Origin: Andalucia godoyi And28
Taxonomy: Eukaryota > Protista > Jakobida
Direction of reading: 5' to 3'
Length of the DNA stretch: 64,000 bases
Assembly (NCBI GenBank): GCA_009859145.1
Contig: VRVR01000003.1
Span: 469,121 to 533,120, forward strand
A program made the translations under genes and the position numbers. Shown here in pieces: positions 1 through 64,000 of this stretch. A model generated the notes under the pieces. The model saw only the letters and a list, made by a program, of their open reading frames with translations, was not told the origin of the DNA and searched no databases. Each line of letters opens with the position of its first letter. The first letter of the stretch is position 1.

Positions 1-669
1 AAAAGACATCCGCACAGACAATGCTCCTGCGTCGCAAAGCACATCGATGGAGAAGGACATCATCTTCACTTGCCGAGCAGGCTGCATCGGCTGTGCGACA
101 GTGCCGGTGGTTACGACATTCGTTGAATCATCCAAAGTGGATGAGCCGGGTGTCGACGGGGCCTTGTTCTTCTTGGAAACCACACTCGCATTCAGATTCG
201 CGGAGCTAGGAGTGACGGCAGATGAAGCAGGATCGATCGGGCAAATCTGCAGATGGACACATCGAGCCTTGATTCCCAGGGAAGCAGTCGAAACGCCAGG
301 AAGCGCAATTGCATTATTTGCTGGAATCGCACCTTGCAGCACTGTAACACGTTTTCCAATCGTGGAGTCAATCCCAGAAGTTACGTCTCCTTGTGAACTG
401 ACGAACAGCGGTGACGCATTTGAAGGAGACGATTGTGCTGAGGCTCCAGTCGACGGCGCTGAACACAGCTTGAGAACGTTCACATACGGAAGCTGTGTTG
501 CCGGCACATGTGGAATGACAATCGAATCATCAGAGGCACAAGAAGACTGTCTGCTTGAGGCCGAAGATGATTTCGCGGCTACGCTCGGGGAAAGAGACGC
601 CGAAGCCGAAAAGGACGATTGCGATTGTTGTGAAGCAGGCGTAAGTGGAGCCGGGCGGCTAGCTGACAT
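1..669 (-). CDS. Ser-rich hypothetical protein, 3'-truncated by window edge
   Basis: ATG at 669 (MSASRPAPLT...). The frame reads as open to position 1 (...MSFSIDVLCDAGALSVRMSF) and is preceded by a pyrimidine-rich leader. It is absent from the ORF track, presumably because it has no stop in the window. The + strand 262 aa ORF is its antisense shadow. Confidence 0.6.
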   Translation of the reverse strand, partial: MSASRPAPLTPASQQSQSSFSASASLSPSVAAKSSSASSRQSSCASDDSIVIPHVPATQLPYVNVLKLCSAPSTGASAQSSPSNASPLFVSSQGDVTSGIDSTIGKRVTVLQGAIPANNAIALPGVSTASLGIKARCVHLQICPIDPASSAVTPSSANLNASVVSKKNKAPSTPGSSTLDDSTNVVTTGTVAQPMQPARQVKMMSFSIDVLCDAGALSVRMSF

Positions 670-1097
670 TTTTTCTTCTCAGGAATGGCAGCGCAGTGAA
701 TACACGGCGAAAGAACAAGAGGACAGTGTGGGAGGTAAAGGGAGAAGGCCAACAAATAAAAAATACACGGAAGAAGGGAAGGAAGAAAGGAAGGAAAGGG
801 ATTTCATAATATTCAAAACAAAAACAAAAAGGTAACTGAAAATGATGGGGTAAGAGAGAGCGCAAAGGGAAAGAAGACCAAGAGGCAACGGGAAAAAACA
901 ATCGAGGCGGGAAATATGCAGTTGATGCATTGATTCTTTAGGGAGGCGCATTCCAAAGAAAAGGGAGGCGGTGTCTACAGGAAGAAAGTTTTCAGTATTG
1001 GGCAGTGAGAGTGTTTATTTCCATTTCTTTGTCTTGCGAAGTTACGATTATGTTCATCACGAGTATGACGATGATTATACATTGTTGATTGGGTGGA

Positions 1098-2699
1098 ATG
1101 TCGTTGGCGGATGAATTCGCAGCTGCTTTTGGGGATGGTGAGCCCATGATCGATGCTTCTCATTCCCAGAGTGCTGTGTTGGATGACGGCGACTCGCAGT
1201 CGGCGTCCTTGCCTGACCTGTACGACCGATACACGACTTTGTCAGGGAAATTGAGATCGCTTGGAGGCGCATTGGCAGCTGCTGTTCGTTGCGTATTTCC
1301 TGCTCTTTCGGAGCTGCTGGCAGACAGACCGCGAGACCTGGTGCATGTTTGTCGTCTGTTGGCTGTTCAGCCGAGTTCCAGTACTTCAGCCGCTGCTCCT
1401 TCTGATTTTGCTTCGGCTTCTCTTTCTCAAGGATCCTCTGTAGAACGGAATCACGACGAGTTGAGTGCGGTGCAGATCAAGGGACAAGAAACGGAATTGT
1501 ATGATGCGATAAAGGCTGTGCTACGGGGTGATGGCGCGTTGGCTCTTCGCATTGTAATGGAGCGATCATTGTGGGTTGCGACGAAGGGGTTCGTGACAAG
1601 TAGCTGGACGGGTGTGCTGTGCTGTTGCGATGCTTTTGAGGATTGCCTGCAGATGTGGGATAGCATTGTCGAGCAAATGTCTGCTTGCGTATCGGAATCG
1701 GCTCCATCATTGTCCGAATTGCTGGGCGACAAGGTGGCGGCATTGATTGTCGGTGCAGCCGGTGGTATAATGGGTCTTGCGAAATCAGGAACACCATCGT
1801 TGTTGGGTAACTTTGCGAGAGAGGCGGCTGTTGTGGCAGGTGGAAATACGTGGCTCGAGTCTGTCGGAGATACGATGCGGTCGAATGCTTCTGCATCTCT
1901 AAAACAGCGATATGGCATCATGATCCATGCGCGCAGTGTGCTGGCCAATCCGAATCCAGATGCTGCTGAAAAGGTCATTCGAACAGTGCTGAGCAAGGCT
2001 GTTCTTGCTGCAAGAACAGATGCTTTCTCTTCCAAAGACCAAAAAAAAGTTGAGAAGACCTCAGGAGGTTCGGGAACGGGGTTGTTGCCGAGTGCAGGGG
2101 CCAAGATTGTTGCTGCGGTGCATCACACAGTGACGCAATTGTCGGAGCAGGCACAAGTGGACTCGGAAAAGGCAGCAAGAATTCGTCCTCTTCCAGCACC
2201 AGGCACAGAAGTCAAAAAGACGCAGCGCGGGGGTGCTCGGTCACGAAAATGGAAGGCTCTTCTCCGCGAGTCTGAGGGAGATCGTGCTGCCGGAAGGATA
2301 TCAATGGCAGTGGACCCCAATGTTCCTTCCAATGCGTCCGTGGTTCCTGGTGACGTTCCGTCTGTTGGCACAGCGTCTGTTGTCTCTAGATCCGGTGGCG
2401 AGGGTGCTGCTGGTCGACTGGCGGCCATGCGTCTCACAAAGAGAACTCGTGAGCGTCTTGAACGAGAAGCGAGAAAACATCGTCATCTCATTATTCAACA
2501 GACTCGGTTAAGCCAGGCGTCTGCTAATCCGGCCAGTGGGACTGCAACGCAAGTGGGCGGTCTGGCTACGTCGTTCGCAGGTGGATGGCGCGGGCCGCAG
2601 TTGCCTCCGACCGTGGGTGGCGGTGCTCTAGGTGCCAGCGAGTTGAGCAAGACGATGTTTGGCACGCATGTTCCGTTTCAAACCTCTTTGCAAAAGTAG
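1098..2699 (+). CDS. PRPF31: U4/U6 snRNP protein Prp31 (Nop domain), divergent
   Basis: N-terminus MSLADEF matches the Prp31 start MSLADEL. Nop-domain motifs LSELLGDKVAALIVGAAGGIMGLAK and KAVLAARTD are present, followed by LPAP..KKTQRGGARSRKWK. Confidence 0.85.
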   Translation: MSLADEFAAAFGDGEPMIDASHSQSAVLDDGDSQSASLPDLYDRYTTLSGKLRSLGGALAAAVRCVFPALSELLADRPRDLVHVCRLLAVQPSSSTSAAAPSDFASASLSQGSSVERNHDELSAVQIKGQETELYDAIKAVLRGDGALALRIVMERSLWVATKGFVTSSWTGVLCCCDAFEDCLQMWDSIVEQMSACVSESAPSLSELLGDKVAALIVGAAGGIMGLAKSGTPSLLGNFAREAAVVAGGNTWLESVGDTMRSNASASLKQRYGIMIHARSVLANPNPDAAEKVIRTVLSKAVLAARTDAFSSKDQKKVEKTSGGSGTGLLPSAGAKIVAAVHHTVTQLSEQAQVDSEKAARIRPLPAPGTEVKKTQRGGARSRKWKALLRESEGDRAAGRISMAVDPNVPSNASVVPGDVPSVGTASVVSRSGGEGAAGRLAAMRLTKRTRERLEREARKHRHLIIQQTRLSQASANPASGTATQVGGLATSFAGGWRGPQLPPTVGGGALGASELSKTMFGTHVPFQTSLQK

Positions 2700-2839
2700 G
2701 TGATGTACGTCTGTCTGTGTCTCTATATGTTTGTATGTATGTATGTATGTGTGCGTGTGTCTGTGTCTGTGCGCGCACAAGTTTATTTCTACATTCCAGT
2801 TTTCTTCGTGCTTGTGCTATTTGAGTTTGATTCGCAATT

Positions 2840-5011
2840 CTAGCTTTCCTTTCCATCTCGTTTCTTGGCCATCATGGGTTGAATTGGCGGTAGAGATTTT
2901 GCTGCCTTTGCTTTGAGCTCTTTTAGACGTTCTTGACCGACTTTCGCAATTTCTTCTCGACGTTCCGGGAACTCTGCAAGAGTCGCTTCAAAATCTGCTT
3001 TGGACAATACGTACACTTCGCACATGGTCTTTGCGCGAATGGAAGCGGATCGCTTTTGTTCAAAGACGATGGAGAGTTCGCCGAAAAACGACCCTTCATT
3101 GAGCGTTGCGAAAATGACTGTTCCATCCTCGTTCACAACATCCACCGTTCCTTTGTACAGAAAATACATCTCTCTTCCCACCGTCCCTTTGATAACCACG
3201 AACGATTCTGGCAAGAAGAAGACTCTTTTCAGAGTAGATACGACTCGCTCGATAAAAATCGGGTCTGCTGTCTTGAAGAATGGCACCTTCGACACCAAGG
3301 AGCCGAACAGATAGGATTCAATATCTCTGCGTAGTGCTACCGGCATGTCTCCAAGAATGGTCTCCTCTGAGTAATCCGTTGAATTCATAGACCATAAGTA
3401 CCGGTAGTAAGTGAGAATTCGCATTGAAATCTGCGATGAAATCTTGCGGAACATAAAGAACGCATGCAGCTTATCGATTTTCTGTCGAAAAAAGTTAGAC
3501 ATTGGATCCAGATTTTCCAACAACTCAGACACGACACCGACGATCGTGGCGAAAACAACGGATCCCATTCCGACGGTGACCAGCGACCACACGAATTGTG
3601 CAGTAGTCTGAGGCCAGACGTCTTGGTACCCGACAATGAGGACTGTCGTCACATAGAACGCAAACTGGTAGGTAGCTGGAAACGAAGTTTCTTCGAAACT
3701 TAATCGGAATGCTGCTGTCGACGAGGTAATAGCCGCCGTGGAATTGGAAACATCGAGCAGCTTCAGCGCTGAGGTCAAACGGGGCTTCCTTTGAAATCGC
3801 GGATTGGTCACGAATGCTAGAGAGGTGACATTGTCCCCGGATTGCCCGGTGGTCGCGCTGCTGCTGCTGCTCCCGCCCATGGACAGCCACGCATCTCCGT
3901 CAATCGGGCTGATGAAGTAGACGAATATCAGTCCGCAAGACAGAACGTGACTCATGTACAACACGATAATCAACAGTCGGAGTATCCTGCTTAAGCGGCT
4001 GGCAGACGCTTCGTAGCCCGGAAAGAGGAGAAAGAAGTATTTCTGAACATGTGAGAAATTCCCCAGTAGCCTGGGGATGAGCAGACACTGGATTCCGTAC
4101 CCATACTGCGATGTGCTGTTGGATGTTCGCTGGAACCATGCATCTGGCGAGGAATTTCCTTGAAGTTCTTGAATGCTCGTGAAGAATAAGAACAACGGAG
4201 CTGTGATGAGGATCGCGTATGTCCAGAACTGCCATTGCTTGATTCTTGCTAGGACTTCTTGAGGAGTCCGGCTTCTGTACTCGTCTTGTCCATCTGTTCG
4301 GATTTCCTGTTGAGGGATGCCGGTGATGAGGAGATCGACCACCGCGTTGACAAGCCCCAGGCAGCAGAGCACAACGTCGACGACAAACCAAGGGAGCGTT
4401 TCGGCCAAGGCGAATCCGATTCGAAGTGGGATGATCACAAAATCTGCAATCGAAAACGGCACATTCAGAATGGCGAGGGCGCGCAACAGCCAAATGAGAG
4501 AGTGTGTGGACGGCTCACCGGCTGTGTTAGTCTGCCCAGGACTGGTTGCCGCAGACGCGGTTGTGTTTGGATTTTGATTTTGATTTGGATGGGGCGTTAG
4601 CCTCGTTGCTGCGGCTGCCGGAACAGATTTTCTGTCACGATCTGCAGGATGGTGGTGATGCTGCATGCAGGTCACATCATTACTGACGTCTGCGATCGGC
4701 GTCTTTTTCACCATAAGACTGCTTGCCAGTCCACCAAGCCCCTTCTGTGGATTCGAGCTGAAGTTTATCGACAGCTTCTTTTTCAGACCTGCTGTTGAGC
4801 TTCTTTGTGAAAGTGGGGATGTTGCAAGTACTTGTCCCCCAGAAGGAGATCTTTGGAGTGTTGAGCTGTTCTGTCGAAGGAATGACGGTGCAGAAAGCAG
4901 AGAACCTGTGAGAGACGGCGAACGAACAGACATCGTCCTGCTGATTGCAGTAAACGACGTCGCCGAGTCGCGGCGCAAAGAGTTCGACGAAGATGATGGT
5001 GTGATGTTCAT
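2840..5011 (-). CDS. Cyclic-nucleotide-binding-domain 6TM cation channel (CNG/HCN/KCNH-like)
   Basis: Hydrophobic TM segments, pore TTVLIVGYQDVWP, S6, C-linker and CNBD (VIKGTVGREMYFL, FFGELSI..KRSASIRA). Confidence 0.9.
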   Translation of the reverse strand: MNITPSSSSNSLRRDSATSFTAISRTMSVRSPSLTGSLLSAPSFLRQNSSTLQRSPSGGQVLATSPLSQRSSTAGLKKKLSINFSSNPQKGLGGLASSLMVKKTPIADVSNDVTCMQHHHHPADRDRKSVPAAAATRLTPHPNQNQNPNTTASAATSPGQTNTAGEPSTHSLIWLLRALAILNVPFSIADFVIIPLRIGFALAETLPWFVVDVVLCCLGLVNAVVDLLITGIPQQEIRTDGQDEYRSRTPQEVLARIKQWQFWTYAILITAPLFLFFTSIQELQGNSSPDAWFQRTSNSTSQYGYGIQCLLIPRLLGNFSHVQKYFFLLFPGYEASASRLSRILRLLIIVLYMSHVLSCGLIFVYFISPIDGDAWLSMGGSSSSSATTGQSGDNVTSLAFVTNPRFQRKPRLTSALKLLDVSNSTAAITSSTAAFRLSFEETSFPATYQFAFYVTTVLIVGYQDVWPQTTAQFVWSLVTVGMGSVVFATIVGVVSELLENLDPMSNFFRQKIDKLHAFFMFRKISSQISMRILTYYRYLWSMNSTDYSEETILGDMPVALRRDIESYLFGSLVSKVPFFKTADPIFIERVVSTLKRVFFLPESFVVIKGTVGREMYFLYKGTVDVVNEDGTVIFATLNEGSFFGELSIVFEQKRSASIRAKTMCEVYVLSKADFEATLAEFPERREEIAKVGQERLKELKAKAAKSLPPIQPMMAKKRDGKES

Positions 5012-5016
5012 GTCGT

Positions 5017-5018
<2 letters not shown>

Positions 5019-5062
<44 letters not shown>
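5019..5062. repeat. (TG)22 microsatellite
   Basis: Directly visible. It lies just upstream of the channel ATG, between divergent genes. Confidence 0.95.
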
Positions 5063-5066
<4 letters not shown>

Positions 5067-5415
5067 GGTTTTGCTGAGGCGAGAGGAAAAAAATACTAAT
5101 GAATTACTTTCTTCTTTTCCAATACTTTCTTTCTTGCTTGATTTCTTCCAAACAGTCAGTTCCCGAAACTTTTCTCCATCCATAAAACCGAGCCAAGTTA
5201 CGTACTGTCATCATCGCAATTTGCATGTTCACAACGACAACCAGGGACACGCAACATCCAACCGTTGTAGTGTTCGCACGAGTCGCCACATGTCAACGCG
5301 ATTAAACTGGGTGCTGGGAAATCCCCTTTGCTCAACACGATTCTTATCACGATTCTTATCACTGTCATCATCGTCATCATCATTTACTATTATTTTGACA
5401 CAGATTTTTATTGCA

Positions 5416-7968
5416 ATGAGGCACGTGCACAAGGAGGCGTACGGCGCAGCAGTTGCGTTCATCGTTTTTTGCTTTTGCGTCTGCTTTCCAAAGACAGCAG
5501 TTGCAACGTGTCCTATTCAGATTGAAGATCCAAGCTTCGAAACGCCGGTGCTTCCGATGACCTTCCTGCGGGAACGCTTTTCTTTTCTTGGAGCGTCTAC
5601 ACAGTATTGTCCGTCCAATGCGTCGCACATTGCTCTCTCGTTTGCGATCGACTCGACACTCTCCTGTGAATCATACCGCATTGCGCGACACGAAGGCAGT
5701 TATCATCGTGATAATGATCATCATGATGATAGTGGGTTTCAAGTTACTGTTTATGCATCAATTGAGTTGTGTCAGTCTGAGAATCCAAACTTGAGAAAAG
5801 GATCGGTGGAAACAACCGTGCTTGCGTTCTTGTATGGTGCGTATCGCACGTTGAGGGAAACTGGATTTGCGTTTTTGCATCCTTTCGATACCCTCGTTCC
5901 TGCGGCGCTCGGCATCAACGCAGATGGATCGATATCGCCCTTGATGACTCCAGGCGGGTCTGTTTTTGTCTCCTTTTCACACCCAGTTCGGTCGTACCAT
6001 CTGCACAGTATGCATCCGCTGGAGTACACTCCGTACTTCAATGGATTTGGTATCAACAACTCGAGTTTGCTGGTCACAGAAGACGACGGGTCTTTTGAGA
6101 AGGTTGCGTTTGCTGAATTTCCGTTGATATGTGAGTGGATGATTGTGATTCAAGCGAACCGATTTTCATGGGTTCTGTTGGAGGATGACTCATTCAAGCT
6201 GTTTGCACAGTCCCCGGAACGGATTGCACGACTTGCGAAACTGGTGGACATTGCGCATTCCTTTGGATTGCTTGTCGGGCTTGATGTGCCTGTCTTTTTC
6301 CAGCAGCAGCACTCATGGAGGTTGGTGCCAGGTTCGTACAAATCGACGGCTGACGCCGTCTCGCAGATGAAAGCTAGAGTGGACTATCTTCGTCAAGCGG
6401 ATTGGGACTTCTTGGAAACAGAAATGGGATCCTCCGAGTTCACACAAACCTCGGACGTGGAGATGGTTGCCTTGCTGAACGCAACGCAAATCTACATTGC
6501 GGACGAACCGACTGTTCGGCCGATCTCGTTGTGGGTGAAAGTACACTGTTCGCAAGGGCAAACTGCTCCCCACTACGGAAATATTGATTATAACTTCGTT
6601 GCCCAGTTTGCAGATCCGCGAGTTGTCTTGCTTCCTCACACTGTGCAGCCCTTTTCGCTGGATGATCCCACGTGGAATTCGTACGGAAACAGAAACTTCA
6701 CTTTCATGTTGGATTTTATGAAGTCGTTGCCTGCGGAGCGGCGATCCGTTTATTACGGAGAGACGGCGTATTGGGTGAACGACGATACGGCCACCGGGAT
6801 GTTTTGGCCGATTTACATTGATAGACGTGCACACGATCTGACGATCATCGAACAAGAGGTGCCCTACTGTCAAGGATTCCACACGTTCCATTCGGGTTTT
6901 GCGTGGGGATACAACCTGATTGATTATGCATTAATGTCTCTCTTTGATACGTCCATTCGTCCTCGTTTGAGCACTGCGACTGCAGAGCGAAACTGGGTGA
7001 AAGTTGTGTCTCCTATTTTTGGAAATACGCGAACCCAGTTGCTCACAGATCTGATTGACACGCAACGGGAGTGGTTTATCGAGAATGATGGCATGGCATA
7101 CGTTCAAGGCCAAGATACGTGGTCGGAAATCGGAGACGATATTGCGCACACCCACGAACAGCCACCGCGATCCTTGACCCCGTTGCCGCTGCTGATGTCG
7201 TCCAAGTTCGCAGAGGTGGACAAGAAGCCTCGTGATTTGTATATTCAGTCTGTGCGATCGTTGTTGACGAATATGAGGAGCGCTTTCACCAATGTGACGG
7301 ATCATATGAAAGCATTGGAAATGCCAGACGTTTCGCAGAAGCTGTCGTCCACTCCTGGGGTGTCCGTTGATTGGACTTCGCAGTGGAAGTTGGCTGCGCT
7401 TGTTTCCAAAGACTATTCGAGTTTTTGGTCCGATGTGTTGGATGGAACGTCCCTGCTGTCTCTCAGATCTTCTCAGATTGCCCTGATGTACGAGTCTTGC
7501 TTCACGCTGGAGTTTCCGACAGATGCATTGCACTCGATCTTTGTGGAAGCGACATCAATCGTTGAGCGTGGCCGTGATCGAATGAGAGTGGCGTATCCTC
7601 AACGTTTGTACGGATGGATTCCCTCAAATCCGACGTCATACAACCACATGTATCTATGGACTGCGGATTCTCTGTATTTTATGTGGAGAGACGTGTTGCG
7701 AATTCACGAATCTCTTGTTGTTCACGCTGGTGGGTCCGATGTGATTGCTTGGCTGTGGATTTGGTCTCCGTGCTTTCTGAACATGGTTGACCCTCTGCAG
7801 ATTGCAGGTCTTGGGGAAGGGGGATTTTCGACAGCATTTTCTGAGATTGTGTCGTGGGCCATCAAGGAGGAGCAACGCTGGCATGGGCATGGTGCCGAAC
7901 CGTTCCTGCGCTGCACAAGTGCTCCCGAGCAGGCATTCCCAGTCGCCGATTGGTCCATCTTCAAATAG
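5416..7968 (+). CDS. Secreted ~850 aa protein of unknown function, possibly glycoside-hydrolase-like
   Basis: ATG 5416 is followed by a signal-peptide-like stretch (AYGAAVAFIVFCFCVCF). The long ORF has globular composition and conserved-looking motifs YHLHSMHPLE, ETEMGSSEFT and YYGETAYWV. Confidence 0.75.
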   Translation: MRHVHKEAYGAAVAFIVFCFCVCFPKTAVATCPIQIEDPSFETPVLPMTFLRERFSFLGASTQYCPSNASHIALSFAIDSTLSCESYRIARHEGSYHRDNDHHDDSGFQVTVYASIELCQSENPNLRKGSVETTVLAFLYGAYRTLRETGFAFLHPFDTLVPAALGINADGSISPLMTPGGSVFVSFSHPVRSYHLHSMHPLEYTPYFNGFGINNSSLLVTEDDGSFEKVAFAEFPLICEWMIVIQANRFSWVLLEDDSFKLFAQSPERIARLAKLVDIAHSFGLLVGLDVPVFFQQQHSWRLVPGSYKSTADAVSQMKARVDYLRQADWDFLETEMGSSEFTQTSDVEMVALLNATQIYIADEPTVRPISLWVKVHCSQGQTAPHYGNIDYNFVAQFADPRVVLLPHTVQPFSLDDPTWNSYGNRNFTFMLDFMKSLPAERRSVYYGETAYWVNDDTATGMFWPIYIDRRAHDLTIIEQEVPYCQGFHTFHSGFAWGYNLIDYALMSLFDTSIRPRLSTATAERNWVKVVSPIFGNTRTQLLTDLIDTQREWFIENDGMAYVQGQDTWSEIGDDIAHTHEQPPRSLTPLPLLMSSKFAEVDKKPRDLYIQSVRSLLTNMRSAFTNVTDHMKALEMPDVSQKLSSTPGVSVDWTSQWKLAALVSKDYSSFWSDVLDGTSLLSLRSSQIALMYESCFTLEFPTDALHSIFVEATSIVERGRDRMRVAYPQRLYGWIPSNPTSYNHMYLWTADSLYFMWRDVLRIHESLVVHAGGSDVIAWLWIWSPCFLNMVDPLQIAGLGEGGFSTAFSEIVSWAIKEEQRWHGHGAEPFLRCTSAPEQAFPVADWSIFK

Positions 7969-8048
7969 CAGTGTGATAAAAAGTTTATAGCACCCCCCCC
8001 CCCCCCCTCTCTGCTGCACGAAGCGTACCAAATCTCGAAACAAATGTG

Positions 8049-11000
8049 CTAGCGACCAAAACCTCCCGAGCCTGATGGTTGTTGAGATCCAAACCCGCCC
8101 TGGGTTCCAAACGCCGAAAACCCGGTACCAAAACTGGATGGTTGCGAAGGCTGCTGACCAAACCCGCTCGGTTGCTGTCCGAAGGCACTTGGCTGCTGCC
8201 CAAATGCATTGGACTGCTGCCCAAACGTGCCCGACTGCGATCCGCTTGCCGGGATTGATGAATTGCCAGAGGCTTGCAAGAAGGCATTTCCGCTACCACT
8301 GAAGCCGGGATTTGCAGCGAATGACGCGAACCCAGCGCCAGCGGCGACTGCGGTGGATGTGGTGTTGTTTGTTGGTGCGGAAGAAACAGGACCGAACGGA
8401 TTCGATGAGCGCCCAATCTTCGCCGGTCCGCCGAAACCAGAGGATCCGAAAGCAGACGGTTGAGGACCCGCAGCGAACCCGGACAAAGAAGAAGATCCAG
8501 TGGCAGAGGAAGCACCCGAAGGCACAGCTGGTGGTGCTCCAAATGCAGCTGCCCCACTTCCAAAGCCAGAATTAGAGACGGAAGACAGACTACTTCCTTG
8601 CCCAAATGCAGAGAATGAAGACGGCTGCAGTACATTTTGCCCAGAAGAATTTTGGAACGGTGATTCCACTTGCTTCGGGGGAAGCGACGGAGCACCGAAA
8701 CCAAAACTGGACGTCTGCGCAAACGCATTCCCAGCACCCAATCCCTGTCCAGATGCAAGGGGCTGCAGGTCTGTATGTAAAGATAAGCCAAGTGCGAAGC
8801 CAGGCGCTGACAATCCTGTGGCTTGCGTATCAGCATGATTGGAGGCAACGGAGTCCTTTTTCGCCCCGGAAAGCTCAAGAGCGGGTTTCTTCTCGGGCTG
8901 ACCGAATGCCGCAGGCTGTGCAAAAGACAAGCTGGCAGGCGCATCCTTTTTCGCCCCGGAAAGCTCAAGAGCGGGTTTCTTCTCGGGCTGACCGAATGCC
9001 GCAGGCTGTGCAAAAGACAAGCTAGCAGGCGCATCCTTCTTCGCCCCGGAAAGCTCAAGAGCGGGTTTCTTCTCGGGCTGACCGAATGCCGCAGGCTGTG
9101 CAAAAGACAAGCTGGCAGGCGCATCCTTCTTCGCCCCGGAAAGCTCAAGAGCGGGTTTCTTCTCGGGCTGACCGAATGCCGCAGGCTGTGGGAATGTGAA
9201 AGCAGAGAAAACAGACGAATCAGCACTCGGATTCTTGGGCAGCAAGGTTTCGCCAGATATTTGAGACGAATTGACAACGGAGGGAGCAGAAAAATGGTCT
9301 TTTTTTCCTTGAGTGAATTCTGATGCAATCTTACTACCAGTTCCACTCGAGGTCGTTTCGGTCGCAATCGCTCCTCCAGAGGCATCGGGTTTTGAAGGAA
9401 AAGAGAAGACAGAATTTGTCGTCAAAGTCGTCGGAATCTTTGAGCTTTCAGCAATAGCATTGGTTTGTTGCGGCTGTGTATCAGTTGCCGTAGATTTCAA
9501 AAACTGTGGAGCGGGTGATTTCGTGCCCAACATGTTCGACCCTTCAACGGATTGTTTTTGAGGTCCAATCGGACCTGCGCCGGCTGTGGAGGCACTCCTT
9601 AAAGAAAGGGAAGTTTGCTGCCGTTTCTGGGAGGCTGAGTGCGAGTCACTGTTGGTGTCCTCCATCTTGCCGCCAGTAACGATGGAGGACGAGACATTGG
9701 CTTGCTTGGAGGAACCAGTCGGCTGCAAGGGCATCATTTGTTGGGAAACCTTCGCAATCACAATTGACGGTGACGACTGCACTATCTGTTGCACGCTATC
9801 CAGCCTACGCCAACGGGTTCGAGCCGGTGGAAGATCTGCACCTGCCGCACGTCCTACTGTCGCTGCAATGCGATCAACCTTTGAAATTTGTCCTGGAGAA
9901 AAGGTAGCTCTAGACGGAGAAGATGCATGCAGATTCAATAGCGACAGATCTGGCAGTCCGTACCTTGTCTTCCCACGAATTGATGCAGCCTTCTGGCGGG
10001 CCTGCCAGAGCTTGTCGACGCGAATCTTCAGCTCCTTGACGTAATCCAGCATATTGCGAGAAGATGAAAACCTGTCTTGAGCAATTCTGTACAACCTCGC
10101 AATCTTGTCTTCTTTTCGTTGAAGCGACAGGGCATCATTCGCGGGACAGCACAATTCCAGTTCAACAAAAATCTCATTGATCAAAGTTCGAAGACACGAA
10201 ACTCTCTCTGTCAACCGAAGAGAGTCATCAACAAACGCATGTTCAGCGGACGAGAAGCTGGATGCACGGATTCGCAAAGAAGAAACACGCGGAGCCTCCC
10301 GTTTTCGGAGCAGGTCTTCTAATTCTTGAAGACGACCCTCCAGATCCTCCACAGAAGAGGCTCGTAAAGGACCCATATTTTCGCCAGAGACATTGGCATA
10401 TGAAAGCTGGTGCTCACGAAGTTCGGCCTCGCACTTGACGCGTGTATCATGAATCAGCTGTAGCCCATTCGAAATAAATGCATCGACGATGTTTTCCAAA
10501 TCTCGAGGAGTGCTTCCAAAAGCACGTCCGAATTCAGCAGCAGCAGTCTTGCATGCTTCAAAACCCGGTGAAATCTTCACGTGCTGGGGAGCCGAAACAC
10601 TCTGCGAAGACGGCTTTTCGGTTTTTCTGCTGGACGACGTCGACGCTGCAAAAGACGGTAGCGGCTTCTGCTCGGCAGTGGTCCCAAGCGACAATGCTGG
10701 TTTCTGTTCTGCAGTCGTCCCAAACGACAATGCTGGTTTCTGTTCTGCAGTCGTCCCAAACGACCCAAACGGTTTCTGCTCGGCAGTCGTCCCAAACGAC
10801 CCAAACGGTTTCTGCTCGGCAGTCGTCCCAAACGACAATGCTGGTTTCTGTTCTGCAGTCGTCCCAAACGACAATGCTGGTTTCTGTTCTGCAGTCGTCC
10901 CAAACGACCCAAACGGTTTCTGCTCGGCAGTCGTCCCAAACGACAATGCTGGTTTCTGTTCTGCAGTCGTCCCAAACGACAATGCTGGTTTCTGTTCTGC

Positions 11001-12692
11001 AGTCGTCCCAAACGACCCAAACGGTTTCTGCTCGGCAGTGGTCCCGAACGACAATGCTGGTTTCTGTTCGGCAGTCGTCCCAAACGACAATGCTGGTTTC
11101 TGCTCGGCAGTGGTCCCAAACGACAATGCTGGCTCTTGCTGCTGTTGCCCAAAACTGACACTAGCAGGACTCTGCTCAACTGCCGGAACTGCAGGAAGAG
11201 CAGCACGAGACAGATTCTGGTAGTTGCCCGCGGTCTTCTTCGCTTCCTCCGATTCCGATTGCAGCGGCTCCAGTGTTGCTATTCTAGAAGAAATCGTGTT
11301 TAGTAAAGCATCTGAAGAAGCAGAAGGTGAATGGTCCAGTGCGTCCAGTGACGCTGATCCTGAAGAAAGTTTCAGAATAGAAGACCCCACGGTAGAAGTG
11401 CACAGCATTCCAGGAGACCAATGAAGCGTCGGGGCCATCTTCCGCAGAATCAAAGACATGTTCAGCCATTCTTCTTGTTCTTCTTGAGAGAACTTGCAAA
11501 TGACAGCCCAGGATCGAATTGTCCCGGATGCACACAGAGCCAAAAAGAAAGGCTGCGGAGGTCGGGACGCATCCTCATCTTGCATTGGAGGGAACTCAAA
11601 TTGAGACGTTAAATCCAAGCAACAACTCTTCAAGGGATCTGCAACATCGTCTGCAAAGAACCCAATTTCTTCATCATCCTCTTTTCCAATGATTCTCTTG
11701 ATCGTCCCGTCGGCAACGCGCATATAAGACATTCTGGAAAGATTTGGAAGACCAACAAAGATAAATCCAAAAGGCGGGAGAAAACTGATCACCGGGACGA
11801 ATGGTCGAACCACTCTCGCTCCGTCCACCTTGTCAAATCCTTCGACAAAATCGTAAATATCAAATAACATGTTACCGTCAACGGAAAACGTTCCATCAGG
11901 ATGCAAATCAAATGACGCCAATTGCGGTGCGTATTCAAGCTCGTCGTCATCATCGAATGCCCACGCAAGTGACAGCAAAACCAATGACCTTGTGACGAAA
12001 TAAACATGGAATACAAAGGATGGCTCAGCTTCAAATGACAAGGAAGCAGAGTCGATCATTTCGCCAGAGCTGTTCAGCATAAACAAACGGTTTGAAGACG
12101 ATACTGCTACCAACCGTCCGTCGAGTCCCGAAATGCCCACAATTTTCTCTGAATTTTCAATCTGGGGCAGCTGCATTACCGTGTATGTCTTCCCACTCGC
12201 GGTCCCTCGAAGAACACCATCCTCGTTCGATACAACGAAAAACACGTCATCCGATGACCATGTTGCAGTTGTAATCCTCGACGCTGCAACATCAAATTGA
12301 TATTCAGGAACAAGACCACCGCCAAGCACAAGCGTATCCACAGAAAACACAGCAACAGAATGCTCGCAAAAGAGAAGAATCCGAGACTCAGAAGGAGAGA
12401 TGATGAATGATTCCAACCGGTTTGAATCCGTGCATCCCATTGAAGCAAGCTTCTCTAAAACACTTGGCTGGTTGAATGCGCTTGATTTTGCTGTGGAAAA
12501 CACGTCAATTCCTTGCGAACTGCACGTCAAAAGCACAGATCGAGACTGCAGAACACCCATTACTTGGGTGCCGCGAATTCGAGGGCATGCGACGGGCGCT
12601 GTTCGACATTCTGCCAGCGATTTGTGCTTCACAGCTTTCCATCGAGGTTCTGGTACTTCTGATTTTGAGTCGCGTAGCACAAACTTCTTCAT
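8049..12692 (-). CDS. NUP214: FG-repeat nucleoporin, Nup214/Nup159-like
   Basis: N-terminal beta-propeller-like region, SFG repeat block, central coiled coil and C-terminal FG/xxFG repeats. The probable start is MKKFVLRDS at 12692. Confidence 0.75.
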   Translation of the reverse strand: MKKFVLRDSKSEVPEPRWKAVKHKSLAECRTAPVACPRIRGTQVMGVLQSRSVLLTCSSQGIDVFSTAKSSAFNQPSVLEKLASMGCTDSNRLESFIISPSESRILLFCEHSVAVFSVDTLVLGGGLVPEYQFDVAASRITTATWSSDDVFFVVSNEDGVLRGTASGKTYTVMQLPQIENSEKIVGISGLDGRLVAVSSSNRLFMLNSSGEMIDSASLSFEAEPSFVFHVYFVTRSLVLLSLAWAFDDDDELEYAPQLASFDLHPDGTFSVDGNMLFDIYDFVEGFDKVDGARVVRPFVPVISFLPPFGFIFVGLPNLSRMSYMRVADGTIKRIIGKEDDEEIGFFADDVADPLKSCCLDLTSQFEFPPMQDEDASRPPQPFFLALCASGTIRSWAVICKFSQEEQEEWLNMSLILRKMAPTLHWSPGMLCTSTVGSSILKLSSGSASLDALDHSPSASSDALLNTISSRIATLEPLQSESEEAKKTAGNYQNLSRAALPAVPAVEQSPASVSFGQQQQEPALSFGTTAEQKPALSFGTTAEQKPALSFGTTAEQKPFGSFGTTAEQKPALSFGTTAEQKPALSFGTTAEQKPFGSFGTTAEQKPALSFGTTAEQKPALSFGTTAEQKPFGSFGTTAEQKPFGSFGTTAEQKPALSFGTTAEQKPALSLGTTAEQKPLPSFAASTSSSRKTEKPSSQSVSAPQHVKISPGFEACKTAAAEFGRAFGSTPRDLENIVDAFISNGLQLIHDTRVKCEAELREHQLSYANVSGENMGPLRASSVEDLEGRLQELEDLLRKREAPRVSSLRIRASSFSSAEHAFVDDSLRLTERVSCLRTLINEIFVELELCCPANDALSLQRKEDKIARLYRIAQDRFSSSRNMLDYVKELKIRVDKLWQARQKAASIRGKTRYGLPDLSLLNLHASSPSRATFSPGQISKVDRIAATVGRAAGADLPPARTRWRRLDSVQQIVQSSPSIVIAKVSQQMMPLQPTGSSKQANVSSSIVTGGKMEDTNSDSHSASQKRQQTSLSLRSASTAGAGPIGPQKQSVEGSNMLGTKSPAPQFLKSTATDTQPQQTNAIAESSKIPTTLTTNSVFSFPSKPDASGGAIATETTSSGTGSKIASEFTQGKKDHFSAPSVVNSSQISGETLLPKNPSADSSVFSAFTFPQPAAFGQPEKKPALELSGAKKDAPASLSFAQPAAFGQPEKKPALELSGAKKDAPASLSFAQPAAFGQPEKKPALELSGAKKDAPASLSFAQPAAFGQPEKKPALELSGAKKDSVASNHADTQATGLSAPGFALGLSLHTDLQPLASGQGLGAGNAFAQTSSFGFGAPSLPPKQVESPFQNSSGQNVLQPSSFSAFGQGSSLSSVSNSGFGSGAAAFGAPPAVPSGASSATGSSSLSGFAAGPQPSAFGSSGFGGPAKIGRSSNPFGPVSSAPTNNTTSTAVAAGAGFASFAANPGFSGSGNAFLQASGNSSIPASGSQSGTFGQQSNAFGQQPSAFGQQPSGFGQQPSQPSSFGTGFSAFGTQGGFGSQQPSGSGGFGR
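8854..9190 (-). repeat. 90-bp coding tandem repeat (~3.7 copies)
   Basis: Near-identical units encoding FAQPAAFGQPEKKPALELSGAKKDAPASLS. Confidence 0.95.
10665..11132 (-). repeat. 36-bp coding tandem repeat, 13 copies, two variants
   Basis: Contiguous units with no spacers, encoding PALSFGTTAEQK or PFGSFGTTAEQK. Confidence 0.95.
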
Positions 12693-13159
12693 CGAATAGA
12701 TCGTATCTGAATGTAAATTTAGCAAGAAAGTCTTCTTTTTCTCCCTAGCGACCAAAACAAATAATAACGCAAATGAAAAATGAAAAATGAAAAATGAAAA
12801 AAGAAGAAGAAAAATGAAGAGAAAAAAAAAATGAAGAGAAAATGAGAATAAAGGCAAAACAGCGCGAGGAATGCCCAACTTGCCACGATGCTTTTTGGAT
12901 TCCAGACATCAAACTACGATCGCCGCCGCAGTGATGACCTCACATGAGGCCGAAATGGGGGAAGTGTGCGCTGTACGGACTCAACTAGTCACAAGCTTAA
13001 CGGAAACAGAATCATCACATTTTATTAAAATTCAACATGTTACTTTTCATTAATTTACTTTTGTGGGTTTCCTTCTGTTCATATTTCACGCAGCGTGTTT
13101 CTAGTCACAGCAGTGTGTCGATCTTTTTTCCTCACCCCACCCAAAAAAGAGGAGGAATT

Positions 13160-15619
13160 ATGGGTGCTGATTATGGAGATTCCGGTCTCGGCTCCGGTTC
13201 CGGCGGCACTTGGACGTCTGCAAATGCTCTTCAAAACGATCCTTATTTCTCGAGCACCGTTTCGTCCTCTGTGAATCGAAATCCAGCAGCCCATGAGTCG
13301 TCTGACAGTCTGCTCTCTCTAGCGGCGTCCTCTGCAACAAGCCGGAAAGGACATGTTCTTGGGGATCAGTTCGTTTCCAAAACACAGCTCAAGACAGCAA
13401 AGGATTTTATAAAGGCGTTGGAAAAGCCAGGTTCGCAGCCGGCTCCGTCTCTCAACTCCATTCAGTCGTCTAAATGGGAGAAGGCCGCGAAGCTTGCGAG
13501 TCTGGCTGCGAAGCAAGGTGTTGTGATGGGGGCTGCTCCAAAGCCGATGCCGGTGATTCGGGACGATGATGAGACCTCGGATAAAGGATGGGGCGATCTG
13601 TCATCGGGTGAAGAAGATCGGGAGAATCGAAAGATTCAAGAAAAAGTGATCAATTCGTTCAAGAGGTCCGCGAACAACAGCATTATGGGGACATCGGGAG
13701 CCGCGGGACATGTACTTTCAAAATCGACTTCGCATGGCGGCGGGTCTGCGACTGCGTCGAATGTTTCCACTGCGGAGTCGCTGAGTGCTTCGGAGCCCAA
13801 GAAGGCGACTTCATCGATGTGGAAAAACGCTGCGGAGCTTGCAAAACTGTCTGCCAAATACGGAGTCATAACTGCGGGACCAAGATCTCCGTCAACCGTG
13901 GAGTCTTCTCTGTCCATTGAGGACAGCAAAGATTGGGGGGACGTTGACTCGTCGTCTGACCAAAGTGACACGCAGCCCAAGCTAAAAATGGTTGTTGCAA
14001 AGGGTGACTGGGATGATTCCGAAGAAGATGAGGTGTCTGGGGGAAAGCCCTCTCCGGTCCCCGTTGTAGCAGGTAGCGCTGGAACAGGAAAATCGAACAT
14101 TGCAGCCATGCTTCCGTCTTCCATTCTGTCCCAATTCAATGTCCAGTCGATCAAAAGCCTTGATTCCCGAGAGTCTTCTCCCGTGGTTGCAAACAAGAGT
14201 TCAAGCTCGTCCTCGGGTATGGCATTCAGTCAACAGCCGGTCGATATCAGCGTTGATAGCAGCGCAAAGGATTGGGGAGATTCATCCGTTGAATCCGATG
14301 TCGAAATGATCACCACTCAAGCTGTGCTTTCCCAGAAAAGGGAGGCCAAGAACGATTTCGATCAACCTTCAATCCCGAGAGTCCGTCAAGATCAAAATTG
14401 GACGTCTCCACAGATATCTCATATTGCGGAGAAAACAGAGCCACAGCCAGGAAGCAAGCAGCCAGTTGCACGCCCGTCGCTTGTGGCTTCCATTGCTTCC
14501 AAAACCGCCGAAAACACATCGGGGCTCTCCAGTTCTCAAAAGAGCGCGTCTGAATCTGGAAATCTGTTTTCGTCCACCAAAACAGTCATTCACCGCCCGA
14601 TTTTCCCTGCAGCACCTGCGCGAACATCTCCTTCACCCAGGCCCTCCTCTCCTGTATCTGTCCGAACACCCTCAACGGCCCCAATGGATGAAGAATCCGT
14701 CGAGGAGATTGTCTCAGAAGTCGGAGAATCTGTGAATCATTCCCGCATGAACGCGCAGTATGAGGATGATGGCAGTATCCGCAGCTTGCGACAGTCACAA
14801 AAATCCTTCTTGGGACTAGATAAGCAACAGGATCGCTCCGATGTTGACAGTGAGAGCCTATCGCACTCACAGAATTATGAACAGGATTTTGAGTCCTTTG
14901 CTTCGGGAAGTGAAAAGTCTCCAGCAGCGATCGGCATTCCCGCTCTGCGCCTGTCGAATGCCAATCTTGCGATGGAGGACAGGCGGCATAGTACGGCATC
15001 CACGCTTCCTGGGTCCGCGCCGTCTTCTGCGCGTCGCTCCCATCGAAAAGAAAAGTCGTCTTTTCGTCCTGCTGTCGACAAGATCGATGGAATGGAAATG
15101 TTTGAGCGTCTAGTCGAGGAAATGAGGCACCATCTGGAAAATCCGACGGTCTCTCCCGCGTCTCTTGCATCGCGCCATTATGGGCAGGATATGTTGTCGC
15201 AGTCTTTGCTGCAGAAAGATGTGCTGCGGAATATGGCGTTCCAGGTGCCGGTAATGATCGCTTCCCACACAATGTTCGACATGCAGATCCAGTCCCTGCG
15301 TCGAGATTACGAAAATTTGAAACGAAGATATGCCGAGGATCTCATGTCCGAGCTTCTGACTTCCAAGAAATCCAAATCGCGCTCACGAAAGGAAGAGCCT
15401 GCCTACACTTCGTACGACAAGACGATGAAATTTCTGAAACGAAACAAGCCAAAAGTCCTAAGCTGGAAAGAAGCTGTTCGTCTTGTGGAAGATGAAGACC
15501 CTTCGCTCAAACAGGTCCCTCTCACCGTCCGCTGCCCCTCCTCCTCCTCCTCCTCCTTCACCACCTCATCAACAACAACAACAACTTCTAGGAGGCCGCT
15601 GCCACTTATTGCGATATGA
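13160..15619 (+). CDS. Ser-rich disordered protein with C19orf44/DUF4614-like C-terminus
   Basis: ATG 13160 (MGADYGDSG). The C-terminal AYTSYDKTMKFLKRNKPKVLSWKEAVRLV resembles the YTTLEETKEYI..HRP..L..EEAL motif of DUF4614. The last 7 residues come from a dispersed repeat. Confidence 0.7.
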   Translation: MGADYGDSGLGSGSGGTWTSANALQNDPYFSSTVSSSVNRNPAAHESSDSLLSLAASSATSRKGHVLGDQFVSKTQLKTAKDFIKALEKPGSQPAPSLNSIQSSKWEKAAKLASLAAKQGVVMGAAPKPMPVIRDDDETSDKGWGDLSSGEEDRENRKIQEKVINSFKRSANNSIMGTSGAAGHVLSKSTSHGGGSATASNVSTAESLSASEPKKATSSMWKNAAELAKLSAKYGVITAGPRSPSTVESSLSIEDSKDWGDVDSSSDQSDTQPKLKMVVAKGDWDDSEEDEVSGGKPSPVPVVAGSAGTGKSNIAAMLPSSILSQFNVQSIKSLDSRESSPVVANKSSSSSSGMAFSQQPVDISVDSSAKDWGDSSVESDVEMITTQAVLSQKREAKNDFDQPSIPRVRQDQNWTSPQISHIAEKTEPQPGSKQPVARPSLVASIASKTAENTSGLSSSQKSASESGNLFSSTKTVIHRPIFPAAPARTSPSPRPSSPVSVRTPSTAPMDEESVEEIVSEVGESVNHSRMNAQYEDDGSIRSLRQSQKSFLGLDKQQDRSDVDSESLSHSQNYEQDFESFASGSEKSPAAIGIPALRLSNANLAMEDRRHSTASTLPGSAPSSARRSHRKEKSSFRPAVDKIDGMEMFERLVEEMRHHLENPTVSPASLASRHYGQDMLSQSLLQKDVLRNMAFQVPVMIASHTMFDMQIQSLRRDYENLKRRYAEDLMSELLTSKKSKSRSRKEEPAYTSYDKTMKFLKRNKPKVLSWKEAVRLVEDEDPSLKQVPLTVRCPSSSSSSFTTSSTTTTTSRRPLPLIAI

Positions 15620-15785
15620 TGAAGCAATCTAAAGCGCACGTAAAAACAAAAAAAAAACACTGCAACGCGCCATGCGCATGCGTTTGCTATCTTAGCAACT
15701 CCGTCACACGATGCCCGATTTGTTTCGCCCCATTATGATCATGAAATCCCTATAAACACGCAGCCGCGTTGCACTATGCATGTTG
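15596..15785 (+). mobile_element. Dispersed repeat, putative 5' end of a Fanzor2/TnpB-derived non-autonomous element (copy A)
   Basis: The first 58 nt are identical to 51350-51407, with high similarity for a further ~120 nt. The copy at 51350 continues into a RuvC-I remnant. Confidence 0.75.
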
Positions 15786-15793
15786 TTGGGTTG

Positions 15794-15967
15794 CAGCATT
15801 GATTATGGGTGATCAGCAATGATCATCCGTGGTTAGTGAACAATGCTGGCGTAGCTCTCGCGTCTGTACAGTAATATCCGCATAACCTGTATCTGATGTA
15901 ATACATCCCGTCGAGAAAACCCGAAAGTCCGAAAGCCTCGGATTTCCGCCCGAATTGCGTTTTCTCG
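15794..15967 (+). ncRNA. Candidate structured RNA of unknown class
   Basis: An 11-bp stem with a GCAA loop (15805-15830) sits inside CAGCATTG/CAATGCTG. A second domain CGAGAAAAC/GTTTTCTCG (15912-15967) encloses an 8-bp hairpin. Confidence 0.4.
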
Positions 15968-16177
15968 CCCAATGGGAAAGCTGCTCCGCAACCTCTTTTG
16001 TTCGTTCTTCGTCGTCCGTATTTTTCACTATTGTTCATGTTCGTTTTTATTTTATTTATTCATTATACATATTTTTTATTTTGTTGAATTGATTATCCGT
16101 ATAATTCTTCTCCCGCCCCTTTCCTGGTCTGTGTGTCTTTTTTGTACTGTTGGATACCAACAAAAAAGGGTTGTTGA

Positions 16178-16822
16178 ATGCGGCCGTCTCTGTTGTTTGC
16201 ATTCTTTGCAGCAGCTGCATTGGTGTGCACTGCGCTTGCCATGGACTCGAACCAGCAGCCAATTCCTGCAAAGTACGGTTCGTCGACGATTGGGAATCCT
16301 GCAGCGCCTCTTATTCTTGAGATGCACGGAGACTTGCTGTGTCCGGACTGCCGCGATGCATGGCTCAATGTTATTTCTGTTCTTGTGAATGAGTATGCAC
16401 CGAAGAACCAGCTCTTCTTTGTCTATCACGTCACTCCGCTGCCGTTCCACACGTGGTCGCATACCGCTGCGTGGGCTGCCTACACGTGCGAGGCGGTCAA
16501 GCCCGGTGTATTTCATGACTTTGCCGATGCCGTCTATGCAGTGCAGGACTCGTTCTCGAACAATGCCACGGCTGCCATGAACGTCGGACAAGTGGTTTCG
16601 ATGCTTGGTGCGGTCTGCAACCAGTTTGGAGTGTCGACTGCAGACTTCATGTCTGAATTCAAGAACCCTGCACATGATATGCAGGCCCGCGTGTCGTGGA
16701 AGGTTGGAATGGCAAGAGGCGTCTTCGGAACTCCAATGTTCTTTTTGAATGGAGTGCGCGTTTTGGACCAAGACTTTGTTCTCCAGGACTGGAGAAACCT
16801 CCTTGACTCACTTCTCAACTAG
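16178..16822 (+). CDS. Secreted DsbA/thioredoxin-fold oxidoreductase
   Basis: Signal peptide, active site DLLCPDC, HVTPLPFH, and cis-Pro loop GVFGTPMFFLNG. Confidence 0.9.
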   Translation: MRPSLLFAFFAAAALVCTALAMDSNQQPIPAKYGSSTIGNPAAPLILEMHGDLLCPDCRDAWLNVISVLVNEYAPKNQLFFVYHVTPLPFHTWSHTAAWAAYTCEAVKPGVFHDFADAVYAVQDSFSNNATAAMNVGQVVSMLGAVCNQFGVSTADFMSEFKNPAHDMQARVSWKVGMARGVFGTPMFFLNGVRVLDQDFVLQDWRNLLDSLLN

Positions 16823-17181
16823 TTCTCCACACACACTCTCGTCATCCTCTGACTTCCTGCCTGCCCCTTCGCAGTCTGTTTGACTCTCGATCGCCCATTC
16901 CACACGATACGCCCAACAATCAAGAAGATTCGCAGCAGTATCATGGAATAGTAAAAAAACGAAGAAAATTCTTGGCGCATACATGTTAAGTCTTGGATGC
17001 ACCTCTGGCCATCTCTCCCAAGTACAAATCTCCATCGTACCTGCACCATAGTCCAACGGCCACCGACAGGCTTGTCCGTGCTGAAGTTGCACTCGGTCCT
17101 TCTTCTGCTGTAAACGCAGTTCCGGGATGCTGCTAAAAACCAATAATAAAAAATAATAAAAAGAGTCCAACAATGCCAATG

Positions 17182-17290
17182 CCTGCATTATACCCTGAAC
17201 ATGCATATCTACGAATAGACATGCATATTCAATCCTGCATCCCGTTGCCGGGAAGGGGATCGGCCCCAACACGCCTCACGGCGTTCTTCA
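17182..17290 (-). ncRNA. omegaRNA-like scaffold at the element right end
   Basis: Four consecutive hairpins overlap the ORF 3' end: GUGA loop (17271-17284), GGGG/CCCC (17255-17267), GCAA loop (17240-17253), and a 15-bp stem with UUCG loop (17197-17230). Confidence 0.7.
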
Positions 17291-17483
17291 GATAAATGTT
17301 CCGCGCTCCGTTCCCAATCTCGATCAATCGGTGAGCCACGTTCTCGGCGTGACACGGTGTTCCTGAGAAGAGGCGCATTTTGATTCTGACGGCCCTAGCA
17401 GCAGGCGCTTTCGTGTCCGCAGTTGCAGCGATTGATGCAACTGGAGATACGAGGGTAGGAAGAGGCGGTCGGCGTAGTGACAC
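17229..17483 (-). pseudogene. Fanzor2/TnpB C-terminal remnant (zinc knuckle + RuvC-III), copy B
   Basis: Correcting a 1-nt deletion (~17339) and a 1-nt insertion (17313) gives C-HAEN-C-GSP-IDRDWNGARNIYLKN, the DRDxNGARNI RuvC-III motif. Confidence 0.8.
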
Positions 17484-18050
17484 GCGGTCTCTTAGGAGGT
17501 CTGCGGGACCTAGGAGGCCCTGTATCGAGCGGCGTAGGCGCAGGCGAATGCGTCATCCCAGCGCACCCATGCCCATATTTGAATTAAAAAATGAAACCAA
17601 AAAAGTGAAACCAACGAATGATAGAATAGATGGCTATGGATGCTGCGTTAAAGAGTGTCGAAAAAGCGGAGCCTGTGTCACAGGCTGAATTTTGGCCGAG
17701 CGTGCGTAAGCACGGATTCCTGTGAAACCAAATGTGCTCGTGTCGGCCAGTATCGACGGTGTCTGTATGCATGACAATCACGTGTTATTATTCAACGGCG
17801 TTGTGCTTCTGTCCTGCCTTCTTCGTTTGAGATTAAGATAAAGAAGAGCTTGTTGGGGGGTTCTTTGGGTTTTGAGATTTGTCATAAAACACTGATTCTG
17901 AAAGCGCTGCTTTAAAATTGGTTCTAGGCACAAGCCACGTGCTGTGCGCTTCCATAGTCTCGTTACGTTGTTGTCGTTCTGATTATTATCAAAAATTGAT
18001 TAATTTATTATTGTTTCGATTTCTTCACCTTTTCTTCTTCTTCGGGTGCG

Positions 18051-19823
18051 ATGTCGTCGAACATGTCGTTCCGCAGCAGAGGCACATGGAGATCTCAAGG
18101 AATCGTGATGTCCAGTAGCAATTCTCAGTTTGGGAGTCGCAGTGTGTCGTATCATGCCCATCGATCGATGTTGCAGAATGATGAGTCCAGCTCAGCGCGT
18201 CCTTCTGATTCGTTTCAGATTTCGTTGGAACACGAGCCGCAAACAAGCTCGACTTCGGGATATGAGCCGCGAAACCATCAGAACCGCTCCATGCATTACC
18301 GCAGTTCCGAACAAACCAGCATAGACTCGGTCCCGTCTGTGCATACGTTGCACATCCACTCGCACTCAGACGATGACGAGCCTTCGCAAGCAGAGTTTCT
18401 GAGGAGAATGCGAGAACGACGAAGGCTTCAGCAACAACAGCAGCAGCATGCCTCTGCAATTGTTTCTCCTCGCAGGCCACTGTGGACCGTCGAAGTTGCC
18501 TCGCCGGAAGATGTGTCACGCAGCAGTCGTCCCTTGCCGGTAAATGCGTATGGACAGGGAACTGGTAATCGAAACAGCGGGCGACATGCGCGAGGACGAA
18601 GTTCTTCGCTCAACGGGACTTCGTCGTCGAGCAGAAATTCATGGTCCGAGTCCGGGGGATCTTCGTTACTTGTCGTAGGGGATGCGTGGCATCCCGGACC
18701 CAGCGAACTGGGAAATGGTACCACGCTGACATCCACGGATCAGCAGCAACTGTCGCGGCTGGGAAGTTCGACAGAGGGAGGGTCGAGTCTCTCGGGTGCA
18801 AGCGTGACCGCGACTGCGACTGCGACTGCGACTGCGACTGCAACTGCGACTGCGACGGGTGGTGGGAGTGGGAATACGGCAGCAGAGCCTGCTATCGAGT
18901 CGAGAGTCTCTACGGATGGAAGGCCGCCAACGGTGATCGTCCAACTGGATGATGCAAATGGGAACTCGTTCTCGTATGCCGGTGCTCTGCCTCCGTACGG
19001 AGAGACGCGGTGTGCAAAGCCAAAAGCATACTCGTCCTCGGATTACGACGATTACGATGAAGCTTCGCCAACGAACCGCGTGAATTCGGATGTTTCAGAA
19101 AATGATCCTGCTGTGCAAAGACAAGAGTGTGTAGATGTGTTTGCGTCCTTTTTCGATCCCTTCAAGGACAAAGTGCTCTCATCGCTTCCGCCGCAACAGG
19201 GAACGTGCTGGGGAGCGCGGTTTCGCATTCGGAAAATGGTCCGGTTTGGAAGACTGCAGTGGAATTGCTACAGCCATGACCAAACGTTCTGTCTTGCTGG
19301 GCGGTTGAAAGCATCCAAACCGTGGCTCCGTCTTTCGTCCAATGTTCAAAACTTGCAGAAGGGAGGAAATCCGTCCTACAAAGGCAAGGTAGTTTTTTCA
19401 GAGAATACCAAAACAGGATCTGCGTTTCGCGTCCTGGCGAGCAATCGGGTGCTTCTGTGCACGGGGCGCTGGTCGACAATCAAACGGAAAACGTTTGTCG
19501 ATTACAATTACCAGTTGCATGTCTCCTTGTCTCCCATTTTCATCAACCACGTCGAACCTGGGCCAGATGGACTGGCGCTCGTGGGGAAAAAGGCATCGAT
19601 TTCCGATCCCATGTTTGTCGCCACAACGAGCGATGTCACTCGTCGACCCGTAATTGTCGTTGGCCGCAGTGGACCACGGGAAAACACCCACAGCACCCAC
19701 TCCACCGTGGATGTTGATGTTTGCGAGTTCATGTTTCAGCATCCTTTGGATCTGACCACAGCGTTTGCTGTCGTTTGTGCCGCGTTTCACGACGCATTTT
19801 TCGCATTTCGTCAAGTTTCATAA
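18051..19823 (+). CDS. Disordered N-terminus plus divergent Tubby C-terminal domain
   Basis: FCLAGRLK, LSSNVQNLQKGGNPSYKGK and terminal FMFQHPLDLTTAFAVVCAAF resemble the Tub domain (FLLAARK, YxGKL, YPLSAFQAFAICLSSF). Confidence 0.65.
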   Translation: MSSNMSFRSRGTWRSQGIVMSSSNSQFGSRSVSYHAHRSMLQNDESSSARPSDSFQISLEHEPQTSSTSGYEPRNHQNRSMHYRSSEQTSIDSVPSVHTLHIHSHSDDDEPSQAEFLRRMRERRRLQQQQQQHASAIVSPRRPLWTVEVASPEDVSRSSRPLPVNAYGQGTGNRNSGRHARGRSSSLNGTSSSSRNSWSESGGSSLLVVGDAWHPGPSELGNGTTLTSTDQQQLSRLGSSTEGGSSLSGASVTATATATATATATATATGGGSGNTAAEPAIESRVSTDGRPPTVIVQLDDANGNSFSYAGALPPYGETRCAKPKAYSSSDYDDYDEASPTNRVNSDVSENDPAVQRQECVDVFASFFDPFKDKVLSSLPPQQGTCWGARFRIRKMVRFGRLQWNCYSHDQTFCLAGRLKASKPWLRLSSNVQNLQKGGNPSYKGKVVFSENTKTGSAFRVLASNRVLLCTGRWSTIKRKTFVDYNYQLHVSLSPIFINHVEPGPDGLALVGKKASISDPMFVATTSDVTRRPVIVVGRSGPRENTHSTHSTVDVDVCEFMFQHPLDLTTAFAVVCAAFHDAFFAFRQVS

Positions 19824-20034
19824 TGCTGTATGTATGTACGTATGTATGTGCGTATGTATGTATGTAATTTTTATGTACAGTATGTATATATAGGGTGTTT
19901 TAACATGTGAAGGTCAGCATAGAAAGAGCAGCGAAATGAAGACACGCTTCCCCCACAAACTGAAGCAGCATGGTCGCTCGAATCTCCCAGCACGGACATC
20001 GTCTTCTCTGGTGGTGGTCACAATGATGTAAACC

Positions 20035-20175
20035 TGGAATGGCGCACGAAAATATTTATCATCTTGAGAAAAAACACCAAGCGGGTGTGCTGGGGAATGG
20101 CGGGGCCTGACTAACGGCCCGCATCCGGAACACTGATTCCTTTGCGCTGGTAAGCAGCCAGCAACGATAATGCAA
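20035..20175 (+). mobile_element. Possible further Fanzor/TnpB 3'-end remnant (copy C)
   Basis: TGG AAT GGC GCA CGA AA(A)T ATT TAT reads WNGARNIY after removing one A, followed by GTGTGCTGGGG and two short hairpins. Confidence 0.45.
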
Positions 20176-20257
20176 TGCTTAGCAATGAACATGTCTGATT
20201 AGTGGTTGTGATATACTGCTGGTGCGGGAAATGCAGTTAGGGGAGAAGGAAGGGGGA

Positions 20258-20275
20258 GGGGGGGGGGGGGGGGGG
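20258..20275. repeat. G18 homopolymer within a G-rich tract
   Basis: Directly visible, between convergent gene ends. Confidence 0.9.
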
Positions 20276-20327
20276 AGTTGGATGGGGAGAAACAGTGTTG
20301 ATAAGAAACGAGTGGTCACACACTGTT

Positions 20328-22610
20328 CTAGTTGCGAACCGTTTCCACTGATAACAGACGCCTCTGCAATGAATTGATCTGCTCCTGAAGTTCCTTCATC
20401 TCATCGTACGTCCTCAGTTCCTTGTACTGGACTTCTGTTCGCAAACGTTGGTTTTCCTCGTTGAGAGCTTTGAGCTTCAGCTCGTACTCCCTCTTCTGCG
20501 CCGAAATTTGCTCATTTCGAACAAACTCCATTTCTGCCACAATGTCATCGATCGTCTTCTTCAGCGCAGCATCGTTTGCCCTTGAGGCATTGGGAGAATT
20601 CGCCACGGCAGACATCTGTGCTCGAGTCTTGCGTGCATTGATCTTCTCCATTTCCTGCAGAGAATGGACTGCGCTGCGCAGCTTCTGCACTTCTCTCATG
20701 TATCTCTTCTTCTCCTCAATGTGCTTCTCCAACTCTTTCTTCAGCTGCTGATTGACTTGGTTGAGAGCCTGCATAGATTGGGTGAAATCACTTTGTGAAG
20801 CGCGGATGTCCGTGAGCGCTTTTTGACGAGGGCCGTCAAACCAAGTCTTGATGGAAAACGTCGTCTCCAGCATCTTTGTGAGTTCCCTTGCGCGCTTGAG
20901 ATTTTCCAAGTCCTCCGTTCTTGTAACTGTCAACGGCCCGACTTTGAGAGTATCAACATGGTGAACATACATTGCAGACAGCCGATCGTTCTCTGCTTGC
21001 AGTGATCGAACTTGGTTGCGCAACGCATGAACATCCTCCAGATCCTTTCGCACTCTGTGGTACTCCGTTTGCATCCGCCCGAGCTCCTCCTCGAGCAGAG
21101 AGATGCGGTCCCGCAATTGTCGATTTTCCGCAAGGATGCTCTCGGATATCTCCACCGGCCAGGATGACGGCTGCGACGCAAACGGCTGGATTCTTGATTC
21201 GCCAAACTTTGCTGCATACGACGAAAACTCTCGCTCACGCTCCTCTCCAAGCAACAATAAATTTTGGTTCACATGAGCAACTGCCTCGTCAATTCGCAAC
21301 TGCCAATCCGCGGACAAATAGTCCTGCAGTACTCGCATGGTTTCTGCCGACAGGACATCGCTGTCAAAAAGCGCATCCCCGGGCTGACTGAGAGAGTCCA
21401 ACGTTGGATCGATCTCGCTATATTCTGCACCACTCTTTGTGTTCCCTCGTTGTGAGATTGCGGCTTTTGCAGCATAGCTACCATTGGCGCCGCCAGATCT
21501 GGGAGCAGGTGACGCTCCTGGAGTCCCAGATGGCGATTTCTTTGCCCCGCGGTTGGCACTAAGCACAGAATCTCCTGCGTCGGATCGAGCAGCCGGGGTT
21601 GCGGGTCTCGGAAGCGCGGATGACCGATCCGATGCAGCAGATGGAGAGCTTGCACTCACCGGTTTCTTCTGACTGTTGTTCTGCGGTTGTGCTGTCGATC
21701 GTTTTGAAGACTTTGGAGTCTCTTGTCCTTGTCCTTGTCCTTGCTCCATCTCTTCTCGCTGCAAGTCCTTTGTTGGCGCGCCCGACTCCGAGGAAATGGG
21801 CCCAGAACGCTTTGCCGAGTTGGTTCGGTGCGAGTACTCATCTTCTCGTACCGCAGAGATCCCATCGTATTCTTCAGCATCCGGCTGTTCCACGTGAAGA
21901 TTTGCATTCTGCAGAGCGGATCTTGTGGCCAGTTTTCGAAGCGATTCGTTCTCCTCGCGAAGCAAACTCAATTCTGCGGTGAAGCTCGACTCCAGCGCTG
22001 CGATTTCCGCAGAATGCGACTTTTCCATGTCGTCCAGCATTCGTGACATAGCAAGCGTTTCCGATGCCTTCTCATCGTGCAATCGTCTCCACCTCTCCAC
22101 ATCTTCTGTTGCGTCATTCAGTTTTCTTTCCATTGACTTTTGGACCCGCTGAAGCTCTTCGTACATGGATGTCTTCTCAGCCGACACAATGCTCAGCTGC
22201 GCAGCAAATTCCTCATTCGACGCCGACGTTGAATCCGTCTGCATGCAAACATCAAACCTCTCGACCAAGCTTGATAGATTTGAGCTGGACAAGAGGCTGT
22301 AGTTACCGGCATCCCCCGCATGTCCTGCTCCAGCCACGTTGCTCATGCTGCTGGTGGTCGTGCTTCCCGACGCTACAATAGACTCGAGCTCTCGGTTGCG
22401 ATCGGCAAGCTTCTGGAAGCGCGCAATCAGTCGCTCCTTGTCATCCTGTGCAGATTTGAGCTGAGTTCGAAGAGAGGTATTCTCCTGTTGCAAAGAATAA
22501 AGGCGCGGCTCCAATTCCGAAATGTACGCATCCTGTGCAGAAATAATCCGCTTTAGCACCTCGGCCTTTTCGCCATCCGACACCGCATTCTTGTTTTTCG
22601 AATCGCTCAT
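20328..22610 (-). CDS. Long coiled-coil protein, unknown function
   Basis: 760 aa ORF with heptad-rich E/K/L/Q/R segments flanking a Ser/Pro/Gly linker. Confidence 0.8.
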   Translation of the reverse strand: MSDSKNKNAVSDGEKAEVLKRIISAQDAYISELEPRLYSLQQENTSLRTQLKSAQDDKERLIARFQKLADRNRELESIVASGSTTTSSMSNVAGAGHAGDAGNYSLLSSSNLSSLVERFDVCMQTDSTSASNEEFAAQLSIVSAEKTSMYEELQRVQKSMERKLNDATEDVERWRRLHDEKASETLAMSRMLDDMEKSHSAEIAALESSFTAELSLLREENESLRKLATRSALQNANLHVEQPDAEEYDGISAVREDEYSHRTNSAKRSGPISSESGAPTKDLQREEMEQGQGQGQETPKSSKRSTAQPQNNSQKKPVSASSPSAASDRSSALPRPATPAARSDAGDSVLSANRGAKKSPSGTPGASPAPRSGGANGSYAAKAAISQRGNTKSGAEYSEIDPTLDSLSQPGDALFDSDVLSAETMRVLQDYLSADWQLRIDEAVAHVNQNLLLLGEEREREFSSYAAKFGESRIQPFASQPSSWPVEISESILAENRQLRDRISLLEEELGRMQTEYHRVRKDLEDVHALRNQVRSLQAENDRLSAMYVHHVDTLKVGPLTVTRTEDLENLKRARELTKMLETTFSIKTWFDGPRQKALTDIRASQSDFTQSMQALNQVNQQLKKELEKHIEEKKRYMREVQKLRSAVHSLQEMEKINARKTRAQMSAVANSPNASRANDAALKKTIDDIVAEMEFVRNEQISAQKREYELKLKALNEENQRLRTEVQYKELRTYDEMKELQEQINSLQRRLLSVETVRN

Positions 22611-23155
22611 AATTCTCTCCCCTTCCTTCTTCGATGATCAGCAAGATTTTTTAAAAAAAATATGAAAGAATAGTAAGGATTCCCGATTCCAGTACTGCTG
22701 TAAGAACAACACGGCGGCACTTGGATTCTGATACGAAGACTGGGAAAAAAAGGCACGCAAGCTCAGGAAAGTAACGTGTGTTTTAATTTTAAAAAACCAA
22801 CAAAACCAAAACCCAAAAACCCAAAACAACCAATTAATGAATGAATCGTTTGGTGATTATGACGCGCGTATACTGCTTGGTCTTGGCGAATGGTTAGCCG
22901 TTGGCTGTACAGCCGGAGAAGCCTCGCGTGGCTTTTGTCGGCGTGTGTTGGGGTCGGGGGGGATTGTCAGCCATGTCATTATGACAAAGAAGTGAAATCG
23001 AGCGAACGGACACTGCCTCCCCTCCACAGGGTGCTTGAGTCTCTGAGCCATGCACAACAGATTTCTTTGCCGTATTTCAGGGTTTTTTGCAGTGACGGTT
23101 ACGATGGTTGGCGAGTGAGGAAGCGAGGGCGTGGGATCTGCGAGGGATTTGGACG

Positions 23156-24220
23156 ATGCATCGAGTGAAGAACCGGCTGCCGAGCATCAGCGGCCAAAAG
23201 TCATTTCGGCTGGCTGTGCAAGATCCGTCTCGGGTCCGGGTGCATTCGGAGATCGCAAGCATCACGTGTCGAAGGAGGAAAGCGACGGATGCGAGTCGTG
23301 TTTGCGGCAGACTGTTTGGCATTGTATCGAATTACGTCCGGACCAAGGAGTGCGGGTCAGTGCTGCAGGAATCAGAACAGTTCCAGCGCTTGCATGAAAA
23401 GCAATCTGATAATATATTTAATATTGATAACAAGGATCATTCACACAGGACAGCAACTACGGCAGCAGCGGCGGTGGCGCCGTCTGTGAGCATGAAGAGG
23501 ATGATTGCAGAGTGGAGGCAGGATGAAACGGTGGATGCGATAATGTGTCTTCCGCGGGTCAGTGTCGTCACTTCGAAAAAAGCGGTTTCTGCAAAGGCTG
23601 TGGAAAGGAATCGCACAAAGAGACGTGTCCGAGAAGCACTCCGGTTGTTGTGGAAGCGGCAGTGTGAGAGCTTCAATCTCCCAACTCAACCGGCAGAGAC
23701 GGCGTGCTCGGCACCGGTGAACGCAACTCCTTTGAGAAGTACAGATGTGCTTGCGGAAATCGATGCAGCACCTCCTGTGCAGTTGCACAAGCAGCGTGCA
23801 TTGTTGCACAGGAAAGAAGTGCTCTTTGTTCGAAACTGCGACTACCTCGTCAGCATGTCGTCGACGATTGCAGACGTGCCAATGGAAAGGCTATCCAGTC
23901 TTCTTGAAAACTCTCTCCGCTCGATCGCTCACCAGCTTTCCAAAGAACGGAATCCTCCGTCTCAACACGCCCACAATTCCGGCATTGGTGGCAGAGGGCA
24001 AGTCCGTGGCAAGGGACACGCCGAGACTCAGGAGGGCCATCAACGCACCCGCGGCAACAGTGCACAAGAATCCCGCATCCGACCACAGGGCGTACCACGA
24101 AGTCCAAACGGGGACGGAAGTGACAGTGGACGTGGAGGTGACAGTGCTCCCCCAAAAGGCGATTCGCGGAAAGACACAGCCAGTAAGAATCCAGAGCACC
24201 CCAGTTGTCGAGGCAAATGA
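23156..24220 (+). CDS. rnpA: Bacterial-type RNase P protein (RnpA)-like with insertions
   Basis: RVSVVTSKKAVSAKAVERNRTKRRVREALR is the RNR motif. N-terminal KNRL..F and C-terminal DYLVSM..IADVPMERLSSLLENSL are also present. Confidence 0.75.
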   Translation: MHRVKNRLPSISGQKSFRLAVQDPSRVRVHSEIASITCRRRKATDASRVCGRLFGIVSNYVRTKECGSVLQESEQFQRLHEKQSDNIFNIDNKDHSHRTATTAAAAVAPSVSMKRMIAEWRQDETVDAIMCLPRVSVVTSKKAVSAKAVERNRTKRRVREALRLLWKRQCESFNLPTQPAETACSAPVNATPLRSTDVLAEIDAAPPVQLHKQRALLHRKEVLFVRNCDYLVSMSSTIADVPMERLSSLLENSLRSIAHQLSKERNPPSQHAHNSGIGGRGQVRGKGHAETQEGHQRTRGNSAQESRIRPQGVPRSPNGDGSDSGRGGDSAPPKGDSRKDTASKNPEHPSCRGK

Positions 24221-25645
24221 CAGCAGCGTCGGCATCGACGGAGAGAGCTGGCGGACCGTGGAAAGCATTGATGGAGTACTCGTGGTTCTGGTGGTGGTCC
24301 ACAGATGCGTCGTGGCCCGCACGGTCGAATTCACAATATGTGCCAGAATCATTCCGTGTGCACCGTACCGTGGAATCAAAAATGCGGCTGCGGACAGGAA
24401 CACAACGGAAAACGCCATGAGCAGTTTGTTTTGATAGGCCATTTCTTGGGGGATCGAGGCTGCTCGAGCATGAACAAACGCCTCGAGCATTCCGTTCAAA
24501 CTCATTGGCAAAATGTAAAAAAGGTACAGTGCAACAACAGAGGGTGCTGACGTGCCGTATGCCCACTTAGTGCCGTACAACATGAATATACCCGGCAAAG
24601 AAAAGAATAGCCCAATACCGGCAAACAAATACGACACATTGAGCGAAATCAAAACGCAGTCATGCAGTCTCGACAGTAACACCTTTGGATCTGCATGACG
24701 CTCGAAAGATGAGAACAGCGAGTATGACATTTCCTCTGCGGGCTGCAAAATCGTCCTTGCCACGAGCGACGCCAAGTTCGCAGCGAGGGAATACACAGCT
24801 TGTTCATCTGCCGTGGCCAGCGCAGCCAACATGATTCTTTCGCCCTCCTGCAAGAGATACTTGAGCAGCGTCTGCACCGAGAATCCGTAGACGGTCGACC
24901 AGATGCGTGGTCGGAAGATTTGCCGAAGCGAGACCGGATACAGCACTTGAATGCCGAATTCCGAGCGCAAATGCCGTGAAAAGCGTGCAAATGAGACGTA
25001 GCCCGCGAGAATCAACACGGCGCATGCAAACTGCGACCACGCATAGGCCATCACGTCCATTTTGAAAAACATCACAAGCATCCACATGCACAGCGTCTTT
25101 GCGAGAATGGCAGCCATTTCGATGATGCATCGCTCACGCACAAGCATGTTCTTTGCAAACACGTTGAAGTATGGTTCCGACGCAAGCTCAAGAACTGCGG
25201 AGCACACCATGACAAGATACGCACTGGATTTGGTCTCGTACGAAGACGGCCCCGCCGACAGTGTTGCCGCATCCGTCTCCGTGCTGCTAGAGCTGGTGTT
25301 GCTGGTGTTGTCAAGTGTCCAACGGGTGTAGCCAAGACAGAATGCAGAGAGCACGACACCGATCGGCACTACAACAAGCGATGTCTGGAAAATGGCAGCA
25401 TTGACTCTTCTTGGCGTCGCCTGCTCAGTCGACGACGGTGTGTAGGCCACACATGCCTTGCGAAATGGCTCTCGGCTCAAAAACAGGACTGTGGAAAGCA
25501 ACAGTTGCAACTGGACATTTGAAATCCCAAAAGCCTGCAGAGGAATCGTCCGCGCAATTTGCAAGTTTGCTAGAAATGGAACAATCCGAGCTACAAACTG
25601 CAACGATGCAAGAAACGAAAAGGCCTCCACGTACGACCTCGTCAT
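23891..25645 (-). CDS. RFT1: Man5GlcNAc2-PP-dolichol translocation protein RFT1
   Basis: Multi-TM protein with LFLSREPFRKAC, LELASEP, LKYLLQEGERI, NLASLVARTILQPAEE and NGMLEAFVHA. Confidence 0.9.
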   Translation of the reverse strand: MTRSYVEAFSFLASLQFVARIVPFLANLQIARTIPLQAFGISNVQLQLLLSTVLFLSREPFRKACVAYTPSSTEQATPRRVNAAIFQTSLVVVPIGVVLSAFCLGYTRWTLDNTSNTSSSSTETDAATLSAGPSSYETKSSAYLVMVCSAVLELASEPYFNVFAKNMLVRERCIIEMAAILAKTLCMWMLVMFFKMDVMAYAWSQFACAVLILAGYVSFARFSRHLRSEFGIQVLYPVSLRQIFRPRIWSTVYGFSVQTLLKYLLQEGERIMLAALATADEQAVYSLAANLASLVARTILQPAEEMSYSLFSSFERHADPKVLLSRLHDCVLISLNVSYLFAGIGLFFSLPGIFMLYGTKWAYGTSAPSVVALYLFYILPMSLNGMLEAFVHARAASIPQEMAYQNKLLMAFSVVFLSAAAFLIPRYGAHGMILAHIVNSTVRATTHLWTTTRTTSTPSMLSTVRQLSPSMPTLLSFASTTGVLWILTGCVFPRIAFWGSTVTSTSTVTSVPVWTSWYALWSDAGFLCTVAAGALMALLSLGVSLATDLPSATNAGIVGVLRRRIPFFGKLVSDRAERVFKKTG

Positions 25646-26034
25646 TCTCCACACACACCGCCGACAATATACAAAATTAGTACACTCATAATTACGGTAC
25701 TACTATCTGGTGTGTGTGTGTGTGTGTGTGCAATAATGCAATGCTGTCGTCCACCCCACAATCAGACTCTAATCGGGAGGTTTTTTTTCTTTTTTTGTTT
25801 TTTGTTTGGCCAAGACTCGCTAGCATCAAAGCCGAGTGCAGAACAGCGAGCAGTATTCCAAAATCCAAAGTGAGGCGCTGGACAACGAACACTGAACAAG
25901 AATAACAGCCACAAAGAGGAAAGAGGAAAAAGGGAAGGGAAGAGGGAAAAGAGAAGAGAGAAAAGGGAAAAGGGAAAAGGGAAAAGGCTATGCAAGAGTG
26001 TTGGTTGATGGGTTAAAGCGAGCGGGGGGAAAGG

Positions 26035-27651
26035 ATGAACGATCTGCTAGGTGTATTGTACTGCGAGTTTGATAATGACACAGGCCCAAAGCTCGTGTAT
26101 TCGCATCCGTCGAATGCATTGCCATCCGAAGTGTTTGATGCGTGTTCCGAATATGTGATTACGCGAAGTGCAGTGTCCACGCGGGTCATCTCGTGTCGTC
26201 CGACTCCTCACCTGCATCTCGTTGGAGTGCCGATCTACATTGAAGGCGCAAAGTACCGGCGAAACGCTCTCATTTTCAACGGCGTCTTTGTGTTCCGCAT
26301 TATGGATCTCGAATTCGACCCGATTCTCGCGGCACGGAACCGGTATCTTGCGTCCAAGTTTGCGTATTATCTGAAGCAGCTCGAAATGGAGTGCGCGTTC
26401 TTGTCCACACCTTTGACCAAGTCGAAGATTCCCGGAATCTTACAGACAATTTACGAAGGGCTTTCCTCAACGGGCTCGGCGGCAGTGCCTGTTGACGATG
26501 CACACGTGCTTCATTTCAAGTTTCTGCCGTTTTGTCCATCGTCGAACGAAGACGACGTTAGCCACGCGATCGAACACGGGACCACGAATGAGTCCGGGAA
26601 CGGCTCCGGGAGCGGCAACGAGATCGAGAAGAAACACGATCAGAGCTCAGTGCATGGCGTTGCAAAGACGCTTGCGCCCACACACAACCGCTCAGGCAGT
26701 GTCGAGAGCGACCAGGCAAGATCGGCTCGGCGATCGAGCAGTTCCGTGAGCACCTCGCTGCCCTTGGACAAGTCACGTGCGGAGATTGTGGCAACTGTGA
26801 CGACTGGGGCGACTGTGGCGACTGGGGCGACGGGTCTTGGCATATCCCATGTTCCGATTCTGGTGGCGGATCGCTCTCGAACGGATGCGTATTTTGAAAA
26901 ATGCGATCTCACATCAAACATTGTGTTTCGAGCAATCGATGGCGTGCGCACCGTCAAGGACATTGACAAGGTGACGGGTGTGAGTCCGGTGTTCGTTCGG
27001 CAGGTTATCAGCGGTCTCATGTCGCAGGGACTTGTTCGCGTGATTGGCGCTTTCGGGATGCATAACATGTATCGATGGGGTCCGGAACTTTCGCTGACTA
27101 CCATCCAAGAAGCGGTGACGTTGTGTTCATCGGTCCTCGAGCTACCGACGACTGTTATTCTTGCGCTGTTTTACTCGTTCCAGCCAGGAAACCGGCTCCG
27201 AGACATTTCAGGGCGCATTGACCACCTGCTGCGCAACAGTGAAGAGTGGAGCGAACGGTCTTTGTTTCGCGGACGGTCTCTGGATTGGAGGCAAATTGTC
27301 ACGGTGTGCGAGCTCTGTGGCTATGTGATTCGATACCACGAGTATCCGTTTTTGCTTGCGAACAACGTCCTTACACCACGTGTAGAACCGGCACCAATGG
27401 TGTCGCTTCCATTTGGTCCAACTCTCTCGGGCTCTTCGGACAGCTCAACCTCCAGCGTCACGGTCAGGAGTCGCTTGGCCGCAGCGGCTGCGTGCGGTCT
27501 CTCGCACGAGCTGTTATTGGACCTTGCACGCTATGTCAGTGATGGAAACGGGCGCATTTGCATGGACGACATTATTTGCAAATTCCAGTGGAGCTACGAG
27601 ACGGCAGTGGAGGCCGTTCGCTTTGCTGGGATGCGATGCTTGTGTCGATGA
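26035..27651 (+). CDS. NPRL2: GATOR1 subunit NPR2/NPRL2
   Basis: YCEFDNDTGPKLVY, SEYVIT and PIYIEGAKYRRNALIFN are NPR2 longin-domain motifs. Confidence 0.88.
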   Translation: MNDLLGVLYCEFDNDTGPKLVYSHPSNALPSEVFDACSEYVITRSAVSTRVISCRPTPHLHLVGVPIYIEGAKYRRNALIFNGVFVFRIMDLEFDPILAARNRYLASKFAYYLKQLEMECAFLSTPLTKSKIPGILQTIYEGLSSTGSAAVPVDDAHVLHFKFLPFCPSSNEDDVSHAIEHGTTNESGNGSGSGNEIEKKHDQSSVHGVAKTLAPTHNRSGSVESDQARSARRSSSSVSTSLPLDKSRAEIVATVTTGATVATGATGLGISHVPILVADRSRTDAYFEKCDLTSNIVFRAIDGVRTVKDIDKVTGVSPVFVRQVISGLMSQGLVRVIGAFGMHNMYRWGPELSLTTIQEAVTLCSSVLELPTTVILALFYSFQPGNRLRDISGRIDHLLRNSEEWSERSLFRGRSLDWRQIVTVCELCGYVIRYHEYPFLLANNVLTPRVEPAPMVSLPFGPTLSGSSDSSTSSVTVRSRLAAAAACGLSHELLLDLARYVSDGNGRICMDDIICKFQWSYETAVEAVRFAGMRCLCR

Positions 27652-27849
27652 CGGTTTTTTTGTTTTTGTTTTCCTTCGCGGTGTTCTTTTTCGATTTTGA
27701 TTTTGGCAAATACTGCTCTTCAGCAACATATTAATTTATCAATTATCAATTCTTCCGCTTGTTTTTCTTTCTTCTTTTAAAAAATATCCTCCACACTGTT
27801 TTCACAACTCAACGACTACAATACACTGCACAGCACTGCACAAGACAGC

Positions 27850-28866
27850 TTAAATCGACGCCAAGGATGGATTCTCGTGAGCAGTGGCTAGCCGAGCGGC
27901 CTGCCAAACGCCAACAAAAGCGCTCGTCTGCACCGTCTCTGTTGTTCCGGACGCTAGTCTGTACTCGATATCAGCAAGCTGGACAATGACAAATGCTCGC
28001 ACGGCGTTCAGAAACTCAAATTCAACTGCATGTTGCACGCATCTTCGAACAATATCGACAAGCGCAAGTCCTCGATCGAGCTTGATTTGCGCCACACGAT
28101 CCACAGCTTCTCGGAAAGAAAGCGTTAGGCATGTATTCACAATCTCGTCAATGTCTCGCGGATGCGGCGCACCTGCCGTGGAATACACAATGTCGTCGGT
28201 GATCAGCACATTGGCCGGCACCGCAAGCGCGCATGCTTGCAAGAGGTTTACGCATTTTCGCATGTCGCCGTCACCAATTCTCGACACTGCTTGAAGTCCA
28301 GACGCGTCAATCTTTAGATTCTCAACTTCTGCAATCGAGGCCAAACGACCTACAATAACCTCGTCGACAAGCGGACCAAACCGGAATTTTGTGCATCGAG
28401 ACTGCAACGCCGGAATGATCTTGTTTACAAAGTTGCAAATCAAGCAGAATCGTGCGTTCGATGTGTACTTTTCAATAATCCTTCGGAGAGCAGCTTGCGC
28501 ATCCTGAGTCAGATGATCAGCCTCGTCGAGAACAATGAGTTTAAACATGTTGTTTCCAAAGATGTTCTTCGTTGATGCGAAATCCTTGATCTGCTCGCGA
28601 ACAACATCAATGCCGCGCTCGTCCGAAGCATTCAGTTCAAGAACCTGGCAATTCGGAATCGATCGCGCACACGCAAGAATCGTCGAGGTCTTTCCTGTCC
28701 CAGCTGGCCCATAAAGCAAAAGATGCGGAAGCCGATCCGTCGCTACCATTTGCTTGATTGTGCTGATAATTTCCTGGTGAGAAATAACATCATCCAGCGA
28801 TGCAGGCCGGTATTTTTCAACCCACGGAAGCGAAGAGAAGGACGATGATGACGACGAGGAAGACAT
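27850..28866 (-). CDS. RFC5: Replication factor C small subunit (human RFC5 / yeast Rfc3 type)
   Basis: PWVEKYRP, PHLLLYGPAGTGKT, LELNASDERGID, DEAD and ALQSRCTKFRFGPL. Confidence 0.92.
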   Translation of the reverse strand: MSSSSSSSSFSSLPWVEKYRPASLDDVISHQEIISTIKQMVATDRLPHLLLYGPAGTGKTSTILACARSIPNCQVLELNASDERGIDVVREQIKDFASTKNIFGNNMFKLIVLDEADHLTQDAQAALRRIIEKYTSNARFCLICNFVNKIIPALQSRCTKFRFGPLVDEVIVGRLASIAEVENLKIDASGLQAVSRIGDGDMRKCVNLLQACALAVPANVLITDDIVYSTAGAPHPRDIDEIVNTCLTLSFREAVDRVAQIKLDRGLALVDIVRRCVQHAVEFEFLNAVRAFVIVQLADIEYRLASGTTETVQTSAFVGVWQAARLATAHENPSLASI

Positions 28867-29188
28867 TTTAGTTCACAGAAGCACGACGGAATAAAACACT
28901 CACACACGTGCACGCACACCAAACAAACCACAGAAAAAATGAAAATGAAAAAAAGAAAAAGAAAAGAAAAGAAAAAGGCCAATGAAATAAAATAAAAAAT
29001 GCAGGAAAAAACTCAATGCGCTTGATGAAAGCATAAAAAACAGGCGGGAACGCATTGATGAACGAAATAAAGGGGGATTTGGCGGGGAGACATTCCTATG
29101 AAAGTGCAGCAGGAAAAGACTGTGTTTATTGTGGATGCGTAAAGTTCGATTCAGACAATCGCACTGTGCGTGGGAAAGCAGAGAGAAT

Positions 29189-30547
29189 TTAATATTCCTC
29201 GGCACCTTCCTCCTCACCCTCGCCGTCGGCAGACTCGGCTCCGACCTCCTCGTAGTCCTTCTCAAGGGCTGCAAGATCCTCGCGGGCCTCGGAGAACTCA
29301 CCCTCCTCCATACCCTCACCAACATACCAGTGGACGAAGGCACGCTTGGCGTACATGAGATCGAACTTGTGGTCCATGCGGGAGAGAACCTCGGCAATGG
29401 CAGTCGAGTTGGCCATCATGCACACAGAGCGCTGGACCTTGGCAAGATCACCTCCGGGGACAACGGTCGGGGGCTGGTAGTTGATACCAACCTTGAAACC
29501 AGTCGGGCACCAGTCAACGAACTGGATGGTACGCTTGGTCTTGATGGTGGCAATGGCGGCGTTCACGTCCTTGGGGACAACGTCTCCACGGTACATCAAG
29601 CAGCATGCCATGTACTTTCCGTGGCGGGGGTCGCACTTGGCCATCATCATGGCGGGCTCGAAGACCGAGTTGGTGATCTCGGCAACAGAGAGCTGCTCGT
29701 GATACGCCTTCTCCGCAGAGATGATCGGGGCATACGAGACGACGGGGAAGTGGATACGCGGGTACGGAACCAGGTTGGTCTGGAACTCGGTCAGATCGAC
29801 GTTCAGCGCACCATCGAAACGAAGGGAGGCGGTGATCGACGAGATGCACTGGGCAACCAAGCGGTTCAGGTTGGTGTAGGTCGGGCGCTCAATGTCAAGT
29901 GCACGGCGGCAGATGTCATACAAGGCCTCGTTGTCGACCAGGAAGGCGCAGTCCGAGTGCTCGATCATTCCGTGGCAGGCAAGAACGGTGTTGTACGGCT
30001 CGACAACGGCGGTTGCAACCTGGGGAGACGGGAAAACTCCAAACTCGAGCTTCGACTTCTTGCCGTAGTCAACAGACAAGCGCTCCAAAAGGAGGGCGCC
30101 GAAACCGGAACCGGTACCACCACCGAATGCGTGGAAGACCAAGAATCCCTGGAGACCCGTGCAGTTGTCAGCCAACTTGCGGATGCGGTCGAGCGTCAGG
30201 TCGATGATTTCCTTTCCGATGGTGTAGTGTCCACGGGCGTAGTTGTTGGCGGCATCCTCCTTTCCGGAGATCAGCTGCTCGGGGTGGAACAGCTGGCGGT
30301 AGGTACCAGTACGGACCTCGTCAACGACCGTCGGTTCAAGATCGACGAAGACGCAGCGGGGAACATGCTTTCCAGCACCAGTCTCGGAGAAGAAGGTGTT
30401 GAAGGCATCATCCTCCATACCGATGGTCTTGTCAGAGGGCATCTGGCCGTCCGGCTGGATTCCGTGCTCGAGGCAGAACAGCTCCCAGCAGGCGTTACCA
30501 ATCTGAGAACCAGCTTGGCCGACGTGGATCGAGATAACTTCACGCAT
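29189..30547 (-). CDS. TUBA: Alpha-tubulin
   Basis: [20 protein letters not shown], acidic tail ending EEY, and strong C-ending codon bias. Confidence 0.99.
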
Positions 30548-31118
30548 TGCTTCTTGTGACTACGAGGTTTTTAAAAAGACTAAACAAAAGCCGATAATGA
30601 GGCAAGTTCAAATCAACAGTGGGGTGAGAAGAAAAGAAAGAGAAGAAAGAAGAAAAGGGGATAGAAAAACAGAAAACAAAAAGAGAAGGAAGAAAAACTA
30701 AGAAGGAATGGAAGGAGTAGGAAGAAAAGAAAACGGAATCCAGCCGAGATTGGACGCACCATCTGTTTGCACCGGTTTTTTTTTTTGGCGGGTGGGGTGG
30801 ATCGAAATGAAAAAATGCAGCGCTAAACGCTGTTTGCGTTTAGGGCTCGAGAGGTCCTGCGTCGTTTTCAACGCTCACTTGATGCCCAAAATATCTCTGG
30901 GGCACTTTTTTTCCCCTGGAGTTTTTCAATCCGCTGTAATGTAGCGTCAAGCCCCAAGCATCAGCGAGCGCATTGAGCACTACAGTCTCTGCTGACACGT
31001 GTCTTGCTTTTTCTTCTTCCTGTCTGTCTCCCTTCCTTCCTTCCTTCCTTCCTTCCTTCTTTTCTTCTTTGTTGACGTGCTGGTCATTCCTCCTGCGTGT
31101 TCTCTGTGGTCGCACGGC

Positions 31119-31478
31119 ATGTCTTCACGAGTCCCGGCTGCGGGAAAAGCAGTGACTCTGACATCACTGACACACGTTGGCGCAGGTGCACCGACGGGCT
31201 CTAACACGTCCATCGAGTATGTGCTGAAGCGAAAGTCGATTCCGGTATCCTGGTCGTATTTGCACGCATTTCTGAATGCTCGTGTTTCCAAACGAAAGCT
31301 TCAGTATGCGAGAAAGTCGCTTACTTCAGAGGATTGCGATGTTCTTGGAACTGCATGCGCCTTCAACTCTGCACTGTTCCTCAAATCGACCGAGCAAGTA
31401 GAATCAAATAAGGGTTCTCCGACGGCAGCGATCACGGCCCGAGAGCTGCTCCAGTGGTGCTCTGGAAGCAGATCGTAG
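31119..31478 (+). CDS. Small hypothetical protein (119 aa)
   Basis: ORF follows a pyrimidine tract and is followed by a T-rich 3' region. No family recognised. Confidence 0.4.
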   Translation: MSSRVPAAGKAVTLTSLTHVGAGAPTGSNTSIEYVLKRKSIPVSWSYLHAFLNARVSKRKLQYARKSLTSEDCDVLGTACAFNSALFLKSTEQVESNKGSPTAAITARELLQWCSGSRS

Positions 31479-31911
31479 AGCCTGCTAAGTTCTTTTTTTT
31501 AATTGCATCGTCTTACATGTATCTTTTTTTCGTTTTTCTTTTTCTTTTTCTTTTTCTTTTTCTTTTTATATTATTATTGATTCTTTTTGGTTTTGTTCTC
31601 CCGAGACCTTTTTCTCCTTCTTTTTGCGGGGCGGTGTTGTTTTCGCTCTCGACAGTGTGACCGTTTTTGATGCGGAGTTTTCCTATGCCCCCTCCCCCCT
31701 CCCCCGGCGGTATTTCCGAATAAACCAGCAATCAGTATGCTGATGTTCGCCGCCCTCCTCGCTCCTTCCAATAATGAAAGCACGAATGATGTTGGCTTGG
31801 ACGGGTGCAAGGAAAAGAGAAAAAGAAGAAGAAGAAGAAAAGAAACGTTTCTTTGTGGATTTTGAAGAAGCTAAGAGTAGTAATTATTTCTTTTAAAAAA
31901 AACCTCCCCAG

Positions 31912-34900
31912 TTACTGGACATACAACGAGGCAGCAAAGACGATGTCTCGCTTAATCTTCACCGAGCATTGCTGCATCTTGTCGAACAGCACGAGATCGC
32001 CGATAACACGGGCAGCATCACGGACTTCTCTGCAGGCCTGCTCAAGCTGTAGTATGGTTCGCACAATCGAACCCTCCTGAATTTCTGTCAGAGTGCAAAT
32101 CTCGGAGAACGGCATACCACGGGCCCATTCATACGCAATCTGCATCATGGAAAAGTTGAGCACGCTCTTCACAAAATCGCTCGGTGCAATTTCCAAGCCC
32201 TTTTCCTGCTGCAACTCTCCGAGTTTGAGAGCGAGAGAGATGAGCATGGCCTTCGAACTCTTCATAAAGTCGGTTAGCTCCCCTTCCTCTCCAGACTTTT
32301 CCTGCGCCAGAAACGCAGACAACACGCACACAATCTCCTCGGGTGCCAAGGGGGTTAGAAAATTCTGAAAAATCAACTCCGACACGAGGATGCAGTTGCA
32401 CGAGTTCAGCTCACAACTGACTTTTCCTTTGAGCGTCACCGTCTTGAGTTCTGTCAGAAATCCGAGGCTCTGAAGGACTCTCACTCGGTTCGCAAAATCA
32501 GGCATGTGTGCGAGATTGTCGTCCAGGAGCGACACTTCCAGGTCCTGGCGCTGCTGGTCCAGCCGGGCATAGAGATCAAACTTCTCGAATGCTTCGACGA
32601 AGGAAGGACATCCGACATGGGGCGAGGCGAGTATGGCGCGCACAAGGATCTCAAGCCGCTGCGATCGATCGACAATATCGAGTTCGCGAATGCGCAACTC
32701 GTTCACCAAATCGTAGACTTCATATCGATGCATTTTTTTCCAAGACTCGGTCAACAAATCGAGGGCTTTCTTGACCTGAGCGGGGTTCGCCGAGGATCCC
32801 ATGGGCAGATCTGTTACGCTAACTTTGGACTTTGCGACAAAAACGATGTTCGAGGGCATGACATCTATGAACTCCACGCTCCCTTCCAACAGAGAGGAGT
32901 CAAAGGGGACGAATGCAGACGAGTGGAGAATGCATTCCATCGGGGAAACAATCTTGTTGAGTTTGAGCATGAAAACACGAAATGCAAACCGATTTTGTGA
33001 CGTGTCCGACAAGGAGCGAACCACAAAAGCAGGCGCCAGCATTCGGGTCTGCGGATGTTGGACAATAACAATGCGTCCGGTCTGCATGATTGACGCGGCA
33101 TGGCGAGAAGGAAGAAGCTCATTCTGCAACTGCTCGATCAACGCCATGGCGTCCTTGAACATCGAGTACGTTTCCGGAAGATTGGGAAACTCGTCCAAAA
33201 AGCGGCCGATGTCAACTTCATAGTCCTTGATTGCGGTTCGCATTTGCTTCAGCAAAGCACGCCGTACCGGCGCATCGCGCTCGGAATCAAACTCCGAGAA
33301 GGACTTCCTCATCATTTCCTCGACACCGAAACCTTCACCGCGTAACAAGTTAAGGATCATGTTGTAAGACAGACGAAACTGTGATACCAGCTGGGTCGGC
33401 ACTCCGAGCATCATCTTCTGAAGGACGTGTTCTTCTGGAATTTCCGATTCGCAAAAAATCATGACGAGTCCAACTCGATCCAATCCACGTCGACCTGCTC
33501 TGCCACTCATCTGCGTGTACTCTCCAGGAAGAAGGTACCGAAATTCTCGGCCATCATGCTTTCGAATGTGGCTGAACACAGCCGTGCGGGTGGGCATGTT
33601 GACTCCCATCGCAAACGTCTCGGTAGCGAAAAGTACCTTGCACAGTCCACGAGAAAACAAGATCTCGACAATCTCCTTTGCCAGCGGAAGCAGTCCTGCG
33701 TGGTGGATCCCAACGCCGTTCAGCAGCAAGTCTTGAATCTTGCGCAGCTGCGGCAGGTTTTTATCAGAGCCATGAAGTCGGCTGATGCTTTGTTGAAAGA
33801 AGTTCTTGATGGTTTTCTTCTCCTGCACAGTAGTCAGATCAGTTCCACGCAGAGAATCCGTGTACTCCTCGCACTTGCGCTTTGAGAACGAAAATACCAC
33901 GGCTGGCAGCTGATCATTCGACTGCAGTTTGGCAATCAGCCTGTTCCACTGCGATTTGGAAATTCCAGGGCGATTTGGCTTCCCAGGATTGAAGGCGGCT
34001 GCCTTTCCCACGTCTTTATGTGCGGATTTGTACGCCTGAACGGCTGCCCGATACCCAGTTTGCACGAACACCTTTTTCTCGTCGACAATTTTGTAGGTTT
34101 CCTGTTGGTAGTATAGATAGTGTTCCAGCGGAACGGGTCTTCGGAACGTTGAAATGACATGCACCATGACTTTCTTTGTTCTTCCAATCCAGTCAGCGAA
34201 TTCAACGGCGTTTGGAACAGTGGCAGAAAGAAGGACGAGCTTTACCTGTGGAGGAAGCATAATCAAAACCTCCTCCCAGACAACACCGCGCTCAGCATCA
34301 TTCACGTAGTGAACTTCGTCAAAAATTACCCACTCCACATCCTTGATGATGTCGGATCCTCTGTACAGCATCGACCTCAAAATCTCGGTCGTCATGATGA
34401 GACACGACGCCGTCGCGTTGATCTGCACATCCCCGGTCAAAATCCCGACGCTGCCGAAACGCTCCTTGAAATCTCGGTATTTTTGATTCGAGAGAGTTTT
34501 GATGGGCGACGTATAGATGGCCCGCGTCATGTGACGCTTGGCGAGTGCAATTGCGTACTCTGCAACCACCGTCTTTCCTGCTGACGTGTGTGCCGCCACA
34601 AACACGGATTCGCCACGCTCCATGTGCAAGATGGCCTCCTTTTGAAACCCGTCAAGCTCGAAGGGATAATGCATTGCTAGATGCGGCTTAAGTGCTTCGA
34701 AATGCGACAGGTCTGCCTTTTGCGATATGGCCCACGTCTGGTTCGCATTTGCATTCGCGAATGCAAGCGCGTCTTCCGACGGTGTGGCTCCCACTTCCTG
34801 CAGAAGCATTTGAGTATTCTTCACCATCGTTCGAGCTCGCTGCTGCAGTGCCTGCAGCCGAATGCTCGAGCTTTCGCCGGGCAACGCAGAAATCTCGGGG

Positions 34901-35454
34901 GCGTCGTCAACATCTTCCATGCTGTCCTTCATTTTCGTGTCCTTGCGCTTGGAATCAACTCCGTTGACTGATAAGCTTGAAGAATCCCATTGTGGAACAG
35001 GAAGCGTGCGCTCGGCGCCAATTTTGGCGGCCTCCTTGATCACAAATGGATGAAAAGCCGATGAAAGGTCCAGCAGCGACGCTGGATCGACAAAGGACGG
35101 AATCAAAGGGACCGATTCCAGGTCTTCGGGAACCTGCGACTCTGTCTGTTTCACGACTGGAATGTTGGAAAACGCTCCTCGCGACAATAGTTTGGAACCC
35201 TTGTACGGGACTCGAAGGCTGATCCAAGAAGGCGCGCGGATTTCACGCATTCCAAATCCTTCGATCGGGATCATCATTCTGTCAAGAACCGGAACATCCA
35301 GGTCTCTCGGGCGCAAACACAACGGCTCGAATCTGCGTCCATTAGCAAATTGCACTCTCAAACACACATCCAACCACACATACATACAAATCGAGTCTGT
35401 TTTCGCCGTGTTGACGAAGAGGTGAGCAGCGGTAAGAAACGTGTCAAATGACAT
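31912..35454 (-). CDS. SKI2: Ski2-type DExH RNA helicase
   Basis: YPFELDGFQKEAI, AAHTSAGKT, IFDEVHY, LSATVPN, FATETFAMGVNMP, QMSGRAGRRG and C-terminal KIKRDIVFAASLY. Confidence 0.93.
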   Translation of the reverse strand: MSFDTFLTAAHLFVNTAKTDSICMYVWLDVCLRVQFANGRRFEPLCLRPRDLDVPVLDRMMIPIEGFGMREIRAPSWISLRVPYKGSKLLSRGAFSNIPVVKQTESQVPEDLESVPLIPSFVDPASLLDLSSAFHPFVIKEAAKIGAERTLPVPQWDSSSLSVNGVDSKRKDTKMKDSMEDVDDAPEISALPGESSSIRLQALQQRARTMVKNTQMLLQEVGATPSEDALAFANANANQTWAISQKADLSHFEALKPHLAMHYPFELDGFQKEAILHMERGESVFVAAHTSAGKTVVAEYAIALAKRHMTRAIYTSPIKTLSNQKYRDFKERFGSVGILTGDVQINATASCLIMTTEILRSMLYRGSDIIKDVEWVIFDEVHYVNDAERGVVWEEVLIMLPPQVKLVLLSATVPNAVEFADWIGRTKKVMVHVISTFRRPVPLEHYLYYQQETYKIVDEKKVFVQTGYRAAVQAYKSAHKDVGKAAAFNPGKPNRPGISKSQWNRLIAKLQSNDQLPAVVFSFSKRKCEEYTDSLRGTDLTTVQEKKTIKNFFQQSISRLHGSDKNLPQLRKIQDLLLNGVGIHHAGLLPLAKEIVEILFSRGLCKVLFATETFAMGVNMPTRTAVFSHIRKHDGREFRYLLPGEYTQMSGRAGRRGLDRVGLVMIFCESEIPEEHVLQKMMLGVPTQLVSQFRLSYNMILNLLRGEGFGVEEMMRKSFSEFDSERDAPVRRALLKQMRTAIKDYEVDIGRFLDEFPNLPETYSMFKDAMALIEQLQNELLPSRHAASIMQTGRIVIVQHPQTRMLAPAFVVRSLSDTSQNRFAFRVFMLKLNKIVSPMECILHSSAFVPFDSSLLEGSVEFIDVMPSNIVFVAKSKVSVTDLPMGSSANPAQVKKALDLLTESWKKMHRYEVYDLVNELRIRELDIVDRSQRLEILVRAILASPHVGCPSFVEAFEKFDLYARLDQQRQDLEVSLLDDNLAHMPDFANRVRVLQSLGFLTELKTVTLKGKVSCELNSCNCILVSELIFQNFLTPLAPEEIVCVLSAFLAQEKSGEEGELTDFMKSSKAMLISLALKLGELQQEKGLEIAPSDFVKSVLNFSMMQIAYEWARGMPFSEICTLTEIQEGSIVRTILQLEQACREVRDAARVIGDLVLFDKMQQCSVKIKRDIVFAASLYVQ
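35333..35383 (-). other. Candidate 51-nt in-frame spliceosomal intron in SKI2
   Basis: Minus strand reads GTATGT...GCTAAT...CGCAG with a TG-rich interior and a length divisible by 3. Confidence 0.6.
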
Positions 35455-36150
35455 ACGGTTTCGAAGGATCGCGCGCGAGAGCCAGGCGATCCAGGCGGTC
35501 TTCTAAACCTTGGAAGACTTGCCGCAGGTCCGTCATCCTACCTTACTGAACAGCGCACAAAAGATCGTACAAGCACCATGCACTCTGCAGACCGAAGAAC
35601 TTTTCGCAGTGTTGGTTCTTGATATATTTGCGCTCGAGATTTCGACCATCGAGCAGCATCGACCATCGACCATCGACCATCGAGAATGGGGAGGTCTCTC
35701 TGCCGGACTTTGCCATTTTAAAAATATATTGTCTTTCTGTACGACGAGCAGCGGGAAACTGTCGAGCGGGCGTGGACATCAACGCATATTCCACAAGAGC
35801 TGTCGTTTGTTTGAACAGGCGAGTTTTGCCTCTTCGACAGCCTCGGGGAGCAGAAGCCGGTCATCGTGGGCGGAAGGGTAGTAGTCAATTAATCGATGGG
35901 CAAGCGCAGACTGTCTGCAACGCATGCACGGTTAGGAAATGCGCGGAGCTCAAGAATTTCACAACTATAATTAGCGATTTGACATTTAAAAAAATTAAAA
36001 AACAAAAATCAGCTTTTTTTTTAAAGCAGGAAACAAATCAAATCAAATCAAATCAAAAAAACAAAAGATTCATCCATTCACGATGCAATCCACCAAAAAG
36101 GCGATAGCAAGAAAACACACAGAGAAAGCCAAATACTTCTAGATAAGGGA

Positions 36151-38331
36151 TCACTTGATGTACACGCAGTCGATGCGTTGGAACGTTGGATGATCGGCAA
36201 GCGCTGCTCCGGCAGCGGCAGAAACCTTGCTGACAATGGGGTCTGGCCTGCAGCGGACGTTCGCATCTCGATTCCACTTCGGATTCCTGCTCTGACAACT
36301 TAAGCGATTCAGATGCGGAAGAACAGCACGAGACTGCAGTGTTTGTGCCACCTCAGAAACGGCATCTGCAGACAGAGGTCTGTTTGTGTCGACCACGAGA
36401 ACCCGCAAATTTGGAAGCACGTCGCCACCTTCCCACAGCGCTTGCAGCCCTTGTCGGCAAAGACGATTGCCAGTCAAGTCAAGCGTTTCCAAAGACGAAA
36501 ACAGGCTAAGCGGGCCGCACTGCTTTGCAATGGCAAGGGCGTTCTTCACGGAGTCGGAGGACAATCCGGAGTCCTTAATGCACAAGTGACGAATTCCAGT
36601 CGCACTCAACGAAGCAAACATCGGCAACAATTCTTCTGTGCCTTCAAATGCAGGGGAAAAGGTGACGCCCCACGACGAGGAGGATGGAGCGGATTGTTTT
36701 GGATACGACATTCGTTCCAGTCGGACTTCTACAAGCTTTGAAAAGTTGGGCATTGTCGATAAGTGCATTCGAACATGCTCGGCGGTGCGTGCGCTAGCAG
36801 GAAGACCGGAAAATGTGAGACTCCTCAGATTCGGAGCATTGACCATGGGAAGAACATCCTCGATTCTGTAGACGAGCTTCGTGGTCTGATCACTGGTCCC
36901 AAACACAAACTCTTCGAGTGCGGTCCACGGGTGTGCCGAGAGAACTGCCTCCAACGCAAACCGATTCATTCCATGCATTGCAAAGTTGGGATCTTCCGAA
37001 ATAACCAGCTGCCGAAGCGTCTTTCGCAAGGGCGCCCCGGCACCACTGCTGTCCTGAAATGCAGACAACAACACAGTGTCCATGAACCAGGTCTCGCTTA
37101 ATTCCAGCTTGACCAGCGGCAATTCGAGGAACGCAAGCGGGCAGTTCGCGCGGAGGGCGGCGTCAGAATGTGGCTTGATTCGATTCAGCGACAGTTCCTG
37201 CGTGCATTCCGTCCACTTGCAGTCCGTGAGAATATCCCAGAATCCTTCGGTTACGGACTCGACACAAGGAACAGAAAGTGCAAGCGAATCATGAATCGGC
37301 GAGGATCGAAACAGCTGAATGACGTCTTCCTCTGCGTCGTTCTTTGGAATGTACTCAATATCCAGCAATCGAAGTCCTTGCGTGCCATTGAGATGCGATT
37401 GCAGTGCTTCCCACCACGGACTCGCGTCAAGGACACTGCACAGTCGAGTGCTGACTCGTTGCAGCTGCAGTGCCCTTTGCGCAAGGACAACCACCAGTTT
37501 ACCGAGACTGTGGTTGGAACGCCGCGACTCCTTGCCGTCCTCCGTCGCACTTGGATCGCTTGCACCACCAGCGACTGCACCTGAGGTGCCATTTGCGAGA
37601 CCGCCGTGTCGCAGCGATCCGAGCGACAGACTCTGAATAGTAGGCAGAAACGGGGCGGCTGCAACGGCGTTGGCATGTCTGACTAGCCGTTGCGATTCCG
37701 AGCCTGGTGAACGAACACCAACGTTGCAATCCCACTCTAAATGCTTCAGCGACTTGAACGGCGTGCTGCACATCGCCTCAAACTCGGAGGTTTCACAACT
37801 GATCATTGCAGGGCCTTCATACACAACGAAGCTGACTCGGTAGCAACGCAAGGTGTGGAGTCGGTTCCGAAAGCACTCGTTTCCAGCAAGCACTGCAAAG
37901 CACTGTCTTGCGGAAGCGACCTCGGTGTTGACGCTGCTCAAGTCCACTTCAAACCGTGAGAGAGAGAGAGCATTGACGTGCGGAAACGCGGAAGAAATCA
38001 AGCGCCACCAGTCGATCAGGACCTGCACATCGACGGAGCCTGCAAGGTCCGAAAGCGACACGCATTGCACGAGCTTCCGGACTTCATCGGGCACTCGGAA
38101 TATCCATTTTTGCATTTCTGCAAGAGATTCTTCGGCGAGAGTAAACGTGTAACGAGTGCACCGCAGCGTCAAGTCGCGCTCAAGAAGCCGGGCGAGCGCG
38201 TAATGGGCCATCCAGACGGCACACTTCATCGACCGTCCAACCGAGTATGCATCTTCCGCACACAAATACTGCACAATACGAGGCTGCAGCGACGCATCTC
38301 CAAGCACGCTGCGCCGCAGGTGCGAAGTCAT
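36151..38331 (-). CDS. Leucine-rich-repeat protein (RNI-like)
   Basis: LxxLxL repeats such as IQSLSL, LRLLDI, LVKLEL, LETLDLTGNRL and LRVLVV. Confidence 0.7.
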   Translation of the reverse strand: MTSHLRRSVLGDASLQPRIVQYLCAEDAYSVGRSMKCAVWMAHYALARLLERDLTLRCTRYTFTLAEESLAEMQKWIFRVPDEVRKLVQCVSLSDLAGSVDVQVLIDWWRLISSAFPHVNALSLSRFEVDLSSVNTEVASARQCFAVLAGNECFRNRLHTLRCYRVSFVVYEGPAMISCETSEFEAMCSTPFKSLKHLEWDCNVGVRSPGSESQRLVRHANAVAAAPFLPTIQSLSLGSLRHGGLANGTSGAVAGGASDPSATEDGKESRRSNHSLGKLVVVLAQRALQLQRVSTRLCSVLDASPWWEALQSHLNGTQGLRLLDIEYIPKNDAEEDVIQLFRSSPIHDSLALSVPCVESVTEGFWDILTDCKWTECTQELSLNRIKPHSDAALRANCPLAFLELPLVKLELSETWFMDTVLLSAFQDSSGAGAPLRKTLRQLVISEDPNFAMHGMNRFALEAVLSAHPWTALEEFVFGTSDQTTKLVYRIEDVLPMVNAPNLRSLTFSGLPASARTAEHVRMHLSTMPNFSKLVEVRLERMSYPKQSAPSSSSWGVTFSPAFEGTEELLPMFASLSATGIRHLCIKDSGLSSDSVKNALAIAKQCGPLSLFSSLETLDLTGNRLCRQGLQALWEGGDVLPNLRVLVVDTNRPLSADAVSEVAQTLQSRAVLPHLNRLSCQSRNPKWNRDANVRCRPDPIVSKVSAAAGAALADHPTFQRIDCVYIK

Positions 38332-38855
38332 CCCGAAATCGATAGTGCAGAAAAAGAAAGAAAAAAAAACCACAATCACGAAACGTCAAACACGGTGGAA
38401 TCCGATCGATGGGTATGACAAAACAGAATCCCAACAGCAGTGAGAATCGAGAGAAACAATGAAAAGACAATAAAGAGTAGCCAGGTTTAATACATATAAA
38501 AACACCTTCTCCCGTAGCACCTCGTTTTTATCCAATCGCAATGTTCTGTTCTTTATTTCACCCCCCAAAGATTTGAATCGAAAAAGGCAAATTCATTTTT
38601 CATTTTCTGTCGGCGGATGACCAATAGGTTCCCATGGAGGGCTGGTGTCGCAGGAAAGAACTGCGTCGCAGCAAAGAAGAGCACGATGCACATCAAGCAT
38701 TCCCACCACCTCACATCCATGCCTCAGTGTTTGCAGAATGTGACACCATCGGATGCCTTTCTTTATTTTGCATGCGATGCACTGTTCTATGCATGTTATG
38801 CGCGGTAGTATGGATTCACCCGTCACTTCGGTGGAAGCAGGACCTTTTGCATGTG

Positions 38856-38990
38856 CACGGTGCGCGCAGCATTCGTCTGAACAACGCCGAAGTGCGTGTT
38901 GGAGTCGATCCCCCTTCTTTCCGGCACTCTAACACAGCCCGGGTTGCAACTTTGATGATGATGATGCATCATCAGCAAAGGGTATGCATG
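38856..38990 (+). mobile_element. Fanzor/TnpB 3'-end and omegaRNA remnant (copy D)
   Basis: About 48 of 62 nt match the reverse complement of 17252-17312. It translates HGARSIRLNNAEVRVGVDP versus NGARNIYLKNAVRRVGADP, and keeps the paired ATGCAT arms. Confidence 0.75.
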
Positions 38991-39162
38991 AACCGTGCAC
39001 AATGTAGGCACAGTGTGGATGCAGGTGCCTCAACCCCCCTCCTCCCACCGACAATAAGAATGATAACAACAACACCAACAAAAAAACACCAACAAAAAAA
39101 AAAAACACCAATAGCAGAACTAAAGTACCGAAGACTGGGTACCGAAACAACGGCCATGGAGA

Positions 39163-39747
39163 TTACGACGACGACGGCAGCGGCTCTGGCTCCGAGATGG
39201 AAACGACTGTGAATGCGTCTGGATGGGCTCGGACGATCTTGTCTGCGTACTCGGCAACCGGCATCCTGACGGAATGCTGGAGCGAAGCTGCGTTGAAGCA
39301 CACATATGGAAAGTCGGGTGGTGGAGCAAGGACAGCAGGATCGACGAACGTGTGATAGCAGGTCTCGGCAGTCGAAACGGAAGCAGTGCTCGTGCGGGGC
39401 ACCGCGATGCACGTTCCCATTGGTGGAACACAGCCTTTGGTGAGTCCTGTCTGCTGTAGAAGCTCCTCTTCCGTCGCAAACCGCACGGACGCCTTCGACC
39501 CACCGACCTGCTTCCGGAATGCCTTGGAGTCAAACTTGCGACTTGCAGGCAAAACTGCAACGTGAAACACGGGACTTGTGCTCGGCTTCACAGTCACTGC
39601 CAGAAACAGCGCCTTGGCTCCGACTCGCAGCGGCTCACCACGGACACTTGCAGACGCTTCCGACGTCGTCGTCGCCTCATGCTCGGAAACGGTAAACGCG
39701 CACCCATTTTCCTTCAAATACAACAATACCCGTTCGTGCGCGCTCAT
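39163..39747 (-). CDS. YbaK/ProX-family aminoacyl-tRNA deacylase, YeaK (ProXp-y)-like
   Basis: FTVSEHE, VRGEPLRVGAKAL, VAVLPA, FATEEEL..TG...GCVPPMG and FNAA. Confidence 0.85.
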   Translation of the reverse strand: MSAHERVLLYLKENGCAFTVSEHEATTTSEASASVRGEPLRVGAKALFLAVTVKPSTSPVFHVAVLPASRKFDSKAFRKQVGGSKASVRFATEEELLQQTGLTKGCVPPMGTCIAVPRTSTASVSTAETCYHTFVDPAVLAPPPDFPYVCFNAASLQHSVRMPVAEYADKIVRAHPDAFTVVSISEPEPLPSSS

Positions 39748-40048
39748 CTCCACCAGTGCGAACTCGGTGTCACACACCGAGTTTCCTTCATCTTTATTGA
39801 GGAGCAGCAGCATGAATGCGTTTGTCACACAGACTTTGGCCCTCAAAGCACGCGAGGCACGCTGGATAATTTTCTAGCATCACGTGGTGCTACGTTATCC
39901 GCACCTTGCGTTCAGATGACGCGTGGTCTTTTTTTGCGCACGTCTTTTGCAGAAAGAGTGCTTGGCATCATACATATATTTTTTAAATTTAAAATTAATT
40001 TTTTAAAAAGTGTTTGAGGTTTTTCTGGAGTGCAGCCAGCAGGAAGCA

Positions 40049-40528
40049 ATGTCGGGCAAGATATCCGACCGTCTTGCAAAGATGAAGTTTATGCAACGAG
40101 CGAGCCAATCAGAATCGCAGTCACAGTCACGGTCGCAGGAATCGTCTGTCGCCTCGTTGTCGCGAACGTCCGCTACGGTCGCGGAAGAGCACTGGGTGGT
40201 GGAGGGGTACTCGAGGATTGTACAGAGCGCGGTAGCTCCAGCAGTGTCAACATTCGATGAGTATCCAGATGCGCTGTTTGAAGTGCTTCCCGGCCGTCGG
40301 TCTTTTGGCCGCAAGAATCCGGCGGTGGAAAAGGCAATTTCTCGGCTCATTGCTGGCGACACGACAGCCGATGATGTGCTGCCAGTCGATGCGGACGGAG
40401 TCGAGGTGGACGATCAGGAGATGGCGGCACGGTGGATGAAGAGCAGTAGAAAGGCAGACCGCTCGCACTTGGACGTCGAACGCAGCCGCGGGCAGCGGGA
40501 GCGGCCCAACAAGAAGACGAAGAGATGA
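40049..40528 (+). CDS. MPP6: Exosome cofactor MPP6-like
   Basis: ISDRLAKMKFMQRA, EEHWVV, GRRSFGRKNPAVEK and DDQEMAAR. Confidence 0.8.
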   Translation: MSGKISDRLAKMKFMQRASQSESQSQSRSQESSVASLSRTSATVAEEHWVVEGYSRIVQSAVAPAVSTFDEYPDALFEVLPGRRSFGRKNPAVEKAISRLIAGDTTADDVLPVDADGVEVDDQEMAARWMKSSRKADRSHLDVERSRGQRERPNKKTKR

Positions 40529-40935
40529 GCATTTTCTGGTAGTGCGCCGTGGTGTGCGATGACCTTTGTCGCGAATATTGTGGGATTGGGGGTTGTTTTG
40601 TTCTGTTTTGCTGACTGTACATAAAGATCCAGAAAAAAAATATAGAAAAAGAGAAGGAACAGACCAAGCCGAATTGAGAGACTTGCATGCAAAAGAGTAA
40701 AAAGGAGCACGAGAGAGAAACACACACAAACACACAGAGAAAAGAACGGCGACAAGGGGAACGCGACAATTTATTTTGCCAGTGGGCTCAACGCGGAAGG
40801 AGAGCACAACGAAAAAACTGGGATAGTCCTCGGTGCACAGAAGAACTTGCGGATGCAGGCTAAAACAACGAACGGAGAATAATGACAGTTGTTTTTTTTT
40901 GTAGTCTCGGCATCGCGGAGCAGCGTCCGAACAGC

Positions 40936-41013
40936 TTACTTGGAGCGCTGCTTGACTTTTCGGCGCTTGCGCTTCAGGCGGCGCATACGTTTCTTCCTCC
41001 ACTTCTCACGCAT
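40936..41013 (-). CDS. RPL41: Ribosomal protein eL41 (25 aa)
   Basis: MREKWRKKRMRRLKRKRRKVKQRSK*. Confidence 0.95.
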   Translation of the reverse strand: MREKWRKKRMRRLKRKRRKVKQRSK

Positions 41014-41485
41014 TGTTTCTAGAAAACCGTAGTGAAGATGGAGAAAAGGAAGGGGAAGAGGAGGAGGGGAAAAAAAAGAGGAAAAAGAAAAGGAAAAAAA
41101 GAAGGAAGAGACTGTGAAAAACCGTCCAAAGGACTCCCTCGAGAACACAAGAGGGGCAATTCATTTGAAGTTCGGTAGGGTTGCAGATTTGTGGAAATTT
41201 GAAACCGATGAAGGCTCTAGGGTTATCCCATGACAGCCATGACATGGCACTGTTTTCTTTAATGAACGGCTTCTTAATGAGACAGGGTTTTTTTCCTCGG
41301 TAACCCTAGCCCTATTTCCTGCAAGCCAGTTTCCCCCTTTCTCGGTTTTCCGACGGCCCACGCAGAGCATAATCCAATTGACTCTTCTGTTTCTTTTTCT
41401 CCCCTTCTCCCCTTCTCCCTTTTCCCCTTCTTTTCCCCCTTCTTGGATCAGAGCATTTCATTCTCCACACGTAATTTTCATCGAG

Positions 41486-41896
41486 ATGACTTATTCCCGT
41501 TTCATCGAAATTGGACGCCTTGTTGTCTTCACAAACGGTGACAACACCGGAAAGGTTGCAACCATCATTGACATCGTCGATTCGAACCGAGTGATTGTCG
41601 ATGGCCCCTTGTCTGGAGTGAACCGCCAAGTCGTGAACTTGCGCGAGTGTGCAGTGACGGACCTCAAGACCCAGATCCCCCGCAACATCGGATTTTCGAC
41701 TTTGAAGGACATCCTCACCAAGGAGAAGACCGTTGAGAAGTGGAATGCCTCTGCCTGGGCCGCCAAGATCTCCAACCGTGATGCGCGTGCAAACTTGAAC
41801 GATTTCGGTCGCTTCAAGGTTATGGTTGCCCGCAAGACCCGAGCTGCCGCCGTCCAAAAGGAGTTTGTTGCCCTCAAGAAGAAGGCCAAGCTGTAA
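41486..41896 (+). CDS. RPL14: 60S ribosomal protein eL14
   Basis: RFIEIGRLV, GKVATIIDIVDSNRVIVDGP, W..SAWAAK and LNDFGRFKVM. Confidence 0.95.
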   Translation: MTYSRFIEIGRLVVFTNGDNTGKVATIIDIVDSNRVIVDGPLSGVNRQVVNLRECAVTDLKTQIPRNIGFSTLKDILTKEKTVEKWNASAWAAKISNRDARANLNDFGRFKVMVARKTRAAAVQKEFVALKKKAKL

Positions 41897-42121
41897 TCCA
41901 TAGATGAAACCCATTGCTGCGCGAGTGATCCCAAATAAATGTTTACACGTGTATAAAATGGGGAAGAAAAGCTCTTACAAGCCTCCCACACTCCATCGTC
42001 GTCATTCCTTCTTCCGTCCTTTATGCCTTTCTGTGGTTTTTCTTTTTCTTTTTCTTTTCTTTTTGTTTTTGTGCTCTCCTTTCCAAGTTTCCCTCCTCAT
42101 TCCTCAGCAGCAGAATTTGAC

Positions 42122-42712
42122 ATGTCGGCCACCCCAACCAGCCACGGCACCGCCGGCAGTAGCAACACCGTGCTGTCGAATCGTCTGAAGCGCGAGCTGC
42201 AGCAGCTGTCGACGGATCCTCCACCAGGTGTGACTGCGTATCCTGTGGACGATGACATTATGCACTGGCACGCGCAGCTGACGGGCCCAGACTCGTCCGT
42301 CTTTGAAAACGGAAGCTTTGATCTCGACGTCCGCATCCCCGACAGATACCCATTCACCCCGCCGTCTGTCCGTTTCGCGACCCCTGTCTACCACCCTAAC
42401 ATCGACGAAGCGGGTCGCATATGCCTAGATTTGCTCAAGGCCGGCTGGAAGCCAAGCTTGAACCTCGCGACTCTACTTACTAGTATCAGGCTTTTACTCG
42501 TATCTCCCAACTGCGACGATGCTCTCGTTGCTGAAATCGCAAAAGAATACGTCTCAAACAAGGACGCGTACGAAAAAAACGCACGAAAATGGACTGCTAT
42601 GCACGCGGTGAAGCACGTGACCAAGGCACCGTCCGCCACGCGCCAGCCAGCATCTGCAGAGACCATCGAACCGCCAAAAGAAAAGAAGCCCCGGCTGGTC
42701 GGAAAGTCTTGA
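42122..42712 (+). CDS. UBE2T: Ubiquitin-conjugating enzyme E2, UBE2T-like
   Basis: RLKRELQQL, PDRYPFTPP, YHPNIDEAGRICLDLLK with catalytic Cys, WKPSLNLATLLTSI, and a basic C-tail. Confidence 0.8.
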   Translation: MSATPTSHGTAGSSNTVLSNRLKRELQQLSTDPPPGVTAYPVDDDIMHWHAQLTGPDSSVFENGSFDLDVRIPDRYPFTPPSVRFATPVYHPNIDEAGRICLDLLKAGWKPSLNLATLLTSIRLLLVSPNCDDALVAEIAKEYVSNKDAYEKNARKWTAMHAVKHVTKAPSATRQPASAETIEPPKEKKPRLVGKS

Positions 42713-42805
42713 GTTGTTGTGCAGGTTCCTCAGAGTCGCTGCGCAAATGGCGCACAGAAGAACAATCCCATACAAAAGGATACCAAAGTGGCTCGGCTGT
42801 AAGAT

Positions 42806-42810
42806 AGAGA

Positions 42811-42869
<59 letters not shown>

Positions 42870-42876
42870 TGAGAGA
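42806..42876. repeat. (GA)n microsatellite
   Basis: Directly visible, between convergent gene ends. Confidence 0.95.
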
Positions 42877-42877
42877 A

Positions 42878-43072
42878 TCACAATTTTAGCAGGCTGCTTG
42901 TCGCTGTATTGGATCGCAGGATGATTGATGCCCACTTCTGCGTTGCTGCCTCTGTGCTCTGGCAGTGGTCCGCGATAGTGTCTGACAAAATGACAAGCTG
43001 GTCAAGCGTGCTGTTGATTGCGTCTACCTTTTCTTTTGCGTTCGTCGCCCAGACAAGCTCCTTTGCCGACAT
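42878..43072 (-). CDS. Small helical/coiled-coil protein (64 aa)
   Basis: ATG follows an AT-rich leader. Amphipathic sequence MSAKELVWATNAKEKVDAINSTLDQLVILSDTIADHCQSTEAATQKWASII. Confidence 0.5.
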   Translation of the reverse strand: MSAKELVWATNAKEKVDAINSTLDQLVILSDTIADHCQSTEAATQKWASIILRSNTATSSLLKL

Positions 43073-43923
43073 GTTTCTTTCCTCGCAATGATACAAATTT
43101 AAAATAAAATAAAATAGTAAATGAATTCGTATACGAGATGCAGAAAACGCAAAACAAAACAAAACAGAAAAAAAAAACCGGCGGAAAGGAAAAAAACTCC
43201 TAAGCCTGAAAGGACAGTCCCGCTTTTCAACAACGAAGAGTTTGGGCGGGCTCCGCGTACGACTGCACGATTAAACCTCGTCCATCGCCAACATGGTGCA
43301 AGAAGCACGGCGGATCGTCCGTACTCAGTCTTGCATCGGAAGCGGATGTGAATTCAATCCAGAATGAGGTGTCAGGCCCCCGCCGTATACCAACTTACTT
43401 CCAGTAGACATTGCGCACACCATTCCGATCTCTCGATCCAGACGAGCCGGGCATCGCGGGTGCCGGAAGGCAGAGTCATATGGGACAGGGTGTCCCGCGG
43501 GGTGCACAGCTGTTTCTCCTCTTGGCGCTTTTCTTCATGCAGCGAGAATCGCGGGACGAACGTCTGCCACGCCGTGCACGTCTGCTGCAACAAAAGAAGA
43601 AGAAAAAAAAGACTCGCTTGAGATGCTGGGAAAAGAGGAATTTTTTATACGCAAACTTGAAGTACGGAGAACGCTCGAGTGAACCAAGAACAGGAAGTTG
43701 TATGGCAGACGATGGATCCCTCCCACACACGGGGGGGGGGGGGGGGGAAATCTGAAGAAAGGCAAGTCAACCACCAACGTTGTCAAGCGCATGATGGATA
43801 CCGTCTCCCTCCAACGAAGTAGCACCACCGCCATCACTATTGTTGGGTCCCTTCAAGACAAAAAAAGATCATCTCGTGCAGCGCTGTTGTCGCATACAGA
43901 GTGGGGCGAAAAAGAATAATATA

Positions 43924-44175
43924 ATGTTCAAACTGCAGCAGTTGAATGCTGAAGAGCTGGAGCGTGTGCAAGATGTTATTCTGCGTGTTTTGATGCTTGT
44001 CATACTTGGGGTTGTTGCCGCTGAGCCGCGATTTCTGCTCGCTGTGGGAGCGTTTTTGGGCCAGATTCTGTCCGCAGTCCTATCGTCTTTACATAATCTG
44101 GCTGGACTTCCATTCGCAGCCGTGAGCACACCTGCTGTCTTCCATCATCACTTGCTTCTTGCCACCCAGTCGTGA
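43924..44175 (+). CDS. Small hydrophobic membrane protein (83 aa), uncertain
   Basis: ATG after an A-rich context and two hydrophobic segments. Confidence 0.35.
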   Translation: MFKLQQLNAEELERVQDVILRVLMLVILGVVAAEPRFLLAVGAFLGQILSAVLSSLHNLAGLPFAAVSTPAVFHHHLLLATQS

Positions 44176-44322
44176 GTACGTGCTGGCATCCATACTTTGG
44201 CTTTCCCCCGTCGATGCACCATGCCTCGTCTTCTGTGCATATTTTACAACGATTCTTGACCTCGGTTGTCTGCGTTTTATACCCCCTCCCCCTCTTCTTC
44301 TTTCTCCCTTCCTGCATGTCGA

Positions 44323-45150
44323 TTACAGATAGGACAAGCTGATGCCTCCTTGGGTCATCCAGGCACCACCGTCAACAACGAGGGTAGAGCCCGAGACGAA
44401 CGCTGCGGCATCCGAGCACAAGTACAGCGATGCCAGAGCAATGTCCTCGTTGCATCCAAAACGAGTAAGAGGAGTCATTTTCTGCAAATCCTCGCTCATC
44501 TTGTCGGGAAGGAGTCGCTTGAAGCCCTCTGTGGACGCAATGGCACCCGGTGCCACCGAGTTGACTCGCACATTCGCGAGTTTTCCCCACTCTACGGCCA
44601 AATGCTTGGTCAACCCGTCGATTGCAGACTTTGCCGCACCGGCATGTGCCTGCATGGGCATTCCTGTATAGTGCAGATTCATCGAGATGTTCAGAATGAC
44701 TCCTGATTTTTGCTTGATAAACGCCTTGTTCATGACCGACTGGCTCATCAGGAATGTTCCCACGGTGTCGATTTCCATGACAGTGCGGAATGCTCGCGCA
44801 GAGATCTTGTGTGCCGGCACAAGGAAGTTTCCAGCAGCGCCGTTCACAAGGATGTTGATGCGTCCGTGCGCGGAAACCACGGCAGAAACAGCCTTTTCGA
44901 TTTGTTCTTGCTCCCGGACATCACACACCTGGTATGAGATGCGAGAACTGGAGTTTGGAACTTGGGAAGCAAGAAGCTTCGTGGCCGACTGCAGTTTGTC
45001 TTCTGTTCTGGACATGATCACACACGTTGCTCCGTGCTCGAGGAAACACTTGGTGATGCCGAGGCAGATGCCGCTCGCGCCTCCCGTGATAATGCACACC
45101 TTTCCAGAAAGTGCTGTCGGCGAAAACACGTCCACTGGTGCTTTCGACAT
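44323..45150 (-). CDS. DECR2: Peroxisomal 2,4-dienoyl-CoA reductase (SDR)
   Basis: ITGGASGICLGI, LVNGAAGNF, HAGAAKSAIDGLTKHLAVEWG and VSGSTLVVDGG. Confidence 0.9.
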   Translation of the reverse strand: MSKAPVDVFSPTALSGKVCIITGGASGICLGITKCFLEHGATCVIMSRTEDKLQSATKLLASQVPNSSSRISYQVCDVREQEQIEKAVSAVVSAHGRINILVNGAAGNFLVPAHKISARAFRTVMEIDTVGTFLMSQSVMNKAFIKQKSGVILNISMNLHYTGMPMQAHAGAAKSAIDGLTKHLAVEWGKLANVRVNSVAPGAIASTEGFKRLLPDKMSEDLQKMTPLTRFGCNEDIALASLYLCSDAAAFVSGSTLVVDGGAWMTQGGISLSYL

Positions 45151-45160
45151 TTATTAAAAA

Positions 45161-45202
45161 CACAGACACAGACACACAGACACAGACACACAGACACACA
45201 CA

Positions 45203-45253
<51 letters not shown>
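45161..45253. repeat. Compound (CACAGA)n/(CA)n/(CT)n microsatellite
   Basis: Directly visible, immediately upstream of the DECR2 ATG. Confidence 0.95.
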
Positions 45254-45258
<5 letters not shown>

Positions 45259-45674
45259 TAATTGACTCTTTTCCAAATGAAATAACAGCAAAACAGTCAA
45301 TCAAATGAAAGCACAGAAGACAGAATAGAAGATCGGCTCCTCCATTTCAATGCGCAGATGGAAGCCGATGGTACAGCAGGCGGCGGTCGCAGTCCCCGAC
45401 GCAAAAAATGTTTGAAAACCTCCGACGGCGACTCGACAGGCGAGGCATGAAGGAGTCGCATGACTGTCGTCTTTTCTTCCGACCACCTTCTCCGCCACAA
45501 AGAGCCATCATCGATGCATGATCCGACACACTCACGTCCTCTTCCCTTCCTTTCTTCGAGTCTTTTAATTTTAATGTTAATTTTAATTTTAATTTATATA
45601 TATATAGATATATATATATATATATATATAAGTTTCTTTCCGCTTCTGCATTGCTGGTGAACAGGAATTTCGGA

Positions 45675-48041
45675 ATGTCGTACAAGTGTCCTGCTGGCCA
45701 GGACTGCTTTGGCAAACAGATTTGCTCGGGCGTTGTGGCGCCGTGCACTCGTGGTCTGTACTGCCCGGGATTCACGATCGTGAATGGAAGCTTAGTTTCA
45801 GGCGCTTTTCCGGACCTCTGTCCAAAGGGAAGCTACTGCCCCAACACTGCGCAAAAGTCAAACTGCCCTTCAGGATACTTTTGCCCAGCAGGAACGTCTT
45901 CTCCACGAGAGTGTTCCCCGTTTGCGCTGTGTCCTGCTGGTTCTTACTATCCCCAAGGTTACCTCGGTGCGCTTCTCTCGCTCTTTATTCCGCTGATTGT
46001 CCTGGGGGCAGTGTTTGTGTACTCACACTTCAGAGATTCGCGACGCCAACAGCGCGAGAAACAGCGAAAGACAATGAACCTCGGGTCGGGCTCTGCCATG
46101 AGTCAGTCTCTGCTGGCTTCAGAATCGCACGATTCAGAGGTGGACTCGTCTGGATTGCGAAATGTTGCCGCAGATGTTCCTGCGAATATGAATATTCGAT
46201 TCGACCATGTGAATTACCACGTGAGTGGCGGGAAGAAGATTATGCAGGACGTGTCTGCCGTAATTCGCGGAGGCCGATGCACGTGCATTATGGGACCATC
46301 CGGTGCCGGAAAGACCACCTTCTTGTCGGCACTCATGGGAAAAATTACACCGTCTTCCGGACGGATTTTGTTCAACGGACACGAGTCGACCGGATCTGCG
46401 TTCCGATCCGTGGTTGGCTACGTGCCCCAAGACGACAATATGATCCGAATCCTGACGCCAAAGGAGACGCTCCTGTACTGTGCAGCGTACAGACTTCCGC
46501 CTGGCACGTCCCCGGAAAAACGCGTTCAGATCGTGAATGCGACGCTTGCGGAACTGGGATTGACGCATGTTCGACACGTGTTCATCGGAGACGAGGTTAC
46601 CCGGGGCATTTCTGGAGGCCAGCGGAAGAGGGTGAACATCGGAATGGAAATGGTGTCAAACCCGCTGCTCCTGTTCCTCGACGAGCCGACGACTGGTCTT
46701 GACTCCACTGCCTCTCTCGAAGTTGTTGAGGCTCTGGTGCGGATTGCATCTACCGGCAGAGTTGTCGCTACAGTCATTCATCAGCCGCGCGCGGAATCCT
46801 TCCTGCGGTTTGATGATCTCATCTTGCTCGCGAAGGGAGGATTTGTGGCGTATGCAGGCCCGGTGCAATCTGCAGTTGCATATTTTGAACAGCTGGGATA
46901 TGCTCTTCCGGAAAATTGCAATCCTGCAGATTTTGTCATGGACGTTGTTTCTGGAAAAATCGCGCGCAACAAGGGCAACAGCGAGGAGCCTTTGACTCCT
47001 GAGGAGCTGTCGACGGCGTGGACACAGTACTCCAAGGACAAGAAGCTCCACAACCGCATCCATGCGACTGCAGGAGGAGCAGCAGCAGCAGTCTCGGTGT
47101 ACGAGACTGAGGATGACGATATGAATGTTGTTGGAGAGCCAGTCCGAACTCGCAAGCTACCGAACTTTCTCGCACAGTTTGTGACCTTTTCTCGACGAGC
47201 CATGGTTCAGATGCTGCGTGACCAGCGGTCTTTGCTGATTGCGTCTTTTATTCAGTTTATTGGCGGTTTTCTGATTGGCGAGGCATCCACCCCAAGCCAG
47301 GGCCCCATTTACCTTCCACCAGTAGGTGGCGCCATTGCAGCATACCAGTGTCCGTTTATTATCCGCGATCGCTGCATCAACGAACCCGTGAACCAGGATC
47401 CGCTGATGGTGAACATCTTTTATCTGTCGATGGCATGCGGAGTTGCCGCTGTTTCGCGCGCCGTTGCAACGTTTGGCGACGAGAAGAATGTCATTCGCCG
47501 AGAATACGGCACTGGACGGTCTACGACTGCCTATGCGCTTTCCAAAATGCTGGTTGACCTGCCTCTTATTTTGTATGGCTCCTTGCTCTTCTGCTCAGTG
47601 TTTATGGCTCTTTGCTTGCCCTCAGGATCGTTTGGTGGATATTTCATTGCCTTCTTTGGCATGCAGTTTGCCGCCGCTGGATTTGGCTACTTTGTTTCTG
47701 TCATCGCATCCACCGACAATGCCATGGTCATTTCCATTGTGTCTTCAATTTCCTTTGCGATTTGCTCCGGCTGGAGACCCACTTTGAAACAGGTGGGGGA
47801 CTCGTTCCCGTTCCTTGAGTGGTTGTGGGCGCTGTCCTATGCTCGATGGGGCGGCGAAGCGATCTACATCAACGAAGTCGAGGCATACAGCGGCGATTAC
47901 TACGTGCAGGGTGGATACGATCTTGTGGGATACAAGGACAACATGTTTGGCGTGGACATCTTCCTGCTGTTCCTGCTTGGTGTTGCATGGCGATTTGTTG
48001 CTGTCGTTGCCATGCACTTCACCCTCAAACAGCGAAGCTAA
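45675..48041 (+). CDS. ABCG half-transporter with N-terminal Cys-rich CPxGxYCP repeats
   Basis: Walker A GPSGAGKTT, signature ISGGQRKRV, Walker B LLFLDEPTTGLD, IHQP, and a C-terminal TMD. Confidence 0.92.
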   Translation: MSYKCPAGQDCFGKQICSGVVAPCTRGLYCPGFTIVNGSLVSGAFPDLCPKGSYCPNTAQKSNCPSGYFCPAGTSSPRECSPFALCPAGSYYPQGYLGALLSLFIPLIVLGAVFVYSHFRDSRRQQREKQRKTMNLGSGSAMSQSLLASESHDSEVDSSGLRNVAADVPANMNIRFDHVNYHVSGGKKIMQDVSAVIRGGRCTCIMGPSGAGKTTFLSALMGKITPSSGRILFNGHESTGSAFRSVVGYVPQDDNMIRILTPKETLLYCAAYRLPPGTSPEKRVQIVNATLAELGLTHVRHVFIGDEVTRGISGGQRKRVNIGMEMVSNPLLLFLDEPTTGLDSTASLEVVEALVRIASTGRVVATVIHQPRAESFLRFDDLILLAKGGFVAYAGPVQSAVAYFEQLGYALPENCNPADFVMDVVSGKIARNKGNSEEPLTPEELSTAWTQYSKDKKLHNRIHATAGGAAAAVSVYETEDDDMNVVGEPVRTRKLPNFLAQFVTFSRRAMVQMLRDQRSLLIASFIQFIGGFLIGEASTPSQGPIYLPPVGGAIAAYQCPFIIRDRCINEPVNQDPLMVNIFYLSMACGVAAVSRAVATFGDEKNVIRREYGTGRSTTAYALSKMLVDLPLILYGSLLFCSVFMALCLPSGSFGGYFIAFFGMQFAAAGFGYFVSVIASTDNAMVISIVSSISFAICSGWRPTLKQVGDSFPFLEWLWALSYARWGGEAIYINEVEAYSGDYYVQGGYDLVGYKDNMFGVDIFLLFLLGVAWRFVAVVAMHFTLKQRS

Positions 48042-49264
48042 ATGCATTGCGAGCAAATGATTCGCATGATCGGTTTTCGACGAACTACGTATATAAACGA
48101 CACCGGCGCAATTCTTTCCATCCCCCTGATTGCCTCTCTGTGCGTCTGTGCGTGCATGCGTGCGTGCGTGTGCGTGCAGTGTGCTTTTTCGTCCTTTTCC
48201 GCAGAATACTTGGCGAAAGCTTCTGTAGTGCTTCCTTTGCCCCCCCCTCCAGAGGAAGGGGGGAGCGCAAGCGCTCAAGCGGGATGCCTCGGAAGCGTTT
48301 TGTGTTTGCTGCGATCTTGTATTGAACGTTACAACTTGGGGAGCACCGTCGTCCATCCGAAAACTCCTGGATGGTCGCACGGAGATGCGGACCCATACTG
48401 CTGGTCGCATCGCTGCGAGAATGGAGTTCCAACAGATTTCAGGTTTGTGAAGGATCCTTCCATAAATGGATGTTCTGAAGGGATGTGATGTGCGACAATG
48501 CCGCTGCACCCCACGCCACCCCAGAGGCAATCGGACAATTTGTCATTCGACGGGGATGTCACTTTCGTCACTGTCTCCGACACTGACATAACCGATCGAA
48601 CAAAAGCACGCGTTTTTTCGAAGAGACCCAATGATTCGGTCCTATCCGTTCGCACTCGATCTTCACAGCCTGTTTTTTTCTCCCTCCAATTGGCACTTCT
48701 TTTTGTGTTTCCGTCGTTCTTCGTTTCTCCATTCTTCGCATTGTCGTTGTTCTGGCTGCATTCGTCGTTGCAACTTTTGCCGTTCCTTGCGCCCCTGTGA
48801 TTGAAACTCACGCTGACTTCATTTTTGAAGACACCGTAAACTCGCTGTATATACACACGCACACACACACACACACACACATCCCGATTCTTCAAAGACA
48901 TTTTCTATTCGCGTTGGTTCGTCGCTGCAGTTATCACACAATTCATGATTCGCTTTTCCGCTTGTCCCATCTAACATCCACAAAACACACTGCCATTTTC
49001 CAACAAAATCTGGTTTGATATATTCAGAATCAATAATTTCCCGTCTGCTTTTTAAACACGGAGGAAAAAGAGACCCAGAGCCTTGCAATTTGGATTCACC
49101 AACCACCAACCAATAACTGGAAAGAGAGCACATTCCGTGGAAGAAATTTATCGGATTTGGTTCTTCTTTCGCTGCCGACGGTCTTGGTTGTGGAGGGTTT
49201 GATTTGATTGTTTGCACAGATTAAAGCATAGGTGGGGAGTTGGGAAACACACAAGGACGAAGGA

Positions 49265-50182
49265 ATGTCACTATTTCCACCCCTCTGTGGGTCATTTCCT
49301 CTCGGTCTTCCCGGGGAATCGTTTTCGCATTCGTTTTCCTGTTCGATGAAGCTGCATGCCATCGCTGATTGCAACCATCCGTTCAAGTCGCACCATCGCT
49401 CTGGGACGCTGTTTCTTTCGCATTTGCGCGCTGTGTTCATTGCATCCTCGATAGATCGCTTTTCTGTGGCAATTCCTCTAGTTCTCATTTACCAGTGTGC
49501 ACTCAAAGACCCGATTTTGCGGAAAAAGTTTGTGGTGGGACTTGTGCGTACCGTGGAGGGCCAAGGACTGATGGGCAACGCACGGTTCAAGATTGAGTGC
49601 GAAACCTCGATCGAATCCCAGAAGATGTATGCAACAATGATGATGCTTGTCAAGCATGCACAAGCGCGAGGAGACTCGGTTGCGCTGTTTCAACAAACGC
49701 ACCGTGTGAGTACAGGTACACGATTCGCGATGGGGGACGACTCGGACATGCGAGGGTCTGCACTTCGGCCAACAGGGTCTTCCGGGTCCTCTGGTTCTTC
49801 CGGGTCTACTGGCTCTCTGGGGTCGTCGTCCGAAGTTGAGCCTCTTGCACAGTCGCAAACACAATCGCAAACACAATCGCAAACACAATCGCAATCGCAG
49901 TCGCAATCATTGTCCCGCTCACAGTCTCTACCGCACACACAAACTCAGTCATACATGCAATCGCAAGGACAACCACAGGGAATGATGTCCACTACTGTTT
50001 ACTTCCAGGATGCTTTCAGACCAACCGATGTTCCGCGAGGGGTAGTTGCTGTTCAGGGTCCCGTTCCATTCATGACGATATCCCCAGCAATGTCTCCGAC
50101 GTATGAAGCCGAGGGCAGCGGGACCGAAGGGAAAGCCTACTATGATCCCGCGAATCCCAATCAACTATTTCTACCTGCCTGA
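49265..50182 (+). CDS. WBP2-like GRAM/PH-domain protein
   Basis: GTLFLSHLRAVF, IPLVLIYQCALKDPILRKKFVVG, GNARFKI and terminal AYYDPANP resemble WBP2. An internal QSQT repeat is present. Confidence 0.7.
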   Translation: MSLFPPLCGSFPLGLPGESFSHSFSCSMKLHAIADCNHPFKSHHRSGTLFLSHLRAVFIASSIDRFSVAIPLVLIYQCALKDPILRKKFVVGLVRTVEGQGLMGNARFKIECETSIESQKMYATMMMLVKHAQARGDSVALFQQTHRVSTGTRFAMGDDSDMRGSALRPTGSSGSSGSSGSTGSLGSSSEVEPLAQSQTQSQTQSQTQSQSQSQSLSRSQSLPHTQTQSYMQSQGQPQGMMSTTVYFQDAFRPTDVPRGVVAVQGPVPFMTISPAMSPTYEAEGSGTEGKAYYDPANPNQLFLPA

Positions 50183-50518
50183 ATGCAATCGTCTGTCTTC
50201 CCTGCGTGCGTCGTTCATCTATATTTGAACGTCGTCATCATCATCCGCCGTCCGTCTGTCTGTCTATCGTTCCCCCCTTCCTTTCTTTTTTAAAAATTTA
50301 GAATGTAGTAAACTCGGTTCTCCGCCCGCCCTTAGAATGTTTTTCAGCGCAGTCGAAAGTTCACTTGAAGGACTGCCAGCTTCCATGTGCACAAGGTCGA
50401 GACTCACAGGTTTGCAGTCAATGCCCAGTTCCCTTTCTAGTGTACAAAAGAGAGAAGAGACCATGTATTGCGCTCCTCCAGGATTGCATCTCTCTTGTTG
50501 CGCACGTCACGCATACGA

Positions 50519-51373
50519 ATGCAGTCTCTCCTTCCGCAGAACATCCCCACATATAATGCATCGGTGCCAAAGAAGCTGGGAAACGTTTTCCGATGGTGGT
50601 CCCGTTCGTACTTGCTTGATTATCTGGCATTGGCCGTTGCGCTCACCATCACGATTGTGATCTGGACGCTTGTGCGGTCCCGCGACCGCTATGTCGTTCC
50701 CAACGACACCACTCTCAAGTATCCATACGATCGCCACGAGACGGTTCCCACTTGGCTCCTGTCGGTCCTGTGCACCGTCCCTCCGCTTGTCTATTTTCTG
50801 ATTTGGGCAGCCGCTCTTCGCTCGCTCCACGACTTGCATAACGCCATTCTTGGGGAGGCGGCGGCCATGCTGCCTACTCTCCTGATTGTCGAAGTATGCA
50901 AAACAGTAGTCGGCTATCACCGTCCGAATTACTTCGGGTCCTTGGATGCATCGGGCGGAACCAATCCAACCGCAGCATTCAACGACACAGACAAGAGCTT
51001 TCCAAGTGGGCATGCCGCACTGGCGTTTGCAAGTTACGTCTTCGTTGTTTTGTACACAATTGGAAAGTTAGGCCTCCTCAATCTTGCCAACCGGAGACGT
51101 CCTGCTATTCTTGGAATGCTGCTCGCTTGTTCGTGGCTGATCCTACCCTTTTGGATCGCGCTGTCGAGAATCAACGACTACTGGCACCATCCAGCAGATG
51201 TGATCGCAGGTGCACTTGTCGGATCTGCCACAGCCCTTGTATCGTACTCCCTGACGTTCCATCCTTTGCGATCGGCACGGTGTGCCAAGCCACTGGATCG
51301 CGCCGACCCGGATTCCGCTCTTGCATTTCCACGATCCTTTATCGAAGCACCGCTGCCACTTATTGCGATATGA
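50519..51373 (+). CDS. PAP2 lipid phosphate phosphatase
   Basis: C1 KTVVGYHRP, C2 SFPSGH, C3 SRINDYWHHPADVIAG, and about six TM segments. The last 7 residues come from the dispersed repeat. Confidence 0.92.
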   Translation: MQSLLPQNIPTYNASVPKKLGNVFRWWSRSYLLDYLALAVALTITIVIWTLVRSRDRYVVPNDTTLKYPYDRHETVPTWLLSVLCTVPPLVYFLIWAAALRSLHDLHNAILGEAAAMLPTLLIVEVCKTVVGYHRPNYFGSLDASGGTNPTAAFNDTDKSFPSGHAALAFASYVFVVLYTIGKLGLLNLANRRRPAILGMLLACSWLILPFWIALSRINDYWHHPADVIAGALVGSATALVSYSLTFHPLRSARCAKPLDRADPDSALAFPRSFIEAPLPLIAI

Positions 51374-51811
51374 TGAAGCAATCTAAAGCGCACGTAAAAA
51401 CAAAAAACAAAAAACACTGCCACGCGCCACGCGCCGTGCGCATGCTTTTGCTATGTTAACAGCTCCGTCACACGATGCCCGATTCGTTTCGTCCCATTTT
51501 GATCATGAAATCCCTATATAAACACGCAACCGCGTTGCATTCTCGCACAGTGACGCTCATTTCTTATTTTCATTGTCCATGCAACGCACCATGTCCGTCA
51601 CGCCTGCAACGCTGCGCAAGACCCATGGCATCTCCACCGCCGCTTGTCAAGCGCGACGAAAACCACGTTCCGCGACCCGTCAAGTGCGTGATTGCGCTGG
51701 ATCCCGGCGTGCGCACTTTTGCAATTCGATATGACCCCTTCGGGTCGCATAATCGAGGTCGGCGCAAAGGATGTTTCGTGCGCTTATCGGCTGTGTTGTG
51801 GTGGTTTTTGA
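51350..51811 (+). mobile_element. Decayed Fanzor2/IS607-TnpB-like element 5' part with RuvC-I remnant (copy E)
   Basis: Shares its 5' end with 15596-15775. It encodes VIALDPGVRTF..YDP, and removing one C (51735-51738) continues SGRIIEVGAKDVSCAYRLC. Confidence 0.85.
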
Positions 51812-52067
51812 AATAGAAAATAATAGAAAGAATAAAAGAGGGAAGAAGCTACGGTAGGAACATCGTATTTGTTTAACGTTCAGCGTTGGTGCACAAAACC
51901 ATCAAGCCGTGTTTTTCGTTTTTTTTCGTTTTTTTTTTTTTTTTGCCTCCCACTTTCTCCACTTTCTCCACTTTCTCTTCTTTTCTATCCTTCCTTCCCA
52001 TTCACTTTCCTCCATCCCCATCCGTCCTCTAATTCACCTTTCCCCCCAGACCACAGCAAAGTGCAAG

Positions 52068-53816
52068 ATGGGAGCTCGTGTGGGAGGGGGTACCATTCGA
52101 CTGTGTTCGACAAATGCAGTCTCCGCAGCGTCGGAGGCCTCTCTCTCGCATCTGAAGGGTCCTTCGAATACTCCTCTCCTTGCAGAACACACTGCTCAAA
52201 TGTTTTCTCGCCAAGTTGAAAAGTACGGAGATCGTTGTTTTGTGGTTTCGCTCGAACAACGCATTCGGTACTCTTGGAATGAGGTCTGGGAAAAAGCCCA
52301 GAGTCTGGCCGCTGGTTTGCACCAGTCTGGGTTTCGAAAGGGAGACAAACTTGCAGTATGGCTGCCAAATTGTGCCGAGTGGGTGGTTACGCAGATCGCA
52401 ACGGCCATGATTGGAGTTCCGCTCGTTGCGCTCAATCCGGCATACAGGGCGCATGAGCTAAAGCACGCCTTAGCGCTTACAGAATGCAAGGGCTTGCTGT
52501 TGCGTCCGCGATTAAAGTCTTCCGACTATTTTTCCATCCTCAAGGAGGTCCTTCCCGGGATGGATGCGGCGAGGCCAGGAGAGATTCATTCTGCGTATAT
52601 TCCAACTTTGAGACAGGTCTTCATGCTAGATTCTCACGACCATCACACTCCTCCGCCGTCTTGCGTTGTGCCTTACCATGATTTGTTAATCGATAGACCT
52701 GCTTCGCAACTCTTGCAGCAGATCAAATCTACTATGATGCATCCCGACGACATTATCAATATACAAATGTCGTCTGGAACCACCGGGCTCCCCAAAGCAG
52801 TGGCACTGTCGCATCGGAACATTTTGAACAACGGGTATTTCTGTGGGGAGAGAATGCAGCTGACAGACAGTGATCGTCTCGTCATTCCCGTTCCATTGTT
52901 TCACTGTTTCGGGCTCGTTCTCGGAAACCTTGCTGCCATGGCTTGGGGAGCGCGGATCATCTATCCATCGGCGGTGTTCCACAGCGAGTCATGCCTTCGG
53001 GCCATTGAAACAGAACGAGCAACCGCTGTGCACGGGACTCCGACGATGTTGATAGCCATGCTCGAACATGCGAAGAAATATGACTGCTCTTCGCTTCGTA
53101 CGGGAATTGCTGCGGGTGCAGTTGTCCCAAGCGAAGTCATGAAGGCGTTAGTCCGTGAAATGAACCTCTCTCAAATGACCATCGCATACGGAATGACAGA
53201 GACTTCTCCCGTCTCTTTCCAGACGTGGGCAGATACTCCTTTCAGAGAGAAGGTCGAAACGGTAGGGCTGATTCACCCACATGCGGAAGTCAAGATTGTG
53301 GATCCGGAAACGCGCAAGCTGCTTCCCCGCAATACAGTTGGAGAGCTGTGTACAAAGGGGTATCTTGTCATGCAGGGTGGGTACTATGGGCAGCCAGATA
53401 AGACAAGGGAGACCATTGATGAGGATGGCTTTGTCAAAACGGGTGATCTTGCTACGATGAATGAAGACGGGTTTGTTCGTATCTCTGGAAGGCTTAAAGA
53501 AATGATCTCAAGGGGAGGTGAAAAGATTTCGCCTGCGTTTGTGGAGAATTTTCTTCTCCAGTACCCCAAGATCAAGAATGTCACTGTTTTGGGGGTCCCG
53601 GATGCAAAGTTTGGTGAGCAGGTTTGTGCGTTTGTCATTTCCAAGGATGGAGAAACCATTTCGGAAGGCGAGTTGCTTCAGTTTTGTCACGGAAAGATTG
53701 CGCATTTTCAGATTCCTCGCTATTGGATATTTACAGACAAGTTTACCACAACTGCAAACGGGAAAGTGCAAAGATACCTGATGCGCGGAGATGCGATTCG
53801 CATGCTTGGTCTATGA
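52068..53816 (+). CDS. AMP-binding acyl-CoA synthetase, ACSF2-like
   Basis: SSGTTGLPK, PLFHCFG, AYGMTETSP, KTGDLA, GRLKEMISRGGEKI and NGKVQRY. Confidence 0.92.
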   Translation: MGARVGGGTIRLCSTNAVSAASEASLSHLKGPSNTPLLAEHTAQMFSRQVEKYGDRCFVVSLEQRIRYSWNEVWEKAQSLAAGLHQSGFRKGDKLAVWLPNCAEWVVTQIATAMIGVPLVALNPAYRAHELKHALALTECKGLLLRPRLKSSDYFSILKEVLPGMDAARPGEIHSAYIPTLRQVFMLDSHDHHTPPPSCVVPYHDLLIDRPASQLLQQIKSTMMHPDDIINIQMSSGTTGLPKAVALSHRNILNNGYFCGERMQLTDSDRLVIPVPLFHCFGLVLGNLAAMAWGARIIYPSAVFHSESCLRAIETERATAVHGTPTMLIAMLEHAKKYDCSSLRTGIAAGAVVPSEVMKALVREMNLSQMTIAYGMTETSPVSFQTWADTPFREKVETVGLIHPHAEVKIVDPETRKLLPRNTVGELCTKGYLVMQGGYYGQPDKTRETIDEDGFVKTGDLATMNEDGFVRISGRLKEMISRGGEKISPAFVENFLLQYPKIKNVTVLGVPDAKFGEQVCAFVISKDGETISEGELLQFCHGKIAHFQIPRYWIFTDKFTTTANGKVQRYLMRGDAIRMLGL

Positions 53817-54061
53817 GCAGCAGTTCTGTAAATGTTCAGCGTGCGTATTTCACCCGTTCTTCTCTGCTTGACAAGTCACGTTCGTGTCGTTCCGAGAGCC
53901 ATGTTCACAGCCTGCGAGCGTTTGCCGTTGTTCTGCTGTAGTCCATTTGACTTTATATCTCTTTCTTGACAGTCCCCGGGTGTCTTAGTTGTTGTGTGTC
54001 TTGTGTTTTGTTGCTGCTGTTGCAGCAGTTGTTGCCGAATTTTTCGTTCCACATCGGAACA

Positions 54062-55516
54062 ATGGCATCCTTTTCGAGATGGCTCGGTCTGCTGGTTGCA
54101 TTCCAATGCGCCGTCGTAATTGCGGTCGACGTGTGCAGTAGGTCTCCCCGATGGTATGGACACCCGCGACACCCGGTGACCGGCGGTCCACTGGATTCGC
54201 CATCGACAATCGTCGTGTGGGGCCATCCTCAAGCTGGCGGGTTCGTACCGTCGTCGATTGGCGGATCTGTCCACGTGCTGAGCGACGTGGTGTACATCCG
54301 ATCGACGTTTCTGTCATTTGCTGTTCTATTCTCGAACGGCTCCGTCCTGTCCTTTGGAGCACCGGGCTCGGGGGGAGATTCTTCGTCGGTGCTGCAAGAC
54401 TTGTCGTCAGACATCGTCATGTTGCAGTCTACAAGCGGGGCGTATGCTGCCTTGAAGAAGGACGGCCGGGTTGTTACGTGGGGAAACACAAGAGACGGCG
54501 GAGACAGTACTGCGGTCAAGGATCGGCTGTTCGGCATCGTCCGAATTTATTCGAACAACCACGCGTTTGCCGCCGTGAATGCGCTTGGACAGGTCGTCAC
54601 GTGGGGCTATTCGGAAGGAGGAGGAGATTCGTCGCCGGTGCATGCGGACTTGCATGATGTTGACACAATTTACTCCACCGTTGATGCATTTGCTGCTGTG
54701 AAGAAGACTGGCGCCGTGATCACCTGGGGCCGGTCTGCCACTGGTGGAAACTCCTCTGTTGTGTCCAAGGATCTGCAAGGCGACGTGACATTCATTGCCG
54801 CAACAACCGGGGCCTTCGCTGCGCTGAAGAGAAGCGGAGCCGTTGTGACTTGGGGTCTGGCTCCGAAGGGCGGGAGCGTCTCTGGCGTTCAAGGAATAGC
54901 TGCCATCTGCTCGACTGCGTCTGCATTTGCCGCAATCAGCAAGGATGGGCGGGTGGTATCTTGGGGCGACGGCAACGGCGGAGGCCAAATCCCGTCCTCG
55001 TCTCTGGAATTGCTGTCTACGGGAGTTGTGTCCATTGCTGCGTCTGCAAGTGCGTTCGCAGCAGTGAGGAACGACGGACATGTTGTGTCGTGGGGAAACG
55101 TACACAATGGTGGAGATCAGTCCGCAGTGGACAGTAAACTGCGTGGGATTGCGATGGTACGGGCAACGGACGCAGCGTTTGCAGCGGTGCAAGGCAGAAC
55201 GGGCGCTGTGTTCACTTGGGGAAACCCTGCATTTGGTGGTGACAGCGTGACAGTCGGGGACCGGTTGCAATCGGGCATTCGAGCCGTGTTTTCAAATGTG
55301 GCAGCCTTCATCGGCATCCATGAAAATGGAACCGTTGTGACCTGGGGAAAGGCGGACGCGGGTGCAAACAGTGCATTCGTGCAGCATTTCTTGACTGATA
55401 TTCAAAGCGTGTTTGCAAGTCGAACGGCATTCATTGCTGTACAGCAGAAGAGTTATTTGCAGCAGACTATGGAGTGGTTTACGAATATGCAAGGTCTCAT
55501 CGCGGAGTTTTGGTAA
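54062..55516 (+). CDS. Secreted RCC1-like beta-propeller repeat protein
   Basis: Signal peptide followed by about 10 repeats of ~37-40 aa, STxxAFAAxKxxGxVVTWGxxxxGGDSSxV. Confidence 0.85.
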   Translation: MASFSRWLGLLVAFQCAVVIAVDVCSRSPRWYGHPRHPVTGGPLDSPSTIVVWGHPQAGGFVPSSIGGSVHVLSDVVYIRSTFLSFAVLFSNGSVLSFGAPGSGGDSSSVLQDLSSDIVMLQSTSGAYAALKKDGRVVTWGNTRDGGDSTAVKDRLFGIVRIYSNNHAFAAVNALGQVVTWGYSEGGGDSSPVHADLHDVDTIYSTVDAFAAVKKTGAVITWGRSATGGNSSVVSKDLQGDVTFIAATTGAFAALKRSGAVVTWGLAPKGGSVSGVQGIAAICSTASAFAAISKDGRVVSWGDGNGGGQIPSSSLELLSTGVVSIAASASAFAAVRNDGHVVSWGNVHNGGDQSAVDSKLRGIAMVRATDAAFAAVQGRTGAVFTWGNPAFGGDSVTVGDRLQSGIRAVFSNVAAFIGIHENGTVVTWGKADAGANSAFVQHFLTDIQSVFASRTAFIAVQQKSYLQQTMEWFTNMQGLIAEFW

Positions 55517-55528
55517 CATTTTCCTCCC

Positions 55529-55537
55529 TTCTTTCTT

Positions 55538-55614
<77 letters not shown>

Positions 55615-55656
55615 GTCTCTCTCTGTCTCTCTCTCTCTCTCTCTCTGTCTCTGTCT
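55529..55656. repeat. (CT)n/(CTGT) compound microsatellite
   Basis: Directly visible. Confidence 0.95.
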
Positions 55657-56212
55657 CCTGGAATTTGGGATGCCAGTCTTGGAAAAGAAAAAAGATTTCC
55701 GGGTCATATCGTAGAAGAAGAGTGTGAACAAAAAATGACCTGCCAGGAGTTGGTTGGATGCGTGTGAACCAAGCTGCGAGACGCTGAATTTCCAATCAAT
55801 GCATCTCAAGTATTATGCATGCTTCAGAGAAGATCGCCAAAACCAAATACCTCCGTCTATCCTTTCAATGCTTTGGCGTATCAATTCTTTGAGAGAGTAA
55901 AAACACAAGTAAAAAAAGCATTCGCAAACGCGCGCGCGCGCGCACCCACCCACCCACACAACAAAGAAAGAAAGAAAAATAAATAAATAATGAACTGAAA
56001 AACACATGCGATAGGAGAACATACACAACATCACTGGCTTCTGTTAATTCGCAGCAGAAAGAGTCTTTGCGGCTCTTTCACAGGGACTGCATGCTGAAAA
56101 AGAAGAAGAAAAGAAAAAGTCCAACGGCGATGGCATGATTTTTCTTGTATTTTCAATCCCTCTCGCCACGAGGCCGGGGCTCCCGACCTTCATCTTCACT
56201 CTCTCTTCCTTT

Positions 56213-56968
56213 TTAGGTACGCCTGTTCACAGTGGATGCAACGCACTGGCTTTCCATGTCATCAAAAAGCAATATATTAAGGCGAAATGCATGTTGCGCC
56301 TCCTGAGCAATCAAGCTGCGCATTCTCTCATCGCAGCAGTTGCCGATTTCATCAAGAGTCTGTTTGTATTCCTTCACGAACGATCTTACTGATGAAATAC
56401 TCGAAAAATTGTAAAACGCTAGACCCTTTCGATCCTCTACGTTCAAGTCGAACGTTTCGCAAACATGTCTGGCAATAATCTGCCCCCCAAACAAATCTCC
56501 GAGGTATCGAACGTATGCATGCGCAACGAGACACAGCGCAGAGTCCTTTGACGACGCAAGATCAGATAGCCTCTGCGAATACTGTCGTGTGGAACTCAAT
56601 TCCACATAAGGAGCGGCATTTACATTGCTGGCTGTCCGCTCTTCACGAAAAAAAGCAATGTCATTTTCGAGAGCGCATGTGCGATGTAGCGCGTCAAAAT
56701 CAATTGCCACACACTCGGATCGTTCTTCTCTAGCAACCTGTAAAGAGCGCTCTAGAGATCCATAGATGCATTTTAACTGAAACAAATAAGCAAGATACAC
56801 TCCTGCAGTAATACCGAGTCTCTCCGTTCCGGCGTGCTGGCCTTTGCCGCCAAGCAGCCGCTTCATGAACTGGTGGCTTTCTGCCTCGGCGTGCACGTCT
56901 GCAGTTGCCAGCTTCAGCAGGGTTGAAAGCGACGTCTGTTTGTCGTTACTGTCCGGAAGCGTACTCAT
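56213..56968 (-). CDS. Heme oxygenase (soluble, 251 aa)
   Basis: LKLATADVHAEAES with proximal His, HRTCALENDI, LVAHAYVRYLGDLFGGQII, GLAFYNF and EAQHAFRLN. No C-terminal TM anchor. Confidence 0.93.
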   Translation of the reverse strand: MSTLPDSNDKQTSLSTLLKLATADVHAEAESHQFMKRLLGGKGQHAGTERLGITAGVYLAYLFQLKCIYGSLERSLQVAREERSECVAIDFDALHRTCALENDIAFFREERTASNVNAAPYVELSSTRQYSQRLSDLASSKDSALCLVAHAYVRYLGDLFGGQIIARHVCETFDLNVEDRKGLAFYNFSSISSVRSFVKEYKQTLDEIGNCCDERMRSLIAQEAQHAFRLNILLFDDMESQCVASTVNRRT

Positions 56969-57695
56969 CCTCATCAGTCCTGACAGGTTTGTCGGGTGCC
57001 AGCGAGGAAAAAGAAAGAATTCTTGAGAGCAAGACTTCCCTTTCAGCTCACCTCCAAATTGAGCGGCAAATCCAGCGAGGCGGCGGGCGAGCTCGAAGCG
57101 CCGTCTTCTTCTTTTCTCTTTTCTCTTTTCTCTTTTCTTTTCTTTTTTGTTTCCTATGAAATTTTCACGTGGTTCGCGGAGCATTGTGGTTCCACTGACC
57201 ACCAACTCGACGACGCCACCGAAAAGGAAATGCGTCGGATCAGAACATCCGATTCGTGAAAGCAAACTAGACGCACAATTGTCGAGTTGACTTCCACGAG
57301 AGCACCGGAAGGCGCCTTGGCTTGAATCAGCAGTGACGTGTCCGCGCAACTGGTCTCCTTGGAAGTTTCTGACATGGTGACGTGCATGCCTATCTTCCGA
57401 CGGGGCCTGTTTTGCACTTCTCATCGCACAAGCGACAAAGTGCAAGTATGGAGTTGTTTCTGTATACAACAAACTCGGTTGCCACTCCTTTTCTTTAACA
57501 GAAGGGACCCCCCCAAGAAAACGTCCTCAAGTCTATGAAACAATAAAAGGAAAGAAGGAAAAATAAGAGCTCGTAGTTTTTCTTTTTGTGCACCCCGCAT
57601 CTTATTGTGTGCCTTCTCTTTTCTTTTCTTTTCTCTCTTCTTTTCATTGATAAACTTTGTAAAATTGTTTGCTTTTTGTTTCTCATCGCCAGAAG

Positions 57696-60600
57696 ATGCA
57701 GCCTTCCTCCGCGTTCATAAGCTCTTGTGAAACGGAGCCGTTGCCTCTTTCCGGAAAGATTCTGGACTACGGAGTGCTATTCGGGATCGCTTACCATGTG
57801 CACGAATTAGGCGACAATTCTGCATTGATCATGAATGTTTCCGACAATGTGGAAAGATTGTTCGGCTTCTCGGTCAATCAACTGCTTCATCGCCCGCTGT
57901 CGACGATCATCCGTTCCATGGAAATTTTCGGTGAAGAGCGCACGACGGATCTCTCCGTACTGTACAAGAAAACGCTTGCTTATGCAGGCGAAACATCACG
58001 ACTGGGGCCGATAACGGTTCATGTAAAGACCCTGAAGGGTGGAAGCTCGGAGGACGGTCTGGATAGTCTAGAATTTCTGGGATTCGCGTACATGTCCAAT
58101 GGCATTGTGATCATAGAGCTGGACTGCGCAAGCATGGCGCATTCGCTCATCAGTGCCTCTGCCCCCTGGCCCTCGAACTCTCTGCAGTACGTAGAACTGT
58201 ACAGAAGAGCAATTACAACCATGAACGAGCGAATGTCGAGTTGCAAGACACTTCATGATGTCTGTACCGTTGTTGGCGCACAAATCTTTGATTTTCTCGG
58301 CTGCGATCGCTGCATGGTTTACGAGTTTGACCTAGCCGATGAGTCTGGTGATGTGATTTGTGAATGGAAGCGCGATTCCGTGAAAACGTCGTATTATGGG
58401 CTCCACTTTCCGGCCTCTGACATTCCTCTTATAGCTCGCACATTGTACGTCAAGAACCCGATTCGATGCATTCCCGATGTGGATTTGAAGACGTCTCGCA
58501 TTCTGCCAATATCGTCGACAACGGATCTCTCGAACAGTTTCTTGCGAAGTGTATCGCCGGTGCACATTCAGTATTTAAGGAACATGGAGGTGCGGGCTTC
58601 CATGTCGCTTAGCATTGTCGTGGAGGGTCGTTTGTGGGGGCTGATTTCCTGCCACCATTACACGCCCTTCTATCCTCCTTTGCATGTCCGTTCACTATGC
58701 GAGTGCCTTTCAAAACTGGCTTCGACGACCATATCAGAAAAGCTCCGACAGCTGCAAATATCAACATGGAACGCGGACTTTCGTCTTGTTCGAACCGTGC
58801 TATCCAAGATGGCTTTTGATGTTTCGGATGATGGCGGAAATTCCTCGCATCGAGGATTGTCCCAGTGGCTCCAGTATTCCCGCAGAACGCTGATGAATCG
58901 CTTTCGCTCTCCACTGATGGTCCTCCGAGTTGCGGGAACTGTGTTTGTGTCGGGAGAGTGTCCTTCCGTGGATCCATTCTTGGAGGTTTGTACATGGCTG
59001 CGATCACGGTCTGTTCCACAGTCCTCTGTCCAGTTCTCCTTTGCTTCTCCTGTTGCAGACATACTGCTTCCGCCTGTTCAGACAGTGGAGAGCTTAGCGA
59101 AGGAGTTCCCTCCACGCCTGCCGTTCAACCTGCGATGCAAGACGGAAGGTGCAGGGGAAGCGGCGGTCGCAGGCGTCATATTCATACCTCTCTCTCCTGA
59201 TCGTTCGGATTTCCTTGCGTTTTTCCGCCCCGAAAAGGATCGTTTGATCAAATGGCTCGGAAATCCGCGAAAAATAGAGGATGACAATGGAATCTTAACA
59301 CCGAGATCGTCTTTTGAATCCTACTTGCAGACCATTGTGGGGCACTGTGAACGCTGGGATGTGGAGGACGTGGACATGTGTCGAATGATGCAGGAGGGGC
59401 TCTTTTCACAGATCCAGAATTTCAGCGCGCAAATCGAAGAACGACGCGCTCTCAAGAGCGAGTACAAAAGACTCGCCACTGCAGAGAGCGATAAGCTGAG
59501 GAAAGTCTTCCTGTCCCATCTGTCTCATCAGATGCGAACGCCTTTCAATACTGTCTTGGATACACTGAAGGACCTCGCGCAAGAACAAGAAGTACCGCAG
59601 GAAAATGTCCGGCTGGCGTACTCTTCCGCAACGTCAGCTTTGCTGCTGATCGACAACCTGTTAGAACTGCTTCGCCTGGAGACCTCTTTAATGGAGCTCT
59701 CCGAACGAGAGGCCTTTCTTCCTTCGCAGTTTGAAAGAGTATCTGAAATATTGCAAGTGGCAGCAGACCGTCGCAGCGTCCGTCTCTTCCAGTCTTTGCA
59801 TCCAGATATTCCGACGGTTGCCATATTTGATGTGGAGCGTCTCAATCAAGTATTGATGAACGTTCTTGGGAACGCCATCAAGTATACAGAATCCCGCGGA
59901 TCGGTCTTCATGAACGTGTCCATGCTAAAACTTATCGACCCGTCGTTCATTGAGGAAGAAAATCAAGCAACAATTGTGATCAGTGTGCGAGACGAAGGGA
60001 TCGGAATGGATGCTCATGTGTTAGATAATTTGTTCAACCCGCTGTTCCCAAATGACGCGGATGTGTCGAAGCGGAAGCGAGGCGGATCGTGCTTGGGACT
60101 CGCGCTCTGCAAACAGATCATCGACCGAATGAACGGCAGCATCGTCGTTGACAGCTCGATTGGAGCCGGCTCCGAGTTCATTATCCGCATACCGCTGCGC
60201 TTGCCTGTTGGAAAACCTGTGCGCACGTTGCGAGATGACTATCTTGTGCTCCACAACAAGATTGGATGGCTCCGCGAAAACTATCCTGTAGTTTTGGTGC
60301 TTGCGGGATCATTTTTCGACACCATAGCATGGGTGCTGCGATTCCTTGGGTTTGAAGTGTTTCAATGCATTGGCCTGCCGTCGCTGCGGAACCGGCTTCA
60401 GTATGAACGGAAGTACCTGATCCTCTTGGAAGACGAGAGTCTCTGTCATGACCTTCAGTCCATGTCAGAAACATTACAGTGTTTGCAGATAGTGAAAGAA
60501 TCCGCATGGAGAAACAGTTACGTTGTTCGCATCCGGTCGCAACATACGTCGAAGATAGCAGACCGAGAGAACAACTCCGGAGCACTGGGGAGTATGCAAG

Positions 60601-61445
60601 ACAGCTGTGCATCATTTACGGATTCGGAAAGCTCGTCCTCATCATCGTATGCTGCTTCCAGCATCGCGTCACCTTCTCTTGGCTCTGTGTCTTCGAATGC
60701 AACATCGTCGTCGAAATCGCTCTCAAGCAAGAGCGGCAGTGGAAATGCCTTCAGTGACGGAATTTCATTTTCGGAGGATCTTCTTCCGCTTGTCGAGGCT
60801 CGATTCGACGAATCCATCCTGCGCGTGGGTGCCGTGGCTGCGGGAATGTTTGAAAAGGTCGGTCGTTTTTCTGATGCGCTGAAGATGTGTAAGACTTACA
60901 CTATTTTTAAGCCGCTGGCATGCAAGCCGCTGGAAGATACTCTGATGGCAATTCAAAATGATGGAATTCACAATATGACTTTATCTGTGCACATCGATAC
61001 GGGCGCGGGATACCATGATCCAACTTCTGTCGACTCTCCAACAGTCGTGATTGAGCTGCCCGCGTGTGCCCTTATTGCAGAAGACAATCCGCTGAACGCT
61101 CGTGTTCTTGCGAAGCATCTCTCCAAGCTCGAATGGGAATACGATGTTGCATGTGACGGAAGCGAGGCTCTTCAGCTCTTCACGGATTCTCCGGAGAAGT
61201 ACTCTGCGATTTTGATGGATTGCTTCATGCCCGAGATGGACGGTTTTGAAGCGACAACGAAGATTCGCCAGGAAGAAAAACTGATCTCTGAAACTCATCA
61301 TATACCGATCATTGCTGTCACCGCGGATGTGCTGTATGAGACTCGAAAAAGGTGTTTTGAAGTTGGAATGGACGACTTTTTATGCAAGCCTGTGCACAAG
61401 GAAACCCTTGGAGCAGTTCTTAAAAAGCACAAATTGAAAAGATAG
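57696..61445 (+). CDS. Biliverdin-type phytochrome hybrid histidine kinase (PAS-GAF-PHY-HisKA-HATPase-pseudoREC-REC)
   Basis: SCETEP (N-terminal Cys), FPASDIP, LRSVSPVHIQYL, LWGLISCHH, PRSSF, SHQMRTP, NAIKYT, DEGIG, and REC motifs AEDN, ILMDCFMPEMDG and FLCKP. Confidence 0.95.
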   Translation: MQPSSAFISSCETEPLPLSGKILDYGVLFGIAYHVHELGDNSALIMNVSDNVERLFGFSVNQLLHRPLSTIIRSMEIFGEERTTDLSVLYKKTLAYAGETSRLGPITVHVKTLKGGSSEDGLDSLEFLGFAYMSNGIVIIELDCASMAHSLISASAPWPSNSLQYVELYRRAITTMNERMSSCKTLHDVCTVVGAQIFDFLGCDRCMVYEFDLADESGDVICEWKRDSVKTSYYGLHFPASDIPLIARTLYVKNPIRCIPDVDLKTSRILPISSTTDLSNSFLRSVSPVHIQYLRNMEVRASMSLSIVVEGRLWGLISCHHYTPFYPPLHVRSLCECLSKLASTTISEKLRQLQISTWNADFRLVRTVLSKMAFDVSDDGGNSSHRGLSQWLQYSRRTLMNRFRSPLMVLRVAGTVFVSGECPSVDPFLEVCTWLRSRSVPQSSVQFSFASPVADILLPPVQTVESLAKEFPPRLPFNLRCKTEGAGEAAVAGVIFIPLSPDRSDFLAFFRPEKDRLIKWLGNPRKIEDDNGILTPRSSFESYLQTIVGHCERWDVEDVDMCRMMQEGLFSQIQNFSAQIEERRALKSEYKRLATAESDKLRKVFLSHLSHQMRTPFNTVLDTLKDLAQEQEVPQENVRLAYSSATSALLLIDNLLELLRLETSLMELSEREAFLPSQFERVSEILQVAADRRSVRLFQSLHPDIPTVAIFDVERLNQVLMNVLGNAIKYTESRGSVFMNVSMLKLIDPSFIEEENQATIVISVRDEGIGMDAHVLDNLFNPLFPNDADVSKRKRGGSCLGLALCKQIIDRMNGSIVVDSSIGAGSEFIIRIPLRLPVGKPVRTLRDDYLVLHNKIGWLRENYPVVLVLAGSFFDTIAWVLRFLGFEVFQCIGLPSLRNRLQYERKYLILLEDESLCHDLQSMSETLQCLQIVKESAWRNSYVVRIRSQHTSKIADRENNSGALGSMQDSCASFTDSESSSSSSYAASSIASPSLGSVSSNATSSSKSLSSKSGSGNAFSDGISFSEDLLPLVEARFDESILRVGAVAAGMFEKVGRFSDALKMCKTYTIFKPLACKPLEDTLMAIQNDGIHNMTLSVHIDTGAGYHDPTSVDSPTVVIELPACALIAEDNPLNARVLAKHLSKLEWEYDVACDGSEALQLFTDSPEKYSAILMDCFMPEMDGFEATTKIRQEEKLISETHHIPIIAVTADVLYETRKRCFEVGMDDFLCKPVHKETLGAVLKKHKLKR

Positions 61446-62352
61446 CTGGTGCTGTCTTTCAAACACCTTCTTAGTAGCTTTCGCTGTTGCCCATGCAACG
61501 ACGGGATGACGACTTCAGGCACTCTTTGTGGTTTGTTCAGAAGGACGCTTCCATACCAATTGAATTCCGACAATTCGAGATTTGCTCCGTTTTCCCGTTT
61601 TTGTGTCTTTATTTTTTAAAATTAAAATTTCCTTTTCTCAATCCCGTCTCCTGCACCCGCTTCCAACTTCCGCTTCTGCTCCCTTTGCTGCTGGTACTTA
61701 TGTCGATGGGGGCTGTGCATGCCGGCACATCCCGGAAGATCTTTCCATCGAGGGCGTGGACTATGTTCGGGATGAGCAAACTGTTCCTGATGATGATGGC
61801 GGAGAGGACACGATGGACAGTGCACAGTGATGCCGTGTCCTCCCCTTCCCAGTAAAATCAGTCTTGTTATTATTATTATTATTTTTTTTTTGGAAATTCT
61901 ACCTCCGAGAGTGTCTTTCTTGAGGATTTTCAGATACAAAATCGGGTACCGTCACAAGGAGTGCGAATCACTGCGCGCATCGCGTGTGCATCGTCTGCGC
62001 ATCCTACCATCCGAGAAACCGTGGGGGTTGTGCGAGTGCGCTCAAGCAGCTTTAGAGGGAATCATCCGTCTTTACAGGGGGTTTCCTCAAAAAAGGAACA
62101 AACGCGCGCAGTCATCGCCATCAACCATCTTGTTCCGTATTCGGTCGCGAGTCGCGAAGTGCGAATCCCTCGCTCACAGTATATAACTCCTCCTCTGCGT
62201 ATGCGTGGTGGCCCTGCAGATGTTTGCTTCATTTCCACCGAGAACTATCAGATCCTGTTTTCACTTGACACCAGCATCAGCAGGCTTCTTTACTGCAAGA
62301 AAAAGTACCGAATACACCGGGGTTATATACCGAAAACACCAGCAAGGACAGA

Positions 62353-63879
62353 ATGATGGCTGCACGGTCCAACACAGCTTGGAGCGTGGCCTTTGTGGTG
62401 TGCGTGTGCGTGTGCGTGTGCTGCACGTCAAACGTGCTGCTGTTTGCAGATGCAGCGCATGTGTCTCCGTCTCGACACCTGGGCTCCGTGCACTCGTCCC
62501 GCCCTGCCCGCGCATCCTCCGCTGGCAGCAGCGCACCAGCCGCAGCAAACGGACACTTTGTGATGAGCTACTGGACAGACTGGTCCATCTACGCATCGAC
62601 GCCTGTTCCCACGCAGCCGTACCCGCTCCCTGGATCCATCAACGCTGACGGGTCCGTGGCTGCGAACGCCGATCTGACTGCGAAGCTCGAACACATGAAT
62701 GCGCTTGCATATGCGTTCCTGCAGGTGGGTCAGGACGGCACGACGTACTTCAACGATCCGAACGCGGATCTTCGGGTGGCCCAGTCGTTTGCAAACTACG
62801 ACGCTCTGTTCGGCGCATCTGGTCTCTGCACGGTGGACTCGGCAATCTGCAGCACTGCCCAGACGCCAGCCGCCTGGGGCCGCGGAAACTTCCAGGCCTT
62901 CATGGGTCTCCAGAATTCCAAGGGCACTCTCAAAAAGCTGATCTCCGTTGGTGGATATGCACACGACGCGTCATTTCTCAGTGCGTTCCGGAACCCCGAC
63001 AGGTTCGCATCGACCGTCAAGCTGATCCTGGACAAAACAGCGATGGATGGCATCGATCTTGACTTTGAGCCGGTGTCCATGACCCCCGATCTCGCATCAC
63101 AGTACGCGGCGTTGGTCGCCAAGGTGCGCAGTGCGATCGGCAGCCGGTACATCATCTCGCTCGCCGTACTCTCGGGCCCGTCCTGGCTGCAGACCGTCGG
63201 AGCCGACAACTGGAAAATCCTGTCCGCGAACGCAGATTTCATCGACCTGATGACCTACGACTTTCATGGCGGGTTCGACGCCTCGGGACCCGTCGGGGCA
63301 ACCGGCTACCTCACGAGCCTGACGGCCGACGCGGCATCGCCGTACAACCCGGACTTTTCCGTCCAGCAGTCCGTGCAGTCGCTCTTGGGGATGGGAGTGC
63401 CGTCGCAGAAGATCGTCGTGGGAGTGCCGGCGTACGGCCGCATGCTGACCGGGGTTGCCGCCGGATCGAACTTTGGTCTCTTTGAGAAGTTCGCGGGCGT
63501 GGCGCAGGGCAACCAGGACGAGCCGTCGTGCTCCACGGATCCGCGGTCGGGCATCGCATGCTCGGGATCCTTCACGTACGCATACCTCGCGCAGCTCGTT
63601 GCCGCAGGCACGTTTGTGCAGCACGAGTGGTACGACGGCGGCGTGGTCTCGGGGGTGTGGGCGTATCACGACGGACAGTGGACACCCGCGGGCACCCAGG
63701 CGTCATACTCGCAGGCATTTGTCTCGTACGCTGATGCATCGCTTGTCCAGAGCTACGTGAGCTACGTGCAGTCGCAGTCTCTGGGAGGAATGCTGATGTG
63801 GGATGTTCACGGGGACGTCACTCCAGGAACCTCTGGCAGCCAGTCCTCGCTACTCCAGGTCATGTCCCAGCTATGCTAG
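62353..63879 (+). CDS. Secreted GH18 chitinase
   Basis: Signal peptide, YWTDWSIY, SVGG, catalytic DGIDLDFE, MTYDFHG, VGVPAYGR and GGMLMWD. Confidence 0.93.
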   Translation: MMAARSNTAWSVAFVVCVCVCVCCTSNVLLFADAAHVSPSRHLGSVHSSRPARASSAGSSAPAAANGHFVMSYWTDWSIYASTPVPTQPYPLPGSINADGSVAANADLTAKLEHMNALAYAFLQVGQDGTTYFNDPNADLRVAQSFANYDALFGASGLCTVDSAICSTAQTPAAWGRGNFQAFMGLQNSKGTLKKLISVGGYAHDASFLSAFRNPDRFASTVKLILDKTAMDGIDLDFEPVSMTPDLASQYAALVAKVRSAIGSRYIISLAVLSGPSWLQTVGADNWKILSANADFIDLMTYDFHGGFDASGPVGATGYLTSLTADAASPYNPDFSVQQSVQSLLGMGVPSQKIVVGVPAYGRMLTGVAAGSNFGLFEKFAGVAQGNQDEPSCSTDPRSGIACSGSFTYAYLAQLVAAGTFVQHEWYDGGVVSGVWAYHDGQWTPAGTQASYSQAFVSYADASLVQSYVSYVQSQSLGGMLMWDVHGDVTPGTSGSQSSLLQVMSQLC

Positions 63880-64000
63880 TCTCTGCCCCGTTCTCTCCTC
63901 GGGGAACTACGCGCTTTTTGTGAGTCGGTGTTTTTCTTTTCCTTGTGCCATTTCATACGTTGTGTATATATTAAAACAGAGCAATTTTGGCTGAAATGCG

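Follow-up and report, generated by a model that had tools for sequence, protein, structure and literature searches.

The neighbouring heme oxygenase (HO) and phytochrome genes of Andalucia godoyi raise the question of whether the two form a light-sensing unit in a heterotrophic protist, and of how they came to lie side by side. The window, i.e., the whole 64-kb stretch of DNA that was analysed, contains the HO open reading frame at 56213-56974 on the minus strand and the phytochrome open reading frame at 57696-61445 on the plus strand, in a divergent, head-to-head arrangement. The first-pass annotation described a 251-aa HO and a 1249-aa PAS-GAF-PHY-kinase-receiver phytochrome, oriented divergently about 730 bp apart, and both reading frames and their opposite strands hold. 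The distance is also correct, since the gap between the start codons is 721 bp from the annotated HO Met and 727 bp from the second HO Met. The explanation favoured here, with a probability of roughly 0.7, is that the two genes are a light-sensing pair long resident in the nuclear genome of this heterotrophic jakobid.

The window comes from the nuclear genome of the jakobid A. godoyi. Exact protein matches occur in the EukProt proteome of this species, which agrees with the non-photosynthetic flagellate that had been proposed as the host. Genes for tubulin, RFC, Rft1, E2, a SKI2-like helicase, and NPRL2 flank the pair on either side, and the eukaryotic neighbours also include ABCG. The GC content and codon usage of both genes are within the range of the neighbouring genes. 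The best matches of both proteins are mainly prokaryotic, as bacterial contamination or a chimeric assembly would predict, but no bacterial sequence exceeds ~36% identity, and the same proteome holds three diverged phytochrome paralogs. Because of the eukaryotic flanking genes and the matching codon usage, contamination or chimerism is effectively refuted as an explanation of the two genes.

The phytochrome gene (57696..61445, plus strand) encodes 1249 aa and needs no intron. The protein comprises PAS, GAF, PHY, HisKA, and HATPase_c domains, a lineage-specific region of ~280 aa, and a receiver domain (REC). GAF, PHY, HisKA, HATPase_c, and Response_reg are all over their Pfam cut-offs. The PAS domain (PAS_2; 57726..58121, plus strand) is divergent, and residues 11-142 match profile positions 1-104 of 107 with E 0.0018 and 19.4 bits, under the cut-off of 21.4. 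The EPIHIPGxIQPHG motif reads EPLPLSGKILDYG, with the knot motif IQPHG replaced by ILDYG. The domain starts at Cys11 (codon 57726-57728). The alignment to Stigmatella BphP2 and to the dual-Cys cyanobacterial phytochrome FiDCB runs from residue 8, and SSCETEP, which contains Cys11, is aligned with LTNCDREP of BphP2. In a 45-sequence alignment, at least 90% of the sequences have Cys in this column, and Cys11 is the predicted biliverdin attachment site.

The GAF domain (58251..58721, plus strand; residues 186-342; Pfam GAF E 2e-14) has Y209, D242-I243-P244, Y251, R257, R284, S287, V289, H290, Y293, S302/S304, and H320/H321. Val289 is in the canonical GAF-Cys column because LRSVSPVH is aligned with LRSVSPCH of FiDCB; the corresponding residues of BphP2 are LRSVSPIH. 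The alignments to BphP2 and FiDCB thus bear out the biliverdin-type pattern claimed earlier, namely an N-terminal Cys together with Val in place of the GAF Cys. The PHY domain (58881..59417, plus strand; residues 396-574) was identified by Pfam PHY (E 3e-18) and by alignment to domain 2 of 6bap. Its tongue contains W520-L-G, where most relatives have WGG, and an intact PRxSF motif (P536-R-S-S-F540). The protein retains 29 of the 29 invariant columns in the 45-sequence BphP/Fph alignment, including Y209, D242-I243-P244, Y251, R257, R284, S287, H290, Y293, W520, P536, S539, and F540. The AF2 model of PAS-GAF-PHY has a pLDDT of 86 (~89-96 in the PAS part) and a pTM of 0.84, and its target-normalised TM against crystal and cryo-EM structures of the BphP and Cph1 PSM is 0.77-0.86 (Foldseek). 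Judged from its sequence, the photosensory core is a biliverdin-type, bacteriophytochrome-like phytochrome, and A. godoyi probably senses red/far-red light. The divergent PAS domain or the WLG tongue could alter assembly or photochemistry.

The histidine kinase (59502..60200, plus strand) consists of HisKA (residues 603-663) and HATPase_c (residues 712-835), both from Pfam. HisKA has the H-box SHQMRTP with His611, and HATPase_c has the N box GNAIKYT, the G1 box DEGIGM, and the G2 box GGSCLGL. Among the sequences compared, the most similar kinase regions are those of bacterial and cyanobacterial hybrid phytochromes. The lineage-specific region (60216..61055, plus strand) is matched only by the Andalucia paralogs, with no Pfam match at E<=10. 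A pseudo-receiver with beta-alpha repeats (VVLVLAG...) may make up its first ~100 residues; a linker rich in Ser and then a conserved DGISFSEDLLPLV block come next. The pseudo-receiver is only a hint because the AF2 confidence is low (pLDDT 40 for this region with REC, and 57-77 over the beta-alpha part). The receiver domain (61071..61418, plus strand; residues 1126-1241; Pfam Response_reg E 5e-21) contains E1129-D1130 (AEDNP), the phospho-acceptor D1175 (LMDCFMP), T1209 (AVTAD), and K1231 (CKPV). By its Pfam domains and the full set of motifs, the protein is a hybrid two-component histidine kinase, complete with the kinase-receiver output attributed to it by the first-pass annotation.

A. godoyi has 3-4 phytochrome genes, and the clade comprises at least three paralogs, including ANDGO_06876 and ANDGO_07399. 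The paralogs are 66-69% identical, and Cys11 is kept in ANDGO_06876. The HO-linked phytochrome is the most canonical copy, since the paralogs carry PKxSF in the tongue and one of them reads SVSSVH.

The HO gene (56213..56974, minus strand) encodes 253 aa when read from the Met annotated at 56974. The public model (MRMSTLP...) begins two codons before the second Met at 56968, from which the protein is 251 aa (56213-56968, minus strand). It matches Pfam Heme_oxygenase (PF01126) over 203 of 204 profile positions with E 4e-36. The proximal His is H28, and the distal-helix motif RYLGDLFGGQ occupies residues 156-165. The best PDB match is human HO-1 (E 7e-26), with H28 aligned to human H25 and GDLFGG to GDLSGG. 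An alignment of 14 sequences shows no variation at H28, G159, D160, G163, and G164, and the propionate-contact residues are partly substituted relative to human HO-1. The hydropathy scan found no 19-residue hydrophobic stretch (maximum Kyte-Doolittle 1.29). The C-terminus ends 10 residues beyond the HO fold, and the protein lacks an N-terminal extension. The absence of a hydrophobic stretch and the short C-terminus indicate that there is no membrane anchor, as had been claimed. From sequence comparison, the enzyme is a soluble, canonical HO of the HO-1/HmuO type, and family membership suggests biliverdin IX-alpha as its product. It most likely makes the pigment of the adjoining phytochrome, and could also be the housekeeping heme-degrading enzyme of the cell. 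It is the only HO of this kind detected in the A. godoyi proteome.

The divergent intergenic region (56975..57695, no strand) is 721 bp long and is the presumed promoter region of both genes. The ORF list gives no convincing ORF within it, and pyrimidine-rich (TCTTTTC)n tracts are found at 57100-57150 and 57610-57650. A promoter common to the two genes presumably lies in this spacer, and the genes may be co-regulated. The A. godoyi genome is compact, and divergent gene pairs are the norm (PMC7050145). Since such pairs are common and a spacer of 721 bp is long by the standards of this genome, the head-to-head orientation alone says little on co-regulation. With one detectable HO, 3-4 phytochrome genes, and at least 8,803 proteins by ID numbering, the probability that the HO is an immediate phytochrome neighbour under random placement is ~7-9e-4, a post-hoc figure. 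Adjacency by chance, at ~1e-3 post hoc, is unlikely. The pairing was most likely kept or recruited for chromophore supply, because the only detectable HO adjoins the copy that is most canonical among the three or more paralogs, and common regulation from the spacer is possible.

In the favoured explanation, the soluble HO would act in the cytosol, where it would open heme and yield biliverdin IX-alpha. The phytochrome would attach biliverdin autocatalytically to Cys11, upstream of the divergent PAS domain, and the fully conserved GAF pocket would hold the bilin. Red/far-red light would flip the bilin and the PHY tongue would refold, after which the autophosphorylation of His611 and the phosphotransfer to Asp1175, which lies in the receiver of the same protein, would change. 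The output is presumably relayed to an HPt or response regulator encoded elsewhere in the genome. We infer the bilin and its isomer, the photoconversion, and the kinase regulation for the Andalucia protein.

The ancestry of the two genes was studied with trees, and the phytochromes compared with those of Andalucia are bacterial and fungal. The fungal phytochromes entered through a third protein-database search, in which the query carried its own C-terminus twice so as to raise the length filter and only residues 1-600 were scored. The stem of the Andalucia phytochrome clade is very long (2.2-2.4 substitutions per site). A quick ML tree makes this clade sister to the fungal phytochromes (SH-aLRT 89), a grouping that may reflect long-branch attraction. 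No supported bacterial sister appears in the trees. The mean PSM identity is 27% to fungi versus 29% to bacteria, and the indels shared by the Andalucia and fungal PSM are only loop-length coincidences. A myxobacterial donor of the phytochrome, to which the best matches in the PDB and among named database entries point, is without tree support, although an AU test with the myxobacterial hybrids does not reject it (p 0.325). The HO ML tree shows a small orphan clade outside the BphP-linked HOs, in which the Andalucia HO groups with P0144 (97/86), a sequence on a eukaryote-like contig with a Fungal_trans gene and no phytochrome. The best 80 GTDB HO loci belong to Actinomycetota or Cyanobacteriota, have 29-36% identity, and include none with a phytochrome within 8 kb. 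A bacterial donor of the HO was not recovered, as these 80 loci lack the phytochrome link and a FastTree of 188 HOs is unresolved. The trees thus show an HO orphan clade, but they give no supported phytochrome donor, and no alternative is rejected by the AU tests.

The evidence on ancestry bears on several rival explanations. The pair may descend from a bacterial bphO-bphP operon that was transferred from one donor and later inverted to a divergent pair, followed by duplication of the phytochrome. HO-BphP adjacency is found in 3 of 3 bacterial or metagenomic loci of relatives examined, including the HO matches P0123 and P0124, so the linkage described as typical of bacteria holds in these relatives. 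This linkage, the improbability of chance adjacency, and the AU tests for the phytochromes (above) and for the HO trio with the BphP-linked clade (p 0.185, not rejected) are consistent with such a transfer. In contrast, the HO lies with P0144 outside the BphP-linked clade, the best 80 bacterial HO loci have no phytochrome nearby, and support for a bacterial sister of the phytochrome is lacking in the trees. The best named bacterial match of the phytochrome is the hybrid BphP of a bphO-bphP operon in a Myxococcales MAG (locus L001), but the bphO beside it is only 25% identical to the Andalucia HO (E 0.02). Both genes are also fully ameliorated, so any transfer would be ancient and untraceable with present sampling. 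The co-transferred unit proposed by the first-pass annotation is thus not supported and is considered unlikely, even though the AU tests reject no alternative. A slightly less likely explanation is that an ordinary heme-catabolic HO of eukaryotic or independent ancestry became a neighbour by chance or secondarily, and that the two genes are coupled only by the cell-wide supply of biliverdin. The canonical HO-1/HmuO family, the match to human HO-1, the AU test for a sister position to opisthokont HO-1 (p 0.40, not rejected), and the eukaryote-like, phytochrome-free contig of the nearest HO relative fit this explanation. The commonness of divergent neighbours in this genome and the absence of an HO link at phytochrome genes in two fungal genomes examined also agree with it. 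The low probability under random placement argues against it, as does the fact that, among the paralogs, the HO adjoins the one whose chromophore and tongue motifs are most canonical.

It is also conceivable, but improbable, that the Andalucia and fungal phytochromes are true sisters, that a biliverdin phytochrome with an HO was present very early in eukaryotes, and that the pair is a relic of the original bacterial bphO-bphP locus. If the sister relationship is true, phytochrome and HO would go back to a stage shared by Discoba and Opisthokonta, near the root of the eukaryotes, and a relic locus would be one more of the already known 'bacterial-like' ancestral traits of the jakobid. The remaining explanation, that the protein is a light-independent hybrid kinase, or has another tetrapyrrole or attachment chemistry, and is not a red/far-red photoreceptor, arises because the PAS/knot region has drifted. 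It is in keeping with the PAS_2 score under the Pfam cut-off, the changes from IQPHG to ILDYG and from WGG to WLG, and the long clade stem. However, all invariant pocket and tongue residues are kept, including DIP, R284, H290, H320/321, and PRxSF, Cys11 is also present in ANDGO_06876, and the PAS-GAF-PHY core is modelled with confidence throughout. This explanation is considered improbable.

The pair resembles known systems to different degrees. Bacteriophytochromes with an adjacent heme oxygenase (bphO-bphP) are found in, e.g., Deinococcus, Pseudomonas, and Stigmatella (BphP2). They share with the Andalucia pair the PAS-GAF-PHY core, the N-terminal Cys, the lack of a GAF Cys, the conserved biliverdin pocket, and the adjoining HO gene. 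The histidine-kinase output with a C-terminal REC is like that of myxobacterial and cyanobacterial hybrids. The Andalucia pair differs in its location in a eukaryotic nuclear genome and in its genes, which are on opposite strands with separate 5' ends rather than in an operon. Its HO is in another subclade than the sampled BphP-linked bacterial HOs, and its phytochrome has only ~28-36% PSM identity to bacteriophytochromes, a divergent PAS domain, and the extra ~280-aa region before REC. Fungal phytochromes (Fph), e.g., Aspergillus FphA and Neurospora PHY-1/2, use biliverdin from HoxA/HoxB. They likewise occur in heterotrophic eukaryotes, with a biliverdin-type Cys and PAS-GAF-PHY-HK-REC, but have an N-terminal extension of 190-280 residues before the Cys (PSM start ~189-278), compared to 10 residues in Andalucia, whose PSM starts at residue 1-11. 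The HOs of fungi are larger and are associated with mitochondria (PMC8447599). Diatom and brown-algal (Dph) and slime-mould phytochromes, compared by description only, are also eukaryotic, biliverdin-type, and HK-REC, with presumed bacterial ancestry (PMC4422448, PMC10813442), but belong to stramenopiles and amoebozoans, not Discoba. The HO has the fold and catalytic residues of canonical HO-1/HmuO, with 31-41% identity to those of animals, actinobacteria, cyanobacteria, and metagenomes. The ER anchor of animal HO-1 is absent from it, as are the transit or extension sequences found in plastid, dinoflagellate, and fungal HOs.

The groups recorded as having phytochromes are plants and algae, fungi, slime moulds, heterokonts, and bacteria (PMC10813442), and a survey of eukaryotic histidine kinases has no phytochrome among Excavata (PMC6324907). 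The literature search found no mention of jakobid phytochromes, and the gene pairing is apparently unreported. With no HO within 10 kb at the two fungal phytochrome loci examined, such clustering does look unusual for a eukaryote, as had been supposed. The pair is apparently a known photoreceptor system in a new eukaryotic lineage and a new gene arrangement, with machinery of a well-known kind. The small jakobid family of biliverdin-type phytochromes would add Discoba to the phytochrome-bearing lineages and makes red/far-red sensing probable in a bacterivorous, plastid-free flagellate. The adjoining chromophore enzyme and photoreceptor make a compact two-gene unit, which could yield new near-infrared biliverdin-binding scaffolds. 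The great length of the branch and the possible fungal link bear on whether eukaryotic biliverdin phytochromes had a single origin or came by repeated bacterial transfers. In metagenomes, Andalucia-specific peptide patterns gave only one weak kinase-region match, and four BphP-like loci on viral contigs have 27-38% identity and are no closer than bacteria.

The heme oxygenase (HO) and phytochrome genes of Andalucia godoyi lie next to each other on opposite strands and face away from each other. The HO is encoded at 56213–56974 (−) by an uninterrupted ORF, which gives 253 aa when read from the Met of the public model and 251 aa when the following Met is used. The phytochrome ORF, at 57696–61445 (+), is also uninterrupted and encodes 1249 aa. 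The two start codons are 721 bp apart, which confirms the divergent pair described in the first-pass annotation. The spacer is long by the standards of the A. godoyi genome, where divergent gene pairs are common, and shared regulation of both genes from it is plausible. On the HO side, the upstream neighbour is an RCC1-repeat protein gene at 53966–55516 (+), which has a hydrophobic N-terminus and no obvious connection to light sensing. Between this gene and the HO 3′ end there is a long (TC)n/(TCTCTG)n microsatellite (55506–55681) that yields spurious SLSLSL/RERERE ORFs on both strands.

The phytochrome GAF, PHY, HisKA, HATPase_c, and Response_reg domains each exceed the curated Pfam cut-off. 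The N-terminal PAS_2 domain, detected only when the first 168 residues were scanned alone, reaches 19.4 bits (cut-off 21.4), covers profile positions 1–104 of 107, and begins exactly at Cys11. The closest solved structures are bacteriophytochromes, with BphP2 of Stigmatella aurantiaca at the top (E 4e-54). In the alignment to solved relatives, ISSCETEP pairs with LTNCDREP of BphP2, and thus Cys11 occupies the biliverdin-binding column. The LRSVSPVH segment is matched by LRSVSPIH in BphP2 and by LRSVSPCH in FiDCB, a dual-cysteine phytochrome, which puts Val289 in the canonical GAF-Cys column. In an alignment of 45 sequences from bacterial, cyanobacterial, and fungal relatives, all 29 invariant columns are kept, including Y209, D242-I243-P244, Y251, R257, R284, S287, H290, and Y293, as are the PHY tongue invariants W520, P536, S539, and F540. 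Deviations are found in EPIHIPGxIQPHG, which is replaced by EPLPLSGKILDYG, and in the tongue, where WGG is replaced by WLG. The AlphaFold2 model of residues 1–600 has a mean pLDDT of 86 and a pTM of 0.84, and superposes on the PAS-GAF-PHY structures of myxobacterial, Agrobacterium, Rhodopseudomonas, Deinococcus, and Cph1 phytochromes with a target-normalised TM of 0.77–0.86. The earlier assignment to the biliverdin type is a well-supported prediction.

All kinase boxes are present in the output half, and its receiver carries the phospho-acceptor Asp. The ATPase and receiver domains are separated by about 280 residues (841–1120; 60216–61055, (+)) that match no Pfam family and have matches only in Andalucia paralogs. 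This region starts with a beta-alpha pattern, followed by a Ser-rich linker, and low-confidence model hints suggest that the start may be a degenerate pseudo-receiver.

The HO matches the Pfam heme oxygenase profile over its entire length (E 4e-36). Among solved structures it is closest to human HO-1 (E 7e-26), with rat HO-1 and then bacterial HmuO-type and cyanobacterial enzymes next in rank. Both H28, the proximal His, and the distal GDLxGG motif fall in alignment columns that are invariant. The sequence has no N-terminal extension, hydrophobic segment, or C-terminal tail, so the description of the enzyme as anchorless is borne out; it is a canonical, soluble HO. In the most likely mechanism, the HO would supply biliverdin, which the phytochrome would bind at Cys11. 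The bound phytochrome would then interconvert between red- and far-red-absorbing forms, and the hybrid kinase would pass the signal on by His-Asp phosphotransfer.

At least two further phytochromes occur in A. godoyi, ANDGO_06876 and ANDGO_07399, with 66% and 69% identity to the window protein. Both carry automatic "phytochrome" names in EukProt, and each public model is apparently truncated at one end. In place of the PRxSF of the HO-linked copy they have PKxSF, and SVSSVH occurs in one of them, which leaves the HO-linked copy as the most canonical. A 438-aa model, ANDGO_06031 (P0137), is identical to the window phytochrome C-terminus at 436 of 438 residues (60129–61442), and the 283-aa model P0138 is identical to its final 283 residues. 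These matches point to a second, near-identical copy, a haplotig, or an alternative model at another place in the assembly. A second A. godoyi HO was found neither by a word-indexed search nor by an exhaustive HMMER search, the latter being weaker evidence for a single HO because one representative per 50%-identity cluster is listed. With a proteome of at least 8,803 proteins, the post hoc chance of a single HO immediately adjoining one of 3–4 phytochrome genes is about 7–9e-4. The two genes are probably adjacent because chromophore supply beside the receptor was either selected for or retained.

After the paralogs, the best phytochrome matches are bacterial (27–30% identity), with hybrid PAS-GAF-PHY-HK-REC proteins from Myxococcales and Polyangiaceae MAGs at the top. 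Fungal phytochromes rank below these, with 150–171 versus 203 bits. The bacterial protein P0003 (1152 aa, on a 545-kb contig) has two tandem PAS-GAF(-PHY) modules with a histidine kinase between them, and its top bacterial score arises because the two modules sum. In a maximum-likelihood tree of 66 sequences (LG+C20+F+G4 PMSF), the three Andalucia phytochromes form one clade, whose stem measures 2.2 substitutions per site. With an SH-aLRT of 89 it joins the fungal clade, which has a stem of 1.8, and the join is flagged as long branches meeting. When fungi are left out, the Andalucia clade attaches beside a long metagenomic branch with 72% support. Placement with the myxobacterial hybrids is not rejected (AU test, p 0.325), and no informative indel shared by Andalucia and fungal phytochromes was found.

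An exhaustive search matches the HO with both eukaryotic and prokaryotic enzymes, at 31–42% identity. In a careful maximum-likelihood tree the HO and two metagenomic sequences group as a trio with support of 97/86; one of these two sequences is from a 16-kb contig carrying a Fungal_trans gene and no phytochrome. The trio falls outside the opisthokont HO-1, cyanobacterial/dinoflagellate, actinobacterial, and BphP-adjacent HO clades. Joining it to the BphP-linked clade (p 0.185) or to opisthokont HO-1 (p 0.40) is not rejected by AU tests. Linkage of HO and phytochrome was directly seen in a Myxococcales MAG and for two metagenomic HO matches. In bacterial species genomes, the 80 HOs with the highest similarity all lack a phytochrome within 8 kb. 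The bphO directly upstream of the best bacterial phytochrome match shares only 25% identity with the Andalucia HO. From the trees, AU tests, and linkage pattern, the co-transferred unit proposed earlier is possible but lacks positive phylogenetic support, and discordant ancestry of the two genes is equally unproven. The best named bacterial match itself is a hybrid PAS-GAF-PHY-HK-REC protein (5567–9333 of a locus from Myxococcales MAG SECP01000022.1). Its gene model overlaps an upstream 194-aa bphO-type HO gene, and a KaiC/RecA-like ATPase gene follows directly.

Clustering of the two genes had been considered unusual for a eukaryote, and we agree, with no HO linkage around the Saitoella and Aspergillus phytochrome genes. 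A eukaryote-wide histidine-kinase survey detected no phytochromes in Excavata (PMC6324907), and a recent review names only plants, fungi, slime moulds, bacteria, and heterokonts as holders (PMC10813442). A search of the literature readable without a subscription found no paper tying Andalucia or jakobids to phytochromes, heme oxygenase, or photoreceptors, and the A. godoyi genome paper does not mention them (PMC7050145). The pair is a system known in kind, in a new eukaryotic lineage.

The A. godoyi genome is compact and almost intron-free, with frequent divergent pairs (PMC7050145), and the window agrees with this description. The A. godoyi EukProt proteome contains exact matches to the phytochrome, the HO, the GH18 protein encoded downstream, and an NPR2-like protein. 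Other genes in the window encode tubulin, an RFC subunit, Rft1, an E2 enzyme, a SKI2/MTR4-like helicase, and an ABCG transporter. In GC content and codon usage, the HO and phytochrome genes fall inside the range of their neighbours. Contamination is thus excluded, and any foreign origin of the two genes is old. A bacterial-type RNase P protein domain (RnpA, PF00825) is encoded by an ORF at 23108–24220 (+), which corresponds to the mitochondrial RnpA previously described for A. godoyi (PMC7050145). This mechanical ORF overlaps the opposite-strand Rft1 gene, and the true RnpA gene is therefore shorter. The GH18 chitinase-like gene directly downstream of the phytochrome (62353–63879, (+)) has a GC of 0.62 and a GC3 of 0.76 (whole window, about 0.51 and 0.55), and its codon usage ranks with the most deviant. 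The gene may have been acquired more recently, or its product may be a highly expressed secreted enzyme.
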